IMG/VR virus record: IMGVR_UViG_3300024518_004461
Coordinates: 32,001-96,000 of that record
Direction: 5' to 3' (one strand)
DNA: 64,000 bases
Source of the DNA: a virus
Below are positions 1 through 64,000 of this stretch, piece after piece. Each line of letters opens with the position of its first letter. Within the stretch, counting starts at the first letter, position 1. Both the position numbers and the translations under genes were made by a program. The notes beneath the pieces were generated by a model. The model was not told the DNA's origin. It saw nothing but the letters and a program-made list of their open reading frames with translations, and made no database searches.

Positions 1-3000
1 TCACTCTCATCTGCTGTATAGGCAATTGTGGAAACTGATTTTCCATAAAAATATGGAGGAGTGTAAGGGGCATAAGCCGGGTCGCCCATTCTTGTGGCTG
101 CGTTACCCCAACCTGTTCCACCGAGGCCGCCACCCGGGCCGAAAGCACCGGCTTGTACCGGGGGCCCGAAAAATCTTCCATTCCAACTACGATATTCCGT
201 ATCATCTGTAAGTGGATCGGGATTTGGTTCGTACCCACCAGCGTTTCCTCGTAAACCATTCCAATAATCTTGCATCATTACAATGTTTGGATCTTTTTCC
301 AAATACACATTCATATAATAAGTTGTGCCACTCACCAAGCTCACCTCCCCAGCGGGTTTAGAAACAATTGTTTTTAATTTATTATCCTTCAAGAAGAAAG
401 ATGGTATCTCGGCAAGAAGGTTGTTGATCGCTAAACGATATTGGTTATACTTCGTGCTGGAAATTGCTCGTGCTCGTTGAATGTCCTCTAGGTCAATATA
501 AGGTGCGCGGGCATCACCTAGGGCATGGGCGGCCCATGAGGTGCCACCCAACCAACGATAAGACGGGTAAATAAGATTAAGTTTCCCCTCCCCATCGGAA
601 GAACTTACCGGAATACCAACATCAGCCAAGGGTTCTAGAATAGATTCAAAAGGAATTCTATAGTTAGAAACCAGATTAAGATATGGATTGTTATTTCCAG
701 ATGTTCCCCCGGCATGGGCAGAGCCAGTATATGCCGCCCAATCACAAGCAATTCCCGCTTTAATTGTATTATATAAAATACCAGGCGCATAATAAGGTTG
801 GAGTAAAGATTGAACAGCCAACGCGCCCGAGGGATATGTTGTAGCCTCTGTCGTTGTTCCTGAAGCCCAAGCGATGCCACCAATGTAAGGCGCAATAGAT
901 TGTGAAAACAAACTCGCAACCTGAAGTGTTCTGTGTGATGGATAGAATCCATGATAAGGCAACAACTTCTTTATGCCGTTACATTTTAGTGTAATCTCAT
1001 TTACCTGATTGTCTGCGTCAAACTTTCCAAAATACTTTTGGAAATCAGTATTGGAATATTCGCTAAAGAATTGCTTATCAAATCCTCGCGAAATATTGGA
1101 AGAAGTCGGTGACGGTGCCACCGCACTGCTCGTAATCGTTGCACCATCAAGTGTTAGGAACTGATCATTTTGTTTTCTAAATAATCCGTCCGCATAATAG
1201 TCCATATGTTGAGAAATTCTAAACTCAGGAATAATTGTAAAACTTTTTCCGGTTCCGCGAATGTCCTGAACATAATCTTCATAAGTATCAAACCACGGAT
1301 TTTTACCGGAGAGTTCTGCTACACGCCACTTCATCCCCAAGGAGGATGTGCCAAAAGTACCTGGATAAACCACAGAATGTTGATGATAATAATAACAAGA
1401 AGCCGTTGGATAAAGACTAGAGTTTACAGCTAATTTGATGGGAGTGGCTGTGAGAAGTGAGGATTGGTCGGCTGTTCCTAGGTATCCTGCGATGGTTTGA
1501 AAATTAGCAGAATTTAACTCACCGCAATCACTATAAGTGGTTAACAAATCAAGACCCTCAAAAGATCCAGAGTAAGTAGCAGTGCGCGAGCGCGGTAATG
1601 GAACGCCAATCGTGCCTGTAACAAAAACCATAGGGTGGGTTCCCCAGCCGTTAACACTGGTGGCAAACCCGGAACGATAACCCTGGGAGTTGGGAAGCAC
1701 TCCCGTAATATCTGGGATAAATTTAAAATCTGTGCTTACATCATAATAACTAAGCGATGATCTCCTATTCCTAAACACAGGATCGGTTCTCCAAAATGTT
1801 CGACGATACAGAGGACCGCGATCAATTCCGTTTGATCCGTTAGAGAGTGAAGCGGAAACAAAAATTACCTTTCCACCGGAATAGATATTTGTTCCATCAG
1901 CAACTTCCGCATATTCTGTTCGTTGGCGATATTCTTTAAGACCAGCGTGAATTTCTCGCGGATAAACAATTTCACTATAATCAACGCTCAACATTTCTTG
2001 AACTGGGCTGTCGCTTGGTGCATTGTGATACATTCCTTTGATGCGATCATACATTTGTTCTTCGCATTTGATGCTCGTCCCTAGGAAATTATTAATGTCT
2101 GGATTTGGGAAGCCTCCCATATTGTTTCCATAGACACTATTAAGCGTGAGTGGATCTGGTGAGCCAGATAATATCAAAGTAGTTCCCACTGGTTTATAGC
2201 GGAATGTTACGGGTGGCTCTGTGAAGTGGATTAGCGTATCTCTTGTTAGACCTGCGTTTGCTGGTGTCACTTCATTGGAGCCGTAAATATCTTCTTCTTT
2301 TTTGAAGGAGATAATATTATTATTTTTTTGATACCGCGCAACTGGTGTTTCGCCAGTGCGGATTTGTTTCCAAGATGGGTATTGGTATGGACCGTTGCGA
2401 TGAAGATTTAGTGAGTTGAGTTGATCATATGATGCGATTGTTGCGATGGAAGTATTGAGATAGCTTCCATTTGATGAACTCAAAAGATTAGATGCCGTAA
2501 ACATCGGATCATAAACTAACGTATTCATTCCCACAAAGTCTACATAAATTCCGCCCGCGATGGTTGCACTTGCTGTAACAAACTGGATGGTTTCTGCCGC
2601 CATTGACTCGCTACTTCCAGAAGGAACAGAAAAATTATTTCTTCCGCAATTTGGTGAGCCGACATGGTTTGGTGGTTGTGGAAACGACTTATGATAAGAA
2701 TCACTTATCCATGCATATTGCAAATCACTTTGAGGAATTGAGTGTTGAACAAACCAGTTATCAAATGTATCTGCAACTGAAAATTGTTTAAATCCGTGAA
2801 TTATAGAATAACTCGAATAAATATTAAATTTTGGATAAAGTGTCGAACCTAAATATTCATCATCTACAAAATAAAAAACCGTATTATCCACCATAAAATA
2901 TACAAGACTACCAAAGCGCATAATGGAATAAGTTGCTCCCAATATCTCAGGATAATAACTTCCAATGATAACACCATCTATTATAATCCTGATTCCTATA

Positions 3001-6000
3001 TTAGTGTCGCCCGCGAAAGCCGGGGTGTTACGAATCATTCCGTATTTGATATCCGTATAGCCGGTAGTGGCGATATTGCCCTCGATCAAACCAATTGCAG
3101 ATTGTCCAATGTTAGGGGTCGGCTTGGGTGGTTCATATTGAAATTGAATACCTTCCTTGCCAGCAACGCCGACATCGCCCGCTGAATAAGAATCATCCCA
3201 AGCATCAGATGGGTCGGCACAATCTTTTGAAATTGTTGTGCTTGTGGAGAAACTGAAAACTGGCGGCAAAACCGTCCAGCACGTAGGCTCTGTAAAACAC
3301 CCCCAACATATAAGGTTGTATTTGACAGATCTGTTTCTATTGACTTTGTGATACGAAGCGGACACATTATAATTAAGTGCAGAAACGGAATCCTGAAAAT
3401 CAGTTCCATAGGGACCACAATGTTCGGTGGACCATTCATTTAGTGGTCCGCGAACCACCATGTTCCTTTGATTGAGATCATTACGAACCGCATATTCTTC
3501 CGCGTATAAATCTAGAACACCACGCGAACTAACATCAGGTCCACCAGGGGCATTAAATCTTTCTACAAAGATATTTTTTGTTGCGCCGTATTTGCTGAAG
3601 TCTGGAAGCGCATATTCTACTAAACCAGATACCCAAGAAGATGTAGAATATTCTGGAACAAAGCCGCCATTCTTAACAAAGAACCTATTATTTATTTTAC
3701 GCCCTGAAGTTTGTAGGACTTCATATTGATGGGAATAGTTTCCAATAATGGTTGAGCCGGTTGTTTGTTTTATATTGCGAATATTAATGGGGCGTTTTGC
3801 TAATGGTTCGCGCAAGATTGTTGAACGGGCTTGGTGGGCTGTCCTAGACGAAAGGGTAATATTCGGCATGAAACCCACTGGTGGAATATCACTGGTAAAC
3901 TGAGTGCCGTCTGTATTCGCACAAATTCCATTATTATAAATAGCTTCTGGTCCCGTGGCAACGTCTATGATGGGACCACCATCGGTACAGTCATCTCCAG
4001 GCGCATCACCCATTCGATACCATGATATTACATCATCATAATCATCATGCTTGTCTAGGCACCCTGGTCCTCCACCGTTCCAAATTTCATTAATATCTAC
4101 GAAAGATATGGCATTGTCCCAAAGTGATACTTCATCAACATACGTGTTTTCCACACCACCAGTGTTGGTCCATGATATAGATGACCAATACGCGCCGATT
4201 CCGACCTTACAATCGCCAACATCCGTTCCTAGCTTTGGGCCGGCGAGGAGTGCTGTTTCATGCTCAGCACCATTATCTAAATCTAAAAATATTCCACCAT
4301 CATTCATTCCGAAACAAACTAGATGCCACTTCCCATCGGCAATACTGTTTTCAATAAGTTCAAAAGAAGTTTCTACACTAGTTACAGACCCGTCGCCGTC
4401 ATCTTCGTGATACGAATAATATTCTAACTTTGCTCGGGGTGTTGCCGCCGATAGTGCTTCGACATACATATTCACATTAAAATCGTAACCCTCTGGAAAG
4501 GGAGTTCCTGTGGATCTGGTCCGAGACATGAGAGTTTGAGCAACGTAGTTACTGGGAAGTGGCTCCACCTTAAACCACATCGCTACGCTCCAATCTCCAT
4601 CCAAACCAGACGGCCAGCCCGTTTTGTTTCCTATAAAACACCGGGATGGATCGGATAAGCGAGACACGTCGGGTAGTTCTACTGCTTTGTGTAATCCGCC
4701 GAAAAAAGGAACTTGAGGAAAAAGTTTCATCGAGAATTGATTATCTAAAAGACACCCAGTAGTAGTTTCCAAATTCCATGCTTCCGGTCGGCACTGATCA
4801 GCTAAAGAACCAGTCGCAAGTGATCCGGTTGATGGCGAACAATTTGTGTTTGGAAAAGGAACATGCCTGTGTTTCCAGCCACCAACATATTTTTCAGTAA
4901 ATGGTCCCTGCATTGGGACTTCTTTGTCGCTTCCATATGTATCGTTATGATAATTAACCAAATCAACAAATACCGCATCGGGGCCCATTCGTGGTAATTG
5001 GGAGGCATAGCCACTAGATACAGAAGAACTCATTAAATCAAACGGAGCAAAAATATTTCCATTTCCAGATTTATATCCAATAGGATTATTAGTGAGTTTG
5101 TATCTTAGCTTTACTTTATCATTTGGTTCAACAACATCGTTACAATCAATATTCCCCTCTACCTGAGAGGAACTAATAGTAAGTTTTGTAGACGCTCCAA
5201 ACGGGAGTTCTGTGTGAGCATACTGAAGATTTTTTATTCTTGCTACATTTGTTCCGCCTTTAAGTTCGGGCATCTCTTTTGTCTTTAAAAGATATGTCTT
5301 GGTGAAATTTCTTATAGCATACGCTGATCCCTGATACTGTGTTGGTGTTCCCGAAGATATATCAGTAAGAGTAGGAGGAGAACCGTTTCTAAAATCGTCA
5401 GCCAAGCGATAGATGTTTCTTCCCGCATCAACTTCAGCATCACCCGAAGGAAAAACAGATGCAGAGGCTCGGTTGTTTGCCCAGTAACAATTATCATCTT
5501 GCGCTAAAGGTATTGGAGCGTGACCGCGTTTCCAAGGATAAGTGCCCTCCACAATACCTCTCGCTCCGGCTTCTGGGTCATTGAGCTTCATTTCCAAAGT
5601 AGGAAACTTAGACCAATATTTGTTGCGCTCAAGGACATGGCTCTCGATCATTGTTCTGACTTTTTCTGCGAAGTTTGCGGAAGCAGGAACAAGTTGCATC
5701 AGCATTTGAGACAATGAATCATCGACCCACTTAAAGAAGTCCACAAATCTTTCAAAGTCAATAGTGTTGCCTACGCTTCTAAAATATACCTCTCTAAGTT
5801 TTGCAAGAGGTTTATATTCCTGACGATAACGATTTACTGGATCACCAATCAAGAAATTGAAGTCTTTGATTGTCGCAAACCATTTCATCATCTCCTCGGA
5901 AATGATTGCGGATTGACTTTTTTCTATAGCATAGAAATAATTTTGTGGTCTTGTTTCCCGCGTGAATAATTCGTCATCTTGAGTTCTTACTTCCACCATG

Positions 6001-8981
6001 TTGGAGCTATTAAGAATTTCTGGTGCTAATTGTTTTGCGCTATAAACATATTCTCTGTTTACTGCGTTGGTGTCAAATGGTAAGAAGAAATCTCCCTTAC
6101 CAGAATGTAAGAAATTGACAACTGGTCCGAGCCAGCCATATTCTGAAGTTGTGGCAGTAGAGCCCGAAGATAAGTCAGGGACAAAGAAATTTGCATCGGA
6201 TAACGTGGGACTACCTGTAGAACTGTCGCTAGATCCTGTAACAGTATCAAATGTCCAAGAAAGTGAAAGCGTTTTGGCTTGGGGTGCTTCTATCTGCTGA
6301 AAAAAGTCGGCTGTATTCTTTACCAAATAAGCACTCTTATGAGGCTCCAAAGGACCAAACGCTGATGCATCTTTTGAGTGTGCTTCGATGGCTTCATTAG
6401 GTAAGTCATCAATCCAGTATCGCACCGAAGAAATTTTGGCATCCGATAGATCGATAGACGATCCTGTAAAATTAGTTCTGTGTGACCCGGCATAAACGCG
6501 AGTAGAACTTGATAAAAATGCGGAAGCACTTGCTAAAGAAATAGATGCGGTAAGATAAAAATTATTTTCTACATTGTCGCCTAAAGAATTATATCCTACA
6601 AATTCAACACTCGCACTACCGGCTTCGCTTCCCGAAAGTCCAGGGATATAATAATTATCAGGCTTGATCCTAACTGCTAAATTCCATTTAGTATTTGCAT
6701 AAACATCCGTATACACACTACTCGTAATAAGTGGAATGACGCCACCCGCACTGCTCGTTAGTTTAAAATAAACATCATCACTTTCTATTTCTGTCCTTAC
6801 CGCATAAACTTGAAAGTTGGACCAATCGTTAGTTGCCCATGTGAGATCGGTTTGATCGGCAGACGTAGGTGTATGGGCACCAAACAAAGAACAAGAAATG
6901 AACGGAGTTCGAAAATACAACTCTGAATCTTGTTTAAACTTCTTGGGAAAGATTGCTTCGGCTTGCATCGTTTTCGGAATAAACTGCATATCCGAGGAAG
7001 CCGTAATAAAATTTCGTGTATTTGTATCTGTGCTGGAAGTTTGCTGATAAACAGTTGAATCAAATCGGTCAACATTATTAAAATCTACAAAAGATTTTTG
7101 TGCAGTAGTGTTCCGACTATTTGTTCGAAGTTCCTGTGTTGTTTCATCACCATACAAACTAATCTTCATCAAGGGTTCATCAACACCATAACAGCGCATT
7201 AGATTTCTAAAAGAGTTTTCAGTTCCCTTGGTTTTAAAAACATGAACGAGATTATTGTAAATGTTTTCATAAATGCGGTTCTTGGTGTCATTTAGTTTTT
7301 TAGAAAAATCCAAAAAGTCATCGCGTGAAGCATAATATTCCAGTGCAGAAGCATCGGCAAATATTTCAGGAGTATATAACCCAACGCCCGACAAGAAGCG
7401 ATTTATAAAGGGAGCAATCTTTTGTGAGCCAGTAGTATACTGAACATTTTTTACTTTAGGTAACGACTCAATTTGAAGCTGGACATCATCAAAATAACTA
7501 CCAATAATTTGAGTAAGATTTTTTAAAGTTCCTCCTCTAATTTCCTGTGAATCCCCTGTGATGTATTCTGGTATGGAAGTATAGATTCCTGAATTGTTCC
7601 TTACATCATAATCATAACCAATATTTTTCTTCGTAGTTCTAAAAACCGACACAAGTGGATTTGATGGATAAATAATAGGATCTTTGAATTCTGAAAGTGC
7701 AGCCTTGGATATGACCATCGCTGATCCTGTATTTCTGGAACCAAGATCATAACCCGTCCAAGAGCCATTAGTAATACGACCAGAATAATCGAGGACATTT
7801 GTATCTAGAGTAGCAATAGCGGTGGTATCCACAATGCCCTCATTAAATTTATAGTAGACACCCAAGTCAACATTTGATAAGTCTGTATTAGATCCAGCGT
7901 TTACTTGAGTAAACCAATACCTACCAACTTCGGTTTCTGTTCGGGAAGATTTCCAAAATCTAAACTCATCCATTGAGCCAGATAATTTAGCATATCCTAA
8001 AGCTCCTGTCACTGGGCTATTGATGCTTGTGCCCATGGCACCGATCCAACCCAGCATAGAGCCAGTAATCTTATTTATAATACTTCCAGTGGTTATAGTA
8101 TCGTTCAGATCTCCATTGACATAAAGTTTGGCTTCTAGATCAGAGCCTACATTTGCAAACGTAAGTGCATAATGATTCCAAGTGGAACCAGTAAGATTAA
8201 TACTTTGACCGATCTTTCCAAGATCAGAGTCTAGGAAACCGTTGGTAGTACCTGATTGAAACGCTACAGAAAATTGATGCGGAGTAATTCCAAAATCACA
8301 CTCCACACGAAAACGACCATAAGTATTGCCGATAGAAGCACTGTTCCAAACATCAACAAAAATTTGTTTTTCGGATTCAACTGGATCGCCGGCCCAGCCG
8401 TTTTTCTTAAACCAAAACTCAACGGAGTTTCCTACAGGGGCGTTTAATTCTAAATTGGATTCGCGGACATCATCTTTATAATAGTTGGAGCCAGTAAATG
8501 TCTGGGACAGAGGTTTCCCGATCATTCCGGCTGAAGCTGTATGTGGGCCGCCCTTAAAATATATGTACTCATCGACGGTAGGGGCTTCATATCCACTTAC
8601 GCCACCACCTCCTACACCACCATAGTTTATGCCAAGATTTATAAATCCATGAGTCCTAGGATACTCATTTTCAAATAGATAATTATCAAAGTACGATGAA
8701 CTCAAATACCAATTAGCTTTTTCTTTTCCAGATCCATCATACGGATATCTATTGATGATGTAATCTATTGTGTCGGTATAATATTTTTCTGCTGAACCAT
8801 AACGAGCAAATGATTTAGGAATGGAATAATCTACATAAGGTTCAAAACGAAGTTTTTCTTCATCAGTGCTTTGGATATATCCAGCAGATTCTACACCAGA
8901 TCCCGTGACTAGATTACCTAGGCTTTTACCGGGCAGAACTTTAATGTTATTTTTTCCAAATAGATCTTTGATATTGGACAT
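1..8981 (-). CDS. Giant virion structural protein (baseplate/tail, LamG/ConA-like domains), 3'-truncated by window edge, >2990 aa
   Basis: ATG at 8981 just after the previous gene's stop (MSNIKDLFGK...FARYGSAEKYY...YPYDGS). The frame is open wherever spot-checked (e.g. ~4020 ...DVISWYRMGD; window edge ...STIAYTADES) and the track lists no long minus-strand fragments here, consistent with no in-window stop. LamG-type motifs VEFWFK/WNHYALTF/MDEFRFW (~7900-8450) and SVAMWFK/WHLVCF/VDEVSLW (~4050-4650). Confidence 0.85.
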   Translation of the reverse strand, partial: MSNIKDLFGKNNIKVLPGKSLGNLVTGSGVESAGYIQSTDEEKLRFEPYVDYSIPKSFARYGSAEKYYTDTIDYIINRYPYDGSGKEKANWYLSSSYFDNYLFENEYPRTHGFINLGINYGGVGGGGVSGYEAPTVDEYIYFKGGPHTASAGMIGKPLSQTFTGSNYYKDDVRESNLELNAPVGNSVEFWFKKNGWAGDPVESEKQIFVDVWNSASIGNTYGRFRVECDFGITPHQFSVAFQSGTTNGFLDSDLGKIGQSINLTGSTWNHYALTFANVGSDLEAKLYVNGDLNDTITTGSIINKITGSMLGWIGAMGTSINSPVTGALGYAKLSGSMDEFRFWKSSRTETEVGRYWFTQVNAGSNTDLSNVDLGVYYKFNEGIVDTTAIATLDTNVLDYSGRITNGSWTGYDLGSRNTGSAMVISKAALSEFKDPIIYPSNPLVSVFRTTKKNIGYDYDVRNNSGIYTSIPEYITGDSQEIRGGTLKNLTQIIGSYFDDVQLQIESLPKVKNVQYTTGSQKIAPFINRFLSGVGLYTPEIFADASALEYYASRDDFLDFSKKLNDTKNRIYENIYNNLVHVFKTKGTENSFRNLMRCYGVDEPLMKISLYGDETTQELRTNSRNTTAQKSFVDFNNVDRFDSTVYQQTSSTDTNTRNFITASSDMQFIPKTMQAEAIFPKKFKQDSELYFRTPFISCSLFGAHTPTSADQTDLTWATNDWSNFQVYAVRTEIESDDVYFKLTSSAGGVIPLITSSVYTDVYANTKWNLAVRIKPDNYYIPGLSGSEAGSASVEFVGYNSLGDNVENNFYLTASISLASASAFLSSSTRVYAGSHRTNFTGSSIDLSDAKISSVRYWIDDLPNEAIEAHSKDASAFGPLEPHKSAYLVKNTADFFQQIEAPQAKTLSLSWTFDTVTGSSDSSTGSPTLSDANFFVPDLSSGSTATTSEYGWLGPVVNFLHSGKGDFFLPFDTNAVNREYVYSAKQLAPEILNSSNMVEVRTQDDELFTRETRPQNYFYAIEKSQSAIISEEMMKWFATIKDFNFLIGDPVNRYRQEYKPLAKLREVYFRSVGNTIDFERFVDFFKWVDDSLSQMLMQLVPASANFAEKVRTMIESHVLERNKYWSKFPTLEMKLNDPEAGARGIVEGTYPWKRGHAPIPLAQDDNCYWANNRASASVFPSGDAEVDAGRNIYRLADDFRNGSPPTLTDISSGTPTQYQGSAYAIRNFTKTYLLKTKEMPELKGGTNVARIKNLQYAHTELPFGASTKLTISSSQVEGNIDCNDVVEPNDKVKLRYKLTNNPIGYKSGNGNIFAPFDLMSSSVSSGYASQLPRMGPDAVFVDLVNYHNDTYGSDKEVPMQGPFTEKYVGGWKHRHVPFPNTNCSPSTGSLATGSLADQCRPEAWNLETTTGCLLDNQFSMKLFPQVPFFGGLHKAVELPDVSRLSDPSRCFIGNKTGWPSGLDGDWSVAMWFKVEPLPSNYVAQTLMSRTRSTGTPFPEGYDFNVNMYVEALSAATPRAKLEYYSYHEDDGDGSVTSVETSFELIENSIADGKWHLVCFGMNDGGIFLDLDNGAEHETALLAGPKLGTDVGDCKVGIGAYWSSISWTNTGGVENTYVDEVSLWDNAISFVDINEIWNGGGPGCLDKHDDYDDVISWYRMGDAPGDDCTDGGPIIDVATGPEAIYNNGICANTDGTQFTSDIPPVGFMPNITLSSRTAHQARSTILREPLAKRPINIRNIKQTTGSTIIGNYSHQYEVLQTSGRKINNRFFVKNGGFVPEYSTSSWVSGLVEYALPDFSKYGATKNIFVERFNAPGGPDVSSRGVLDLYAEEYAVRNDLNQRNMVVRGPLNEWSTEHCGPYGTDFQDSVSALNYNVSASYHKVNRNRSVKYNLICWGCFTEPTCWTVLPPVFSFSTSTTISKDCADPSDAWDDSYSAGDVGVAGKEGIQFQYEPPKPTPNIGQSAIGLIEGNIATTGYTDIKYGMIRNTPAFAGDTNIGIRIIIDGVIIGSYYPEILGATYSIMRFGSLVYFMVDNTVFYFVDDEYLGSTLYPKFNIYSSYSIIHGFKQFSVADTFDNWFVQHSIPQSDLQYAWISDSYHKSFPQPPNHVGSPNCGRNNFSVPSGSSESMAAETIQFVTASATIAGGIYVDFVGMNTLVYDPMFTASNLLSSSNGSYLNTSIATIASYDQLNSLNLHRNGPYQYPSWKQIRTGETPVARYQKNNNIISFKKEEDIYGSNEVTPANAGLTRDTLIHFTEPPVTFRYKPVGTTLILSGSPDPLTLNSVYGNNMGGFPNPDINNFLGTSIKCEEQMYDRIKGMYHNAPSDSPVQEMLSVDYSEIVYPREIHAGLKEYRQRTEYAEVADGTNIYSGGKVIFVSASLSNGSNGIDRGPLYRRTFWRTDPVFRNRRSSLSYYDVSTDFKFIPDITGVLPNSQGYRSGFATSVNGWGTHPMVFVTGTIGVPLPRSRTATYSGSFEGLDLLTTYSDCGELNSANFQTIAGYLGTADQSSLLTATPIKLAVNSSLYPTASCYYYHQHSVVYPGTFGTSSLGMKWRVAELSGKNPWFDTYEDYVQDIRGTGKSFTIIPEFRISQHMDYYADGLFRKQNDQFLTLDGATITSSAVAPSPTSSNISRGFDKQFFSEYSNTDFQKYFGKFDADNQVNEITLKCNGIKKLLPYHGFYPSHRTLQVASLFSQSIAPYIGGIAWASGTTTEATTYPSGALAVQSLLQPYYAPGILYNTIKAGIACDWAAYTGSAHAGGTSGNNNPYLNLVSNYRIPFESILEPLADVGIPVSSSDGEGKLNLIYPSYRWLGGTSWAAHALGDARAPYIDLEDIQRARAISSTKYNQYRLAINNLLAEIPSFFLKDNKLKTIVSKPAGEVSLVSGTTYYMNVYLEKDPNIVMMQDYWNGLRGNAGGYEPNPDPLTDDTEYRSWNGRFFGPPVQAGAFGPGGGLGGTGWGNAATRMGDPAYAPYTPPYFYGKSVSTIAYTADES

Positions 8982-8984
8982 AAT

Positions 8985-10481
8985 TTATTCCACTCTAAAT
9001 GTAAAAGTCTCTGATTGTTCTTCGTATACTTGATTGAGGAAATATGCAAACTTAATTCCATATTCATACCCCGACTCTAGTAGTGAAACGTCTAAGTCAA
9101 AATAACTACCAGATTGATCATAAGATAGGCGAGTAGAATCATATGAGCCAGTTCCAAAATCAATAACAACTTTTGAATCCACAACTCTAAAAATTTTGTA
9201 ATATGCATCGTCTACAACTTTTAATTGTATCGGTGCTGCTGCACGAGTATAAATGGTATCATCCCAATTCTTTTCGCGTGTAAAGACCCTGAACCTATTG
9301 TTATCATCGCGACAATATTCAGATTTTATATTTACTATCGAAGTAACATATTTGGGTATGTAAAATATTTGCGATGGTTTAAGTGTTTTTGGATTGTAAC
9401 TACCAGTATAATAGCAAATTGTTTCACCAGCATTAGACCACCGATCAAATACAACCTCCTCCGTAGTCCTAAGAGCAAAGGATGCAGTATAAATGCCAGT
9501 CTCTACCCACCCGCCTGTGATTGGGTTATCCGGGGCGGCGGAGATTTGTGCTCCTGTGGATGCAGATATATAATTTCTTACATAAATTGGTCCTGTTCCA
9601 ATTCCATTAAGATTGGTGGGTTGACCATTATAATAATTATACAAGTATAGGGTCATTAAATTGTCTGCTCCGCTCAATACAGAACTAGAGACAAAGAACT
9701 TTCCACGGTCATCTTTGCGCGTGTTGTCCCATCGTGCTTCTATTATTGGGCGGCTGAAGAAATATTCACTTCCCCGTGCTGAAAAGAATTTTGAATAATA
9801 AGATCTAGAACCATCACCACTTTGACAAAGCTCTTGACTACAAGTAAGAAAAACTCCTAAACCATAATTTTCATATCCATTTCCCACTGTACCAGTGATC
9901 CATTTTTCTACAAGTTTGGTAATATCAACTTCTAGATCTTCTGTTCCTATTCTAAAAGTTTGTTTATAGTTTACAGCAGAATATTGTGATGCCGTCAAGT
10001 ATGAACCACCCTCTATGGAAGTTCCAAGAATGTCTTTCCAAGTAGTGTGAGCCTGCGCATTTATCCAGTTAGATCCAGTGCCGCCATAAGTTTCATCTGA
10101 ATAGTTGGACAAGTCAACCCCGTATCCTTCTTCCCATGACTGAGAGACAGGAGAGACTACCAAAGTAAAATCACGAGGAACTGTGGTGGTACTAACAACG
10201 TTCGCAAGTTTTAAATAAAATCCCACGCTACCTGACGCGGGTATTTTGCCAGCAGTACGATCTGATAGAATTGTTGTACCCGGATCACTAGAAGATACGG
10301 GAAATTGTATCAAGACCCTAGCAGCCTCTAATGAAAAACTATTCGCTTGGGCATAGATGGAGAAAATCTCCATTGAATCTGCAAGGCCCATATTGGAACC
10401 TGTGGCACGAGTTTCAAGATTTGCTTTATAAGCATTAGTGATTGTATTGTCTTTATATGCGGTGTATCGTTTAATGCCCAT
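8985..10481 (-). CDS. Putative virion structural (baseplate-associated) protein
   Basis: 498 aa, S/T/G-rich and beta-rich, between baseplate genes. Confidence 0.6.
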   Translation of the reverse strand: MGIKRYTAYKDNTITNAYKANLETRATGSNMGLADSMEIFSIYAQANSFSLEAARVLIQFPVSSSDPGTTILSDRTAGKIPASGSVGFYLKLANVVSTTTVPRDFTLVVSPVSQSWEEGYGVDLSNYSDETYGGTGSNWINAQAHTTWKDILGTSIEGGSYLTASQYSAVNYKQTFRIGTEDLEVDITKLVEKWITGTVGNGYENYGLGVFLTCSQELCQSGDGSRSYYSKFFSARGSEYFFSRPIIEARWDNTRKDDRGKFFVSSSVLSGADNLMTLYLYNYYNGQPTNLNGIGTGPIYVRNYISASTGAQISAAPDNPITGGWVETGIYTASFALRTTEEVVFDRWSNAGETICYYTGSYNPKTLKPSQIFYIPKYVTSIVNIKSEYCRDDNNRFRVFTREKNWDDTIYTRAAAPIQLKVVDDAYYKIFRVVDSKVVIDFGTGSYDSTRLSYDQSGSYFDLDVSLLESGYEYGIKFAYFLNQVYEEQSETFTFRVE

Positions 10482-10490
10482 TATGAATAC

Positions 10491-12293
10491 CTACTTGATC
10501 GCTCCTTTGATGTCTTGTGCTGGAATCTTTAATTCTAGAATTGCGTTAGTTGGGACTTCGATGTATCTTTCATCCGGTGATGTTTGCCCCTCTATATCAA
10601 AATAAGTATCCGAATAGGACGCTCCTGTTTTTTGAGAAACTTTCACACTCAACACATCTACTAATCCCGGAACTTGTTGCAAAGTTTTATAAATTTCTGT
10701 TATATAAAATGGTTCGCCAATTTCCATTTTCTGTGTTCCAAAGCGATCTCGCAGTGCTTGGGTAGCACGATCTAAAACCAAAAACCTGTTAGTCTCCACT
10801 TCGCCCTTCGCCACAAAGTCTATTCCAATATTAACAATCTTTGCATCTAAAATATCTACCGTGTCGTTTATCATTCTACTTTGATTGATCCAATTTTTTA
10901 AATTATTTTTTATAGAAGAGTTTGCAGTTATTAGATTTCCGTTTATGTCTTCAGAAATTATATACATATTCAAATTTCTCTTGAATGAATCAGGATCTTG
11001 CATTATGCTTACTCTTTTTATTGCTCCGAAATTTGGTGGCATTGAATATGCGATGCTTTTATAGTCTTGGGCTGTAACTGCTCTATTTTGAGAAGCAAAC
11101 GTATCATACATTCTAATCTTTAGATCTTCTGTCGTGGGTATCGTGATGTCTCCAATAATTGGTTCGTCATTATTTATTTCTATAGAATTACGAACATCTG
11201 AAACTAACGCTGAATTTAAGTTTACTACATCCTCAAAGTCTAGGATAGCATTATCAACTTGCGTCAAGGTGTCTGACGTAGCATTGACGTTTCCAATTTG
11301 ATTGGTTCTCAGAATAATACTTAGACTGGTATTAGATGGAGAAACTCCCAACTTATCCGTTCCTAACATATTGGTAGGATCAAATGATGGCTGAGTAATG
11401 TAATCTCTCCCATGTACGTTCAAGATAACTGTACTAGGATCAATATAGGGATCGCTTAAGGTATTAGTGTCCGAACCAGCACCAAATTGTATAAAAGTGG
11501 TGTTAGCGTCTCGCTCGACAATAAAGCGACGAGGAACCGCAAAGGGCTTCAAGAGAGATGGCGTTGTTGCTTTGTTCGCTCCACGGTTTGTGACTGCCTT
11601 AAAAATTACATCTTGCGATAAATAATCTACACCATAAAATTCATTACCTTCTTGGTCAATGATAGAAATAACTTCAGAAACGTCCGGGGTGTCTAGTTGT
11701 AATCTCAAAAATCTTTGGAATGTTCCAATCTCTATTATTTCTTGCGTTCTTCGTCCCGATATCACTTGACCAAAAGACTTGATGGCATAGTGTGTTGGTG
11801 TTCCCGTAGTTTGATCAACGCGAGCGACCACAACATTTAATAGGGGGTCGGTAAAACTCACATCCTGATTTAATAGAAAACCATTTCCATTTTGAGAAGT
11901 GAAAGAACTATTCCTCTTGAGTATGGGAATATACCTTTGGTCCGGTCCAAGGCCCGAGGCATTCGCAGGAACTACTACATAAAAAGTTGCTATACCATAT
12001 GAAGTTGGGTTGCCCTTAAGTTGAAACCCCATTTGCTTTCCCAACTTTAAAACATTGTTATATTCTACCGCAGTATCTACAAAAGACTCGTTAACATTGT
12101 AGTCGAGGTAAAAAGATAAAATATCCCCAACATATGAAACAGTGTCTAGCATAAGAGCACCGAAACCCGCTTCATTAAAATCTTTGAAAGTATTGGGATA
12201 GTATCTTCTGGCATAATCAACCAAGTCTTCCTTAATTGAGTTAAAGTCTCGCGAAGTATATTTTATTGCTGGAAGTGGTTTTTTGTTAGCCAA
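10491..12293 (-). CDS. Baseplate wedge subunit (T4 gp6-like / baseplate J-like)
   Basis: N-terminal RDFNSIKEDL...DFNEAGFGALMLD...ESFVDTA; IQFGAG; QNRAVTAQDY motif typical of the gp6/BplJ family. Confidence 0.85.
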   Translation of the reverse strand: MANKKPLPAIKYTSRDFNSIKEDLVDYARRYYPNTFKDFNEAGFGALMLDTVSYVGDILSFYLDYNVNESFVDTAVEYNNVLKLGKQMGFQLKGNPTSYGIATFYVVVPANASGLGPDQRYIPILKRNSSFTSQNGNGFLLNQDVSFTDPLLNVVVARVDQTTGTPTHYAIKSFGQVISGRRTQEIIEIGTFQRFLRLQLDTPDVSEVISIIDQEGNEFYGVDYLSQDVIFKAVTNRGANKATTPSLLKPFAVPRRFIVERDANTTFIQFGAGSDTNTLSDPYIDPSTVILNVHGRDYITQPSFDPTNMLGTDKLGVSPSNTSLSIILRTNQIGNVNATSDTLTQVDNAILDFEDVVNLNSALVSDVRNSIEINNDEPIIGDITIPTTEDLKIRMYDTFASQNRAVTAQDYKSIAYSMPPNFGAIKRVSIMQDPDSFKRNLNMYIISEDINGNLITANSSIKNNLKNWINQSRMINDTVDILDAKIVNIGIDFVAKGEVETNRFLVLDRATQALRDRFGTQKMEIGEPFYITEIYKTLQQVPGLVDVLSVKVSQKTGASYSDTYFDIEGQTSPDERYIEVPTNAILELKIPAQDIKGAIK

Positions 12294-12319
12294 AATAAAT
12301 TTTCCCCCCTAGGATATAA

Positions 12320-12709
12320 TTAGTTAATTGGTAAAGTTATATCTAATCTATCCGTAAAATCTAACGGAGTGATAATATAGGTCATAGACATATACAAAAA
12401 GTTTGCATCTAGTTCTGGGTTATCTCTTTGGGACGCAAATGAAATCCCTTGAATGTTTATCCAAGGAATATAAACTCCAACTTGCTGAGATATTTTTCCT
12501 GCAATATCTGATCTTACTTGCTCTGATTCTAATTCAAACAAATAGGTTCTCAACCCCACCCCAAAATTTGGGTCCATTATTCTTTCTCCTGGGACAGTTA
12601 AAATAAGCCCTACGAGATTTTGTTTAACAGCCTCCTGAAATGTCTGATTTAATTGATACCCGTTTGTGGCATCAAGTGTTAGCGGTAGGCTTGGTGATAT
12701 TCCTGTCAT
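12320..12709 (-). CDS. Baseplate wedge subunit, gp25/GPW-like
   Basis: VKQNL..LILTVPGERIMDPNFGVGLRTYLFE signature. Confidence 0.9.
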   Translation of the reverse strand: MTGISPSLPLTLDATNGYQLNQTFQEAVKQNLVGLILTVPGERIMDPNFGVGLRTYLFELESEQVRSDIAGKISQQVGVYIPWINIQGISFASQRDNPELDANFLYMSMTYIITPLDFTDRLDITLPIN

Positions 12710-12720
12710 TTTTTTTCTCC

Positions 12721-15700
12721 TTATGATTCGGTTGGGCCAGATGGTTCACAATCTGGTCTTACGAATGGTCCTCCTGTCGGATATTGTTTGGGTGGCGTAT
12801 TGGGTGGGCCATAAAAATTTAAAGCTGCTTCAGTCTGTGGTCCGTAATATCCATCCACCACAATCTTTGCGCATGTCTGAAATTGTCTTAAAAGTTCTCT
12901 ATTGTATAATAGGCGTTCTGATGCTAGAATGTTAGCGTGAACTTCTACCGCCAAATCATAACAGGGCTCTCCGCAAGGTTGTGGAGGGACAACTGGTTTA
13001 TCCGCGCAATCAGGAAGAATAAACGGACCACCACGAGGATATTGTTTTGGTGGAGTATTCGATGGTCCATAGAATTTTAAAGCTGCTTCAGTTTGTGGAC
13101 CGTATAATCCATCCACCACAATCTTTGCGCAGGTCTGAAATTCTTTAAGAAGGTTACGATCATACTGTCGCCTTTCAGTCGCGAAGATATTTAACCATAC
13201 TTGATCAGCCAGCCCTGAACAAAGTTCTTCACAGGGCTCCTCAACTACGGGAGGCTCTGGTACTGTTCCTGTGTCTTGCGCGAGCACTTCAGGCTTTGGA
13301 CAACCATCGACATTATTTGCTTCATCAAGCTTTATCTTTCCTGCACTTTTTTCTTTAATCCTTTTCTTTCTTAGTTCTTTTTCTTTTGGACTCAACAATG
13401 CTCCTGCGGCATCAGTAGCTAAGTATGCTATCCCCATTGGGGTTATGGGTGGACCCAAACCATAGGGCGGGGGAATAATGTTCATTGGTAATGCTAGGAG
13501 TGATGCGGCAAGCATTGGAATGTCTACATCTCCCAAGAGGGCAGCATCATGAATCTTCTTTGCAAGCGCAATGTTTGGATCGGCGGTTTCCGCCATTCCC
13601 TTTAGGATTAAGATAGGTGTCTTTGCCGCCAAGGAAAGCAAGTCGATGCCTGGTATTTCTTCGTTGTTATCCGCTAATGCAGCCAATCCTTTATTACCTC
13701 CTATCTTTTTCATAGTCTCGTTTTCGTATGTTGGATCATTCACATTGAGCATTGTATAAAATGTAGATTTTAATTGCTCTTTGGTGTTCGTGAATAGATT
13801 ATTAACACTTTTATTAAAGGTAAAGTATGTTGAACTATAAGTCATAAGCAAAAATACCATTCGCTTGAGAGGGAAACAATAATCAAACAAAAATTGGAAT
13901 TCTTCTTTGGCAATAAGTTTTTGTGTTAGTTCTTGTGAATAGCTTTGCCAAAAAACTTTCAAATCAGTTAGTTGTGGAATAAATTGCGAAACACTAATTT
14001 GTAGAAGCGAAGAAGGTATAACAGCAGTGACATCCAAAAGTGGTATAGTCTCAATAGCACGGTTTATACTTCGTGGGGGAGCCGTTACTTGTCTAGGACC
14101 ATTAACGGAATAAGTCGTAAACGTTGTCGCAGTTGTAATTTCCTCCTCTATAAGATTATATGCTTTGTACTGAATAGAAGATGCTGAAGGTGGTCTTGTA
14201 GGATCTGGTGCATCAGGGTTGCTCGTAGTAGAAGGAGGCGGAACATAAGTGAGTCTAAGTCCAATAGAAATTGGACCATCAAAGAAATTAGATAAAGGCT
14301 GTGCTTTCTCCTCTGGTGTTTTTGCGGAAAGAATATCCCTAAATCGTTCTAGGCTTATATCCCCCGAATCCCAAGCTATCGACGGATTTGTTTTGTCGGT
14401 TTTAGAAATATATCTCTCTAAAATTATATTACCATCTCCTAAATCGAAACTCTCTCGACTAAGAGCCGATACTGAGATGTTTTCAATTACGTCCGAAGAA
14501 ATATGATTTAAGGCTGTAAGATCAAAAAATCGACTTTCTCTATCGGTTGATGGCAAATCAAATAGAGGAAGCCAATTTTCTAAAAACATTTTTGCCAAAG
14601 ACGAATCAGAAAAATTTACACCAAGGATTTGTAACATTCGACTAATCACTGATCGTAGCTGTTGTGATACCAGATTATCTAGCGCAACTTTTACATCCCC
14701 GGTCTTAGTCCAATCATTTTCTTTGGCAATTTTATTATGATATAGAACTGCTTGAGTCTGAAAATCTATTGAGTATTTCTTATCTAATTTTCCTAGGTCA
14801 TCTATTATAAGGCTTGTAAAATAAGATTGGATGAGAGAATCAATTATTTTACTTTTATCATCTGGGGATTCTAAAGGGAATTTAGATAACACAAAAAGAG
14901 ATCTCAAAGAAAACTCTGTAAGGTACACACGAATAATTGTGGAGATAACTCCGCCGATACTAGCAGCGTCTAATGGGCTTGCCGATTCAGTGGCATCATC
15001 GCTCCGAATTGTTTTTCCACACTTAGATTCTTCAAACTCTTTAATAACCGACTTCTTTATCGACTCTAAATCTAATAAGTGGGGGTCAGGGCAGTGGCAC
15101 TCTTTTTGTTTTAAGGTTAGTTGTGGGGTGAAATCTACAAGAGACAATATATCCCTATTGAAAAAATCTGAAGTTGCTACTTCTTTACCGGCGTCAATGA
15201 AAATATCTTTAAAGGTGGAAGCATAATCTAGAGTATTGATGCTTTTCGCAATTCCCGTTCCATCGTAATATGAATCTTCAACAAATTTCTTAAAATCTGT
15301 TTTGGGACTAAAGGTAGTTGTATTCGCGAAGCCCTCTCTTATCCTCCTGACAGAGTCGATAAGAGGTGCGTTGGCATGAGAAGCATAGGTAAAAATAGTT
15401 GATGCTTGCGATCCCTCTGATCTAACAGACATATTATATCTCTCAACGCTAATGTCGTCGCTGGGTACTGGATCATATGTAATTATGAAATTTGTATTAG
15501 CATTTTGAGAGGCTATATGATCGGTTGATTTCCACTCATTTAGCTTAGCGGCATATTCTGCATTTGAACTATCCAACTGTGTTTTGTTGGGTATGGTAAA
15601 AATAAATTTAGTATCTTGATTTTGCAAAAGAGTATTGCCTTCGGCAAAACTTTCATAGAAACCTTTTAACTCGGGGGCAATTACTTTTAGTGATCCTGAC

Positions 15701-18700
15701 TTTGCTTGTTGTAGAACATTTACTGTTCCAGGGGGCGACAATTTAGGGTCCGATTGCTTTGGTGCCTCCGGCGCATCTGGAATTTCTGTGGGAGCTTCGA
15801 TCTCAACTGTAATTGCATCTGGAAAACTGCGAACTTCTTTATTGAAGCTCATATAGGTTCCATCATAGATCACATCCACTGTCTTCTTTAAAAGATAATC
15901 ATTTATTGGTGGTTCTTTTGGAGCAAGAGATGGTTTTTTTCTACCCGATGGAGTAAGGGTACAATCATCTTCAGGGATGACACCATCCATCAATTTATCT
16001 TGAGCCAATAAGTCAGCGAGTTCGGCAAACTTCTTCTTTTTTCTTTTCTTTGTGCGGGCTAATTGTTTTACAATCTCATCTTCAGGGATGCCTTTTTTTC
16101 TAAGTTCATTTCTTTCATATACTTCTTGAGGCGGATCACAAGCAACTAATAATTCTTTATCGGGATTTGAAGGAAGTGTTTGCTTTGTTAGTTCGGATAT
16201 CTTTTCAGTTAGGAGCACTTTATCCACCATAGTTCCAACATTAGAAAATAGGCGATTAATCTGCGCATCGGATTGCAAAGCGGGCGCAATTTGTGTATAT
16301 CTAGAATCGGAATTGATTATATTCTGGATCGCTCCCAAAACATTACCGGGAGATTCGCCCAATAATAAGCCACCCGTTTGGCCAGGCTTTAGGATTTCTG
16401 ATACATTATCTATTAAGTTTTCTAATGAGTTTGTGACTTGTGCGAATGGAACGTCAGTGGGTAATACGTCCTTTAGACCTCCTACAACTGAATTTTTTAG
16501 TTCTTGCATTTTCTCTGGCGAAAATGATGATTTAGCACTTTCACCAATTAGATTTCCTATATCTAAATCTCCAATCTTTCCTTGCTCGCAAGATTCACAC
16601 ACTGCTTTGATGGTGCTCTTCAAAAGAGACAAGGTAGCTTGAGATATAGCTTCCATGATAGTGTCGGCGATGCCAGTAGAAATACTCGCCAATAAATCAA
16701 CCGTAGGTGACAAGTCTAAATCAATAGTTGGTAATTCAGGTAATTCTCCGATAGGAACCATTTGAAAATTATCAAAATTCATAAGATCAAGTGAGAAATC
16801 TGGTATGTCAATGCCTAACCCATCCTTTACAATTTTCAATAACTTTTCATATAAACTTCCTGCAACATCAGATACATTATCGGCTATGTTGCTTACCAAA
16901 TCAGTAAAATCAATATTTCCTAATTTTCGGAAAATCATTTTCACTTCTTCGCAATCAAGATCACTCAAATTGATACCACTCAATTGTTGTATGTCAAAGT
17001 TGCGACTGTCAAAGTTAATTCCCTGAAGTGTTGTGAAGATATCAGCCATTTGCGAAAGTTTATTTTTTGCTGGTAACAAATTAAAATCTATATCCACTCC
17101 AAAGTCAATAGAGTCTATTTGTGAAGTATCTAGTGTTGATAAAATTTGAAAAGGCGTAATCAACTTCGACCAGTCTATACCACCCATCAAACTCCACTTT
17201 ATGTCTGGTATATTTTGTATATCCTGTGAAAAATCTATACTCCACAATTGCCTCCAAGTGATGGGGGCTCCAACGCCAGGATTAAAATTCAGTTCACAAA
17301 TATTATTAAAAATATTACTTAATTGACTAAAATCAATATTCTTGAGATTGCTTATTATATCCAGAAAGGAAGTGTCTAAATCTAGTGAGACGGACAAACT
17401 ACCAATATCATCTAAATTTATTTGGTTAAGTATTTCAACTACTTGATCAAGAATATCTCCTTTGTCTTGGTCGCATACAGCATAAAGCAAAATATCAAAA
17501 AGATTTTGTCTCTCAAAAAAGGAAACAAGATCTTGAGGACTCCATTGTTCTATAACATCCACGATGTCTTCGATCTGCTGTGGCATTTTTATACTAGTGC
17601 TAGTGATTGTACTCGATGAAGACTCAACGCCAATATAATTGGTTGCTAAATTTATTTCAGGAGTCTTTAGGATCAAATTTAATTGGCTAGCCGGTAAAGC
17701 AGATATAACCGTTCGGGCTTGACTCTTTAGTAAATTTGCTATCTTATCAATTTTCCAGAATTCAGTTATATTAGGTCCACGCTCAATGCCTGTCATATCA
17801 ATTACAGTATCTATAAGGCTCAAAAACATATTACAGTCTAACTGTTTTATGAAAGCCATTAACATGACTTCCTTCAAGTCAAGAATTGGCAAATCTATTC
17901 CAGCGCATTGTGCTGCTTTTTTAATCAAACCCCGCAGACCATATTTATTTAAAATCTCTTGATAGGCTTGAGGTAATGTTTGAATTAGGTCTATGTCGCC
18001 ACAGGGACCAGGCTCGCCAGATGATCGCGAACTATCAGGGTCATCATCCGATAATTCACCGGGAGGCAAAAGTGGTTCACTTGACGGGTTTTTCTTTGGA
18101 CCAATAGTGCTTCCAACAAATTTGGCATCACCTTTATTTTGATTGGAGGCACACTCTCGAATAGTGCAATTCTCATTAAGTTCTTTATCTTCCCAATCTT
18201 TATATGTTTGAGAAACTATCGCATCAACTTTCACATCCGGTAAAGGACACAAAAGAAGTGAGTTTTTCATATCTGGAATACCAGTTGCTTTTGATATTGC
18301 AGCGCAACCGGAAGGTCCGGTCGCGGTTGGGGGTGGTCCTTGTCTTGGGGGTGACGGCTCGCCTTCTTTTATTTCGTCAATTTCATCTTCAGGTGTATCT
18401 TCATCATCACACTCACAACAATCATCTTTTGGTTTTTCTGGTATTGGTTTTTCAAGACCTAGTACAATCTTTAAAACCTTCTTTATATCTGTGCTTGCAA
18501 AACTCGGTAACTCCAACAAAGATAAGACTTCATCAAAAGATATGCGGAAAAGAATAGCATTTTTAAAAGCATCCGTAGAAGCAATATTTTTATCTTCTAC
18601 TGTTATTTTATCTAGGATGTCTACTACTTGAGAAAACTTTTCTAATGCCTCTGATTCTATATTTTCAACAAATAAATTCTGTAAAATAGAGTTGGCGGCA

Positions 18701-18900
18701 CGAATGGTGTCGATGCCTAAAGTTTCGCTCTGAACTAATTCTTTTCCTGTCTTTCCTTGTAAGTTGGTTACAACAGAATCAGAAGTCAATACAGATGAAT
18801 AAAAAAATCCACCACCACCTTGATTAGTGTTAGTTTGCGAACCCCATACCGTTTCTTCGCTTTCCCATTTTGGGGTTATTTTTTGGATTATCTCTGACAT
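12721..18900 (-). CDS. Large 2059-aa virion-associated protein with two C-terminal peptidoglycan-binding-like repeats
   Basis: Baseplate context; C-terminal duplicated FQTCAKIVVDGxYGPQTEAAL units. Confidence 0.65.
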   Translation of the reverse strand: MSEIIQKITPKWESEETVWGSQTNTNQGGGGFFYSSVLTSDSVVTNLQGKTGKELVQSETLGIDTIRAANSILQNLFVENIESEALEKFSQVVDILDKITVEDKNIASTDAFKNAILFRISFDEVLSLLELPSFASTDIKKVLKIVLGLEKPIPEKPKDDCCECDDEDTPEDEIDEIKEGEPSPPRQGPPPTATGPSGCAAISKATGIPDMKNSLLLCPLPDVKVDAIVSQTYKDWEDKELNENCTIRECASNQNKGDAKFVGSTIGPKKNPSSEPLLPPGELSDDDPDSSRSSGEPGPCGDIDLIQTLPQAYQEILNKYGLRGLIKKAAQCAGIDLPILDLKEVMLMAFIKQLDCNMFLSLIDTVIDMTGIERGPNITEFWKIDKIANLLKSQARTVISALPASQLNLILKTPEINLATNYIGVESSSSTITSTSIKMPQQIEDIVDVIEQWSPQDLVSFFERQNLFDILLYAVCDQDKGDILDQVVEILNQINLDDIGSLSVSLDLDTSFLDIISNLKNIDFSQLSNIFNNICELNFNPGVGAPITWRQLWSIDFSQDIQNIPDIKWSLMGGIDWSKLITPFQILSTLDTSQIDSIDFGVDIDFNLLPAKNKLSQMADIFTTLQGINFDSRNFDIQQLSGINLSDLDCEEVKMIFRKLGNIDFTDLVSNIADNVSDVAGSLYEKLLKIVKDGLGIDIPDFSLDLMNFDNFQMVPIGELPELPTIDLDLSPTVDLLASISTGIADTIMEAISQATLSLLKSTIKAVCESCEQGKIGDLDIGNLIGESAKSSFSPEKMQELKNSVVGGLKDVLPTDVPFAQVTNSLENLIDNVSEILKPGQTGGLLLGESPGNVLGAIQNIINSDSRYTQIAPALQSDAQINRLFSNVGTMVDKVLLTEKISELTKQTLPSNPDKELLVACDPPQEVYERNELRKKGIPEDEIVKQLARTKKRKKKKFAELADLLAQDKLMDGVIPEDDCTLTPSGRKKPSLAPKEPPINDYLLKKTVDVIYDGTYMSFNKEVRSFPDAITVEIEAPTEIPDAPEAPKQSDPKLSPPGTVNVLQQAKSGSLKVIAPELKGFYESFAEGNTLLQNQDTKFIFTIPNKTQLDSSNAEYAAKLNEWKSTDHIASQNANTNFIITYDPVPSDDISVERYNMSVRSEGSQASTIFTYASHANAPLIDSVRRIREGFANTTTFSPKTDFKKFVEDSYYDGTGIAKSINTLDYASTFKDIFIDAGKEVATSDFFNRDILSLVDFTPQLTLKQKECHCPDPHLLDLESIKKSVIKEFEESKCGKTIRSDDATESASPLDAASIGGVISTIIRVYLTEFSLRSLFVLSKFPLESPDDKSKIIDSLIQSYFTSLIIDDLGKLDKKYSIDFQTQAVLYHNKIAKENDWTKTGDVKVALDNLVSQQLRSVISRMLQILGVNFSDSSLAKMFLENWLPLFDLPSTDRESRFFDLTALNHISSDVIENISVSALSRESFDLGDGNIILERYISKTDKTNPSIAWDSGDISLERFRDILSAKTPEEKAQPLSNFFDGPISIGLRLTYVPPPSTTSNPDAPDPTRPPSASSIQYKAYNLIEEEITTATTFTTYSVNGPRQVTAPPRSINRAIETIPLLDVTAVIPSSLLQISVSQFIPQLTDLKVFWQSYSQELTQKLIAKEEFQFLFDYCFPLKRMVFLLMTYSSTYFTFNKSVNNLFTNTKEQLKSTFYTMLNVNDPTYENETMKKIGGNKGLAALADNNEEIPGIDLLSLAAKTPILILKGMAETADPNIALAKKIHDAALLGDVDIPMLAASLLALPMNIIPPPYGLGPPITPMGIAYLATDAAGALLSPKEKELRKKRIKEKSAGKIKLDEANNVDGCPKPEVLAQDTGTVPEPPVVEEPCEELCSGLADQVWLNIFATERRQYDRNLLKEFQTCAKIVVDGLYGPQTEAALKFYGPSNTPPKQYPRGGPFILPDCADKPVVPPQPCGEPCYDLAVEVHANILASERLLYNRELLRQFQTCAKIVVDGYYGPQTEAALNFYGPPNTPPKQYPTGGPFVRPDCEPSGPTES
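12745..13240 (-). repeat. Two tandem ~85-aa PG_binding_1-like repeats inside the 2059-aa gene
   Basis: Near-identical DNA and protein units (AKIVVDG(L/Y)YGPQTEAAL.FYGP.NTPPKQYP.GGPF..PDC). Confidence 0.85.
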
Positions 18901-18901
18901 C

Positions 18902-19849
18902 TTAATTCAAATAATGATAACGACTGAAAATTGCTCGCGCTCCTGTAACACATAAGTAATTGGTTTTTATTTTTTCTATATTTTGCTTTTGTGTAACTAG
19001 ACCTGCTTTGGCATTTTGTAAATGATCGACTGCTGTTTTTGCTCCTCTGGCTTGTACCGGAGGAGAGGGCGTCGTGGCTAAACCATGAAATGGGGAAAAG
19101 TGAAAATGATGAGAAACTTCTGCATTCATTAGCATTTGTGCGGATAATAAAGAATCCACAATTCCATTCAACGCACTTACCTGATCTGCCAAGGCTCTGC
19201 CCATATCGGCGACTTGATTTCCTAAGACCATAGGGTGCATATTGCTGTCATCATCTCCAGCGATCATACTTACTCCCTCAACACCATCTATTGTTCCTCC
19301 TTGAGAATTACGAACATCAGTACGAGTCACCAACTTAATTCCCTCACGCGCTATAATTCTAACACCATCAGCCTTTAGTGCAATTGCAGATTTACCGTCC
19401 GAATCTGTAGACTGATTTCCCCCGGCAAGTCTAAAATTTCGATCTATATCGGTTTTTTGGCTTATGTATATTCGGGCAGCATCGTGTTCAAATGAAGGAT
19501 TCACATAGGCTCTTTCATTCCCAATGAAAGAACGAGCTTGAAATCCCCACCGACCAACAACAATATCAATAGATCCGGCTTGAGTATGACCAGCGCCGCC
19601 ATACCCACTAAGACGGGTTGAGGGTCGATCCCTACCTAAAACAATACTGGTGTTGTTTGATCCCTCAATTACTTTTTCAGAATTTGTAGGAATTAGGGTA
19701 GGAACGCCCTCGGTTAATGGATCACCAGCAATACCTTGAGCGCGAATTGTAGAGTCTTTTCCTAACGATTCTAATCGTTCTTTTACACTTGGCTGAATTT
19801 CATTTCGCCCTGATTTTGAAACTGATTTATTCCAATTACTTTCGGTCAT
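18902..19849 (-). CDS. Baseplate central spike-like protein (gp5/gpV C-terminal-like)
   Basis: Beta-strand repeats and a C-terminal HHFH (HxH) apex-type motif; adjacent to the tail lysin. Confidence 0.55.
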   Translation of the reverse strand: MTESNWNKSVSKSGRNEIQPSVKERLESLGKDSTIRAQGIAGDPLTEGVPTLIPTNSEKVIEGSNNTSIVLGRDRPSTRLSGYGGAGHTQAGSIDIVVGRWGFQARSFIGNERAYVNPSFEHDAARIYISQKTDIDRNFRLAGGNQSTDSDGKSAIALKADGVRIIAREGIKLVTRTDVRNSQGGTIDGVEGVSMIAGDDDSNMHPMVLGNQVADMGRALADQVSALNGIVDSLLSAQMLMNAEVSHHFHFSPFHGLATTPSPPVQARGAKTAVDHLQNAKAGLVTQKQNIEKIKTNYLCVTGARAIFSRYHYLN

Positions 19850-19854
19850 TTCTT

Positions 19855-21912
19855 TTATACTCCTCCACTTCTTATTTGTGCTAAATTAGCTCTCTTTGTT
19901 GGTTCGTGTTGCCAATGCCAATGTTCTATTTTAATTTGACGAAATCCATATTTTCCGCCATTCTTGTTTAGCCATTCCCACACATCCCCCTGGCCTGTAC
20001 TTACTTTTGTTCTGCGGCGAATTGCTTTATCGTTTGGAATACCTTTTGTATTTAAATCAAGAGCCACACCACTTTGATGGTTTGAGAAACCTGGCTTTGC
20101 CGCCTTGTTTCCTGTCCCATTTAAGTATTTACAATAAAAATATTCCTGTTCTTCTGGAAGGCGGAAGGCACTATTGATTTTAATATTCACTCCCACCCGT
20201 TTTGCATCAGACTGCATTCGTAAAAATGCTTGCGCTACTCGCGCATCCAAAATATGCTTTCCAATATATTGTGCTTCGAAGTTGTATTCCTTTCCTCTTA
20301 TTATTCCTTTTTGAGTCCAGGTGCCACTCGATGTTGGAGTTGGTCGCGAAGGTCTTACACACAAGCCATCTGATTGACCCGGAACATTCGAAGGAATAGA
20401 ACTGTCCGAACAAATCGTATCGCCGGTAGTAGAAGACGCATTTGTAATAGTATCTGGAGACGATGTGGGACCAGCAGATGTGTTTGAAAACCTTTCATAT
20501 GCCTTTTTTAATTTGGGAGAATAAGAGCTAACTTGAGCACTGCCATTATAAATTCTAACAACCGCATCGAAATTTGGTGGAGAATAAGTAAATGCTTTGC
20601 GCTTCCTCGACGACCTGAAAGCATCTTTGAACCACTGAACAATCATAAGATCACCAGAAGTAATAGGATCGGCATCATATCCCGCAAGAGCTTCTGAAGG
20701 ATTGTCTCCGTAAGCTCGAAGGAGTGCCCATCCCATTACCTGATAACTTCCCCATGAAGTTGATTTTATCGCTTGAACTGGATCTAGGTTGTATGCCCGA
20801 TCAAACGCGGCACGATTCGTATGAGATTTTTTCTTATCAATAAAAAAATCCCTCCCACTTGATCCTTTTTTTTTATTCTTTGGGTGCGATGCCCATTCTT
20901 CTTTAGAACGAGTATTGTATTTAGAGCTATAGGGCACTTTTTTGCTTCCGGTATAGTTAGGTCCGCCATATAAACTAGGCTTAGACCCCTTATCACCCGT
21001 TACAATGGCGGGGCCACGCATACCCAAAAAAACATGAGGTTCAAATCTAACCGTATTTTTTGTGGGAGTTCTACCTGAACTTTCAACTTCCATAAATGCG
21101 TATAATAGTGAAACTGGAACCCCAATGCCGGTTTCTGATTTTATCAAAGAAGCTACATTTTGTGCGCGGGCTAATTTAGAATCACCAGCGGAAGATGGTG
21201 ATAATCGTCCGCCTGGTGAAGCGGCAGAGAGGTAGCCACCGGATGAAGCTTCACATCCTCTTATAAACGGTGCGTTAGTTGGTGGCGTAGTAGAGCTTCC
21301 GTTGCCGCGAAGTCCATTAGAGGCACCAAACGCACTTGAACCGTCATTACTCTGGTCTGGATCATAAATGCCATTTTTAGTTGGATTAGTTGTTCCCGCA
21401 GTTCCAGCACCATCGGCAAACTTCTTGATGTATACAGGTTGTGTTAAGTTGTTTTTATCCGCAAAATCTACAATCACAATATCTCCTACAGAAATATTTT
21501 CCTTACTTGCGGCTTCATCGTTGGCAGTAAAAGTCGGATACAGATCAATGATGCCTTGGTGTGGACCCTTCGGCACATCCCCATATAAAGCAGGTTCGGG
21601 GAGGGCTGAATGAATTTCTGGTATCCTGACTTTAAGTTGCTTGAGTGGCTTCGTAATCATCCCCTTCAGGGAAGACCAAATACTGTTGGCAGAATTATCA
21701 TGCCCTGGTTCAACTCTCAAAACAATTCCCTTAAGTTGTCCAACATTTTCAAATACTTTATTATTATACTGATCTTTGAGAACGTTGCGTAATGCGCCCA
21801 TGACTGTGGTGTCAGTAGGATCGTATGTTATTGCCGTATTTGGTTTTTCTATTTGATTTAGATCACCGAATCCCGGTCGAAGGCGTGTGTTCTTTGGTTT
21901 AGGGTCCGCCAC
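19855..21912 (-). CDS. Tail-associated peptidoglycan hydrolase: OB-fold-like N-terminus + N-acetylmuramidase (DUF3380-like) + M15B/VanY peptidase
   Basis: EVESSG...FEPHVF...STSWGSYQVMG (muramidase); INSAFR...SNHQSGVALDL...EHWHW (M15 Zn peptidase); LKVRIPEIH/VGDIVIVDF gp5-like N-terminus. Confidence 0.8.
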   Translation of the reverse strand: MADPKPKNTRLRPGFGDLNQIEKPNTAITYDPTDTTVMGALRNVLKDQYNNKVFENVGQLKGIVLRVEPGHDNSANSIWSSLKGMITKPLKQLKVRIPEIHSALPEPALYGDVPKGPHQGIIDLYPTFTANDEAASKENISVGDIVIVDFADKNNLTQPVYIKKFADGAGTAGTTNPTKNGIYDPDQSNDGSSAFGASNGLRGNGSSTTPPTNAPFIRGCEASSGGYLSAASPGGRLSPSSAGDSKLARAQNVASLIKSETGIGVPVSLLYAFMEVESSGRTPTKNTVRFEPHVFLGMRGPAIVTGDKGSKPSLYGGPNYTGSKKVPYSSKYNTRSKEEWASHPKNKKKGSSGRDFFIDKKKSHTNRAAFDRAYNLDPVQAIKSTSWGSYQVMGWALLRAYGDNPSEALAGYDADPITSGDLMIVQWFKDAFRSSRKRKAFTYSPPNFDAVVRIYNGSAQVSSYSPKLKKAYERFSNTSAGPTSSPDTITNASSTTGDTICSDSSIPSNVPGQSDGLCVRPSRPTPTSSGTWTQKGIIRGKEYNFEAQYIGKHILDARVAQAFLRMQSDAKRVGVNIKINSAFRLPEEQEYFYCKYLNGTGNKAAKPGFSNHQSGVALDLNTKGIPNDKAIRRRTKVSTGQGDVWEWLNKNGGKYGFRQIKIEHWHWQHEPTKRANLAQIRSGGV

Positions 21913-21914
21913 AT

Positions 21915-22220
21915 TTATTCACCTAGATTGTTGAGTTCGTTAAAAATTTCATCGCGTTCTTCAGAAGACAAGCCCGTATCGTCCTTTTCACTTTTTTGTT
22001 TTAGTCCAGCAATTTTAACCAATTGCTCGTTTGAGCGTTGTAAAGTTTCAACATACTTCGCTGCGGTTACACCAACATCACGATGACGATCTTCGGAAGC
22101 AGCAATATATTTTACCAAGTCTTTTAAGAGTTCTTTTGTTTGTTCTCTGTCTTCTCTGATATTGTCAATCGCTTCGCTAGTAAGTGTATCAAAATCTGTT
22201 TTTGTCTTTACTCGTTCCAT
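21915..22220 (-). CDS. Hypothetical helical protein
   Basis: 101 aa, tightly packed in the operon. Confidence 0.6.
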   Translation of the reverse strand: MERVKTKTDFDTLTSEAIDNIREDREQTKELLKDLVKYIAASEDRHRDVGVTAAKYVETLQRSNEQLVKIAGLKQKSEKDDTGLSSEERDEIFNELNNLGE

Positions 22221-22891
22221 CTTTTTTTAAAATTAGAATAATCACTTCTAAAGCGCTGAAGGCTATTGAGAACCTGCTTCGTGTTTAGATTTGTGATTTC
22301 TCTAATGTATAAATAAATAGCCTTCTTATTGAAAATTTCAATCACATCTGGTTCAGCGAGCAAGATCTTAATTGCTTTCAAAACCTTGACTTCGTTTTCT
22401 TTCAGATTTTGTTTTTCCCACCTATAGATCTCTTTCCATAGATGTTCCATATATTCTCTCCATTCCCTGACCTCATCGTAATCATTATATACAGCTAGGT
22501 GCCTGGACTCTGCATTTTTGGATATATCTTCATATGCTGATTCTCTACGAAGTTGGATCGCTGTTTTTTTGACTTTGGCAATAAACCAGTTCTTTGTTAT
22601 AACACTGAAATAGGAAAACGCTTTAGATCCTTTAGTGGCATCAAAATTACTCAATATGGTTATAAGATGGATTTCACACTCATCTTTCAGCATGGATACA
22701 TTAGGTAGGTTGGTAAACTTATATGTAAAAACAATTTTGTTTATCATTTCTAGAAAAACAGGTCGAATCACATCACGATAAACAGTATTCCGATATTTCA
22801 TATTATCTGAAGCGATATAGTCCAAAATTGCCTTCTCATGAACAATGGTAAAATATTTTTTACTTTTACGCTTCGAGTTCTTCTTCGTCAC
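22208..22891 (-). CDS. Phage sigma factor (late transcription, gp55/sigma70 region 2-like)
   Basis: NFDATKGSKAFSYFSVITKNWF resembles sigma region 2.3-2.4. Confidence 0.7.
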   Translation of the reverse strand: MTKKNSKRKSKKYFTIVHEKAILDYIASDNMKYRNTVYRDVIRPVFLEMINKIVFTYKFTNLPNVSMLKDECEIHLITILSNFDATKGSKAFSYFSVITKNWFIAKVKKTAIQLRRESAYEDISKNAESRHLAVYNDYDEVREWREYMEHLWKEIYRWEKQNLKENEVKVLKAIKILLAEPDVIEIFNKKAIYLYIREITNLNTKQVLNSLQRFRSDYSNFKKRWNE

Positions 22892-23228
22892 TTTCCATAT
22901 CCTCCGATGCCTGAAGTAATTGTTGCTCTAGTTCTGGCTGTGTAAAGGAATAAATTTCTTCATACCCTTTGAGATATTCTATCATCTCGTTTGTGTGGTC
23001 GAGGAGGGACTTTAGTGTTTCATCACCATAAAAGGTCGGCATTTCATAAACAGAATTTAAGTGTTCTCTGAACGCATCCATCAAGCTAAAAATTTCAGTG
23101 CTTGCTTCGGCGGCATTATAAACCGTCTCGATCTTCACCAAGGTATTTTTAGCATAGCCAAACATAAAAATATTAATGAGAACAGAAATTCCCGCAAATA
23201 CCGAAAGAGAAATTATCACATAACTCAT
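22866..23228 (-). CDS. Membrane-anchored hypothetical protein
   Basis: N-terminal hydrophobic helix, acidic tail. Confidence 0.6.
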   Translation of the reverse strand: MSYVIISLSVFAGISVLINIFMFGYAKNTLVKIETVYNAAEASTEIFSLMDAFREHLNSVYEMPTFYGDETLKSLLDHTNEMIEYLKGYEEIYSFTQPELEQQLLQASEDMESDEEELEA

Positions 23229-23491
23229 TTTTTATACCTCCTGGTTTTCAAGTCAGATTGATCCTGCTTCAGTTCTTCTTTCGCTTCAGCGATGGCACTC
23301 TCAACAACGCTTCCAGCTTTAGAATCTCCACGAATTTTAGAATCTTTTTGGGCTATAAAGATCTCGCTTGGTATGCGGGCGATATAACCATCTTCTCCAC
23401 AATTTTTACAAATTGTATAAGTTTCATGCAAGGAGTGGAAAATCTCAAAATGTGAATCGCACTCGCTACAATTATAAGAATACCTAGGCAA
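23225..23491 (-). CDS. FmdB-family zinc-ribbon protein
   Basis: MPRYSYNCSEC...CKNCG. Confidence 0.8.
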   Translation of the reverse strand: MPRYSYNCSECDSHFEIFHSLHETYTICKNCGEDGYIARIPSEIFIAQKDSKIRGDSKAGSVVESAIAEAKEELKQDQSDLKTRRYKK

Positions 23492-23675
23492 CTGTTTCCT
23501 GTTCTGGTTCTTTCACTTCTAGTATGGGTGGATTCTCTACAATCAGTCCATCGGCTGTACTTACCAAAACAAATTCTTTTAACATACCTGTTATGTCCGT
23601 CTGTTCCATTAAGCCTTTTTGCAAAGCCATCATTAGGGCCCCGATTGCTTGATTAGATAATTTATAGTTTGTCAT
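23484..23675 (-). CDS. Small hypothetical protein
   Basis: 63 aa with AAGGAG RBS; overlaps the next start. Confidence 0.65.
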   Translation of the reverse strand: MTNYKLSNQAIGALMMALQKGLMEQTDITGMLKEFVLVSTADGLIVENPPILEVKEPEQETVA

Positions 23676-23684
23676 GTATTCTCC

Positions 23685-24695
23685 TTATGTTTCATTAACA
23701 TATAATAGATTCTTGATTCTTTCTGGTTCCCAAAAACCTTTATACCATAGTTTATCACTTAACTGATCTTTTTTTAAATCTTCTTTCATTGTGTTAAGAA
23801 TGAGATTTTCATAATGGTATAAATATAATTCTTTGCCGTAGTACATCACACGTCGATCTTGTTCGTTTGCTCTTAGGCACAAATCAACATCCTGATATGA
23901 GGCTTTAAGAGATGGGCAAAAGCCCCCGGTTTTTATATACCATTCTGCATCTATAATCAAGAAGGCACCCGTTATAAACAACTCGCCTTTGTTGCAATTT
24001 ACTTTTGGATCATCCTTGGGATAGCCGCGAAACATGTGTAAGGCAAATAACCCAACCTCGTTTGGTCTTGGTCCAAACATAGAACCGGCATATTGAACCT
24101 TGTCTGCTCTATCGGGCTTGTGATATAAAAAATCTTTGGTAGGATAAAGGAGCTTGGTTCCTGTGATTGTATTTTTGTTTTCAGTGTGCTTCTTATAAAG
24201 TATTGGCAACATCTCTGGATTATTTGTCCATAGATCTGAACTCCACAAAATAATATCTTTTAGGTTTGGTGATTTCGTTTTCAGGGCGTGAGTTGCGAGA
24301 TTGTGCAGCATTGAAAAATTAAATTGATTTGCGGTGTTATCTACCCGCATATATGAACAGTCGCTTTCAAGAGCAATCGCCTTAATGTGTTCTGTCTCTG
24401 AACGATCATCAATTATTAATACGTTTGCAAAATCAAAAATCTTGTTCTGCTTCATATTATTCAAAGTAAATTGCAAAAGTTCTGCATTGTCCTTTATGCA
24501 AAGAAGTATATGTGGTTTTTTATAATCGGTAGTTTCGGCTTCAATAAATTGGCACTTATATTCATTAGAAGTCGTCTTTAGATTATACGAATTAGAATAG
24601 AAGCTTTTTACCACGTCATCTTCTGATTGTGTTACGGTGAATTTGGATGGATTAATTTTCTTTTTAAAATTGTATACGTGTGTGTGATTATTCAT
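23685..24695 (-). CDS. Glycosyltransferase family 2
   Basis: LIIDDRS, FNFSMLHN, ITGAFLII, YQDVDLCLR, LYHYE; start refined to ATG 24695. Confidence 0.85.
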   Translation of the reverse strand: MNNHTHVYNFKKKINPSKFTVTQSEDDVVKSFYSNSYNLKTTSNEYKCQFIEAETTDYKKPHILLCIKDNAELLQFTLNNMKQNKIFDFANVLIIDDRSETEHIKAIALESDCSYMRVDNTANQFNFSMLHNLATHALKTKSPNLKDIILWSSDLWTNNPEMLPILYKKHTENKNTITGTKLLYPTKDFLYHKPDRADKVQYAGSMFGPRPNEVGLFALHMFRGYPKDDPKVNCNKGELFITGAFLIIDAEWYIKTGGFCPSLKASYQDVDLCLRANEQDRRVMYYGKELYLYHYENLILNTMKEDLKKDQLSDKLWYKGFWEPERIKNLLYVNET

Positions 24696-24697
24696 TT

Positions 24698-25450
24698 TTA
24701 TAACACCATATATTTCCACTTATTTTTAGGATTAGGGATGGAGTCTTGACCAATATTATCCCATTCTCCACGAAGGAGTTTGTTCTTTATTAAAGGATAT
24801 CCATCATTGATTAATTCCTCCCAGTATGTTACATGCATATTTAGAAATTTATTTTTCATGGGTTTCCAGTTTTTTATAGAATAACGAGCGCCAACTTTGA
24901 GATTATACTGTTGCATAAAATATGTAAGACCATATTCGCAATTTACAATTATTTTACTTCTCAATTCCACATTTGATTCTTTCATAAATTTTTTTTCAAA
25001 TTCTATCTTATTGAAGAACGCAGGTAAAAGAGATAGTGCGCGTTTCTCAAAAACCAAGAAATGACTTTGAACATGATAGGAATGTATATCTTTGACCTGT
25101 GGATGTCTTTGTTGCGAATCGGTCAATCCCCATATATCTAATTTTGATTTATTTCCCCAGTTAAATATTTTATCAAATTTTCCAACAAGTGAGTTGCTAT
25201 CGTTCACAAGGGCAATTCTATTATATTGATTTAGATCAATACTTTTCAAAACCTTATAAAATTGCCCGAAATCATATCCCTCATTTTTATATGATCTAAA
25301 TGTATAGGGGAGGTCTATATATCCCCGATAGTTCGTGGTTACTATTGTCTCAGAGAAATATTGACTTATTTCTTTAAGATATGATTCAGTGGACAAAGGT
25401 ATGAACCCTTGGGCATAAAGAGGAAATATTAATAGGGTCTTGTTTTTCAT
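24698..25450 (-). CDS. Rhamnan synthesis protein F (RgpF)-like glycosyltransferase
   Basis: NEGYDFG, LVNDS, WGLTDS, HVQSHFLVF, EYGLT, YPLIK. Confidence 0.75.
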   Translation of the reverse strand: MKNKTLLIFPLYAQGFIPLSTESYLKEISQYFSETIVTTNYRGYIDLPYTFRSYKNEGYDFGQFYKVLKSIDLNQYNRIALVNDSNSLVGKFDKIFNWGNKSKLDIWGLTDSQQRHPQVKDIHSYHVQSHFLVFEKRALSLLPAFFNKIEFEKKFMKESNVELRSKIIVNCEYGLTYFMQQYNLKVGARYSIKNWKPMKNKFLNMHVTYWEELINDGYPLIKNKLLRGEWDNIGQDSIPNPKNKWKYMVL

Positions 25451-26247
25451 CACGGCTCTATCATCCACGGAGTATATCCGAGGCTCTTTACCACCGAATC
25501 AAACATTCTCTCAAAGGCGTGAGATCTCAATCCGTCATTGTTCGCCCCTACTTCAAAATCATGTATAGTAATGTCCTGTTCCATTAAGAAATCCCAAACA
25601 TCCCCTTTCATCCAAAACATAGTACCTGCTAAAAAATATTTGTTATGTGGATAACATACCACGTCGGGGAGATTCATTTTTTTTTTAAAGAATAGGTAAT
25701 TTCTCATATTCTTGTTTTCATTAAAATCATGCCGACCATAAAACGTCTTGCATGATATCATCCCCACTGAAGGATATGTTTGGAAGGTCTTCAATATATT
25801 GGTGACTTTTCTTTTTGAGCCAAGTAAACTTGAAAAAAGCTTCATTCTCCACTCTGTTTTTGTAAGATTACGAGAACGTATGGTTCGTCCACGAACACTA
25901 ACTATACTTGTCTTAAAAGAGGATAACTCCTCTGAGTCAGCCTTAGTGTGAATTTTACAAATTAAATCATAAGATAACTTCTTTTCCCGTGCGACTGCTG
26001 TCGAAGCAAAAAACCCTCCTAAATCTTGACCCCGATTATTGGACGTTGTAAAATAACACTCTCCTGGTATTGCTTTTTTGAGATCTTTTTTTATCTTATC
26101 GATCATTTTTTTTTGTGAATGAGAGATATGACTGAAATTTAAAAACAGATCAAAATTTCCAGGCACATTTTGAACATAATCAAAAATCTCCCCCAACACG
26201 TTCAAGTGATGGGCATGTATAATTATTGCAATTTTAGGACTTCGCAT
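25450..26247 (-). CDS. Rhamnan synthesis protein F (RgpF)-like glycosyltransferase
   Basis: IIIHAHH, NRGQDLGGF, KIHTK, FLAGTMFW, HAFERM. Confidence 0.8.
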   Translation of the reverse strand: MRSPKIAIIIHAHHLNVLGEIFDYVQNVPGNFDLFLNFSHISHSQKKMIDKIKKDLKKAIPGECYFTTSNNRGQDLGGFFASTAVAREKKLSYDLICKIHTKADSEELSSFKTSIVSVRGRTIRSRNLTKTEWRMKLFSSLLGSKRKVTNILKTFQTYPSVGMISCKTFYGRHDFNENKNMRNYLFFKKKMNLPDVVCYPHNKYFLAGTMFWMKGDVWDFLMEQDITIHDFEVGANNDGLRSHAFERMFDSVVKSLGYTPWMIEP

Positions 26248-26644
26248 CCTGAAGAAATTGTACCACCTTTTGATGAATTTTTGAATCAACATTTTCTTTC
26301 CACGAGTTATCCTCGTTATTTATTTGATTACGGATTTGCGTGGCTGAAATAAAACCAATATCTTTAGGTGGTACGTGCTCAACAATTCCATATCCAACTC
26401 CACGGCCATAATTAACAGATTCAATATCTGGTATTGATAATACCACAACATCATCATCAACATACGCAGTCTCTAACATGTCGATAGTTTGCTCAGTTGT
26501 GAATGGATTTTTTTCATCAGGAGGAATATCTCTTACACAAATAAGAACTGGCACTCCTTGATTTAGTTTTTGACCAATAAGCCATTTGTGACCATTGTGT
26601 AAAGGTTGCCATCGACCTACAAACATCGCTCTTTTATTATTCAT
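26234..26644 (-). CDS. Small HIGH-superfamily nucleotidyltransferase (cytidylyltransferase-like)
   Basis: GRWQPLHNGH and ISATQIR motifs. Confidence 0.8.
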   Translation of the reverse strand: MNNKRAMFVGRWQPLHNGHKWLIGQKLNQGVPVLICVRDIPPDEKNPFTTEQTIDMLETAYVDDDVVVLSIPDIESVNYGRGVGYGIVEHVPPKDIGFISATQIRNQINNEDNSWKENVDSKIHQKVVQFLQDAKS

Positions 26645-27009
26645 TTGTTTTCTCCTTGTTCAATGAATTCAATTGTTTTGTGCCATGCGTTCGGATCTGT
26701 TTTGTCAAATCTAATAGCATGATCATCAATATAATATTTGGCCGGGTGTTTTATATTTGTAACATCATCAAAGAAATGAGATAAATTATATTTCTCTAGC
26801 CAATTCCTAATAGGTTCAACTGGTCGGCTTGATACAATAATTAAGCGATAGCCATAACCCTTAAGTTTTTGTAAAGATGGAATAGCTCCTGGCATTGGCG
26901 GATCATAGGCATTATCTAATCCCTGGAAACCTTTGGAGTATCGATGAATAACTCCGTCAAAATCAATAGCAATTGTGGCTTCTTTAAATTCTGTTTTAAT
27001 TTCTTTCAT
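26641..27009 (-). CDS. HAD-superfamily phosphatase
   Basis: IAIDFDGVIH, VSSR, K..., YIDDHA. Confidence 0.85.
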   Translation of the reverse strand: MKEIKTEFKEATIAIDFDGVIHRYSKGFQGLDNAYDPPMPGAIPSLQKLKGYGYRLIIVSSRPVEPIRNWLEKYNLSHFFDDVTNIKHPAKYYIDDHAIRFDKTDPNAWHKTIEFIEQGENK

Positions 27010-27719
27010 TATGTATTAGACGTAATAAAGGCTTCTAATTTTACAGCACTTTTTTCAAGGTCATCAGTAGAAGTGTCAACAACTAATGCCGCATCGGTTG
27101 GTTCTTCGAATGGATCTGAGATGCCTGTAAAGTTTTTGATTTCACCCGACAAAGCTTTGGCATACAATCCTTTAACATCACGATCAATACATTTTTCTAC
27201 GGGACACTTTATAAAAACTGTTTTAGCAGCACAAGTGTCTTCAAGTTCTTTTCTTACACTATCATAAGGATTGATAGCTGACATAATTGTGATGACATTG
27301 TTCCGAGAAAGAACTTTCCCAACAAACCCTAATCGTCGAATATTAGTATTGCGATCTTCTTTTGAGAAGCCTAGGTCATTACACAATCCTTCTCGATATT
27401 CATCACCATCAATAATTTCAACCTTATAGCCCTTTGCAGCTAGTCTTTTTTCCACCGCACGAGCCAGTGTTGTTTTACCGGCACCTGAAAGTCCAGTCAT
27501 TTGTATAAACATACCTTTTGTTTTACCCCACTTAATAAAATTCCATAATCGCTCATGTATAAAGAACACAAGCACTTGAACACTATGATAACATAAAGTG
27601 ATTAAAGTTGTAAATTTTATATTTCCTGTAGCGAGATATGTAACAGTTGTTAACAGGACTATAGCAAATGTACGCCAAGTAATCGCCTTCCATAAGCTTC
27701 GTTGTTTGGAATCAATCAT
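27009..27719 (-). CDS. cysC: Adenylyl-sulfate (APS) kinase with N-terminal DUF2061-like membrane domain
   Basis: TGLSGAGKTT, IDGDEYR, LGFSKEDRNTNIRR, RDVKGLY, FTGISDPFEEP; N-terminal RSLWKAITWR...HERLW..IKWG. Confidence 0.92.
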   Translation of the reverse strand: MIDSKQRSLWKAITWRTFAIVLLTTVTYLATGNIKFTTLITLCYHSVQVLVFFIHERLWNFIKWGKTKGMFIQMTGLSGAGKTTLARAVEKRLAAKGYKVEIIDGDEYREGLCNDLGFSKEDRNTNIRRLGFVGKVLSRNNVITIMSAINPYDSVRKELEDTCAAKTVFIKCPVEKCIDRDVKGLYAKALSGEIKNFTGISDPFEEPTDAALVVDTSTDDLEKSAVKLEAFITSNT

Positions 27720-27725
27720 TCTTTT

Positions 27726-28493
27726 CTAATCCGAATCACCCATCTGATCTTGAATCTTTATCAGGTATTTATAAACTTTAGGATAATTTCTTATATCTTC
27801 ACAATCTTCCGTGTTCCACACCCAGTCGTTTTGGGTAAAAATTTTATAATGTATTCCAAGCCCCTTCGGTAGTCCCTGATCCCATGCTTTTTGCCGCCGT
27901 TCAAAAACCGCAACTCGATTTTCTTTTCCCTTAGAAGGCCCATAATTAAACTTAGCGCCGTTAACCTTAAATGATTTTTCTCTGCTCCTTCTTATTCTTT
28001 CAGGGCGGAAATTCATATCACGGCAATATTTCGAAATCATAATTTGAGTTTTTGTGGTGCCTCCTCTAAGATAAAAGTAACTATTAAAAGGATCGAAGGG
28101 ATCGGATAGCTCAAAAGAAGATTCACCAGTATTATAAAAGGTGATGAGTGGGCACGAAATACAATTATATCCGTTTCTGTCAGCTTGTTTTATGGTTTCC
28201 CCAATGCCTTCGTCAAAAGATATAAAATCGTCCGCATCGATGTATATTGCCCAATCTGGCTTTATTTTATGCAGAGTTTTCGTCATTTCTTTCACATTTT
28301 TACTAAGATGAAACGCGCCATCGGTATCAAACCTGTGAGAAGGAATATTGTTATCTTGAAGCCACTCCCAACTACCATCATCGGAAAAATTATCAATAAT
28401 ATAGGGTTCAATCCCATTTAATTTACACCATTTTATTTTCAGTGGTAAAAATCTTATTTCATTCCATATACACATAATCGCACTAACTTTCAT
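27726..28493 (-). CDS. Glycosyltransferase family 2-like
   Basis: WNE, IIDNFSDDGS, YIDADDF; AGGAG RBS before ATG 28493. Confidence 0.8.
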   Translation of the reverse strand: MKVSAIMCIWNEIRFLPLKIKWCKLNGIEPYIIDNFSDDGSWEWLQDNNIPSHRFDTDGAFHLSKNVKEMTKTLHKIKPDWAIYIDADDFISFDEGIGETIKQADRNGYNCISCPLITFYNTGESSFELSDPFDPFNSYFYLRGGTTKTQIMISKYCRDMNFRPERIRRSREKSFKVNGAKFNYGPSKGKENRVAVFERRQKAWDQGLPKGLGIHYKIFTQNDWVWNTEDCEDIRNYPKVYKYLIKIQDQMGDSD

Positions 28494-28522
28494 TTTTGTC
28501 TCTCCTAGAAATATTGCCAATC

Positions 28523-28533
28523 ATTATAGCACA
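28523..28533 (-). promoter_or_regulatory. Extended -10 promoter TGTGCTATAAT
   Basis: TGn-TATAAT in the intergenic gap upstream of ATG 28493. Confidence 0.5.
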
Positions 28534-28549
28534 CTCTTCCGCAAAAACT

Positions 28550-28601
28550 AAAAGCATTATATACTCAATCCCTTAAAAAGCATTATATACTCAATCCCTT
28601 A
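28550..28601. repeat. 26-bp perfect tandem duplication
   Basis: aaaagcattatatactcaatccctta x2. Confidence 0.95.
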
Positions 28602-29620
28602 AGATGTGATATAACTAAACAATGTTCACCGCCTCCACAATATAACATATACACATTACCACTTTCAGTATAAATACAGGGATCGCGAAGTTCATGGACT
28701 TTTTTGAGTATGCCCCCCCGAATTGATTGTCGTCTTGGCTCAAAGCCTCCTTCATAATCCATTTCAGGATAAACCAAAGAAAATGTTTCGACTATCTTCC
28801 ACTCTTTCCCTTCAGAATTAAGCACAACCTTGCTACAAATAATGTGTTCAGGATTATCTCCCGCATTTGTGTAAAAAACATATAATAAATCATCAACCAC
28901 CAACACATCACAATGTCTAAACCGATTGTTAAATAATTTAACCACAAACTCATATACGTCAGACGTGGGATTATATTTTGCCACAATTCCAGGCATTGTA
29001 ATAATATAGTCTTCATCTTTCCATGCGAAGGTCCGCACATACCACGGTGCCACGATTTTGCCGCTTGATATAAAATTTATCCCATCCGTAGACGTTGCCA
29101 TAAAACTTTTTTGGTCTTGCATTCCCTTCGGGAGAGCCTTGTTTATCCATTCCGGTTCAGGAATATTTATTCGAGACTTTTGAGGAAATCCATGATAATA
29201 CATGCGTAACTGCTTATTTTTTTCATCCACATAAATATGTGGAGATGCTATATGATGATGACAAAATGAATTTTTCAAATACAAAGTGCCACGATTATAA
29301 ATTCTCCAAGGGCCATGTAATGAATCGGAATAGGCTAATCTAATAAATTTTCCGTAATGATCAGCAAAATAAATATAATATTTTCCTAATGGGTTGGAGA
29401 TCCAAGAAGGAACCTTGATCAAAGAAGGATGAGTGATGCTTCCAGACAAGCCCGCTTCTTTCAAATCTTGTTGAGAAATAATAGGATTGGAATCAAACCT
29501 ATGAACACTAAAATCATTGACATTTCTTATCATCGAATTGGCTCCAACGTCGTTGCTGTTAAATAATATATCCCATTTTCTCAACAATCTTACTTTTTTT
29601 AATTTCATTAAGTTGTTCAT
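28583..29620 (-). CDS. Five-bladed beta-propeller glycoside hydrolase-like protein (start probably 29533)
   Basis: NPII, HPSLIKVP, YYIYFADH.GKFIRLAYSD, HIASP, ELRDP.I motifs. Confidence 0.65.
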   Translation of the reverse strand: MNNLMKLKKVRLLRKWDILFNSNDVGANSMIRNVNDFSVHRFDSNPIISQQDLKEAGLSGSITHPSLIKVPSWISNPLGKYYIYFADHYGKFIRLAYSDSLHGPWRIYNRGTLYLKNSFCHHHIASPHIYVDEKNKQLRMYYHGFPQKSRINIPEPEWINKALPKGMQDQKSFMATSTDGINFISSGKIVAPWYVRTFAWKDEDYIITMPGIVAKYNPTSDVYEFVVKLFNNRFRHCDVLVVDDLLYVFYTNAGDNPEHIICSKVVLNSEGKEWKIVETFSLVYPEMDYEGGFEPRRQSIRGGILKKVHELRDPCIYTESGNVYMLYCGGGEHCLVISHLKGLSI

Positions 29621-30248
29621 CGGTAAGTTCTATTTTAGAAGGATCATTCATATTTTTAAATGGATGGCTAATTTGCCATGTGCGTAAAGAATCATGTTGA
29701 ATACTGGGAGGCGCAGGTAATGAACTTGTTTGTTGCCCCGAAGTGAACATATCGTAAGAATATTTAATCCCCAAATCATTAAAAATCTGAATCAATTTTT
29801 CATAATTATTATCAAACATATCTTCATATCTAATGTGATAAAAATCTGGTATTTTATTATTCTTACTTTCTACAAACCAGTTCGCAACTTGCTCGTATAT
29901 AGAAAATTGGTGATAACGTGGAATATTTCTTCTTCCAAATCTGCGATTTATGGAAGAATATACATATAGGGGGTTTCTCATTATAAACACTGTTTTATAT
30001 TGATTACCAAAATCCGGTAAAAAAGAACCTGTCTGATACGTCGCAGCAGTATGTTGAGTTCCTTTGATGAGTGTATAGTTTTTGCCCTCATTGTGGGCTC
30101 GTGTGATTAATTTCTCATCAGGAGTCATGTGTTCAGAAAGACCGGGTGATGCAACTACTGAAGGGCTCTTTGCCATTATTTTTTTTAGAATACTGGTGCC
30201 ACTGTGGGAAAAGCCGAATATAAGAATATTTTCCACCTCTTTCTTCAT
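29559..30248 (-). CDS. Sulfotransferase
   Basis: GFSHSGTSIL (5'-PSB), IMRNPLYVYSS (3'-PB), IRYEDM. Confidence 0.85.
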   Translation of the reverse strand: MKKEVENILIFGFSHSGTSILKKIMAKSPSVVASPGLSEHMTPDEKLITRAHNEGKNYTLIKGTQHTAATYQTGSFLPDFGNQYKTVFIMRNPLYVYSSINRRFGRRNIPRYHQFSIYEQVANWFVESKNNKIPDFYHIRYEDMFDNNYEKLIQIFNDLGIKYSYDMFTSGQQTSSLPAPPSIQHDSLRTWQISHPFKNMNDPSKIELTDEQLNEIKKSKIVEKMGYII

Positions 30249-31012
30249 TCTGCTTTCCTCAAAACAACATTAAAATCAAATTTATTTTTCATGGTATTGT
30301 AAACATTAATTAGTTCAAATTTAGCATACCCTAAGTGAAAAAGATTAGAATATAATTTTTCGAAATGGTTGGGGTGAAACTGCCACTTATGCACATCCAA
30401 ATCTTTACTCTGATACACTTTGATCGCTTTTTTTACGCTCTCTAAATTGTTTTCATAGATCGGTCGCCCATGTTTTCCACTCCAATGATTTTGTGCGTTA
30501 TTGTGTGTGACCATTGATCGATGTTCGATGACTGACTTTAAACTATGTTTCTGGATGGGGTTGTAATAAGCTTCTAAAACATCAGCGATAGTTGATTCTG
30601 ACAGAAAGTGATCAAAGCAATATCTTTTATCCGGTATGGTAAGGAGATAATGCCCACCAAAGTTTAAAATATTATATATATCTTCAAGGTGACGAATGAG
30701 ACAGAGTTGATGTTCTATACAATGACCGCTATACACGATATCAAATTTTTCTATAATTTCAGGGAGTCTTGCTTCGTGGCACACATAATCTACAAAAGGT
30801 TTTTCTGGTAATGTCTCTCCGGGGAATTTATTTTGAAAGCGTTTCTTTAGGGTTTCTTGATCGCAAATATCAGCATATTTAACATTTTTGCCTCTGATTC
30901 TCGGAAATATACTTGGACCTATTTCTAAAACCCTAGAGCTTGATTTAACGTAATGATTTTTAAACTTTTCAAAATCTTGATAAAGATGTTCTTGTTTAAT
31001 AAAAACACTCAT
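30245..31012 (-). CDS. Class I SAM-dependent methyltransferase
   Basis: VLEIGP, FDIVYSGHCIEH, LTIPDKRYCFDH. Confidence 0.8.
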   Translation of the reverse strand: MSVFIKQEHLYQDFEKFKNHYVKSSSRVLEIGPSIFPRIRGKNVKYADICDQETLKKRFQNKFPGETLPEKPFVDYVCHEARLPEIIEKFDIVYSGHCIEHQLCLIRHLEDIYNILNFGGHYLLTIPDKRYCFDHFLSESTIADVLEAYYNPIQKHSLKSVIEHRSMVTHNNAQNHWSGKHGRPIYENNLESVKKAIKVYQSKDLDVHKWQFHPNHFEKLYSNLFHLGYAKFELINVYNTMKNKFDFNVVLRKAE

Positions 31013-31710
31013 TTTTTATCTCCCAAACTTGTGTCTCGGGGTATAAAAGAGCCAACATCATTTCTATTTATTTTTTTAACACTTTCGTTCCTGTCGGTGG
31101 CTATATTATAAATACTTCGCCGTTCATTTCCCACATGCACCACACCTCTTTTATCACTCAATATCTCTCTTAAGACTTTCGGCGCAATAATATCCACATA
31201 ATCTTTTGAACTCCATTGATCCACAAACGCAGCTTCATAAGGAAACTCATAGCCAAAAAAGCTTGTCCTAATGACTAAACTATTTTCATAAGTTCTTACC
31301 AGCAATTCGGCGGCGGCTTTTGTCTTTGCATATTTTGACAATGGATTAATGGGATCATTGATCGTATAGTTTCCTTTCTCTCCGTCGAACACATAATCAG
31401 TTGATATAAAGACAAGCTTTTTTCCTAAATCTTTACAACTTTTCAAGACATTTATGGTCCCAAATACATTCACATCCCAAGCAAGTGAAGGATCGTTTTC
31501 TGTGTTTTTTACATCGGTTATTGCAGCGGAATGAACCACGGTATCACAACCTGAATCCTTGATGTGATTGTGGATTTGATAAGGATTGGTTATGTCACAA
31601 TATTTAGAGGCTGGTGCTATAAAATCTACATCATGGGCTTTGGAGATTTTTATTAGCTCGCTGCCCAGTGTTCCCGAACCTCCTGTAAGGAATATTTTTT
31701 TTAAAACCAC
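31009..31710 (-). CDS. rmlD: dTDP-4-dehydrorhamnose reductase
   Basis: TGGSGTLG, HSAAITDV, ISTDYVFDG, YAKTK. Confidence 0.88.
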   Translation of the reverse strand: MVLKKIFLTGGSGTLGSELIKISKAHDVDFIAPASKYCDITNPYQIHNHIKDSGCDTVVHSAAITDVKNTENDPSLAWDVNVFGTINVLKSCKDLGKKLVFISTDYVFDGEKGNYTINDPINPLSKYAKTKAAAELLVRTYENSLVIRTSFFGYEFPYEAAFVDQWSSKDYVDIIAPKVLREILSDKRGVVHVGNERRSIYNIATDRNESVKKINRNDVGSFIPRDTSLGDKK

Positions 31711-32591
31711 TTATATATCCCTTTAGAATGCTTTGGTTCCCACCCAATCTTTCTTATTTTTTTAGAACTCACAGAATAGCGCAAATCTTGACCCCAACGA
31801 TTATCCACAAACTTAACCGACCGTCGATCTTTCTCTTTCCATTTTAGCATTGTATCCACAACTTCAAGATTGGTCATAGGATTTTCGGCTGCAATATTAT
31901 ATGTTTCGTTTTTGATGCCACTCTCAATAATATGAAATATTGCTTCCACATTATCTCTAACATATGTCCAGTCGCGAACATAAGAGCCGTCACCGTGAAC
32001 TGGAATTTGCTTTCCACTTTGTAGAGAATTGAGGCACTTGGGAATTAATTTTTCTTCGTATTGGCGAGGCCCATAGTTATTCGCGCTCCTCGTTATGATA
32101 TATTCCAAACCGAAAGTTCTATAATATGATAAGACTAACATTTCTGCTGCGGCTTTGGTCGCTGAATATGGGTTTGATGGAGTTAGTTTATCTTCTTCAG
32201 TAAAAGAACCTTCCAAGCGATCACCGTATACTTCATCTGTGCTGATCTGGAAAAATAATGGTCGATCATATTCTGGCTTTCCGCGAACAAGTTCTAAAAG
32301 ATTATGGACTCCTAAAATATTACTTTTAACAAAAGGGCTTGTATCGCGGATTGAGTTATCAACATGGCTTTCAGCCGCAAAATTAATAATTACGTCGCAG
32401 GAAGGAAGATGTTTTAGTTCGGATATATCTTCTTGAATTAGGGTGTAGTTTTTGTCTGAATCCCAAGGTAAAATTTTGTGCGAAGCATAGCCCATTTTAT
32501 CAATATCAATAATGGCGATATTTCGTTCTAACGCGGCTTCAACAAAATGCGAGCCAATAAAGCCCCGTCCGCCTGTTACAATAAATTTCAT
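31701..32591 (-). CDS. rmlB: dTDP-glucose 4,6-dehydratase
   Basis: TGGRGFIGS, FAAESHVDNSI, ISTDEVYG, PYSATKA, NNYGPRQ..EKLIP. Confidence 0.95.
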   Translation of the reverse strand: MKFIVTGGRGFIGSHFVEAALERNIAIIDIDKMGYASHKILPWDSDKNYTLIQEDISELKHLPSCDVIINFAAESHVDNSIRDTSPFVKSNILGVHNLLELVRGKPEYDRPLFFQISTDEVYGDRLEGSFTEEDKLTPSNPYSATKAAAEMLVLSYYRTFGLEYIITRSANNYGPRQYEEKLIPKCLNSLQSGKQIPVHGDGSYVRDWTYVRDNVEAIFHIIESGIKNETYNIAAENPMTNLEVVDTMLKWKEKDRRSVKFVDNRWGQDLRYSVSSKKIRKIGWEPKHSKGIYKWF

Positions 32592-33124
32592 TCTTCCTCA
32601 TAAAAGAACTTAGGGTCGCTTGAATATTTTCTAAATGACTGTGCGCCTAAGTCTTTCTCACTCAGTATAACATTTCTCTCGTCAGTTTTTAATTTAATTC
32701 TAAGGTCGGGATCTTTTATGCTGATTGCTGATTCACCATCTTTGCTGTAATAAGAAGAACACTTATACATTACGTGTGAATCTTCAAGTGCCTCAAAACC
32801 GTGAGCATAGCCAGGAGGAACCCATAGGACGTTTTTATTTTCCTCTGATAATTCAAACTTCCAGCACTCACTATAAGAGGGCGAGTTGTATCGAATGTCC
32901 ACAATATAATCTATTATCTTTCCTGATATTGTTTGCACAAGTTTTCCCATTGGTTTGTCCCACTGGTAATGTAAGCCACGCACAACACCTTGGCGCGAAT
33001 AGGAAATATTGTCTTGGAAAAAATCTTCTTCTAGTTCTTCACTGATAGCGCGGGGGAAAGATTCAAAAAAGTATCCCCGATTATCGAGATAAGATTTATT
33101 TGTGAATAGTTTGTGATTTTTCAT
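32588..33124 (-). CDS. rmlC: dTDP-4-dehydrorhamnose 3,5-epimerase
   Basis: DNRGYFFE, QDNISYS..GVVRGLHYQ, PPGYAHGF, YKCS. Confidence 0.95.
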   Translation of the reverse strand: MKNHKLFTNKSYLDNRGYFFESFPRAISEELEEDFFQDNISYSRQGVVRGLHYQWDKPMGKLVQTISGKIIDYIVDIRYNSPSYSECWKFELSEENKNVLWVPPGYAHGFEALEDSHVMYKCSSYYSKDGESAISIKDPDLRIKLKTDERNVILSEKDLGAQSFRKYSSDPKFFYEEE

Positions 33125-33663
33125 AAAAGATGACTCTTTCCTTCGACACCATTGTTTCTATACCAGTGATATAAATATAACCCCTTGATCAAATAAAACT
33201 TTTGTCCGGTTTCGTTTAATTTTTGATGAAACCAATTGTCTACCCCTAACATACCTTTCTCAACAAATCCACCGCATTTTTCCCAAGCTGATTTTTTAAC
33301 AGCCAAAAACATACCACTCATCAGTTGTGAATTAGTACCAATTTGGATACAGTCGGAACCATATTTATTTTTCATTTCTAATCCAAAATCGCGGTGATAA
33401 GACATATCATTTGTTCTCTTATCGATACCAGGAGCAATTTGCCACCTACAATCGACACGGTTTGTATAACAAGTAAATGCCGAGGCATCTTTATAGCGTT
33501 CGACAGCCCCCTCTACCAATAAGCCAAAATCTGAAGTGGTAAACATTGTATCAGAATCAAAAAAGACGCCCCAATCATCATCATGTGGTAATATCTCCAT
33601 AAATTGATTATAATATACACCAATGTTTTTATCTGAATTGAATGGAACACTGTAATAAATCAT
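33121..33663 (-). CDS. Glycosyltransferase-like (GT-A fold) protein
   Basis: FFDSDT DxD motif, SGMFLAV, YLYHWYR. Confidence 0.6.
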   Translation of the reverse strand: MIYYSVPFNSDKNIGVYYNQFMEILPHDDDWGVFFDSDTMFTTSDFGLLVEGAVERYKDASAFTCYTNRVDCRWQIAPGIDKRTNDMSYHRDFGLEMKNKYGSDCIQIGTNSQLMSGMFLAVKKSAWEKCGGFVEKGMLGVDNWFHQKLNETGQKFYLIKGLYLYHWYRNNGVEGKSHLL

Positions 33664-33673
33664 TGATATTATC

Positions 33674-34342
33674 CTACTTTGAATAAATATGGCCGCATAA
33701 ACCAAGATTAATAAAAGGGTTGAGAGAATGAATGTTGCAGCCATAAATTTCTTTTATTTTTTTACAAACGACAATCGAATGACTCTCCGTCCCGCCTACC
33801 CATTTAAGATATCCTGCTTCATTAGCCTGGTGGGGTTGTATGTCTTTATAATAACCATCAATTGTAAGTTTACCATCAATAGAACCCCCGTCGTGACCAC
33901 AAATAATAATATTTTTTGCCCCCATATATGCAGCACAATGAAGCGCACTGGTTGTTGTGGAGTGACTAACAATTAATCGATCATGGCTCTTAGAAATTTC
34001 ATCATCTAATTGAGCTTGTGTAGGGGTGTGTGGATTCTCTTTATGTTCAAAAATATAATGTTCCATATCAAGCTTGTTCAAACAACTACGAGGATTTCCA
34101 CATGAATGTTTCGACATAATAATCTGGCTCTTATAAGGACTTTTTTTAAGAAGTTCAAGTCCACCAAAATCTTTTGTGACCGTATAGGTACAATCAAAAT
34201 AGTTTCCCGTTCTATTGATTGCAATTGTAATTTTATTTTCAAAAAATGAATTATCTATAAAATTCATGCTTGCACCAGAAGCCAACACCCATATGTCACA
34301 GCCCGCATGTTTATTTTTTAATTCTGTTATACTTTTTTGCAT
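33674..34342 (-). CDS. DUF115/Maf (MptE-like) family protein, putative nonulosonate transferase
   Basis: VLASGASM, IAINR, ALHCAAYMGAKNIIICGHD. Confidence 0.7.
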   Translation of the reverse strand: MQKSITELKNKHAGCDIWVLASGASMNFIDNSFFENKITIAINRTGNYFDCTYTVTKDFGGLELLKKSPYKSQIIMSKHSCGNPRSCLNKLDMEHYIFEHKENPHTPTQAQLDDEISKSHDRLIVSHSTTTSALHCAAYMGAKNIIICGHDGGSIDGKLTIDGYYKDIQPHQANEAGYLKWVGGTESHSIVVCKKIKEIYGCNIHSLNPFINLGLCGHIYSK

Positions 34343-34636
34343 TTAAAAAAAATCCTTCGAATTTACATTCTTATCGTCGATAAACAAATCATAAATTGGC
34401 TTACCTAATTTGAGTTCATGGTATTGTGCTCCCCATCGGTCCAATTGTTTTTCTGTAATCTCTCTCCAATCAATACCACTTCCGCTACCTCTCGCAGTCC
34501 AATAAACAATAGTATCACCATTATAGTACAATTCGTTGATTTTTTCAATATTATTTTTTATTGGAACCGCTTTAGAATAATCTCGGTCTTCTGGAGAGTT
34601 ACAAATTGTCTCGTCTATATCAACGTAAATAATCAT
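34343..34636 (-). CDS. Capsule-biosynthesis-type HAD phosphatase
   Basis: YVDIDETIC, WTARG, GKP.YDLFIDDK. Confidence 0.85.
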   Translation of the reverse strand: MIIYVDIDETICNSPEDRDYSKAVPIKNNIEKINELYYNGDTIVYWTARGSGSGIDWREITEKQLDRWGAQYHELKLGKPIYDLFIDDKNVNSKDFF

Positions 34637-35474
34637 TTATCTCATTTCCAAAGTATTTTTGAGCGAGCTGATAACCACCCGCACCACAATAGTGTAATAG
34701 TTCTATATTATTTTTCCCAAATTTTTCTATTTCGTAGGACTTCAACAAATAATTAAAGCCTGGTGTAAAGGGGCTCCAATTGTCAGAAATCTTCATTAGA
34801 GAAAAAGATGCGGCGTATTGGACTCCAAGATGTTTTACGCGATGGGGTAAGTTATTGTTATGAGACATCTGGTAAGAAGGAATAACGTATTTTTTAAATT
34901 TTTTACAAAGGCTTTCTCGGATTAAAAAAGCTCCACCATTAAAATGTGGAAAAAAGTTTGAATGTTCTTCGGACTCAATGTATTTTTCAAACAAACGTCC
35001 ACAAAATTTATTTTCTAAATCCAGATTGTATCCAAAATGTTTGTTTATATAATTATACCACGTTGCTTCGAACACAGAACCAGCATACATAGCTTGCCAA
35101 TCCTGTGATAAATCAAAGGTAGGTTCCTTTAAAGCAATCATGTCACAGTCTAATAATAGTTTATGTGTTCCTGTTTTATCAAGATTGTGAGCTAAAGAAT
35201 TACACCGAATCATATATGGTGTTTTTTCATAATCTGATTCTATGGGGAACATTTTTATGTCTAAACATGATAATCTTTCTTCATCTTTGTTATTAAATGG
35301 TATGTTTTTATTGTAAAACAAGTTTATGTTATAATCAAATTTCCAATTTTGTTTAATAGAATTATAAAGGATGAAAAACTGTGAAACTATATCAATGTCT
35401 TTTTTCACAGTATTGATAATGTTTGTGTCATTATAGTTGGGGGTACATGGAATAATTATGTTTATCATCGTCAC
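34620..35474 (-). CDS. Glycosyltransferase (GT8-like)
   Basis: LLLDCDM, HFNGGAFL, LLHYCG. Confidence 0.65.
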   Translation of the reverse strand: MTMINIIIPCTPNYNDTNIINTVKKDIDIVSQFFILYNSIKQNWKFDYNINLFYNKNIPFNNKDEERLSCLDIKMFPIESDYEKTPYMIRCNSLAHNLDKTGTHKLLLDCDMIALKEPTFDLSQDWQAMYAGSVFEATWYNYINKHFGYNLDLENKFCGRLFEKYIESEEHSNFFPHFNGGAFLIRESLCKKFKKYVIPSYQMSHNNNLPHRVKHLGVQYAASFSLMKISDNWSPFTPGFNYLLKSYEIEKFGKNNIELLHYCGAGGYQLAQKYFGNEINDYLR

Positions 35475-36124
35475 TAATTTTTATAAAAATAAGCAGGCCC
35501 TGCTCCGTCTTTGTGAATACACATTTCGGGATTTATTCCTCGCTCTTCAAAAAATTCATTCACCGCGCACCGGACACCTTTTGGATTAAAGTGCCAATCA
35601 TCTAGGATTATCAATCCTCCAGATTTCACCTTATCGTATAAATTTCTTAATGTGAAAATTATAGACGAATAAAAATCTGTGTCAATTCTCAATATGTCTA
35701 ATTCCTCAAAAAGCTCTTTGTTTTGTGGAATAGTTTCTTCTAACCAACCTTTAATCAATGTAAGATTTTGGGTCGATGCTCCCAATTTTTGGTATGTTTT
35801 ATATACATCTTCCATCTTACCGGAGGACGGCGTGTTTACCCACGGCTTACATTTTTTCTCATCATCTTTTTCTGTTATATCTGGCATCGGTTCCCAAGAA
35901 TCAAGTCCAAGTATTTTCATGTTAGGGTTTGCTAAGTGACATAACGCTATACATCCACCTCTAGCCACCCCACATTCTATCATTTTTCCAGTATCAAGTT
36001 TTGACACGTAGTCCATCAACCACTTCAAGTGAACATCATAAACCAATGTTAGTCTAGTATAATAACCTCCGGCTTTGGCTGTCTTAATTGCTTGTGTAAA
36101 ATTTCGTTGTTTAGTCATCTTCAA
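35474..36124 (-). CDS. TylF/MycF/NovP-family O-methyltransferase
   Basis: IECGVARGG, LDSWEPMP, KGWLEET, LRIDTDFYSS, GGLIILDDW. Confidence 0.9.
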   Translation of the reverse strand: MKMTKQRNFTQAIKTAKAGGYYTRLTLVYDVHLKWLMDYVSKLDTGKMIECGVARGGCIALCHLANPNMKILGLDSWEPMPDITEKDDEKKCKPWVNTPSSGKMEDVYKTYQKLGASTQNLTLIKGWLEETIPQNKELFEELDILRIDTDFYSSIIFTLRNLYDKVKSGGLIILDDWHFNPKGVRCAVNEFFEERGINPEMCIHKDGAGPAYFYKN

Positions 36125-36837
36125 TTTTTCCTTACTATAAAATCGCAGTTTTTAGTTTCAGTAGAATTTTTTAATTTATTGCAGCCGACCAGATCATCCA
36201 ATAAACCAATAATTTCAAGTTGATCATTATATTTTTTAACCAAATCATTTATTGCTATGGGACAATCTCTCTTTTTATTATTCCATATGTATGGCAAATA
36301 ATCATCAAAAATTATAAACCCACCAGAATTAACTAATGGAAAATATCTTTCGAAATCTGATATTACGGCGTTTCTTCTATGATCGCCGTCGATAAATAGC
36401 AAATCTATGCCTTCTGGAAATTCTTTTTTTACCCCACCAAACATTTCTTCAGACCATGAGTTTCCCCTGAGAATTTTGCAGTCGTATCCATTGGTGTTGA
36501 ATTTTTTAATATTATTGTTAGCCAGCGTTTCTACATTTTTCACTTTGCAGTCATTAGCTATAGTAGAACCTTTTAGAAATAAATCACAACTAACTATTTT
36601 ACTTTCATATTTACTTTGAAGAATATTACATAAACTATGGCCAAAATGAGTGCCTATTTCAAAATAATTCTTACACCGTTCTTTCATAATATGATCTTTC
36701 ACATATAAAACTATGTGGTGATTATGGTGATGAATTCTTTTAAAATTTGGATCATCACTCCCAAGCATTTCCCTTGATGTCTTTAGACTAATTTCTAGAG
36801 TCTCCTCTAAATATTTTAATTTTAAATCAATACTCAT
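36121..36837 (-). CDS. Class I SAM methyltransferase (Methyltransf_24-like)
   Basis: FEIGTHFGHS, IDLLFIDGDH, GGFIIFDDY. Confidence 0.85.
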   Translation of the reverse strand: MSIDLKLKYLEETLEISLKTSREMLGSDDPNFKRIHHHNHHIVLYVKDHIMKERCKNYFEIGTHFGHSLCNILQSKYESKIVSCDLFLKGSTIANDCKVKNVETLANNNIKKFNTNGYDCKILRGNSWSEEMFGGVKKEFPEGIDLLFIDGDHRRNAVISDFERYFPLVNSGGFIIFDDYLPYIWNNKKRDCPIAINDLVKKYNDQLEIIGLLDDLVGCNKLKNSTETKNCDFIVRKN

Positions 36838-37612
36838 TGTTTTTTACCTCTTTTATTTTTTCAAAAAACGCATGATCTTTTAGCCATCGATCTCCGAGAA
36901 ATGCGTCCCGACCATGCAGGGTAAGTTTATCATTAAATATTATACAGTCTTTAGACTTCCAAGTTTTAGAAAAATCATACATAGAGCCCCCAACAATAAC
37001 GTCTTCAAGAAACCTAAAAAATTCTTCTCTAATGTTCATAACTTCTTCGGAATTATGTTCTTCCTTTATTTGCCAGTAATTCCAATTAATGTGTTCCCCA
37101 TTATAAATTGATTTTTTGTGTAGTTTATCACCATCTTCGCCATAATATTTCCAAGTTACATCAATCTTTATTTTTTCTAATAATTCTGGATTGTATTTGG
37201 CTAAGATTGCAACCATTTTTTTAGTAGATAAAATATTAGTATTACCACCGTATTCAGAAGGCTTAATACAAAATAGTATCAGCCAGTCTGGACTTTCATC
37301 GGATCTATAATATGCATAATCGGTATGTAGAGGCTGTCTAGCATTAGACGCAAAATAATGATATATATCAGGATTGTATTTAATGTCCCTTGACTTTGAA
37401 AATTTAGTAGACTTATCATTAACCGGGTGGCATAATCTTATTTCACCTAAAGATTCGGCGAGTTCTTCGTACACCTGTATGTAGTCACAATCCGGCACAT
37501 TAAAAATGTGATAAGCCATATACTGACCCCACACTTCTTTTATTCTTTTTTTTATGTCTTTAGGTGAATTTGCCATATCAAGATGGTAAATAACATTATT
37601 TGCTTTTTTCAT
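36827..37612 (-). CDS. TauD/TfdA-family Fe(II)/2OG dioxygenase
   Basis: PLHTD, LFCIKP..GG, IIFND..LHGR..F. Confidence 0.85.
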   Translation of the reverse strand: MKKANNVIYHLDMANSPKDIKKRIKEVWGQYMAYHIFNVPDCDYIQVYEELAESLGEIRLCHPVNDKSTKFSKSRDIKYNPDIYHYFASNARQPLHTDYAYYRSDESPDWLILFCIKPSEYGGNTNILSTKKMVAILAKYNPELLEKIKIDVTWKYYGEDGDKLHKKSIYNGEHINWNYWQIKEEHNSEEVMNIREEFFRFLEDVIVGGSMYDFSKTWKSKDCIIFNDKLTLHGRDAFLGDRWLKDHAFFEKIKEVKNNEY

Positions 37613-38274
37613 ATTAATATAAAATCAGTTAGTTGATTTTTAATTTCTTCTTTAGAAGTATTCATACACATATCTATAATAGAAAGACTTGAAGCTCCTT
37701 TGATAAAATTTAACTTAATTCCGTGCGATTCAAAACATTTTTTGTCGTATAATTCAATGCCGCCGATTGCATTTATGTAGTGGTTCATATTCTGTGAGTT
37801 ACAAATATTGATAAGATTTTTTGCCTTATCATCTGTTTTTTCTCGATCAATGATCGATGAAGTTTTTATTTTAGTGTGTATGTCTAAATATTTACAAAAA
37901 TGCTCAATAGAAAAATAAGCAAGATCCGCTATTGATTTGGGTTGTTCAAAAAAAATGTCATCTATAATCTTAAGTACATCATCTCTGTATTCGGAATTAC
38001 TATAGCTGGCTCGTATTGTTTTAAAGAACTTTGTTATTTGTTTATTACCCCAATCTACCGCTGTTTCATTTATTTTTTTAAATGAACTCTGTTTTTTTAA
38101 AGGTATAGTAAACATTTTTTTATTACCATTTACTACTATTTTATTTCGGTTTATCCATCCATTTTTTATAAAATTAACATCATCATACAAAACAAAAAGA
38201 TCAACAGCATTTATCAGTTGAAAGTAGCCTATATGTGGTGCAAAATAAGGTTGATGTATAGCTATCTTATTCAT
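37609..38274 (-). CDS. WbqC-family protein
   Basis: IHQPYFAPHIGYF, YDDVNF, WINRN, YINAIGG..LY, LSIID. Confidence 0.9.
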   Translation of the reverse strand: MNKIAIHQPYFAPHIGYFQLINAVDLFVLYDDVNFIKNGWINRNKIVVNGNKKMFTIPLKKQSSFKKINETAVDWGNKQITKFFKTIRASYSNSEYRDDVLKIIDDIFFEQPKSIADLAYFSIEHFCKYLDIHTKIKTSSIIDREKTDDKAKNLINICNSQNMNHYINAIGGIELYDKKCFESHGIKLNFIKGASSLSIIDMCMNTSKEEIKNQLTDFILI

Positions 38275-39301
38275 TTACCGAGAGTCTTACTATTCTTGCT
38301 ATTTTATCAATTTCAAATCTGCTCATTTTTGCATGTAAGGGCAAGTTTATTATTCTTTCATATAGATACATTGAATTTTTATGTCTTTTGAGTGGGTAGT
38401 AATATTTTTTAGCTTCAAGATGATTATTAATAAAAAAATCTATACTCATAGGATTTTTATTTATAATAGGCATATTACCATACACAACCCCTTCGCTGAA
38501 GTTAAAAATCTTTACGTTATTTATATCATTTATAATACTTATGAAATAGTCTTGATTATTTTTGTGTGCTTCTAAATCATAGTCCATGATGTGTTGTAAA
38601 ATCGCGGCACTACTCACATCAGAAATTTTAAAATTTGAACTATCAACATTACTAATTCTTTTTTTTGATGTTGCGTCAAACCCAAAGCCTAAGATTTGGT
38701 TTATTTCTTCTTTGTGCTCTGCATCTATTACAAGAAACCCACCTTCTCCAAATCCCAAATATTTAGTGTGATGGAGTGATCCAAAGCTGGCATCTCCGAA
38801 ACAATTAATATTTATCCCCTCTACAGTTGTCATAGGGGATGATGCGTTATCTAAAATAACCTTGGTGTCATTTTCTTTACACCTGTTCAATATTTCATTT
38901 AAATTTTTTGGATAGGTTCCAAATAAGTTAGTTATTATTAGACAATCATTACTTTCAATAGCCCGATCCAGATCAATAAAACAATAATTTTCTAAAGAGA
39001 TATCCATGACTTTTGTTTTGAGCCCCCCCACAACACAAGAAGGAAAAGTATAAGAAGGTGTTGTAAATTTTTTAACGCCCCTCTTTTTAAAAAATAAAAC
39101 AAGAGCGTGGAGTGCCGAGGTTCCACTTGCAGAACATACTACTGCTTTATGATTCGGCAGTTTTAACATACTTTTTAAATGATTTTCCAATGCAGATTTT
39201 GCAGGGCCTTCATTTGTAAAATGATTTAGATTTGTGGAAGTAGTAAGAAGTTCTTGCATAAGCTCATAATTTATTTTTTTGTTTTGGATATATTTTATCA
39301 T
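38267..39301 (-). CDS. DegT/DnrJ/EryC1/StrS PLP aminotransferase
   Basis: SGTSALH, PSYTF, ILDNA, SLHHTKYLGFGEGG (PLP lysine), LPLH. Confidence 0.88.
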   Translation of the reverse strand: MIKYIQNKKINYELMQELLTTSTNLNHFTNEGPAKSALENHLKSMLKLPNHKAVVCSASGTSALHALVLFFKKRGVKKFTTPSYTFPSCVVGGLKTKVMDISLENYCFIDLDRAIESNDCLIITNLFGTYPKNLNEILNRCKENDTKVILDNASSPMTTVEGININCFGDASFGSLHHTKYLGFGEGGFLVIDAEHKEEINQILGFGFDATSKKRISNVDSSNFKISDVSSAAILQHIMDYDLEAHKNNQDYFISIINDINNVKIFNFSEGVVYGNMPIINKNPMSIDFFINNHLEAKKYYYPLKRHKNSMYLYERIINLPLHAKMSRFEIDKIARIVRLSVNE

Positions 39302-39304
39302 TTT

Positions 39305-40300
39305 TTACAACCTAAATCCTTTATCGCTATTCACAAAATAGTATTTATCTGGTGTGAAAAATCCTATATCTTTTAAGAAATATTCCAACTTGTCATGGGT
39401 TATCAAACTATAAAAATCAACTCCCAAAGCATACGCAATCATTTGGCTGTGACCAGCAGTGCAATATAATTTTTTGACTTGTGAATAATTCTCCATTATC
39501 TTTTGTTCATTGGCAACTGAATTATTTAATAATTTGTAATTAATATTATTCTTTTTTAAATAAGAAGCAAAACTGTTGCTTCCATCATGTGACATTACCG
39601 CGATTTTTTCACCTTTAGAAATCAATACTTTAATATATTCAAGCAATTCATCATAGAATTGTTTTTGAGTTTTATTATAGTATCTCCTGTTGGGTCTATC
39701 ATCTTTCAATTCAAAGGTATGATAAATTTTGGAATTTTTAAAAGAGGGGAGATACTTTTCTTTTACATAATAGATCACAGGACACAATTCAAACTGTATA
39801 TTTTGCCCACATTCCTTATCCACTATTTCTCTTAATTTTTGGCAATCGCCCGTATGCCTCATTGAAAAATGCTCACTTTTTTTTATTAGAGTTTCAAGGT
39901 TTTCTTTGAGGATGTTTTTTCGTTTAGGTACACTAAGATTATTGTGTCTGTTGGGCATTGAGCAAGTTTGTCCATGAAACAAATTATAACCTATACTCAT
40001 AACATAAATTTTTGCCGTTATTGCCTCAATAAGATCGCTAGAGATTGCCCACTGCCAACATGAAACCATATTCGGATTAGTATCAGGTAATAATAAACCA
40101 CCCCCGCCTATCACTACATAATCAAACGAATTTAAAAATTGAACGTCTGACGGAGTTACTTTTTTTCGAACATCGAAATTAGACCAGTTCATTTTACAAC
40201 CAATAGCTTCTTCAAATTTCCATTTAGTCGCCGGGCCAAGGAAATAATCACCCGAATTGGATTTTCCATGAACAGCAAAAATATGAATTGCTTTTTTAAT
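39305..40300 (-). CDS. Polysaccharide pyruvyl transferase-like protein (apparent ATT start at 40300)
   Basis: IGGGGLL, SIG, SMR, CPV, HSQMIAYALG. The frame extends upstream of the track's ATG to include the NSGD motif. Confidence 0.75.
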   Translation of the reverse strand: MKKAIHIFAVHGKSNSGDYFLGPATKWKFEEAIGCKMNWSNFDVRKKVTPSDVQFLNSFDYVVIGGGGLLLPDTNPNMVSCWQWAISSDLIEAITAKIYVMSIGYNLFHGQTCSMPNRHNNLSVPKRKNILKENLETLIKKSEHFSMRHTGDCQKLREIVDKECGQNIQFELCPVIYYVKEKYLPSFKNSKIYHTFELKDDRPNRRYYNKTQKQFYDELLEYIKVLISKGEKIAVMSHDGSNSFASYLKKNNINYKLLNNSVANEQKIMENYSQVKKLYCTAGHSQMIAYALGVDFYSLITHDKLEYFLKDIGFFTPDKYYFVNSDKGFRL

Positions 40301-40962
40301 TAGATTCCTACTCCATTCTGTTTGTTTTGTCTATATTCGGTGCCTTTCTTAAATTCTTCAAAAAAAACATTTTTAACGCCATACCCCATACAAATCAAGA
40401 GCCTATCATATCCACCAGAATAAAAACCCCTATGAAAGATTCTTTGATCAAAAATTACAATATCTCCTTTTAGTGGATGAGTTGTATGAATATTGTCGAT
40501 AGTATTTTTTTCTTTCGTGTGGCTCCCAACACTAACGGTTAAAGCATCATTATCATTTAAGTGATCTTGAAGATATAAATTGACTTTATAAATCTTCATG
40601 GATTCTCCATTTATCACAGACCAGGGATTATTTTTTTCAAAAATTCTAGCATCGTTATTTAATCTATCTTTATGCCAGCCGACTGATCTGTTTAGGTGCA
40701 AATCATTATGAGAAATAAATTCCACCGGCTCATCAATTAATTCAGAAATTATTTTCGAAAAATCCTTTTCCTCTGTCTTTTTTCTTAATTGCTGTAAAGA
40801 ATCCTCCTTGACCCAATCTGGTTTTGCTTTACCTGTGGAATTAGAAAATCCACCCCCAGAATTAAAATATCTCATAGACTCCATTCTCATGAGATCTATA
40901 TCCTCAGAACTAAAAACACCCCTAATGATTATAAAACCATTATCTTTAAGTTCTTCATTCAT
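40300..40962 (-). CDS. PhyH-like Fe(II)/2OG dioxygenase
   Basis: DNGFIIIRGVFS, WHKD, GSH, GDIVIFDQRIFHRG; ATGA overlap with the neuB stop. Confidence 0.8.
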   Translation of the reverse strand: MNEELKDNGFIIIRGVFSSEDIDLMRMESMRYFNSGGGFSNSTGKAKPDWVKEDSLQQLRKKTEEKDFSKIISELIDEPVEFISHNDLHLNRSVGWHKDRLNNDARIFEKNNPWSVINGESMKIYKVNLYLQDHLNDNDALTVSVGSHTKEKNTIDNIHTTHPLKGDIVIFDQRIFHRGFYSGGYDRLLICMGYGVKNVFFEEFKKGTEYRQNKQNGVGI

Positions 40963-41774
40963 TTTCTCAAGCTTTTTTTCTTTTCCAGTTCGCTTCCCAA
41001 GCATTTCCTTGGTCCAGGCGTACCTAGACTCCGTTCAATATCTCTAATCCCTTTTACTAATTTATATAACCCATGTGGTTCAACCGACAAAGCTTGATCA
41101 CTTCCCCACATAGTCCGATCAAGAGTTATATGACGTTCAACCCACGACGCACCCAATGTTACAGCCGCAAAAGTTGTGATCAAACCAAATTCATGACCAC
41201 TATAACCTACATCAACATTCCATTTGTCCACTAGCCATTTGATATAATATAAATTTAACTCCTCGATGGGAGACGGGTAAGATGAATTTGTATGCATAAT
41301 AACATCAGGATTACAGGCGTTTACACATTTTTCGATTTCTTCTTCCGTACTCATACCAGTTGAAATTATCAACAAATCACTATTCTCTCGGGCATAACGA
41401 CAAAGTTCTAGATCGTTTATCATGGCTGATCCAATCTTAGTTGTTCCTGTGTATTGTTTCATAAAGTCCACCGAGGGCTTGTCCCACACCGAAGCAAAAA
41501 TTTCTATAGGCTTATCTTCTATGTAGCTATAAAGTTCGTCGTATTCTTGTTTTTCAAACTCTATTTGTTTTTTATAATCGATATATTTCATTTCGCCCCA
41601 TGGTGTCTTCCTAGGTTTGTTTTTTTGATGATCGGGTACACAAATATCTGGTGTACGTTTTTGAAACTTAGCATAGTCACAACCCGCAGCAACCGAAGCA
41701 TCAATAAGTTTTTTGGCTACCTCAATATCTCCATTATGATTAATCCCTATTTCAGAAATTATTTTAGTTTTCAC
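40959..41774 (-). CDS. neuB: N-acetylneuraminate/nonulosonate synthase family (no C-terminal SAF domain)
   Basis: SEIGINHNGD, KFQKR, KIGS, ISTGMS, HTNSSYP, GYSGHE, ERHITLDR. Confidence 0.92.
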   Translation of the reverse strand: MKTKIISEIGINHNGDIEVAKKLIDASVAAGCDYAKFQKRTPDICVPDHQKNKPRKTPWGEMKYIDYKKQIEFEKQEYDELYSYIEDKPIEIFASVWDKPSVDFMKQYTGTTKIGSAMINDLELCRYARENSDLLIISTGMSTEEEIEKCVNACNPDVIMHTNSSYPSPIEELNLYYIKWLVDKWNVDVGYSGHEFGLITTFAAVTLGASWVERHITLDRTMWGSDQALSVEPHGLYKLVKGIRDIERSLGTPGPRKCLGSELEKKKSLRK

Positions 41775-42435
41775 TTATTTTCTCCCAATCTGTTTTGTAA
41801 TCCACATCAAGGACATCCTCAATCATGTAAAAAGTAGTATCTTCATTATACATATTATTATTTAATTTATCCACTTCATCTGCCACATATATGGAAATAA
41901 AATGTGAAATTTCAAAACACTTTGGATAATCCTGTCGTCGATATAAATCGTGACTAATGATTTGTTGTCCTTTACCATTTGATTTCTCATACATACATAA
42001 ATAGGGATGCGAGTTTACTTCCTTCTTGCACAAGACAGAACGGGAATTTGTTTCGAGGTAAAATTTAAGTGCTCTTTCGATCTGGACCCAAGTGCGAGTG
42101 GGATATGTTAAGTAAAGCATTAGGATCACTTCATCCTCTCGAATTTCACAATCCACCAGGCATTCTAAAATAGCAGACCTAGTAGAAGCATCATCACTAG
42201 CAGTAGAAGAACTTCTAAGATGATAACCAATCTCTCTATCCTTACAAAATTTAATAATTTGTTTATCATCAGAAGATATTATCAAATCTTTAATTTTAAT
42301 ATCGGGAATGATATCCAATGTGTTGGATAAAAGCTTTCTATTCTTAAATGGAAAACCTTTAGAATTCCGGCGAGCAGGAATTATTATTTTATAAGGAAAA
42401 TCCATATTACCTAAGTGCTGTTGGTGAGTTTTCAC
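41764..42435 (-). CDS. neuA: Acylneuraminate cytidylyltransferase
   Basis: IPARRNSKGFPFKN, SSDD, LYLTYPTR, RRQDYP, DVD..TDW. Confidence 0.85.
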   Translation of the reverse strand: MKTHQQHLGNMDFPYKIIIPARRNSKGFPFKNRKLLSNTLDIIPDIKIKDLIISSDDKQIIKFCKDREIGYHLRSSSTASDDASTRSAILECLVDCEIREDEVILMLYLTYPTRTWVQIERALKFYLETNSRSVLCKKEVNSHPYLCMYEKSNGKGQQIISHDLYRRQDYPKCFEISHFISIYVADEVDKLNNNMYNEDTTFYMIEDVLDVDYKTDWEKISEN

Positions 42436-43100
42436 TTTTTCCTATTATCCCCTCTATCCCCAATATGATATGCTCTTGCTTTGGGATTAAATCCAATTGG
42501 AAATCCACATTTGCGAATCGCAAAACTCCACATTACATCGGGCGCATTTCCAAACAAACCAAAAGGTTCTATTTGCTCCATAACATCACGATGAACAATT
42601 GAGTTTGCTACATATGCTGTGGGCGAATCTTCGACTACACCTGTTTCGACATTATAATCAAGTGGTCGATGCGGCAACTGTAGAGACATACTAGGAAACT
42701 GCATCCAATCTTCTCCATGTTCATGACGCTCCCCTAAATCGTTTGTTAGTCGGAATCCATATTGACCGGGTTTTTTATCTTTTAAAAACTCGCTCATGTT
42801 TTCGTACCATTTTTCATCTGGTATAATATCATCATCAAATATACCAACCCATTCAGTAGTAATATTTTGCATCCCTAATCGAAACTTTCTCATCTTATCA
42901 ACATCCCAGCCTGGATAAATAATACTTTTTCCGCCCAAGTCATTTACTAATTGGGTAAGCAAAGATTCTCTAGGCGCGACCAACACATAGTTTTGATTGC
43001 TTGCTTTAATACAACTAGGAATAACACGCTCCAGCATAAGCCCGTGTCTAGGATGGCCATCCTCTAGATTTGATGTAACTTGAATAATTCCTAAATCCAT
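42432..43100 (-). CDS. Glycosyltransferase (GT-A fold)
   Basis: WVGIFDDDI, PDVMWS, AYHIG. Confidence 0.6.
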   Translation of the reverse strand: MDLGIIQVTSNLEDGHPRHGLMLERVIPSCIKASNQNYVLVAPRESLLTQLVNDLGGKSIIYPGWDVDKMRKFRLGMQNITTEWVGIFDDDIIPDEKWYENMSEFLKDKKPGQYGFRLTNDLGERHEHGEDWMQFPSMSLQLPHRPLDYNVETGVVEDSPTAYVANSIVHRDVMEQIEPFGLFGNAPDVMWSFAIRKCGFPIGFNPKARAYHIGDRGDNRKK

Positions 43101-43112
43101 ATTTCTTGCTTT

Positions 43113-44381
43113 CTATTGTAAAGACATTTGAGAGGCTATAGATAGTGCTTCATCAATCACTTGTTCTGTAGAAATAACAGGAGGAATACAAGCTTCCACA
43201 AATTTGTTATACATCACCGGAGCAGAAAATTCTTTAGTTACATACTTCTGAAGTTTCTTTGCTTTCGACTTTGGTTCACCATAGCTTTTACGAACAGAGC
43301 GCAAAACTTTTTTATAATCCCATTCTTTTGCAAAAGACCATTGTGAATCTGCTTGAATTACTCCTTCCCATTTTGCTTCTGGTTGAATCATTTTGATATC
43401 ATAAGAAACAGGTGAGAACATCGCTGTCTTTTTTGTTTTTCCTTTCTTATCCTTGACATCCATATAAAGATAGTCGCATTGACCACCCCACCCAACTGTA
43501 ACAATCGGTAATCCATTATATGCGGCTTCAAATAGTGGTAGTCCAAAACCTTCACCGTGACCAATGTTAATTAATGCCTTAACTTTTTCATCCTGATAAA
43601 GACTATTCATTTCTTCTTCGGCTAAGTCTCCATGCAAAAGATAAACACTGCATTTGCGATTTTTATATTCAGCCAACAAATCCTTAAGACGAATTTCAGT
43701 TATTTGCCTATCTCTTTTGGAGTTTTTTGCCAACGAAGTTTTTACAACAAGGCCGACCTCTTGATCATAAAATTCTTCAACAAACCATTTGATGGTATTT
43801 TCTAAATTTTTCCTAGGTATCCAGGTGCCAACTGTAAGGAAATTAAAATCATCCTTAAGTTCTAGCTTTATAGGGCTTGTCTGAGTATCTTTTACAGGAT
43901 AACCAACCACATCAACTGGTGTATTTACTTTTGCTATAAACTCTTGACCCGTGGTTGGATCTTGTGTTTTGATTTCCGTAGTATCAAAGCCAAATTTTGA
44001 ATGTTCTGAAACTACAATGATTTTATCCATTAGGAAGGATTTTTCTACCCATTGAGGAGCAATTTTAGTAGTCTCGATTCCAGCCGTAACGCCAATATTG
44101 TAAGGAGCTATTTTCTCCCATTCATTAGGAATTGTTACCTGAAGTGACATATCAAATGTACCACCACTTTGAGTATATTGAATTGTTTTTTGTAGCAGAA
44201 AATCAATCCATTGTCTTTCCTCATTGTCTTCCCATAGCCATCCAGTAGCGCCCCAATTGGTGCTCAAGAGATATACATCAAATAGTTCCGGCTTTGATCG
44301 GAGCGAACGTAAAACAAATCGTGTATGTTCTCCATATCCGCTTTGACTTAGTGCTGGACCTCTTACTAAAATTGTTTTCAT
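43113..44381 (-). CDS. Glycosyltransferase family 4 (GT-B)
   Basis: SGYG, PRKN, GEGFGLPLFEAA. Confidence 0.85.
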   Translation of the reverse strand: MKTILVRGPALSQSGYGEHTRFVLRSLRSKPELFDVYLLSTNWGATGWLWEDNEERQWIDFLLQKTIQYTQSGGTFDMSLQVTIPNEWEKIAPYNIGVTAGIETTKIAPQWVEKSFLMDKIIVVSEHSKFGFDTTEIKTQDPTTGQEFIAKVNTPVDVVGYPVKDTQTSPIKLELKDDFNFLTVGTWIPRKNLENTIKWFVEEFYDQEVGLVVKTSLAKNSKRDRQITEIRLKDLLAEYKNRKCSVYLLHGDLAEEEMNSLYQDEKVKALINIGHGEGFGLPLFEAAYNGLPIVTVGWGGQCDYLYMDVKDKKGKTKKTAMFSPVSYDIKMIQPEAKWEGVIQADSQWSFAKEWDYKKVLRSVRKSYGEPKSKAKKLQKYVTKEFSAPVMYNKFVEACIPPVISTEQVIDEALSIASQMSLQ

Positions 44382-45721
44382 ACTGCTATTAGCTCCCATG
44401 TTTTATAATTTTTTCGTGTTTCCCAAGAACCATGCTTTTCGTGAGTATCGTTTATAATCTTTTCCCATTGAGAAGAAAAATTATCAAAATTATAATTCTC
44501 AAGAACATGTTGCCTTGCGCACTCGCCCATTTCTTTACGTTTACTAGCGCCGAACTCATACATCATCATTAGTCCATCAACAACTCTTTCTTCTGAAACT
44601 CTATCTTCGTAAATAAAGGGAACTTCCTGCGAACCAATAATTGCTTTAGATGTTGGCTCAAGTCCAATACCATGTTTATATTCAGTCACACCTTTGTTCC
44701 TTTTGTTTCGCGATAGCATCTTTTTTTGTGTTATGTCTTTCAATGAAGTAACTTGCTCTTGAAGTCCGCCAGTCATTGTTGTCATGATAGGTGTACCACA
44801 AGCCATTGATTCAAACGTAGCCAATCCGAAGCCTTCGGCATCCGAAATGTTTATCGTGCAATCCGCCGCATTATATATATTTACCAAAGCATCAGGAGGA
44901 ATTTTTTCACCTGATATCAAGACCTCTCTATTTTGTAGATCTAGGTCATTGATAATAGCATATAGATCTTGTCCGTTTGGATCATTGGCAGCAGTATGCA
45001 TAAGTAATGTAGCATTTGCTTCAGGATGCTTTTTTATTAGCTTCTTGCGGAAAGCATCAAACCAATAAATCAATGAACCACTTTGTTTACGGCGAGCATT
45101 TCTATTATTCCAAAATACTAACATATGATTCTCATCTTCGATCCCAAAATGTTGTTTTCTGAATTGCTTGATATTCGTGTCGCTGAGTGGCTTAAATAGC
45201 TCTCCTGGTGTTGCATGAGGAAGATAATGTTCTTCTACATTTGGAGCAACTGTTTTTACAATATCTGAAGTTAATTTAGAAATGGTAGCAACCACATCAG
45301 TTGATTCATACCAAATCTTATTAAAAGTTGGATAAGGATAATTGTCCCACACATGATAATAAACCATAGGAACCAAAGACCTTATTTCGTTTTCTATTTC
45401 CCATAGCCAGCCATAAAAACGTGGATCAGTCATGAACCATAGAATATCCGGTTTAGTAGAACGCAGAATTGAACGAATTGTTTCGGCGTTTCCATAACCA
45501 TCGATGGGATAGATGATCCAGTCATCACCAAATTCTTCAGTCTTCTGAGGTTCATAGTTTTTGTGCTTCATGGCACCACCAAGACTAATAAATTCGAATT
45601 TTCCTGTCTTGAGGAGTTCAACAATAAAATATTTTGTTTGGGTGCCTACACCAGAGGGTGAAAGTGGGTGGTCGGATATAGTTAGAATTTTAATCTTTTT
45701 TTCGGGTTTCGGTTGTGCCAT
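44378..45721 (-). CDS. Glycosyltransferase family 4 (GT-B)
   Basis: PSGVG, NRNARRK, YNAAD, AEGFGLATFESMACG; AAGGAG RBS. Confidence 0.9.
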   Translation of the reverse strand: MAQPKPEKKIKILTISDHPLSPSGVGTQTKYFIVELLKTGKFEFISLGGAMKHKNYEPQKTEEFGDDWIIYPIDGYGNAETIRSILRSTKPDILWFMTDPRFYGWLWEIENEIRSLVPMVYYHVWDNYPYPTFNKIWYESTDVVATISKLTSDIVKTVAPNVEEHYLPHATPGELFKPLSDTNIKQFRKQHFGIEDENHMLVFWNNRNARRKQSGSLIYWFDAFRKKLIKKHPEANATLLMHTAANDPNGQDLYAIINDLDLQNREVLISGEKIPPDALVNIYNAADCTINISDAEGFGLATFESMACGTPIMTTMTGGLQEQVTSLKDITQKKMLSRNKRNKGVTEYKHGIGLEPTSKAIIGSQEVPFIYEDRVSEERVVDGLMMMYEFGASKRKEMGECARQHVLENYNFDNFSSQWEKIINDTHEKHGSWETRKNYKTWELIAV

Positions 45722-45729
45722 TAGTCTCC

Positions 45730-46497
45730 TTAAGGGCACCACTCCGTTCTGTGAAATTCACACTTCGCACAACTAAGACGATTTTTGGGGTGGTTCTTAT
45801 TATGGATATTATACACCGCCTTGTTTAAAACATTAAGCGAATTATTTATTTTTTTTTGTCCGCTGGAAACTCTAAAGATTTCTATCCTGTTTTTCTTGGC
45901 CGTTCGCTTCAATAATCCAAAGTATGTTTCTACCATAATCGGATCAATATTGTGCTTCTTACAAAAGAAATGCTTATAATAAGTGAGCTGGTATGTAACC
46001 ATTTTATCTGTCTTTCGTCTTATGTCCCAACCCCAAGAACACGACTTCCAATCTATAATGTGATATTTTCCATCAGGTGTTTTAATAACAAGATCTAGAA
46101 AGCCCTTATAGTCATAGTTACCTGGGCTGTCTATAATAGGTTCGAAGATTTGTTCTTCTGCTGAGATGACTGTATATTGTGGAAACTTTAGTTTCAGTGC
46201 TTTTAGAACTAGCGCAGCCAGTTCAACACCATGCACTTTCATGTCACCAATCATTTTTTGTTCTTTGATTGTTATTTCTTCTAACTTTCCTAGTTCTTCA
46301 TCAAATGAGTTACTGAAAATCTTATCATAATCTTCTGTGTTATCTAAAACTAATTTTTCACAGGCTTCATGAAGCGCAGATCCAAAAGCAGTATAAACAT
46401 TTCCTGTGAATCCCTTTAATTTATCTATGTAAGTTAGTTTATGATAAAAGGGGCAAAAGTCCCAGTTTTTGAGTGCGCTAAAAGATACATGAGGCAT
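45730..46497 (-). CDS. Cas4-like PD-(D/E)XK exonuclease
   Basis: SFSAL..WDFCP, GSALH, GFLDLV, IIDWKS, QLTYY; C-terminal CAKC...C (four-Cys Fe-S pattern). Confidence 0.85.
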   Translation of the reverse strand: MPHVSFSALKNWDFCPFYHKLTYIDKLKGFTGNVYTAFGSALHEACEKLVLDNTEDYDKIFSNSFDEELGKLEEITIKEQKMIGDMKVHGVELAALVLKALKLKFPQYTVISAEEQIFEPIIDSPGNYDYKGFLDLVIKTPDGKYHIIDWKSCSWGWDIRRKTDKMVTYQLTYYKHFFCKKHNIDPIMVETYFGLLKRTAKKNRIEIFRVSSGQKKINNSLNVLNKAVYNIHNKNHPKNRLSCAKCEFHRTEWCP

Positions 46498-46534
46498 ATT
46501 AACTCCTTGTGGCATAAGCCAACGTTATAGTAAT

Positions 46535-46563
46535 ATTCTATCATGTAAAAGAGAAGAAGTCAA
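46535..46563 (-). promoter_or_regulatory. sigma70-type promoter
   Basis: TTGACT-N17-TAGAAT with TG extension. Confidence 0.7.
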
Positions 46564-46570
46564 AGAGTAT

Positions 46571-47263
46571 TTAACTAATTTCATTATATATTTTATTAAT
46601 CTTGGAGTAAAGTACAGGATTTACATTCTTTAATAAATCAGGATCTCCAAATAAATATTCTTCAACACCATTTGCAAAATATTCACGAATTGATGTAACC
46701 GAATAAGGAGAAATAAATAAATTTGGAATTATTAATGAAAGACGGTCATAACCTATCTCATTATATAATAAATCATCTAATTCATCAGTGAGATCAGGAT
46801 CAAAAAAGATATTTCTAGAAAAGTAAAAGCCTTCATGATTTAGTAAAGAAATTAGCTTATCTTTTTTGGCTTTAAATTCATTTTGAATTAATTTATCACC
46901 ATAAATTTCATAGCCCATCTTTTCTTCTAAGGCATGTGCTAATTCATGACAGATGTTTCTAGCAATCAATTCTTCAGAAGCATAATCTATATTTTTAAAA
47001 GAAGATAAATAAATAACACCATCTTTAAACATGGCTTCAATATTTCTTTCTTCTAATTCTTTAAAATCCCCTATATAGATTCCATCTATAAGATTTAAGA
47101 TTTGTGAAGGAATGTTTTTCTCTAAATTCTTAATAATGTTATTGAAGTCAATATCATTTGGAAGTTTATTTACAACAACGACAGGCACAAGGCCTTTTAA
47201 AAGAGAGAATTCATTTCTGTTTTTTAATGCGTGAGAAGAACTGCTTTTTATATAATCTTTCAT
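46571..47263 (-). CDS. Zincin-like metallopeptidase
   Basis: CHELAH and downstream REYFANGVE. Confidence 0.65.
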   Translation of the reverse strand: MKDYIKSSSSHALKNRNEFSLLKGLVPVVVVNKLPNDIDFNNIIKNLEKNIPSQILNLIDGIYIGDFKELEERNIEAMFKDGVIYLSSFKNIDYASEELIARNICHELAHALEEKMGYEIYGDKLIQNEFKAKKDKLISLLNHEGFYFSRNIFFDPDLTDELDDLLYNEIGYDRLSLIIPNLFISPYSVTSIREYFANGVEEYLFGDPDLLKNVNPVLYSKINKIYNEIS

Positions 47264-47322
47264 ATATTTAAATAATGTATCTTAATTAATATCATGCTTC
47301 GCAAAGTCTGTCAAGTTAAAAG

Positions 47323-48648
47323 TTAAAGATTTTTTGCACATAAGGTTGCGACCTTGCTTCTTTCACCTTTAATAAATGTGATATGTCCTGTGATATCAAA
47401 ATATTTTAATTTTTCAATCACGTAGGTTAAACCGTTTGTAGTCTCATCAATATTCACATTATCTATTTGTTCAATGTCACCAGTCAAAACAATTTTAGTT
47501 CCTTCACCTACTCTAGTAAGTATAGTCTTTATTTCATGCCGTGTCAAGTTCTGGCACTCATCAATAATAATATAAGCATTTTGAATTGAGCGACCACGAA
47601 TATAAGTTAGAGCCTCGACCTCAATTATTCTTTTATCCATATATGACTCTAGCATTAAATTATCATCACCAAATAAGAATCTTAAATTATCTTGAATTGG
47701 CGCTAGCCATGGCACCATTTTATCCTCTAGAGATCCAGGTAAATAGCCAATGTCTTTTCCCATGGGTTGAACTGGTCTAGAAACAATTAATCTATTATAT
47801 ACTGAAGATTCTCCCATTATCTGTTGCAATCCCGCTGCAATAGCACACAAAGTCTTTCCGCTTCCTGCTTTACCAATAAGAGAAACCACAGGAACATTTG
47901 GATCTAAAAGTAAATCCAACGCACAATTTTGTTCTTTGTTTTTTGGTGCTATGCCCCATCCATCTGATTCTTTATGTTGAGGAATTTTTTTAAATTCTGT
48001 ATTCTCATCAATGAATCTAGTAATTGCTGTTTTCTTTTCATTCGACGAAGATACCAGCATTACATATTGATTGGGATATAATTCTGCTTTGTCATCTATC
48101 GCATTATACAGATAAACGCTTTCACCTGTATAGAAACGGTCAATTATTTGATCATCCACAAGTAGCTTTGTAAAGCCACCATACAATTCAGAACTTTCCT
48201 TTATAACATTTTCGCTACTATAGTTTTCTGCATTTACTCCAATAGCATCACACTTAATTCTTAGGTTAATATCGTTGGATACTAATATCACCTTACGGCT
48301 TGGAAACTCTTTTATAAGTGTAAGTGCGGCGGCAATAATCTGATGATCAGCCGTATTAGGATCATAGCCAGAAGGTAATTCAGATAAATCTGGTGTTTTA
48401 GTAAAAACTAAGCCACGCCCTTTTCGAATTCGAATCCCTTTTTGAAAACTTCCTCTATTTCGTAATTCATCTAGGGTTCTAATAATTCCTCTAGCATTTG
48501 CGCCGACGCCGTTTGGTCTTTTTTTGTTGTTATCTAATTCTTCTAATACTACTAGCGGAACATATATATCTCCGTTCCCATAAGAAAAAATTGAATTACA
48601 ATCTGTGAGGTATACGCTCGTATCAAGAACATAAATCTTTTTTGCCAT
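47323..48648 (-). CDS. phoH: PhoH-family ATPase with N-terminal PIN domain
   Basis: YVLDTSV/EELD/DINLRIK (PIN); GKAGSGKT, IGYLPG, YIRGRSI, IIDECQN, GDIEQID. Confidence 0.92.
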   Translation of the reverse strand: MAKKIYVLDTSVYLTDCNSIFSYGNGDIYVPLVVLEELDNNKKRPNGVGANARGIIRTLDELRNRGSFQKGIRIRKGRGLVFTKTPDLSELPSGYDPNTADHQIIAAALTLIKEFPSRKVILVSNDINLRIKCDAIGVNAENYSSENVIKESSELYGGFTKLLVDDQIIDRFYTGESVYLYNAIDDKAELYPNQYVMLVSSSNEKKTAITRFIDENTEFKKIPQHKESDGWGIAPKNKEQNCALDLLLDPNVPVVSLIGKAGSGKTLCAIAAGLQQIMGESSVYNRLIVSRPVQPMGKDIGYLPGSLEDKMVPWLAPIQDNLRFLFGDDNLMLESYMDKRIIEVEALTYIRGRSIQNAYIIIDECQNLTRHEIKTILTRVGEGTKIVLTGDIEQIDNVNIDETTNGLTYVIEKLKYFDITGHITFIKGERSKVATLCAKNL

Positions 48649-48760
48649 ATTTTACTTCCGTTATTCGTTTTTGGTGCTGACAATCCAGCCCCTAATAATA
48701 AATAGCCAAGCCGTTTGAGAATTTTCTTTATAGTTACTTTGTAGGGAAAAAAAAATAATC

Positions 48761-49621
48761 TTGAAAAATGCGGTTGCAAAATTAGTTATAGTATTTATGA
48801 TGTTCATTACTTTTATGGGATGTGCATCATGTGCGTCAAGCACAGCCCTATTTGGGCCAGGAGATTTATTCAGAGATAAAAGACGTTCCTTCATCAAGAT
48901 TGATATTTATAAAAACATCTACCTAACAAAAACCTCCTCTGCGGTAGCCGAAGCAAATTTAGAAGAATATGAAATTGATTTGCGCTCATCAGCTTCGGGC
49001 TTTATTGTTGGACACGATAGAGAAATTACACTCGTAGGAACTTCAGCGCACGTTTGCAGTATTCTTTACGGCAATCAAATAAATTATTTTGTGCAGGACT
49101 ACTCACCTAAGAACCCTGAATGGAAGATGACCGAAAGGGCTTCATATATCCTAAACGATTACAAAGGTGAAACATATGCGGCAATTCCAATTGCTTTTGA
49201 TTTTGAAGCCGATATATGTATACTGGGTTCAGCCAAGATATCGCGTCCAGCATTGAAAATTTCTAATTCTAAGCCAATAATTGGAGAGAAGTATTATAAC
49301 ATAGCCGCCCCTATGGGATTGTGGTCTTCTAAAATGATCCCGTTATTTGAAGGATTTTATTTGGGTAGTAAGAAGGTTCGTAGCAACCGAAAAACTTCGT
49401 ATGTTTTTTCTATTCCTGCCAAGGGTGGATCTTCGGGCTCCCCAATACTGAATAGTTATGGTGAAGTTGTTGGAGCATTACACTCTGCTTATAGAGGGTT
49501 TGAAAATTTGTGTATGGCTACCACAAATAAAGAGATTTACTTAATCTATCGTAAATCTATGAGAAAATTATTGAAAGATTATGATAAATATAAACTTATC
49601 ATTGACATTATAAATATTTAA
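48761..49621 (+). CDS. Trypsin-like serine protease with lipoprotein-type signal
   Basis: TSAHVC (His), ADICIL (Asp), GGSSGSPI (Ser); N-terminal hydrophobic stretch ending FMGC; the only clear plus-strand gene. Confidence 0.85.
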   Translation: MKNAVAKLVIVFMMFITFMGCASCASSTALFGPGDLFRDKRRSFIKIDIYKNIYLTKTSSAVAEANLEEYEIDLRSSASGFIVGHDREITLVGTSAHVCSILYGNQINYFVQDYSPKNPEWKMTERASYILNDYKGETYAAIPIAFDFEADICILGSAKISRPALKISNSKPIIGEKYYNIAAPMGLWSSKMIPLFEGFYLGSKKVRSNRKTSYVFSIPAKGGSSGSPILNSYGEVVGALHSAYRGFENLCMATTNKEIYLIYRKSMRKLLKDYDKYKLIIDIINI

Positions 49622-49827
49622 TAGACTACGTGAATATCCACTTCATGGCTGGATGTACCTTCTAGATCGATTGGTCTAGATTTCCCATTTAAATCTTTTA
49701 TGATTATCACACCCTCATCGTTATGTGGGTCTACTTGATAACATGTTATTTCTGCTGGCCCTTCACAAAAAGTTTCCTTTGTGTTGCGATGCGTATATAG
49801 TAAAAAGACTTTATCTCCGATGTTCAT
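49618..49827 (-). CDS. Small hypothetical protein (SH3/KOW-like start MNIGDKV)
   Basis: 69 aa, converges on the protease gene. Confidence 0.55.
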   Translation of the reverse strand: MNIGDKVFLLYTHRNTKETFCEGPAEITCYQVDPHNDEGVIIIKDLNGKSRPIDLEGTSSHEVDIHVVY

Positions 49828-49881
49828 AATAATACCTTACCATAAATAGGATCTAAGATCAAGAAAAAGAAAAAAAAATAA

Positions 49882-49898
49882 TGGAGGTGGCGGGAATC
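49882..49898 (-). pseudogene. Orphan tmRNA 3'-end fragment
   Basis: GATTCCCGCCACCTCCA = T-loop 3' part, T-stem 3' strand, acceptor strand CACCTCC and discriminator A; the acceptor strand is identical to that of the intact tmRNA. Confidence 0.7.
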
Positions 49899-49962
49899 AC
49901 AAATTTACCCCTACTTGGGTCCAAGTGATTACCTTTTGTATCTTTATTCATTCTCATTCTCC

Positions 49963-50265
49963 TTAAATCGCCTTCATTTCTGAAAGAAGGTCTTCATAGT
50001 TCTCAATGTATCCGCCACTGGTTTTGCCGTCCAGTCGGTTTAGAAGATTGATAGATGAGAATCCTGCGAAGTATGTTGCATCCTCTCCTGGATATTCTAT
50101 TACTTTATTATCCTCGATGCTTTTGATAATCATATAGTCAAGATCTCTAATCTCTTCTGCCGCTCTTCGATTGAGGGATTTGAGTTTAATGATCTCTTTT
50201 TTTAGATCCCGTAACAAACTATCCTCACTTGGGGCTGGGTAGTTACCTTTTGTATCTTTGCTCAT
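49963..50265 (-). CDS. Hypothetical protein
   Basis: 100-aa ORF with coiled-coil-like N-terminal half. Confidence 0.6.
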   Translation of the reverse strand: MSKDTKGNYPAPSEDSLLRDLKKEIIKLKSLNRRAAEEIRDLDYMIIKSIEDNKVIEYPGEDATYFAGFSSINLLNRLDGKTSGGYIENYEDLLSEMKAI

Positions 50266-50354
50266 TTATTATACTTCATTGCTCTATCACTATTCAACGA
50301 AAATCCCTTAGCACCTTTTTCTTTCTTGACCCATTCAAAGAAATCTTCTGCCAT
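50262..50354 (-). CDS. Small hypothetical peptide (30 aa)
   Basis: MAEDFFEWVKKEKGAKGF...; ATGA overlap with the next gene. Confidence 0.4.
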   Translation of the reverse strand: MAEDFFEWVKKEKGAKGFSLNSDRAMKYNK

Positions 50355-50433
50355 TTAAATGGAATTGGAGGTGTGCGGAATCGAACCGCAGTCCACAATG
50401 CTTAAATAAATTTGCGATATACAAGGTTATATC

Positions 50434-50643
50434 TTAATCTTTCTTCTGAACAAATGCGTAAAGCTTTTCAGCTTCAGCAATTATTTCTTCAGTTGTATAA
50501 GAAGGAACAGCATTTCGCGCTCCATCGGGTTTGATCATTTCATTCTCAAAGTCGCGATTGCATTTATCACCTAGAATACCTTGCGCCATCCCAAGCAATC
50601 CTTCTCGAATTTCATAACCATTTTTATTTTTATTTTCTGACAT
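50434..50643 (-). CDS. Small protein (69 aa) nested inside the tmRNA gene
   Basis: AAAGGAGG RBS, ATG 50643, MSENKNKNGYEIREGLLGMAQ...TTEEIIAEAEKLYAFVQKKD; the stop lies just before the helix-2 3' strand. Confidence 0.8.
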   Translation of the reverse strand: MSENKNKNGYEIREGLLGMAQGILGDKCNRDFENEMIKPDGARNAVPSYTTEEIIAEAEKLYAFVQKKD

Positions 50644-50692
50644 AATAAATGTCCTCCTTTGTGTGTGTGTGTTTCTTACCATCCATATTCGT

Positions 50693-50722
50693 ATTATACG
50701 CTCGAAATTGGATGGTTGTCAA
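50693..50722 (-). promoter_or_regulatory. Consensus sigma70 promoter inside the tmRNA gene
   Basis: TTGACA-N18-TATAAT. Confidence 0.8.
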
Positions 50723-50935
50723 CACGGCTTATTGGGTAACAAGGAAAACCGTAAAAACCCCGCTTTGATGCTTACGCAGCCAAAGTTAATGCAACATTAT
50801 CGTTAGCAATTATTTGTTTTAAGCCTTTTAGTGTTTGCTCATACACCCTTGCACAAATCTATCTCGACACCGTGTCGAACCCAGTTCACCCCCGTAGTAA
50901 TAAGTATATCATAATAATATAATGTCCTAAAGTTT

Positions 50936-51544
50936 TTATTTCCCACCGTGGGGTTCATCTTGTAGAGAGGCAAGAATATCGTCAATCCATACTGTGTTTG
51001 ATATAAAATTGTATAAGCGATTAACCACCCGAAAATCGCCACACTTCTTATTATCCCAGTGAGCTTTTTTGAGGTGAGATGAGTGAAAAGAAAATCCGCA
51101 CGAGGCAATATCTCCCATGACAATTTTATTACCAAAGGAATGTGTTGGAATAGCCTTCCCCCGGTTAGGGAATTTTACTTTCCAAATATATAGAGTGTCT
51201 TTGTTATTGTTTTTTTCTATGTTTGTCGCTAGCGTTTCTAAGGAACCAGTTGTAGGCAAGTGATCATCGTCATCTAAGAACATTATCCATCCATTCTCTA
51301 TTTCTTTATACATCTCATTAAAATATAAATTATATGGAAAATGTTTAAAATTTTTCTTTTTTTCTCTCTTTACCTGTATGTAATCGGTGGAATTTATATA
51401 TCCTAGTGATGACTCATTATCTATACATAAAATATGACGATAATTTTTATAACTCTGTGAGGAAACACTTTCTTCACACTTTATAAAATACTCTTTACGG
51501 TGTGTCCTTGTAAGTATGTTTATTAAAGGACGCTTCATATTCAT
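50936..51544 (-). CDS. Glycosyltransferase family 2
   Basis: INILTRT, SQSYKNY, WIMFLDDDD, GDF; start refined to lie downstream of the tRNA. Confidence 0.8.
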   Translation of the reverse strand: MNMKRPLINILTRTHRKEYFIKCEESVSSQSYKNYRHILCIDNESSLGYINSTDYIQVKREKKKNFKHFPYNLYFNEMYKEIENGWIMFLDDDDHLPTTGSLETLATNIEKNNNKDTLYIWKVKFPNRGKAIPTHSFGNKIVMGDIASCGFSFHSSHLKKAHWDNKKCGDFRVVNRLYNFISNTVWIDDILASLQDEPHGGK

Positions 51545-51547
51545 ATA

Positions 51548-51620
51548 AGCGAATGGCGGGGTTCGAACCCGCAACTTTCAGATTGGAAATCTGACACTCT
51601 GCCAGTTGAGCTACATTCGC
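51548..51620 (-). tRNA. tRNA-Gly (TCC)
   Basis: GCGAATG/CATTCGC acceptor, U73, D-arm, anticodon arm TCAGA-TTTCCAA-TCTGA, T-arm GCGGG-TTCGAAC-CCCGC; CCA not encoded. Confidence 0.95.
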
Positions 51621-51777
51621 AAAAAAAAAAAAAACAATAAGATTGTTACTTATTCACAGTAACAAAGCTAGGCTCGTTTCAATACTAACATAAGTTAGTT
51701 TGGTTAGCTTCAACAGAGCCATTGAAGCACTCGAATATCACATCAGAAAACTGCTTTATCTTATTGCCCATAAACTA
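51621..51777 (-). ncRNA. Candidate structured ncRNA (unassigned family)
   Basis: Own promoter; closing helix CAATAAGAT/ATCTTATTG, three internal hairpins, GGCTC/GAGCC loop pairing, followed by U14. Confidence 0.55.
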
Positions 51778-51783
51778 ATTTCT

Positions 51784-51812
51784 ATTCTAAACGTCTTTGA
51801 CCCCCTTGTCAA
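51784..51812 (-). promoter_or_regulatory. sigma70-type promoter
   Basis: TTGACA-N17-TAGAAT. Confidence 0.8.
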
Positions 51813-52164
51813 GTGTTTGTTCAAAATAGTCGTCAATCTTATATCTATTTATAGTTTTCTTCATAGATAATTCGTTCAGACCAAGAAACCTCGCGGCTTC
51901 TCGCTTTGAACGTGTTGCGGATAAAGCATACTTCAATACCGCATCTTTTACAATGTTTGGGATAGAATACCAAAGTGGTAATCCATATAATTTTTTATTA
52001 AAAGAAGACTTGGCGGTCAGTTCCAATTTTAGACCAATAACTTCTTCAAGGGAAAGAGCATTGAATAGAATCTCAAACTCCTCACTAGACTTTCCTTGTT
52101 TTCTTAATCTATTAGAAATAGAGTAGTCTTTATTCCGTCCATCATTTCTTTTCAGATTCGCCAT
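51787..52164 (-). CDS. Protein with C-terminal Fis-like HTH
   Basis: LKYALSATRSKREAARFLGLN. Confidence 0.6.
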   Translation of the reverse strand: MANLKRNDGRNKDYSISNRLRKQGKSSEEFEILFNALSLEEVIGLKLELTAKSSFNKKLYGLPLWYSIPNIVKDAVLKYALSATRSKREAARFLGLNELSMKKTINRYKIDDYFEQTLDKGVKDV

Positions 52165-52420
52165 TAGCTACACCCAGTATACCATAACCCGCGATGTCTT
52201 TAAACGGATTTTCTCCAAACGCATCTTTTTTAGTTGCAATTCTAAACAGCTTATCAATGATGCGAGTAATAGCCAGCATATCTTTATATTGTTCTGGCTC
52301 AATTCCATTTGGATATAGAATCTTTAAAATTTTTTCTGACTTTAGGAAAGAGCTTCCATAAGCAGCATCTTTTTCGTCAACAAGTTTACCAATTTCAGTA
52401 GCAATTTTTTCGAACTTCAT
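52142..52420 (-). CDS. DUF1599/DUF6378-like (nucleotide-modification-associated) protein
   Basis: EKDAAYGSSF, IIDKLFRIA, PFKDIAGYGIL. Confidence 0.6.
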   Translation of the reverse strand: MKFEKIATEIGKLVDEKDAAYGSSFLKSEKILKILYPNGIEPEQYKDMLAITRIIDKLFRIATKKDAFGENPFKDIAGYGILGVANGESEKK

Positions 52421-52439
52421 GAAGTTAAGGATACTATTA

Positions 52440-55070
52440 TTATAGATCGAAGTCAAGTTCTTCTTCATCACCTTCTTCTTCAGTTCCAAGATCTTCTTCT
52501 TCACTAGCTTCTGCATCAATTTCTTCCTCATCAGATTCTACTTTCTCTTCTTCATATTCATCAGTTGTCGGTTCAATAACTTCACCAAGTTCTTTTTCCC
52601 ACTTATCAAAATAAAGTTTTAGATTCGTAATCAAATAATCTTGGAAAGTTTTTTGATCCTCGTCATCACTTAGGGTGTTGTATGATTCTAGGATTTGTTT
52701 TTCTATGGAGTCAAACGATTGCGCGGCCAGTTTTGCTCCGGTTGCGTTTGCTTCTTCATCTTGTTTTTCCTTGTCTTCTTCTTCATCATCGCTCTCGATA
52801 CCTGGGTCAATATCAATAAATTTATCGTCATCTGTTATATCAATTTCAATTTCTTCATCAATCTCAATAAATTCTTCACTGGATGTTCCATCGGTACTCA
52901 TTTCAGTGGCTTGACTATTTATGTTCGCGGTTTCTAAAGCAGTATTGACAGAAGAAACTAATTGAGAACGAAAAGCATCCCGCTGTTCTTGTTTTGTGGT
53001 CAATGATTTATAATCTTGCTCAACCCCAGGAAGGATACTTTTCAATAAGTCTTCCAGAAAATTAATAGCAGTGGATGCGTGTGGCACTCGGTCTGCTTCG
53101 TTTTCTAGAATAAGTTTTTGAATAACTCCTCGCAAAACGTCTTCTTCCACCTTTACTTTTTTATCTGCTTTGGCGATGATTTTGCGGATTGCTTCTCTTA
53201 GAATTGTCTCTTTCATAAAAGTATTCCTATCGATATAGTGTTCTTTAATTTTTTTAGTCATAATGCTCCAAGCCTTTTTCTTATCTTTAAGATTCTTTAA
53301 GGGTATATATTTAGCAAAAGATTTAAAATCGTTATTAGCGATAATCTCTCGCATTTCAGTTCCAGATATTCCACCACCAAACATAGGAGTGTTTATCATT
53401 TCTATAGATAATCCCAAGTCTCTTTTGTCTGCGAAGCTTTGAGCACGATCAAAGCGTGTGTCTTTTTCGTCTTTCTCACCCTTGCCAAGAAAAACTGTCT
53501 CCTCATTGTTGAGAGTTTCTAGATAGTCATATACTGAAGCCACGGGTGTACCTTTATCAGATATCATTACTGACATTCTATCACCAATTCCATTAGCCTT
53601 TATATAAAGTTGCCACAACTTTAAAGATTGATCGGCGTTTACCTCTATTGTCTTCGTTTTATCTGTGGAATATCCCTCACGGGACTTAGGAGATATTATT
53701 ACGATGACTTCATCTGCTCCACTGTCCAATAAATGTTTCGCTCCCAAAAAATGACCAGCATGTGGTGGTTTGAAACCACCAGGATGAATACCTATCGTCC
53801 TTCCAGATTCTTGTTCTAGCATAACTTCTTTTTGTAGGGCGGGAATCTTACCGCGACCATATTTGAATATTCCTAATATTTGATTTGCTGGCGCAAAGTT
53901 TCCTGTAAACTTATAAGTCACCCCATCCCAATCAAATACAAATCCTTCGGTTGCTGTACTAATGTTTTCTGCTTTACCAATCTTTTCCAAATGCTTACGA
54001 ACCACATCCATTACATCATCACGATTAGAACCATTGATTGCATCTATTGCGATTCCAACTTCACCAGCCAAACGCTTTACTTCGGAATCATTATCCAAAA
54101 TAAATGCACTCTCTAAGCCTCTCAACATTTCTACCGAGAAGTCATGAATTGTTTTCTCTAGTGGACCAATCACTTCTCCCATGATTTTCTTTCCACCTTT
54201 CACAAAGGAATTTATTTCTGCTTTTGCTTCTTTATCAAGTCCTTTGGTAATAGTAGTAACTTTAATTCCTTTTTCACCAGCGATTCTTCGTATCAACATA
54301 TCTTTACGAGCATCATCGAGCATGGGAAACTTATTAGCGATTATAGGTGACAATCGTGCATTGACAAAATCACCAATAGTGCTTCCGTCTGACAGGCCAA
54401 CACTAGAGATTATTTTATTGATTCTCTGATCTGCTTTCTTTAAGGCTGCATCGTTCTCAAGGCTCTGTAGGTTCTTGATGGCGTTCATTTGTACCGTAAA
54501 GTCTTCAGCCGCTTCGGATTGCTGAACTCCTTCTAACGCATTTTGCAAAACAGCCACATTGTTGGATACATCAGTATCTTTTATATTTCCAGTTTCGCGA
54601 TCAAATTCAGAATGACCTTTCTGATGAATAACTAAAGATCGAGTATCATAGTTGATAACATTTGGATTCGCCGGGTCCATAATTTCAGCATTATAAAAAA
54701 TATTGGCGTCTTCTCCAAATATTTCTCTTTGTTCTTCGGGGGATAACTGGCTTATTACCTTTTCAAAGGCATCAAAAGAATCAACAAAGGCTTTTTCTAA
54801 CGCACCCCGATCAGCAAACTTACTCGCAAGTTGCATAGCGTCCATTCCACCTGTTTTTATATTACCTTTGTTCCGGGCTGCTTTCGCTTTGCCATCTTTT
54901 ACGGAATAAGAAATAAAAAGGTTTTGACCATCGGTCTTTTCTGTTCCTTTGAGTTCTCCGCTTGATGCGGTATCAAATATTTTTTTTATTTCACCAAAGG
55001 ATAAATCTGGATTATCATATAGGTGATTGAGATGACCGTATAATCCACCCTCTAGTAATAGCGATGACAT
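52440..55070 (-). CDS. 876-aa fusion: ligase-like nucleotidyltransferase domain + HIGH-family nucleotidyltransferase + acidic C-terminus
   Basis: TEKTDGQN (KxDG), YNAEIM, TEGFVF, YKFTG; PGGFKPPHAGH and ISGTEMR; very acidic tail. Confidence 0.7.
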   Translation of the reverse strand: MSSLLLEGGLYGHLNHLYDNPDLSFGEIKKIFDTASSGELKGTEKTDGQNLFISYSVKDGKAKAARNKGNIKTGGMDAMQLASKFADRGALEKAFVDSFDAFEKVISQLSPEEQREIFGEDANIFYNAEIMDPANPNVINYDTRSLVIHQKGHSEFDRETGNIKDTDVSNNVAVLQNALEGVQQSEAAEDFTVQMNAIKNLQSLENDAALKKADQRINKIISSVGLSDGSTIGDFVNARLSPIIANKFPMLDDARKDMLIRRIAGEKGIKVTTITKGLDKEAKAEINSFVKGGKKIMGEVIGPLEKTIHDFSVEMLRGLESAFILDNDSEVKRLAGEVGIAIDAINGSNRDDVMDVVRKHLEKIGKAENISTATEGFVFDWDGVTYKFTGNFAPANQILGIFKYGRGKIPALQKEVMLEQESGRTIGIHPGGFKPPHAGHFLGAKHLLDSGADEVIVIISPKSREGYSTDKTKTIEVNADQSLKLWQLYIKANGIGDRMSVMISDKGTPVASVYDYLETLNNEETVFLGKGEKDEKDTRFDRAQSFADKRDLGLSIEMINTPMFGGGISGTEMREIIANNDFKSFAKYIPLKNLKDKKKAWSIMTKKIKEHYIDRNTFMKETILREAIRKIIAKADKKVKVEEDVLRGVIQKLILENEADRVPHASTAINFLEDLLKSILPGVEQDYKSLTTKQEQRDAFRSQLVSSVNTALETANINSQATEMSTDGTSSEEFIEIDEEIEIDITDDDKFIDIDPGIESDDEEEDKEKQDEEANATGAKLAAQSFDSIEKQILESYNTLSDDEDQKTFQDYLITNLKLYFDKWEKELGEVIEPTTDEYEEEKVESDEEEIDAEASEEEDLGTEEEGDEEELDFDL

Positions 55071-55072
55071 TT

Positions 55073-55333
55073 CTATTCCTTGGACGTGTCCTGTTCTTGT
55101 AGTAGTTGATTTTCTTCTTGAAGAATTTGGTTTTCTCGCTGTAAGCGATTAGACGCTTTTCTAATTTCGTTCAATTGATGTTTCATAAGCTCAATGCGCT
55201 TACTCTCTCTCATAGATCTGGGTTTAATCATTCCCAGGCTTTCTTTAAGAGACTGAACCCATACGCTAATATCCGGCGTGACCCCTTCATTAAGTATAAA
55301 CTCTTTCCACCGATTGTTGAGATTATTAATCAT
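55073..55333 (-). CDS. Coiled-coil hypothetical protein
   Basis: 86 aa, overlapping operon arrangement. Confidence 0.6.
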   Translation of the reverse strand: MINNLNNRWKEFILNEGVTPDISVWVQSLKESLGMIKPRSMRESKRIELMKHQLNEIRKASNRLQRENQILQEENQLLQEQDTSKE

Positions 55334-56219
55334 TTTTTTTCGAATATCCCCAACGGTTCATCAAAGCTTCATGGGTTCTATGTCTTGCTTTTTCGCGAAT
55401 GTCGTGAGTTTTTGGAAAGTAAGTTTCATATTGTTTATCTTTTTTGCCTTTTTCAAACTCATCGTCTTCTTCTTCTTCTTCACGCTCATCAGCTTTATCG
55501 CCACCACCGGGAGTTTTGGCTTCCCTTTCCTCGCTTTCCGAAACTCCCTGAAAAGGTTCGTCTTTTTCTTCATCAGGCTTATTAGAAGTTACGACGCCGC
55601 CCAGCGCAGAGGCGACAGCCGCTTCATCACCTTCTTCTCCACCTTCAACCCTTTCGCAAGGTGCGGGGTTGTCTTCTGAACAAGCCTCATTATCTTCTTT
55701 AACTGTGATTAACATTTCTTTCACCAGTCCACGAATAACCTCGCGTAGTTTTGTTTCTTTGTCTTCCATTAGTTTTTCTCCCATAATTGAAGTATCAGTA
55801 AATAGTTTCGAACTATCATTACGTTTATAATTATCTTCCCAGTCACGAAAGATTAAATTGCCTGTTTCATAGGCTTCTCGTTCCATTTCCCGCAAGTGAC
55901 CATCTTCTTGCGCGTATCCTTCTACGGTTGCCAAGCCTTCATTGAAGTCTCCGCGACAATTTTGGGAATGATGAACCAATTCATGAGACAATGATCGCAT
56001 AATATCTTTAACATGCCTACCCTGTGTATACAACCCAATTTTATGACTTGCCGGATCATAATAAGCTGTTTTGCCAAGAGGATTGTTAGAATTTTCTTCG
56101 TTTGTTAGAATAACAATTTTGGCATCAGGATTAAATCCCAATGTGTCTTTAGAAGCTTCGTATAAACTCTTTATTAAAGGTTGTACTGCCGAAAGCCGGT
56201 CGAATTCATTCTTCATCAC
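55326..56219 (-). CDS. HExxH metallopeptidase-like protein with acidic C-terminus
   Basis: SHELVHHSQ...MEREAY. Confidence 0.65.
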   Translation of the reverse strand: MMKNEFDRLSAVQPLIKSLYEASKDTLGFNPDAKIVILTNEENSNNPLGKTAYYDPASHKIGLYTQGRHVKDIMRSLSHELVHHSQNCRGDFNEGLATVEGYAQEDGHLREMEREAYETGNLIFRDWEDNYKRNDSSKLFTDTSIMGEKLMEDKETKLREVIRGLVKEMLITVKEDNEACSEDNPAPCERVEGGEEGDEAAVASALGGVVTSNKPDEEKDEPFQGVSESEEREAKTPGGGDKADEREEEEEDDEFEKGKKDKQYETYFPKTHDIREKARHRTHEALMNRWGYSKKND

Positions 56220-56221
56220 TA

Positions 56222-56229
56222 TAAATAGT
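56222..56229 (-). promoter_or_regulatory. Recurrent ACTATTTA motif (putative late promoter)
   Basis: The same motif lies just upstream of gene starts at 58865-58872, 59221-59228 and 60255-60262; variants at 48699, 49843 and 12317. Confidence 0.55.
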
Positions 56230-56526
56230 TCAGTAAAGAAGGAAAATCATATATCCCCACCACATCATCAACAATCCATAAACAAAAGTAAGAAAATACA
56301 GGATAAAAGGAATTATTTTGGTCTTATTGTTTTTGTAAAGGGCCCAAACACAAAAATTTACAACAACGAGTTTATAAAAAATGAAAAGGTAGTGGTTGCT
56401 TTGCAATAGCGAATCCATTAAGGGGTTGGCTTCGCATAGAGCACCAAATTTTATGTATTTTAGCGTAAAAAATGCGTCAATGGCGTTGAAGACTGTGAGA
56501 AGCATCAACGCAATTGGCAATCGCAT
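56230..56526 (-). CDS. DUF5658-like membrane protein
   Basis: IDAFFT...EANPLM...YKL; three hydrophobic helices. Confidence 0.65.
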   Translation of the reverse strand: MRLPIALMLLTVFNAIDAFFTLKYIKFGALCEANPLMDSLLQSNHYLFIFYKLVVVNFCVWALYKNNKTKIIPFILYFLTFVYGLLMMWWGYMIFLLY

Positions 56527-56543
56527 TTTTTTGGAAATTAGCA

Positions 56544-56762
56544 CTATAATTTTATGATGATACAACCATCCACTTCATTTTCAGGGAGGTCATCTTTCTC
56601 GATGGGTCTTAAAGGTGGTTCGGGCAAAGGAGCATACAAACGTTCGCGATGATCTTCAAGACTTTTTTTGCGCTTGCGCTCCTCCTCGATTAAAACTTCG
56701 ATTGGAACGTCTTCCCAAGGTTTTTTTCTATTACCCACATTTGTAACTATATCCCAAAACAT
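56544..56762 (-). CDS. Hypothetical protein
   Basis: 72 aa, in operon. Confidence 0.5.
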   Translation of the reverse strand: MFWDIVTNVGNRKKPWEDVPIEVLIEEERKRKKSLEDHRERLYAPLPEPPLRPIEKDDLPENEVDGCIIIKL

Positions 56763-56777
56763 ACAACCACCCTTTTT

Positions 56778-57011
56778 TTATGATTCTTTTTGTATTTCCG
56801 ATAACATAAAGTTCTCGGTTGAACCATCTGTTTTACGAATGCGAGCAAATACAAAACAACGATTTGCCCTCATCTTTTCATTATAAATTTTTATTATATA
56901 ACCATATTCTTTGGTATTCCCTAGGTGAGCCCACGAAACTAAATCACCAACCTTAAAAATATCTAAATATCGGCTACCAAAGGCATCGCCATCTTCTACT
57001 TGTTTGCCCAT
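56778..57011 (-). CDS. SH3/KOW-like small protein
   Basis: FKVGDLV...YGYIIKI. Confidence 0.55.
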   Translation of the reverse strand: MGKQVEDGDAFGSRYLDIFKVGDLVSWAHLGNTKEYGYIIKIYNEKMRANRCFVFARIRKTDGSTENFMLSEIQKES

Positions 57012-57457
57012 TGAATATAGGTATAAACACACTTGGCTGTTAAGTCATTATACCTCTCCTCACTATAATATAATGATAAGCGATCTGCTAGTTTCTTTCC
57101 TCGTCGCCATGCTTCGAGTTCTTCCGATATGCAATCCACTTTATATTTGGGGCTACGCGCTAATTGTTTATTAGTGGTGGCATAAGCATACATCCTTGCT
57201 GTGGCTGGATATGCTTTCTCGTAGTTTTCCCAGTTTGATTGAATAAGCAAGTGACCACATTCATGTAATAAAGAATAAAATTGTTTTTCTATTCCTTGGC
57301 GTGTGCTTATGTTTATAAGCTTGCTAGATGGTAACATTTCGTCTTGATTAAGATAATCTAGATCAAGTGTCCACCCTTTTTTAATAAGCCACAACGTAAG
57401 CTCGCCCATTCCGGCTTCAAATAGTTTCTTTTCTAGTTCCTTGTCTAATATAGTCAT
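56996..57457 (-). CDS. HExxH metallopeptidase-like protein
   Basis: LLHECGH...EELEAWRRG; AGGAGG RBS before 57457. Confidence 0.65.
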   Translation of the reverse strand: MTILDKELEKKLFEAGMGELTLWLIKKGWTLDLDYLNQDEMLPSSKLINISTRQGIEKQFYSLLHECGHLLIQSNWENYEKAYPATARMYAYATTNKQLARSPKYKVDCISEELEAWRRGKKLADRLSLYYSEERYNDLTAKCVYTYIQWANK

Positions 57458-57482
57458 CACCCCTCCTAATTTGGGTAATACT

Positions 57483-57511
57483 ATTATGACAGAGAATCCC
57501 CTTGAGGTCAA
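57483..57511 (-). promoter_or_regulatory. sigma70-type promoter
   Basis: TTGACC-N17-CATAAT with TG extension. Confidence 0.6.
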
Positions 57512-57556
57512 GGATAATCATTTATTAGGAATTTTTAGTTTATTAAGATTAATAAA

Positions 57557-57841
57557 TTAGGAGCAAATAGTCATAATAATACTATGACCGCTAATGTTTC
57601 CTGAATTGTTGGGAGTTGTATCCATTATCCCTGGCGTGGGATTCAGGACTAAGCCAGAATAATAACACCAGAATTCATTGGTGTCGTCATATACTCGTTG
57701 ATAATAAGTGTTCTCGCAGCCACCACCAGATTGTAATTCAGCAGCACCACCGGATGGTGGTTGTCCCGAATAAACCCATTTTACTCCTTCTTCGATTCCT
57801 ACAAAGCTTGAATCTATCGTGATTACATCAACTGCGGACAT
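57557..57841 (-). CDS. Hypothetical (putative virion accessory) protein
   Basis: 94 aa, G/S-rich. Confidence 0.55.
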   Translation of the reverse strand: MSAVDVITIDSSFVGIEEGVKWVYSGQPPSGGAAELQSGGGCENTYYQRVYDDTNEFWCYYSGLVLNPTPGIMDTTPNNSGNISGHSIIMTICS

Positions 57842-57857
57842 TTTTATTCACCATATT

Positions 57858-58841
57858 TTATAGGCTCGGTACTACATCAGCAGGTACCCAAAGGCAAGTT
57901 ATACATGCAAGTTGAATTGTGCCCGTTGAGGGCTCGACAGTGCCTCCAAGGGTGTTGAGGTTAGAATAGTTTGCCAGGTATATATCTACCAATCTCCCTC
58001 GGATTGCCCTCTTGGATGCTTCATTTCCACAAACCCATATTGGAGCTGCGATGAATTTTCCATTAATATCACTACCATTGGAGTCGCCTCCCGTCGCATT
58101 AAACATAAAATTGTTTTCCATCGAATATGCATTGTTTTGGGTAGTTGTATTCCCATCAATCCAAAATCCCTTAGAATTCGCGTTGGTTTGCATATTACCA
58201 ATACCAAACGCATTATATGTTTGACTAGGTTGCGACCAAGAATTTCCACTTGTACGAAGATATTGAAATAGAGGATAATTATCGGACGCATCGTGATCGG
58301 CTAGTTTGCTTATAATGAGGCCCCAACCGGCGCGGGCGGTGCTGTCATTGCTGTTATAAAAGATCACATCCCCAGTGGTGTTATAAGAAAAATGATATTT
58401 AACATTGGTTAAACCAGGCGGTACAAAGCCATCGGTTGTCGTCATGGTGTTTTTATTTCCACCGGCTGCGCCGATGGTGCTTGTTGTGCCTCCTGTCCAA
58501 TCTCCCGTAGACGTGTAAAAGGTACAATTTTCATCGGCGGCGGCATTCCATTCAATCGCAAAATATACTTGATTTCCAGTGGATGGATAATCAGTAGGGC
58601 TTTCTAGAACAATCCAACTATGAACTACGGCACCAGCACCATAAACCACATCGGTGTATACAGACCAGAGATCGCTTGCTGCTGTAGTTAGTCCATTACT
58701 GCTTTGAGTAACTGTCCATCCTGCGGAAACAAAAGCGTTTTTCATAGCCAACAAAATATTACCCACTTGCTTTTCAGTAGTAGTTTGATCTGCCGGAACA
58801 TTATTTTGTGAGTTGGTCCAAGTTCTTTCAAGTGTTGGCAT
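57858..58841 (-). CDS. Putative virion structural / tail-fibre-associated protein
   Basis: 327 aa, T/S/N/G-rich, AGWTV...WIVL motif; preceded by ACTATTTA. Confidence 0.55.
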   Translation of the reverse strand: MPTLERTWTNSQNNVPADQTTTEKQVGNILLAMKNAFVSAGWTVTQSSNGLTTAASDLWSVYTDVVYGAGAVVHSWIVLESPTDYPSTGNQVYFAIEWNAAADENCTFYTSTGDWTGGTTSTIGAAGGNKNTMTTTDGFVPPGLTNVKYHFSYNTTGDVIFYNSNDSTARAGWGLIISKLADHDASDNYPLFQYLRTSGNSWSQPSQTYNAFGIGNMQTNANSKGFWIDGNTTTQNNAYSMENNFMFNATGGDSNGSDINGKFIAAPIWVCGNEASKRAIRGRLVDIYLANYSNLNTLGGTVEPSTGTIQLACITCLWVPADVVPSL

Positions 58842-58876
58842 TCTTTATTCTTCTCCTGTGCTGGTAAATAGTTTCA

Positions 58877-59209
58877 TTAACTCAATACCACGCGAATTCC
58901 CTTAACTAAAGATATAGTTCCCGCTGTCGAGCCGGATAAATAAAATTCATACCAATCATTAGCCGGGATCGCTACCGCAGAACCAGAAACATCCTGTAAG
59001 CTTCCGGTAGCTTCCAAAGCAGTAACACTACTCCCACCAGTAAATCTTTTTACCTCTAGGGATGCTGTGGTGAAAGTTGCAGTTCCCATCATCGCACGGA
59101 AAGAAAAATTAGTATTTGAACCAGATAGAATTCTGGCTGATCCGACCAATGTAGAGGTGGTTCCTGATACTTCAGTATTAGTAATTAAGTCTATTGAACA
59201 TGCTGCCAT
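58877..59209 (-). CDS. Putative structural beta-sandwich protein
   Basis: 110 aa; paralogous to the C-terminal half of 59230-59844. Confidence 0.55.
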   Translation of the reverse strand: MAACSIDLITNTEVSGTTSTLVGSARILSGSNTNFSFRAMMGTATFTTASLEVKRFTGGSSVTALEATGSLQDVSGSAVAIPANDWYEFYLSGSTAGTISLVKGIRVVLS

Positions 59210-59229
59210 AATTGTACCTCTAAATAGTT

Positions 59230-59844
59230 TTAGATTTTGTATTCCACAAAAATTCCTTCTAGGCTAGATGTGGTGGAGCCATATGCGCCCGAAACATAGA
59301 TATCATACCAATCAGTATCGGTAACGCTTACCAAAGAATTATAAGTGTAGCTACATTTGGCGGCACTAGCATTAAAGGAGGTTAGTAGGGAATTATCAGT
59401 AAATCGTCTAATTTCTGCTATAGTATAAAGTGGAATCTGAGTAGTACATGCCTCAAACCCTATTTCGTTTAAAGTTCCGCTTGTTAGATAAATTGAGCCA
59501 ACATGAGTGCTACTCGTTCCTACGACTTCTGCATCCACAATTTCCGTATACCATTCTGTTCCGTAAGTAACCGGCGTATAGACTGGACTGTCTTGAGTTA
59601 TCAAGAGCATTTTGACTGTATCGTCAGGTACGCCGCAATCCCCGCGATCCCAGGCGGGCATTGAACTTCCTGGGAAAGATGAATAGGGCTGGCAGGTTCC
59701 TCGTAAGTTTTGAAGACCTCGATGACCAAACCCGAAAGGCGCGACTACCGCACCACCCGTAAGAGTTCTTTGTTGAATGGAACTCGATAAGTCTGTTATT
59801 ATATAGCCGTCTTTAATTCCCATTAAATAAAATCCTATGGACAA
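59230..59844 (-). CDS. Putative structural protein
   Basis: 204 aa; C-terminal domain paralogous to 58877-59209. Confidence 0.55.
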   Translation of the reverse strand: MSIGFYLMGIKDGYIITDLSSSIQQRTLTGGAVVAPFGFGHRGLQNLRGTCQPYSSFPGSSMPAWDRGDCGVPDDTVKMLLITQDSPVYTPVTYGTEWYTEIVDAEVVGTSSTHVGSIYLTSGTLNEIGFEACTTQIPLYTIAEIRRFTDNSLLTSFNASAAKCSYTYNSLVSVTDTDWYDIYVSGAYGSTTSSLEGIFVEYKI

Positions 59845-60239
59845 TTAGCAAAGGCAAATATACCACTAGCATTCCATTCGGTATGAATATCGTTTCCAAC
59901 ACATGGAAGATCTATCGCACCATTTGAATCGGTATCAAAGTAAGCGATGAGTTGATCCGTAGTGTCGTGATACACTACTATGTATTTAGCGTTTGATCCA
60001 TGTGTAACATTCGGAAATTCATAATTGTCTGCGTTGAAAACGCCTGATGTGATTGTGTTATTGGACAAAATGCCTGTTTGTATTTGATGCGCGGCACAAT
60101 ATGCGCTATAGTGATCTTGAACCGTTAAATTGACTGTATATCCCGAATCAAGGAGCGCAACATTGATTTGATCTGTGTCTAGATCAAGTTGTTTGTTCAT
60201 CAGTGCTGATAAGAATGTTGTATAAAGACCGTTTGCCAT
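59835..60239 (-). CDS. Phage structural (tail-associated) protein
   Basis: MANGLY...LDLDTDQINVALL...LIAYFD...WNASGIF pattern typical of phage minor tail proteins. Confidence 0.6.
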   Translation of the reverse strand: MANGLYTTFLSALMNKQLDLDTDQINVALLDSGYTVNLTVQDHYSAYCAAHQIQTGILSNNTITSGVFNADNYEFPNVTHGSNAKYIVVYHDTTDQLIAYFDTDSNGAIDLPCVGNDIHTEWNASGIFAFANCP

Positions 60240-60273
60240 TTGCTTCCCTCAACCTAAATAGTTGAGGAAAATG

Positions 60274-60582
60274 TTATTTGACATTTCTAAATGCACAATG
60301 TATTCCGCGAAAAGCTTTGCGATCAATCTTTAATTGAACTCCTTGTGCATCTAAGAAGCTATAATCTAAAATTGCGTCTCCACAACGCTCAATGATCTTT
60401 GCTGCGTCCGCTTTTGTGCTATAAACCCACACAAATCCCTCTTTTTTATCGGCATTTGCATCAATAACGTGCGATTCACCTTCGGGCCCGCCGCCTTTGC
60501 CCTTATAGTAGTTGGCAATCTCTTGTAGTGTTGGTTTCTCATTTATTAAGGTTCCCCACGCTTGCTTTTTATCTTTTGACAT
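60274..60582 (-). CDS. Hypothetical protein
   Basis: 102 aa with AGGAG RBS. Confidence 0.6.
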   Translation of the reverse strand: MSKDKKQAWGTLINEKPTLQEIANYYKGKGGGPEGESHVIDANADKKEGFVWVYSTKADAAKIIERCGDAILDYSFLDAQGVQLKIDRKAFRGIHCAFRNVK

Positions 60583-60591
60583 AATTTTCTC

Positions 60592-61167
60592 CTAAAATTT
60601 CGTAATTAATGACTCTAAAGCATAAGCTGTGGCGACAGCATCACCTAAAGCCGTGTGACGGTCTTTTTCTTCGATTTCAACACCCGCTGCTTTGAATAAA
60701 ACATCACCGGAGGCCCTATATCCTTCCACTTTGCCCGAAAGCATCAAAAATTCCAAAATAGAGCAAGTATCCATCGCTCTATCACGAAAATCGTTTTTAT
60801 ATTCCTTTTCTAGACCTGCATGACGATAAAGTCTCTTTGTAAACGCAATATCGAAAGCAACATTGTGACCGACAAGCTGAATTGCTTTCCTGTCTTTACC
60901 AAGACGCTCATTTAACGCATTCTGGATCTTCTTTACAACGATATATGGCTCATCAGCCAAATGCACTTCATTCATATCAATTTTATTGACTTTTAGTGCG
61001 GCTTCTTCAACATTTATAAAGTGTTCTTTGACATATAGGTCAAAAACCGGCTCAACTGTCTTTCCGGGTTCCCATAAAACACCCGCAATACTCAAAATAC
61101 TATTTTTTTCTGGATCAAGCCCACCCGTTTCGGTATCTATCACCAAATATTTTTTATTTTTCATCAT
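60592..61167 (-). CDS. DEDDh 3'-5' exonuclease (DnaQ-like)
   Basis: VIDTETGG, GHNVAFD, MDT, HTALGDA. Confidence 0.92.
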   Translation of the reverse strand: MMKNKKYLVIDTETGGLDPEKNSILSIAGVLWEPGKTVEPVFDLYVKEHFINVEEAALKVNKIDMNEVHLADEPYIVVKKIQNALNERLGKDRKAIQLVGHNVAFDIAFTKRLYRHAGLEKEYKNDFRDRAMDTCSILEFLMLSGKVEGYRASGDVLFKAAGVEIEEKDRHTALGDAVATAYALESLITKF

Positions 61168-61173
61168 ATTACT

Positions 61174-61202
61174 ATAATATCACACTGAACCGGCTTGATC
61201 AA
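61174..61202 (-). promoter_or_regulatory. sigma70-type promoter
   Basis: TTGATC-N17-TATTAT with TG extension. Confidence 0.5.
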
Positions 61203-62436
61203 TGTTTTTTTCTTCTATCTTTTTATTAATAATTAGGGTTTCTATACTTGAGCACCGCTTTTTGCAAATCTCGTAACTCTCAGCCTCTAATTCAACCCCC
61301 ACAAAGCCGAAATTGCCCTCTAATGCCGCTTGTCCGGTCGTACCACTGCCCATAAAAGGGTCCAGCACAACGCCACCAGGAGGCGTTACAAGATTTATTA
61401 AGTATTTCATTAATTTAAGAGATTTGACAGTAGGATGCTTATTCTCAATTGTTTTATTTAATGTTTTCTCTTTTTTTGAAGCTTTGGCGCAATAAAAGAA
61501 TCTTGAAGCCCCACCACTATCGGCATAATAAGGTTGCTCCGTTGCTTCGCCTTTATATGAACCAAATGTATCTTTACCAGCCTTGCCTTTAATCTTTCCC
61601 TTCATTTCTCCGCTTGTTAAAACACCTGTTTGGTTATCTAAAGTTTTAATAGCGCAATCGTCTTCACAATCCCATACCGCAATCGTTTCTGGTCCTTGAT
61701 CTTCTACTTTATAAGGATGCCCCGCACCATTACCAAAAGGCTTTGCTCCATCGGTAAATCTATTGATTGTATAACCTTTTCCTTCTTTGGTTCCAACTTG
61801 TGTGCAGCCTGGTTTGTGAGATAAAATAAGATTAGCAGGAAAACGACCTTTGGTATGATCCACGGGGGCTCGTTTGTTTATTCCCCCTCCGTGAATTGCG
61901 GAAGTTCCGGCGCATCCACCTTTGGTCTTATCGTTACCAAGACCGATTCTACTCGCATCAATATTAATTCCACCTGTCCCGTGTTCTAAAACATTAGCAG
62001 CAATAGTCTTTTCTGATAAAGGTTTTCTTGCTAAAATCCAATGTTCGCTGGCAGGTTTTAAAGCAGTGCCCCAACCATCAAACTCTTTTATTTTTTTACC
62101 TATGTTATGAGACTTGGGAAATCCACTTCCAAAAATGTGTGTAACAACATCCCTGATTTCAAATTCGGCATTTTCAATTGCGGTAGCAGTCCAATGACTT
62201 GTTCTGGGAATTGCCCAAACTAAAATGTGCGCTCCTGGTTTGAGAGTGCGGAAGGCTTCGGTCATAATAGATTCTAGCCAAGCAATCCATAACTTGCGCC
62301 CACCCTTATCTTTATCCCATTTTTTACCCATAAACGCGATACCTGCGGGCGGGTCAGTTACCATCGAGTCGAAAGAGTTGTCCGGTAATTTCTTTAGAAT
62401 TTCCAAAGAATCACCGTTTATAAGTGCGTTTTTCAT
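61180..62436 (-). CDS. DNA amino-methyltransferase (N6A/N4C, beta class)
   Basis: VTDPPAG, GRFPAN, HPTVKS, VLDPFMGSGTTG. Confidence 0.88.
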   Translation of the reverse strand: MKNALINGDSLEILKKLPDNSFDSMVTDPPAGIAFMGKKWDKDKGGRKLWIAWLESIMTEAFRTLKPGAHILVWAIPRTSHWTATAIENAEFEIRDVVTHIFGSGFPKSHNIGKKIKEFDGWGTALKPASEHWILARKPLSEKTIAANVLEHGTGGINIDASRIGLGNDKTKGGCAGTSAIHGGGINKRAPVDHTKGRFPANLILSHKPGCTQVGTKEGKGYTINRFTDGAKPFGNGAGHPYKVEDQGPETIAVWDCEDDCAIKTLDNQTGVLTSGEMKGKIKGKAGKDTFGSYKGEATEQPYYADSGGASRFFYCAKASKKEKTLNKTIENKHPTVKSLKLMKYLINLVTPPGGVVLDPFMGSGTTGQAALEGNFGFVGVELEAESYEICKKRCSSIETLIINKKIEEKNIDQAGSV

Positions 62437-62473
62437 AAGAGTATATTAACATACTTGGACTTAAAAAGTAAGC

Positions 62474-62497
62474 AAAAAAAAGGGGGCTATTGCCCCC
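62474..62497 (-). terminator. Rho-independent terminator (possibly bidirectional)
   Basis: GGGGGC-AATA-GCCCCC hairpin followed by a U8 tract on the minus strand. Confidence 0.8.
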
Positions 62498-62527
62498 AAA
62501 AAAATATCTTTTTTTACCTAATTTTTA

Positions 62528-63148
62528 TTATAGTGATACGCTAAGTCCAAGACCCAAAATATGAGCACTGGTCGTAGTATCTCCGATGGCGGAATTGAGC
62601 ATATAAAATGCGTTAACTCCAACCGAATTGGTAAGCGATTTGCTTACGCCAATTGTAGCACGATTGCCGGTCACACCGGAATCATCAACGAACACTTCGT
62701 CTGATACAAAAGGTGCAACACCCGCAACTGATGCGACTGCCGAAAGCGAAGTTCGCCCACGAATGGTATCTCCATCTCGCAATTCCAACTTTGACAAACT
62801 ATCTAAATTAATAGTTCCCGTCAAAAGTCGCAACCCAAGTGAAACCGAAACGCGCTGCTCACCAGTGCTTACGTTGCGATACCCAACACCAACATTAACA
62901 ATATCACTAACTTGACTAGTGACACCAATGTCGGTATGTTGTCTAGACAACGTTGGACCAGCAATATCTCCAAACCGCAATTCTTCCCCAACATTTAGGG
63001 TTAGATTTTTGGTTAGATTACCGGACACACTAAGAGTGGTCCACACTCCGGTTTCTGAAGCCATCGCCACATTACCGATCAACAACATCGTACCCATAAC
63101 GAGGGCACCAAGTCCAATTTTTTGCATTGTTTTTTTGTTAAATTTCAT
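62528..63148 (-). CDS. Outer-membrane beta-barrel protein (DUF2490-like) with signal peptide
   Basis: Signal peptide ending AMA-S; alternating amphipathic strands; APFVSDEVF, NRATIG, C-terminal HILGLGLSVSL. Confidence 0.7.
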   Translation of the reverse strand: MKFNKKTMQKIGLGALVMGTMLLIGNVAMASETGVWTTLSVSGNLTKNLTLNVGEELRFGDIAGPTLSRQHTDIGVTSQVSDIVNVGVGYRNVSTGEQRVSVSLGLRLLTGTINLDSLSKLELRDGDTIRGRTSLSAVASVAGVAPFVSDEVFVDDSGVTGNRATIGVSKSLTNSVGVNAFYMLNSAIGDTTTSAHILGLGLSVSL

Positions 63149-63160
63149 TTATTTTTCTCC

Positions 63161-63247
63161 TTATAACAAAAAGGCTAACATTAGCCCAAAAGTCGCGACC
63201 ATAGTCGCTAGGCCGATATAATCGGCTATCTCTAATTGTTTTGGCAT
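63161..63247 (-). CDS. Single-TM micropeptide (28 aa)
   Basis: MPKQLEIADYIGLATMVATFGLMLAFLL; AAGGGG RBS; its stop abuts the barrel gene RBS. Confidence 0.45.
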   Translation of the reverse strand: MPKQLEIADYIGLATMVATFGLMLAFLL

Positions 63248-63256
63248 TATTGCCCC

Positions 63257-63337
63257 TTATTTATTGCGCGAACGCAAATAAAAAAATGTTCCTACAAGTC
63301 CTACGACTATAAGAGCACCAATGACTTCAACACTCAT
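63257..63337 (-). CDS. Single-TM micropeptide (26 aa)
   Basis: MSVEVIGALIVVGLVGTFFYLRSRNK; AGGAG RBS. Confidence 0.5.
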   Translation of the reverse strand: MSVEVIGALIVVGLVGTFFYLRSRNK

Positions 63338-63545
63338 TCTTCTTCTCCTTTTGAGCAAATAGCTCAAGCTCGGGCTCATCCATATCCATCCAAAACGAAA
63401 GCTTTTCTTTCGCCCAGTGTGCATAGACACCCATCTTATTTCCGCCATTAACATAAGGATTTGGTCCTGTTTTCAGCACCAACCCATAATCACCGCAAGC
63501 GGAAACTATCATATCTCCAATTTTGAATCTATTCCTGTTCATCAT
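63327..63545 (-). CDS. SH3/KOW-like small protein
   Basis: FKIGDMI...YGLVLK. Confidence 0.55.
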   Translation of the reverse strand: MMNRNRFKIGDMIVSACGDYGLVLKTGPNPYVNGGNKMGVYAHWAKEKLSFWMDMDEPELELFAQKEKKNEC

Positions 63546-63548
63546 AAT

Positions 63549-63752
63549 TTATTTTTTACAATACTCTTTTCGACAAGGTTCATTACAAATAGTAAAACAT
63601 TTTCCAAACTCATGAGCAAAATTTATTGACCTCGCACATATATTACTACAGTCTTCAGCACATTTAAAAAAATTGTTATTGCACGTTATTTGCGGACGTT
63701 CTTCGCATTGGAAGATGTTTATTAAAATAACAAATGCTAATGTTCCCTTCAT
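63549..63752 (-). CDS. Cys-rich exported small protein
   Basis: Hydrophobic N-terminus, 9 Cys with CxxxC spacing; AAGGA RBS. Confidence 0.55.
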   Translation of the reverse strand: MKGTLAFVILINIFQCEERPQITCNNNFFKCAEDCSNICARSINFAHEFGKCFTICNEPCRKEYCKK

Positions 63753-63788
63753 GGTTTCCTTGAGTCGAGTTGCGACCTTATGAATACC

Positions 63789-63817
63789 ATTCTAAACTAT
63801 GAGGGTGAGCATGTCAA
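63789..63817 (-). promoter_or_regulatory. sigma70-type promoter
   Basis: TTGACA-N17-TAGAAT. Confidence 0.75.
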
Positions 63818-63831
63818 GGAAAAAAAATTGT

Positions 63832-64000
63832 TTAGAATTGATCTTCTTCAGTAGAGTTTATTAATGCTAAAGTTGAAGATTCTCCACCACTAATAATCTG
63901 TGAAACCCTATCAAAATAGCCTGTACCGACTTCTCGTTGGTGCTTTACAGCAGTAAATCCATTATGAACTTGATCAAATTCTTTTTGTTGCAATTCAGAA
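63832..64000 (-). CDS. aceA: Isocitrate lyase, C-terminal fragment (5' end outside window)
   Basis: ...SELQQKEF..GFTAVKHQREVGTGYFDRVSQIISGGESSTLALINSTEEDQF* matches the characteristic AceA C-terminus. Confidence 0.88.
   Translation of the reverse strand, partial: SELQQKEFDQVHNGFTAVKHQREVGTGYFDRVSQIISGGESSTLALINSTEEDQF

Follow-up and report, generated by a model that had tools for sequence, protein, structure and literature searches.

A compilation of 97,179 unique tmRNA sequences published in 2025 recognizes three gene forms: the standard form, the permuted form, and a form interrupted in the T-loop by a group I intron (PMC11915505). Protein genes within tmRNA genes are recorded there only as homing endonucleases (LAGLIDADG), which some of the introns carry (PMC11915505). 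Phage tmRNAs, many of them two-piece, are treated in a survey of 2014 (PMC4131195) and in the paper on Melnitz (PMC9004378), and nothing like a nested-gene arrangement is described in either. Full-text searches of the literature returned no report of a non-intronic protein gene nested in a tmRNA.

The locus described here lies in a 64,000-nt stretch of viral DNA (the window), taken from an IMG/VR virus record of 111 kb that is estimated to be 61% complete. The Rfam tmRNA model, RF00023, aligns to 50893..50365 of the window over its entire length (model positions 1–374 of 374) with a score of 89.6 bits, the gathering score being 47, and leaves approximately 280 nt as an unaligned insertion. The gene is on the minus strand, which the initial annotation did not state, with its 5' end at 50893 and its 3' end at 50366. 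The features of the region, in the direction of transcription, are as follows.

51548..51620, minus strand: tRNA-Gly(UCC), the upstream, syntenic neighbor (ARAGORN, Rfam)
50903..50911, minus strand: extended -10-like element TGnTATACT, 9 nt upstream of the mature 5' end (sequence and upstream-flank alignment)
50366..50893, minus strand: whole tmRNA gene, from G1 to the discriminator A, 528 nt (RF00023 full-model match and sequence reading)
50887..50893, minus strand: 5' strand of the acceptor stem, including G3 of G3:U70 (pair counting over 29 tmRNAs)
50847..50874, minus strand: 5' strand of helix 2 (pair counting, helices 2–4)
50820..50846, minus strand: pseudoknot 1, pk1 (pair counting, helices 5 and 6)
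50772..50807, minus strand: tag frame, with resume codon GCU, the tag ANDNVALTLAA, and stop UAA within a hairpin (sequence)
50723..50761, minus strand: pseudoknot 2, pk2 (stem 1 by pair counting, stem 2 in three pair-preserving types)
50676..50722, minus strand: segment of about 45 nt that contains a perfect promoter of the sigma70 type, its -10 box inside an inverted repeat (window and one other contig, L120, only)
50653..50672, minus strand: CA tract and Shine-Dalgarno sequence AAAGGAGG, the translation leader of the cassette (same leader in free-standing homologues)
50434..50643, minus strand: nested gene P0001, 69 amino acids and stop (homologous clusters; dN/dS)
50394..50426, minus strand: 3' strand of helix 2, beginning 5 nt past the stop of the open reading frame (ORF) when counted from the AACCTTG motif (pair counting and spacing)
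50374..50390, minus strand: T-arm with a canonical T-loop (pair counting, helix 9)
50367..50373, minus strand: 3' strand of the acceptor stem, followed by the discriminator A at 50366 (pair counting)
49899..50365, minus strand: segment inserted at the T-loop relative to related loci, with ORFs of 30 and 100 amino acids (comparison with relatives)
49882..49898, minus strand: orphan older tmRNA 3' end, consisting of the 3' half of a T-loop and an acceptor 3' strand, then a T-run (comparison with relatives)

Every element that the initial annotation had listed for a non-permuted tmRNA – G3:U70 acceptor, T-arm, helix 2, pk1, the ANDNVALTLAA tag and pk2 – can be read in the sequence. The acceptor stem is of 7 bp and contains the G3:U70 alanine identity pair; an analogue of the D-loop of the SmpB type is present. 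The tag frame lacks a start codon: it opens on an alanine resume codon and closes, just ahead of the stop, with a hydrophobic stretch ending in LAA; the same tag is called by ARAGORN in sister alleles of the tmRNA that have no ORF. The element at 50903..50911 is the presumed tmRNA promoter, and relatives have TATAAT at the matching position in the upstream-flank alignment. The locus thus shares with the standard tmRNA (RF00023) the tRNA-like domain, the alanine resume codon, the LAA tag, the stop hairpin, and both of the first two pseudoknots; it differs from the standard in that there are only two pseudoknots, that a coding cassette of 233–294 nt with its own ribosome-binding site is present, and that CCA is not encoded at the 3' end.

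Neither pk3 nor pk4 was found in the window tmRNA or in the ORF-less alleles, and pk2 is the last pseudoknot in both. Pseudoknots 2 to 4 are typical of the family and not universal; tmRNAs with a reduced pseudoknot ring are known, so the lack of pk3 and pk4 does not speak against membership. It does correct one point of the initial annotation, in which the protein gene stood in place of pseudoknots 3 and 4: the ORF-less sister alleles are also without them, and have in their stead a conserved linker of 19–22 nt that joins pk2 to helix 2. The explanation that we favor, and which we regard as probable when taken as a whole, is that the window locus encodes a working phage tmRNA of minimal build, with two pseudoknots and a length of approximately 250 nt without its insert, that carries a small-gene cassette in a loop. 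A search of the 111-kb record, about 61% of the genome, turned up no SmpB gene, and so SmpB would have to be supplied by the host.

Such genes are readily missed. ARAGORN makes a single call in the window, the tRNA-Gly at 51548–51620, and none at the tmRNA locus. It called none of eight nested copies (the window included), compared with two of three ORF-less copies (L088 and L123, but not L132). The Rfam model gives full-length matches to relatives of both kinds (111 bits for L004, 109 for L092 and 119 for the ORF-less L088). Since ARAGORN fails on the nested copies, genes of this form are probably under-reported in phage annotation, which is also the likely reason why the literature does not mention them. 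A further match to the tmRNA model, of 83 nt and 54.6 bits (above threshold), lies at 115477–115559 in another phage record of 148 kb (G027, which contains locus L028); it may be a mini-tmRNA consisting of the tRNA-like domain only, of the kind reported for mycobacteriophage DS6A.

The insert is mostly coding. The initial annotation was accurate in describing a promoter, a CA tract, a ribosome-binding site and a 69-codon ORF that ends a few nucleotides before helix 2: the coding sequence of P0001 runs from 50643 to 50437, with the stop at 50436..50434, 5 nt ahead of the 3' strand of helix 2. In nested forms generally the cassette has a CA-rich leader, then a strong Shine-Dalgarno sequence, then an ORF of 63–69 codons, and takes up 233–294 nt between pk2 and the 3' strand of helix 2; the ORF accounts for around 70–85% of the insert. 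The spacing between the stop and the 3' strand of helix 2 is exactly 5 nt in all 15 nested loci measured.

P0001 belongs to a family of at least 278 clusters at 90% identity, nearly all of 66–68 amino acids and found in marine metagenomes, with a mean column identity of 75–78% and an invariant C-terminus. Relatives occur on 106 viral contigs; a collection of cellular genomes yielded five matches in all, four of them on contigs of 10.6 kb or less. Longer, apparently fused homologues proved to be singletons with unrelated domains, and are probably read-throughs in gene calling. An AlphaFold model (pLDDT 76) takes the form of a two-helix hairpin, with helices at residues 9–37 and 51–67. The family has no match in Pfam, NCBIfam or PADLOC, and in PHROGs only matches with E > 0.1; neither fold nor profile comparison found a match in the PDB, and matches in the ESM Atlas are to unnamed viral clusters only.

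Where the gene is found in other genomes provides some information. On seven viral contigs located through the protein (L002–L007 and L010; 72–100% protein identity) it is nested in a tmRNA just as in the window. In more distant phages, and for most homologues, the gene is free-standing. At seven free-standing loci (L027, L038, L077, L057, L071, L062 and L086) it lies 89–759 nt downstream of a tmRNA, on the same strand, and these neighboring tmRNAs are of normal length (337–372 nt). At five more (L026, L039, L056, L065 and L066) it ends 47–71 nt upstream of a tRNA gene, for Gly, Ala or Met, again on the same strand. The CA-rich leader and Shine-Dalgarno sequence precede 67 of 70 free-standing copies, compared with a background of 2.3%; it follows that the leader came with the gene and is not a part of the tmRNA. 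A promoter separates the gene from the tmRNA at L027 and a terminator does so at L077, which indicates that genes of the P0001 type were ancestrally independent. The one hint as to the function of P0001 is that its genes recur next to tmRNA and tRNA genes, and the copies close to tRNA genes suggest a general link between the gene and tRNA-like transcript ends.

In order to sample the tmRNA itself, viral and metagenome contigs were scanned for the tag sequence. This gave 29 unique complete tmRNAs from marine assemblies (alignment A3); as these share the tag by construction, its conservation among them is not independent evidence. Twenty-five are nested (454–528 nt; L004, for example, has 479 nt) and four are ORF-less (249–256 nt; L088 has 253 nt); a fifth ORF-less locus, L135, is incomplete and stands outside the four. 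The nested forms carry several divergent alleles of the gene, encoding 63–69 amino acids, and all alleles tabulated share the final few residues. Both states, nested and ORF-less, occur with differing variants of pk2, differing types of helix-2 3' strand and of T-arm, and mixed flanks; because the two states are combined in this way with the variants of pk2, helix 2 and the T-arm, the locus is to be seen as a mosaic shaped by recombination. The comparison of alleles shows the gene to be a cassette that, within a recombining population of marine phages, is either present in or absent from the loop of a tmRNA that is minimal in any case. Junctions of nested and ORF-less forms differ by an 11-nt filler, which is compatible with either insertion or deletion.

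A chimeric assembly is ruled out as the source of the arrangement: the 25 unique nested versions are spread over many assemblies, and the 528-nt form has a second, independent copy, with three substitutions, on a contig whose upstream flank differs (L120). The phages are themselves remote from those in culture: a blastn search of the locus against phages found nothing, PhoH2 shows no more than 37% identity, and there is no close cultured relative. In a third type of T-arm, that of L108, L126, L132, L138 and L087, a non-canonical loop of 8 nt, AGTCGGTG, replaces the 7-nt T-loop that is usual. Nested as well as ORF-less forms have this type, whose stem covaries (GCGGG/CCCGC versus GAGGG/CCCTC); the ORF-less copy that ARAGORN missed, L132, is of this type.

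Are the nested tmRNAs still tmRNAs? One alternative is that they are pseudogenes, put out of action when a moron gene was inserted and since then in decay. The interruption of the RNA and the failure of standard finders would accord with this, as would the score of the window copy, which is below the 109–119 bits of its relatives; this lower score is, however, attributable to an extra 45 nt of insertion. To quantify the state of the fold we counted 52 pairs on A3, covering the acceptor stem, helix 2, pk1, the tag hairpin, stem 1 of pk2 and the T-arm. Standard pairs occupy 98.6% of cells, compared with 42–51% when partners are slid by one to three columns. Eleven pairs are changed on both sides, compared with zero to two in the slid controls, and none of 500 shuffles reaches the observed values. 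The pair G3:U70 is present in all 29 tmRNAs.

The same pattern holds element by element. Helix 1 is 100% paired, and its pair 6:66 is UA in 26 sequences and CG in three. The 23 pairs of the helix 2 element (helices 2–4) are 96–100% paired, with five changed on both sides, which gives the covariation that the initial annotation had looked to as a check on helix 2. Both helices of pk1 (5 and 6) are 100% paired, with pair types GC/AU and AU/GU/GC, and the T-arm (helix 9) is 100% paired with three pairs changed on both sides; the acceptor stem has one. Stem 2 of pk2, which was tabulated by hand as the MAFFT alignment had misplaced it, exists in three versions that each preserve pairing. Among loci found by way of the protein, and thus independently of the tag, three tag variants occur, all with the reading frame, the final LAA and the stop intact.

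Divergence between pairs of nested forms leads in the same direction: the tmRNA core has a median K of 0.094 and the ORF a dS of 1.06, with the core lower in 257 of 261 pairs, a contrast to which gene conversion from functional ORF-less copies could have contributed in part. The ORF, for its part, has a dN/dS of 0–0.36, indicative of purifying selection, and all six differences between the ORFs of the window and L005 fall at third codon positions. Against the pseudogene, then, stand the extent of pairing and the two-sided changes in an alignment that includes the nested versions, the invariant G3:U70, the intact tag, and a core divergence far under the synonymous divergence of the ORF; we consider decay very improbable. 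Neither a decayed helix 2 or tag among homologues nor a chimeric assembly, which were among the signs that the initial annotation had named as fatal to its reading, was encountered. Together these comparisons show that, in the nested state, both the tmRNA fold and the ORF are kept by selection.

The same data bear on whether the RNA has become chiefly an mRNA, with the tmRNA halves co-opted as its 5' and 3' untranslated regions, delivering strong early transcription, processing by RNase P and at the 3' end, and stability, while ribosome rescue has been lost or is irrelevant. Free-standing homologues are often placed within 75 nt upstream of a tRNA (five loci) or less than 1 kb downstream of a tmRNA (seven loci), and this suggests that tRNA-like transcript ends are in general use with this gene. 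However, pk1, the context of the resume codon, the tag frame with its LAA, the stop hairpin and pk2 are conserved, with compensatory changes, as they are in ORF-less copies. A pure untranslated-region role is disfavored because it would require none of pk1, tag, stop hairpin or pk2, and we judge it unlikely.

We turn to the transcription of the nested gene. The promoter of the window, TTGACA-N18-TATAAT at 50722..50693, directly follows pk2, matches the consensus at 12 of 12 positions, and is one of just two perfect consensus sites in the 111-kb record. The segment that contains it occurs in only two of the 25 nested forms, the window and L120; the other 23 run from pk2 straight into the CA leader, and the one promoter-like match in L004 is so placed that transcription would begin within the ORF. 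With no promoter between pk2 and the ORF, the gene in these 23 must be transcribed together with the tmRNA. The transcript of the typical nested form probably starts at the conserved -10 element 9–12 nt upstream of G1. The comparisons thus show a complete tmRNA and a complete small gene that, on the evidence of their arrangement, share one transcription unit and are both conserved, and we infer that the small protein is translated from the tmRNA transcript, which would make this a dual-function RNA. One of two readings offered in the initial annotation, a tmRNA and an mRNA in one RNA, gains support from the 23 promoter-less forms and from the selection seen on fold and ORF.

The other reading had the internal promoter as the origin of a two-piece tmRNA: a separate mRNA, made in the sub-lineage of the window and tailed by the acceptor half, would pair in trans with the 5' half to give a split tmRNA. 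A perfect consensus promoter placed directly after pk2 in two independent genomes is what such a scheme would call for. The promoter is absent, however, from 23 of the 25 nested forms; nor is there an evident terminator or processing site that might release a discrete 5' half; and the promoter is more simply explained as boosting the nested gene along with the small genes inserted 3' of the tmRNA. We find the scheme quite improbable. As a general route it falls, the segment being confined to the window and L120; cleavage inside the ORF, another possible way to two pieces, is taken up below. In the sub-lineage of the window, the segment of about 45 nt would add independent transcription of the nested gene and of the small genes 3' of the tmRNA, and transcription from it would continue into the segment inserted at the T-loop. 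That the promoter segment is a repeated mobile cassette was considered and rejected: none of the other promoter-like sites in the 111 kb is a copy of it, and the viral contigs have none either. It may equally be part of an ancestral full cassette, as free-standing homologues often have a promoter and a stem-loop before the CA leader.

The 3' flank of the window tmRNA has a history of its own. The segment at 49899..50365 also holds a truncated duplicate gene start; it brought the current 3' end of the T-loop and acceptor, with a compensated T-stem. The orphan 3' end at 49882..49898, approximately 470 nt downstream of the working end, corresponds to what in L004, L005, L007, L088 and L138 is the native 3' end with its flank. 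In L132 (1814–2362) and L114 (446–1003) the tmRNA is followed directly on its 3' side by a gene that resembles phage endonuclease families (phrog_3322, E = 1.7e-21; HNH/endonuclease VII-like) and has no match in Pfam. A free-standing endonuclease of the homing type could drive gene conversion around the T-loop and the hypervariable 3' flank. On the 5' side, the tRNA-Gly ends 46–48 nt before the tmRNA in L004, L007, L100 and L123; in the window a gene for a GT2-family glycosyltransferase (50936–51541, minus strand) lies between the two, another indel in this hotspot. The tRNA/tmRNA region of the window is flanked by a PhoH2 gene (PIN and PhoH domains; 47323–48648, minus strand) and by a gene for a protein of 876 amino acids that has no Pfam match (52440–55070, minus strand), surroundings which may constitute an RNA-maintenance neighborhood.

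How might an RNA of this kind work? The tRNA-like domain and helix 2 would clamp both ends, and the ORF would bulge out at the place where permuted two-piece tmRNAs are discontinuous. The helix 2 duplex has an energy of -21 to -30 kcal/mol, and in minimum free energy and centroid folds of full-length nested RNAs the acceptor stem and helix 2 are closed and the Shine-Dalgarno sequence is unpaired (z = -4.9 and -5.5). Such an RNA should still work in ribosome rescue, whether intact or as two base-paired pieces after the ORF is cut or decays; a large loop, or cleavage at the insert, would be tolerated because the insert sits at the natural break of the permuted forms. Termination at the stop codon would bring a ribosome to within 5 nt of helix 2 and unwind the upper end of the helix; with that part of the clamp melted, a single molecule is probably not translated and engaged in rescue at the same time.

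The point at which permuted two-piece tmRNAs are discontinuous corresponds to the position of the insert, between pk2 and the 3' strand of helix 2. Permuted tmRNAs (RF04321) are found in Alphaproteobacteria, in some Betaproteobacteria and Cyanobacteria, and in marine myophages such as Melnitz. They resemble the nested form in having a break or expansion at the same topological place, in halves that are held together by helix 2 and the acceptor stem, and in belonging to the same ecological group of phages; they differ in that the order of the window gene is not permuted, its acceptor half lying downstream of its coding half, and in that here the interrupting segment encodes a conserved protein. 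The window does give a match to RF04321 (56.8 bits), but this re-detects only the 5' half together with unrelated upstream sequence, and the supposed acceptor piece contains non-standard pairs; at related loci, too, matches to RF04321 merely pick up the 5' halves of standard genes. No permuted tmRNA genes were found near homologues of the ORF.

This correspondence is the basis for a reading in which the product is a two-piece tmRNA reached without permutation, the ORF segment being a disposable intervening sequence that host endonucleases would cut after, or instead of, its translation. In the mature, active tmRNA, helix 2 and the acceptor stem would then hold together a tag-bearing 5' piece of approximately 170–200 nt and an acceptor-bearing 3' piece of some 65–100 nt. 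Beyond the topology, this is consistent with the strength of the helix 2 duplex alone, with an ORF region that is AU-rich and structured only locally, and with the frequency of two-piece tmRNAs in related marine myophages (PMC9004378). No processing signal was identified, however, and no conserved helix closes around the insert; a stable one-piece RNA would also accord with the observations, and on sequence the two are hard to separate. We take cleavage of this kind to be a serious candidate, with the balance somewhat against it.

Comparison to other systems helps to place the dual-function RNA that we favor. The intron form of tmRNA also has a protein gene inside the boundaries of the tmRNA gene, but its inserts are self-splicing, always in the T-loop, and encode homing endonucleases (PMC11915505), whereas here the insert is in the pseudoknot ring and encodes an unrelated helical hairpin of 63–69 amino acids. 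A group I intron or other ribozyme in the insert can be dismissed: a permissive Rfam scan gives a chance match only (E = 5.3), the site is wrong, and there is too little non-coding sequence. SgrS/SgrT, RNAIII/delta-haemolysin and SR1/SR1P are bacterial RNAs of dual function; as in the form proposed here, a structured-RNA function and a small ORF read by ordinary initiation are joined in one transcript. Theirs, however, are base-pairing regulatory sRNAs, while here there would be mimicry of a tRNA plus an mRNA, with two frames decoded in two ways. The intervening sequences of 23S rRNA, which are cut out by RNase III with no religation, show that a stable RNA can tolerate insertion in a peripheral loop and work as base-paired fragments; they are non-coding, and their defined RNase III stem has no evident counterpart at this locus.

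Taken further, the dual-function reading leads to a fourth form of tmRNA gene, in which one RNA would be decoded both by initiation at an internal ribosome-binding site and by trans-translation, the two being coupled through melting of helix 2, or in which decay of the ORF would yield a two-piece tmRNA without permutation, and in which the small protein would act on the same pathway. We put this forward tentatively, as possible and rather doubtful in its full extent.

A non-intronic protein gene kept inside a tmRNA would be a new gene form, beyond the three so far recognized (PMC11915505). P0001 is moreover a representative of a widespread small phage protein, of at least 278 clusters, that tends to adjoin tmRNA and tRNA genes. 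The ORF-less, nested and promoter-bearing alleles of a near-identical tmRNA constitute a natural experiment: with them it should be possible to test how the pseudoknot ring may be expanded or broken, how an mRNA and a tmRNA may be combined in one RNA, and how two-piece tmRNAs originate.

Follow-up and report, generated by a model that had tools for sequence, protein, structure and literature searches.

The stable RNAs called species 1 and 2 of phage T4 lie in the tRNA operon, are co-transcribed with it and are excised by the tRNA-processing enzymes. They are a precedent for a discrete stable RNA made within a phage tRNA cluster, as are the GOLLD and ROOL RNAs, which are found next to phage tRNAs. 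Cleavage by RNase P at the 5' end of a tRNA would free an upstream leader, in line with the established biology of this enzyme, and further precedents are the 3'ETS-leuZ sRNA and the end formation of MALAT1/mascRNA by RNase P. Phage tmRNAs and tRNAs are common in ocean viruses, and both their expression and the reason for their carriage are poorly understood.

A glutamine (glnA-type) riboswitch was proposed at the two-piece tmRNA of Melnitz-type phages and pelagimyophages (Buchholz et al., PMC9004378). HDV-like theta ribozymes, which have the nested double-pseudoknot HDV fold, are located 3' of gut-phage tRNAs (PMC10879173). Thousands of candidate RNAs without a name have been predicted by surveying IMG/VR (PMC10690425). 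Our literature search, with these 10,006 candidates outside the comparison, found no structured leader of phage tRNA or tmRNA genes.

Here we describe an RNA element that lies between a promoter and a tRNA-Gly gene in a 64,000-nt stretch of viral DNA (positions 32,001 to 96,000 of IMG/VR record IMGVR_UViG_3300024518_004461), referred to below as the window. On comparative sequence evidence, the element is confirmed as a real and well-supported new family of phage noncoding RNA.

Organization of the locus

The window is part of a 111-kb virus record with an estimated completeness of 61%. By its baseplate genes the record is that of a myovirus, and phoH and many sugar-modifying genes are also present. 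All features of the locus lie on the minus strand. An ORF of 125 aa (52164-51787) has no match in PHROG or in Pfam, in the latter case even at E<=5, and its end falls inside a sigma70 promoter, TTGACA-17-TAGAAT (51812-51784). A promoter scan gave 11 of 12 matches to the consensus for this near-consensus promoter, which the original prediction, made from the letters of the window, had placed at the same site. The -35 hexamer TTGACA (51807..51812) lies within the last codons of the ORF, which encode it, and the -10 hexamer TAGAAT (51784..51789) overlaps the TAG stop. Judging from spacing only, transcription would start near 51777. The element, 132 nt long (51766-51635), begins about 18 nt past the -10 box. 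A run of 14 U (51621..51634), also noted in the original prediction, separates its closing helix (P1) from tRNA-Gly(UCC) (51548..51620; called by ARAGORN, 71.9 bits in Rfam) and abuts the tRNA.

The GT2 glycosyltransferase gene that follows (50936..51544; PF00535) is without a promoter of its own. Its ATG (51544, minus strand) stands only 4 nt past the 3' end of tRNA-Gly, and the GT2 mRNA must share the tRNA-Gly precursor or be cut from it. A tmRNA of 529 nt (50893-50365) was identified by an Rfam match and missed by ARAGORN. Inside the match lie a perfect 12/12 sigma70 promoter (50722-50693) and an ORF of 82 aa (50682-50434). In the relatives L010, L012, L018-L020 and L043 the tmRNA matches or calls are also about 470-480 nt long, which suggests an insertion within the tmRNA gene.

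The tmRNAs of the window's clade have a promoter-like sequence of their own (50894-50940, minus strand, in the window). In close relatives it includes an extended -10 box, TGnTATAAT, after which come ACTTATTACTAC and GGGGG in this order; the window reads TGATATACT. These tmRNAs thus do not depend on read-through from the element, and the control of the tmRNA by read-through, which had been part of the original prediction, is unlikely in the window. Only tRNA-Gly and GT2 depend there on the element's promoter. Because these two genes have no other promoter, P1 and the U14 run cannot be a tight terminator.

Distribution of the element

The 125-aa protein was used as a query and gave 34 related viral loci with 48-100% identity, most of which have a conserved core just past the ORF, followed by tRNA-Gly and/or tmRNA. 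The ORF is kept upstream of the promoter in 34 viral contigs over this range of identity. Some tmRNA-adjacent contigs (for example, L058) lack it upstream of the element, so the ORF is not an obligatory partner.

A covariance model was built from 15 diverse copies with nested helices only, the pseudoknot being left out. Two degenerate DNA patterns gave further viral contigs and 103 metagenome stretches. The model confirmed 75 matches in the 91 loci searched, which comprised 80 listed metagenome stretches, 7 bacterial genome matches and 4 viral loci. In total, 70 distinct element sequences were obtained, all from marine viral or metagenomic contigs. In 185,579 bacterial and archaeal species genomes the patterns matched seven times, and all seven matches failed the covariance model. 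Searches of cultured phages (blastn, and tblastn of the neighbouring protein) found neither the element nor that protein. The family is specific to one clade of marine myoviruses, uncultured and of about 200 kb, and the element is single-copy per phage record (six records checked, 88-186 kb, 48-84% completeness).

Two divergent variants were noticed. In L027 (3377-3485; 56 bits) the loop GGUC pairs with GACC, and in L033 (3372-3489; aligned by eye only) the loop UCUAU pairs with AUAGA and the P3 loop is GUGAGGA. Given these variants, the family may be wider than the covariance model detects.

Secondary structure and covariation

The element is a three-way junction composed of the closing helix P1, a pseudoknotted hairpin, P2, and a hairpin, P3, joined directly to the 3' strand of P1. 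In the window (coordinates on the minus strand), the P1 5' strand CAAUAAGAU (51758..51766), extendable by three G-U pairs to 51769, pairs with the 3' strand AUCUUAUUG (51635..51643). As delimited from the alignments, J1/2 (51728..51757) consists of AAA and a variable A/U-rich linker that includes a non-conserved CUGAUG. The P2 hairpin (51708..51727) is formed by CUUCA (51727-51723) and UGAAG (51712-51708) around the 10-nt loop AUGGCUCUGU, in which GGCUC (51720-51716) is complementary to a downstream GAGCC (51675-51671), giving an H-type pseudoknot. An optional hairpin, ACUAAC-UUAU-GUUAGU (51684..51699; ACUAAC at 51699-51694, GUUAGU at 51689-51684), occupies the linker from P2 to the pseudoknot 3' strand. 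J2/3 (51666..51680) contains near-invariant columns and reads GAAAC, then the GAGCC of the pseudoknot, then UAGCU. P3 (51644..51664) has a 7-bp stem of UGUUACU (51664-51658) and AGUAACA (51650-51644) with the 7-nt loop GUGAAUA, and its 3' strand is directly continuous with that of P1.

Across the family the order is P1-P2(PK)-P2'-PK'-P3-P1'. P1 has 6-11 bp and is followed by the variable J1/2 and by P2, of 5 bp with the loop AUGGCUCUnn. Then come a linker, in which a hairpin is optional and (G/A)AAAn is conserved, the pseudoknot 3' strand, UAGCnUUG, P3 of 7 bp and, without a spacer, the P1 3' strand. The loop of P3 begins as a GNRA type (GUGA, GCGA, GUAA or GGAA) in nearly all copies. The near-invariant unpaired bases of the element are AUGGCUCU, GAAAn, UAGCnUUG and the GNRA. 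The GNRA-type loop probably docks on the pseudoknot helix, which contains GG/CC, to give a compact fold.

The minimum-energy fold of the window's copy gives the closing helix and the three hairpins. This single-sequence fold proves nothing, because its advantage over shuffled sequences is modest (z of -2.3) and at least as great on the antisense strand (z of -3.7). The evidence for the structure is comparative. Over the 70 sequences, standard pairs fill 93.4% of cells versus 79.6% in shuffles and at most 48.7% with slid partners. Double changes occur in 19 of the 27 pairs, including two pairs of the pseudoknot, and the covariation score of 0.397 compares with 0.140 in shuffles, none of 500 of which reaches it. 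The sequence of P1 is almost wholly replaced among copies and yet remains paired (AAGAU/AUCUU, GAGAU/AUCUC, GGAGG/CCUCC, AAAGG/CCUUU), with double changes in eight of nine pairs. All seven pairs of P3 have double changes, and P2 is rebuilt as CUCAC/GUGAG in L028-type copies. One pseudoknot pair switches from G-C to A-U in 12 sequences and another from C-G to U-A in 7. The pseudoknot constitutes an independent test since it was not in the covariance model, and RNAalifold recovers its helix unprompted. On the sense strand the covariance model gives 106-119 bits, compared with at most 22 bits on the antisense strand, and G-U pairs are frequent.

All the helices of the original prediction can be found in the window. 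The closing helix, the P3 hairpin (GTTACT/AGTAAC in the DNA), the GGCTC/GAGCC pseudoknot and the choice of strand had all been proposed from the window alone and are borne out by these comparisons. The predicted ACTAAC/GTTAGT hairpin exists in the window but is not conserved family-wide: it is an insert of some subclades, elsewhere missing or replaced by other hairpins. Two further predicted stems, AAAGC/GCUUU and GUUUU/GAAAC, can be read in the letters of the window and pair only in its subclade; L003 breaks one of the pairs without compensation, and other clades have unrelated bases at those sites.

Several additional structural proposals were rejected. A junction helix GCUA/UAGC in the tmRNA-adjacent clade is contradicted by an uncompensated change of UAGC to UAAC, and a sixth pseudoknot pair would be unpaired in 41 of 70 sequences. 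Mimicry of a tRNA or anticodon loop by stacked P1 and P3 with the loop GUGAAnA does not agree with a stack of 13-18 bp and the change of U33 to C in many copies. The bases of a putative boxA within the P2 loop (GCUCUnUUGAA) are paired in the pseudoknot.

Comparison with known RNA families

Neither the window's element nor those of 20 related loci reached the gathering threshold of any of the 4227 models of Rfam 15; the original prediction, too, had assigned the element to no known family. At E<=10 the window element matched no family, every ribozyme and riboswitch model included; the best sub-threshold model was Qrr, with 21.8 bits versus 50. The Rfam models of the glutamine riboswitch (glnA and Downstream-peptide) gave no match in the window or in related loci.

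In a few loci weak matches to the permuted tmRNA model RF04321 overlap the 3' part of the element. We attribute them to the 5' half of the tmRNA together with opportunistic alignment of the pyrimidine-rich P1 strand. The element is not the acceptor piece of a permuted tmRNA: its 3' strand pairs and covaries with its own 5' strand, ACCA is lacking, and the downstream tmRNAs are complete one-piece genes.

Could the element be a self-cleaving ribozyme, hammerhead-like or of a new class, that processes the tRNA or tmRNA precursor? The three-way junction, the pseudoknot and the conserved junction bases would suit such an activity, and theta ribozymes next to tRNAs exist in phages (PMC10879173). The original prediction had pointed to a hammerhead-like core in an alternative fold. 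A hammerhead needs CUGANGA, GAAA and a cleavage triplet at a three-way junction, but outside the window CUGAUG occurs in no copy other than the closest one, the identical L002. Close relatives read UUUUUAUAU at this site, the change being found already in those with a neighbouring protein 94-98% identical, and no ribozyme family, hammerhead models included, matched at E<=10. The theta ribozymes sit 3' of tRNAs, and their HDV topology (P1-P2-P3-P1'-P4-P2') has a helix order different from that of the element, which lies 5' of the tRNA. Moreover, tRNA and tmRNA already owe their 5' ends to RNase P. We therefore regard a ribozyme as highly improbable and a hammerhead as rejected.

Promoter, downstream genes and possible function

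A promoter was found in 52 of 72 unique copies; in these TTGACA is kept, and its distance is similar. For most members of the window's clade, TTGACA-N16-18-TAnnnT precedes the modelled P1 by 35-60 nt, or by as many as about 80. The end of the promoter is separated from the closing helix by 6-30 nt, and from this spacing transcription should start 0-10 nt before the helix. Cargo genes always follow the element, and none was found between the promoter and the element. The next feature downstream is tRNA-Gly(UCC) at 1-14 nt, tmRNA at 0-25 nt, or otherwise a protein gene at about 10-25 nt (a cytidylyltransferase, an epimerase or a gene with a late promoter).

The slot between element and tmRNA holds sugar-nucleotide cargo in a number of lineages. 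A cytidylyltransferase-like gene (PF01467; 136 aa, L021 3420-3830) comes right after the element in at least seven of them (L021, L096, L078, L122, L084, L129 and L012), and an SDR-type epimerase takes this place in L028 and L080. In L014-, L027- and L070-type contigs the gene after the element has its own late promoter motif of the ACTATTTA type. In L014 and L070 the element also ends in an extended helix and a U-run, so it stands alone there.

In 24 of 70 copies the closing helix has at least five T in a row after it, compared with 1.9% of random windows, an enrichment of about 17-fold. Some subclades have a GC-richer outer helix, GAAGUACC/GGUACUUC, just before the U-run, and in L071 and L033 the tmRNA starts 1-2 nt past it. 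L021, L096, L028 and L122 have no U-run and have a ribosome-binding site and ATG within about 20 nt; in L028 the P1 3' strand AUCUCG can alternatively pair with the ribosome-binding region CGAGGAU. Considered as a rho-independent terminator, the helix is long-range, closes a domain of 100 nt and is A/U-rich in the window, and a simple terminator scan made no call. The original prediction is upheld as regards a novel structured RNA. Of the three possibilities that it offered (small RNA, ribozyme or attenuator), the ribozyme is rejected in its hammerhead form, and for the attenuator the U-run is enriched without being universal.

These features are consistent with a cis-acting attenuator or riboswitch-like leader. 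The core would bind a small molecule or protein and thereby set the rate of P1 closure; P1 with the U-run would then terminate transcription or, where the element is a UTR, the P1 3' strand would free or occlude the ribosome-binding site. The effect would be to tune the tRNA-Gly, tmRNA and sugar-nucleotide genes from the early promoter. The element is always sense and directly upstream of genes without a promoter (tRNA-Gly and GT2 in the window, tmRNA in L071 and L033), and its complex fold has invariant junction bases. Together with the enriched U-run, the outer helix of some subclades and the possible alternative pairing in L028, this argues for attenuation, as does the riboswitch proposed earlier beside the tmRNA of Melnitz-type phages (PMC9004378). 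But about half of the copies have neither a U-run nor another recognisable expression platform, and the downstream genes are heterogeneous, some with promoters of their own. Control by termination and control of a ribosome-binding site have opposite signs, the gene context points to no ligand, a long-range closing helix is an unusual terminator stem, and the stand-alone copies are left unexplained. We regard this account as possible, ranking close behind a stable RNA.

A more specific proposal of this kind is that the element is a new riboswitch or ribo-regulator aptamer with which marine jumbo-type myophages detect a signal of the host's state, or else a protein of the phage or the host, and set the output of tRNA-Gly, tmRNA and surface sugar-nucleotide enzymes from an early promoter. 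The conserved, pocket-like junction and, in a subset of copies, the U-run or the proximity of a ribosome-binding site bear only indirectly on a riboswitch, and we consider the proposal doubtful. If true, it would be the first demonstration that a regulatory RNA gates the genes of stable RNAs (tRNA or tmRNA).

A conserved boxA-like leader, UG(U/C/A)UCUUUA(A/C)AAnUAU, was observed within the 15-20 nt just upstream of the tmRNA 5' end, directly before the GGGG of the tmRNA, in L131, L058, L061, L031, L043, L030, L032 and others. It matches rrn boxA UGCUCUUUA and an AUU-containing spacer, at 9 of 9 positions in L131 and 8 of 9 in most. The leader occurs with or without the element, which L030 and L032 lack, and suggests Nus-factor antitermination of phage tmRNA transcription. 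The element itself is not a boxA or nut-type site: the boxA-like sequence is found only downstream of it in the tmRNA-adjacent clade and in element-less relatives, and the window has none in the stretch that separates the element from tRNA-Gly.

A further candidate is a processive antitermination element of the put, EAR or nut type. By itself or together with Nus factors or a phage protein, the nascent RNA would bind the transcribing polymerase, so that the latter passes terminators and Rho sites across the untranslated tRNA and tmRNA genes and the cargo genes. Its strictly promoter-proximal position, the presence of cargo only after the element and the terminator-like signals downstream are in keeping with such a role. 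The rrn-boxA match of the tmRNA-adjacent clade lies between element and tmRNA, and EAR, too, is associated with polysaccharide genes. However, the boxA-like sequence is shared with the element-less L030 and L032 and absent from the window's clade, there is no Rfam similarity to put, EAR or boxB, and stand-alone copies with a terminator have nothing to antiterminate. Antitermination thus appears unlikely.

The reading that we tentatively favour is a stable, compact noncoding RNA of a new family, freed by leaky termination or by RNase P, with factor binding as its proposed function. Four universal features fit a discrete stable RNA best: the closeness to the promoter, the pairing of both termini, the single copy and a knotted core whose unpaired bases are invariant. 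Host sigma70 RNA polymerase would start at the early-type promoter, and the transcript, judging from spacing, would begin about 0-10 nt from P1. The RNA would fold into the three-way junction, in which P2 and the loop-to-linker pseudoknot would form an H-type knot, P3 would stack on P1 and the GNRA-type loop would probably dock on the pseudoknot helix. Its 3' end might be made by leaky termination at P1 and the U-run or, after read-through, by RNase P cutting where the adjoining tRNA-Gly or tmRNA starts. The predicted product of about 105-150 nt would have both ends locked in P1, display the near-invariant unpaired bases and bind a protein or other factor in early infection, rather than act as a ribozyme. 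The transcript ends, the stability of the RNA and its binding partner are inferred.

For the stable RNA speak the pairing of the 5' and 3' ends, the stand-alone copies of L014 and L070 and the fact that the element stays beside the promoter whatever gene follows. Against it, L021, L096, L028 and L122 have the element as a plain 5' UTR, an arrangement more in favour of a cis role. The tRNA-Gly, GT2 and several tmRNA genes have no other promoter, so P1 and the U-run necessarily gate them, and highly conserved junction bases with a pseudoknot are a hallmark of riboswitch aptamers as well.

Relation to known systems

As a candidate, the family joins the few RNAs of bacteria and phages that have a complex fold but no assigned biochemical role. 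Its physical tie to phage tRNA and tmRNA genes and to an early promoter provides a handle for experiments, and the element can serve as a marker for an uncultured clade of marine myoviruses of about 200 kb.

The element resembles the theta ribozymes (PMC10879173) in being small, structured and in close linkage with phage tRNA genes, but it lies 5' of the tRNA, has a different helix order and does not match the HDV family. The Melnitz and pelagimyophage case (PMC9004378) shares with it a marine myophage tmRNA behind an early promoter and an adjoining structured RNA. The Melnitz element, a match to the glnA motif, is reported to lie at the 3' domain of a two-piece ssrA (PMC9004378), whereas the present element is 5' of a one-piece tmRNA or of tRNA-Gly and has no match to the glutamine riboswitch.

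As in the rrn and lambda nut (boxA, boxB) leaders and HK022 put, a promoter-proximal RNA signal precedes untranslated RNA genes, and in one clade a boxA-like UGUUCUUUA follows the element. Unlike the simple hairpins of those systems, the element is a pseudoknotted three-way junction, and the boxA-like sequence is separable from it and absent in the window. With MALAT1/mascRNA and the 3'ETS-leuZ sRNA of E. coli it would share an RNA end made by cleavage at an adjoining tRNA-like structure, the difference being that the RNA putatively released here is a 5' leader. Like the T4 species 1 and 2 RNAs, GOLLD and ROOL, it is a structured phage RNA of unassigned role beside tRNA-type genes. It has no sequence or model similarity to any of these (Rfam being negative), is much smaller than GOLLD or ROOL and, unlike all of them, always lies 5' of the tRNA or tmRNA, right after the promoter.
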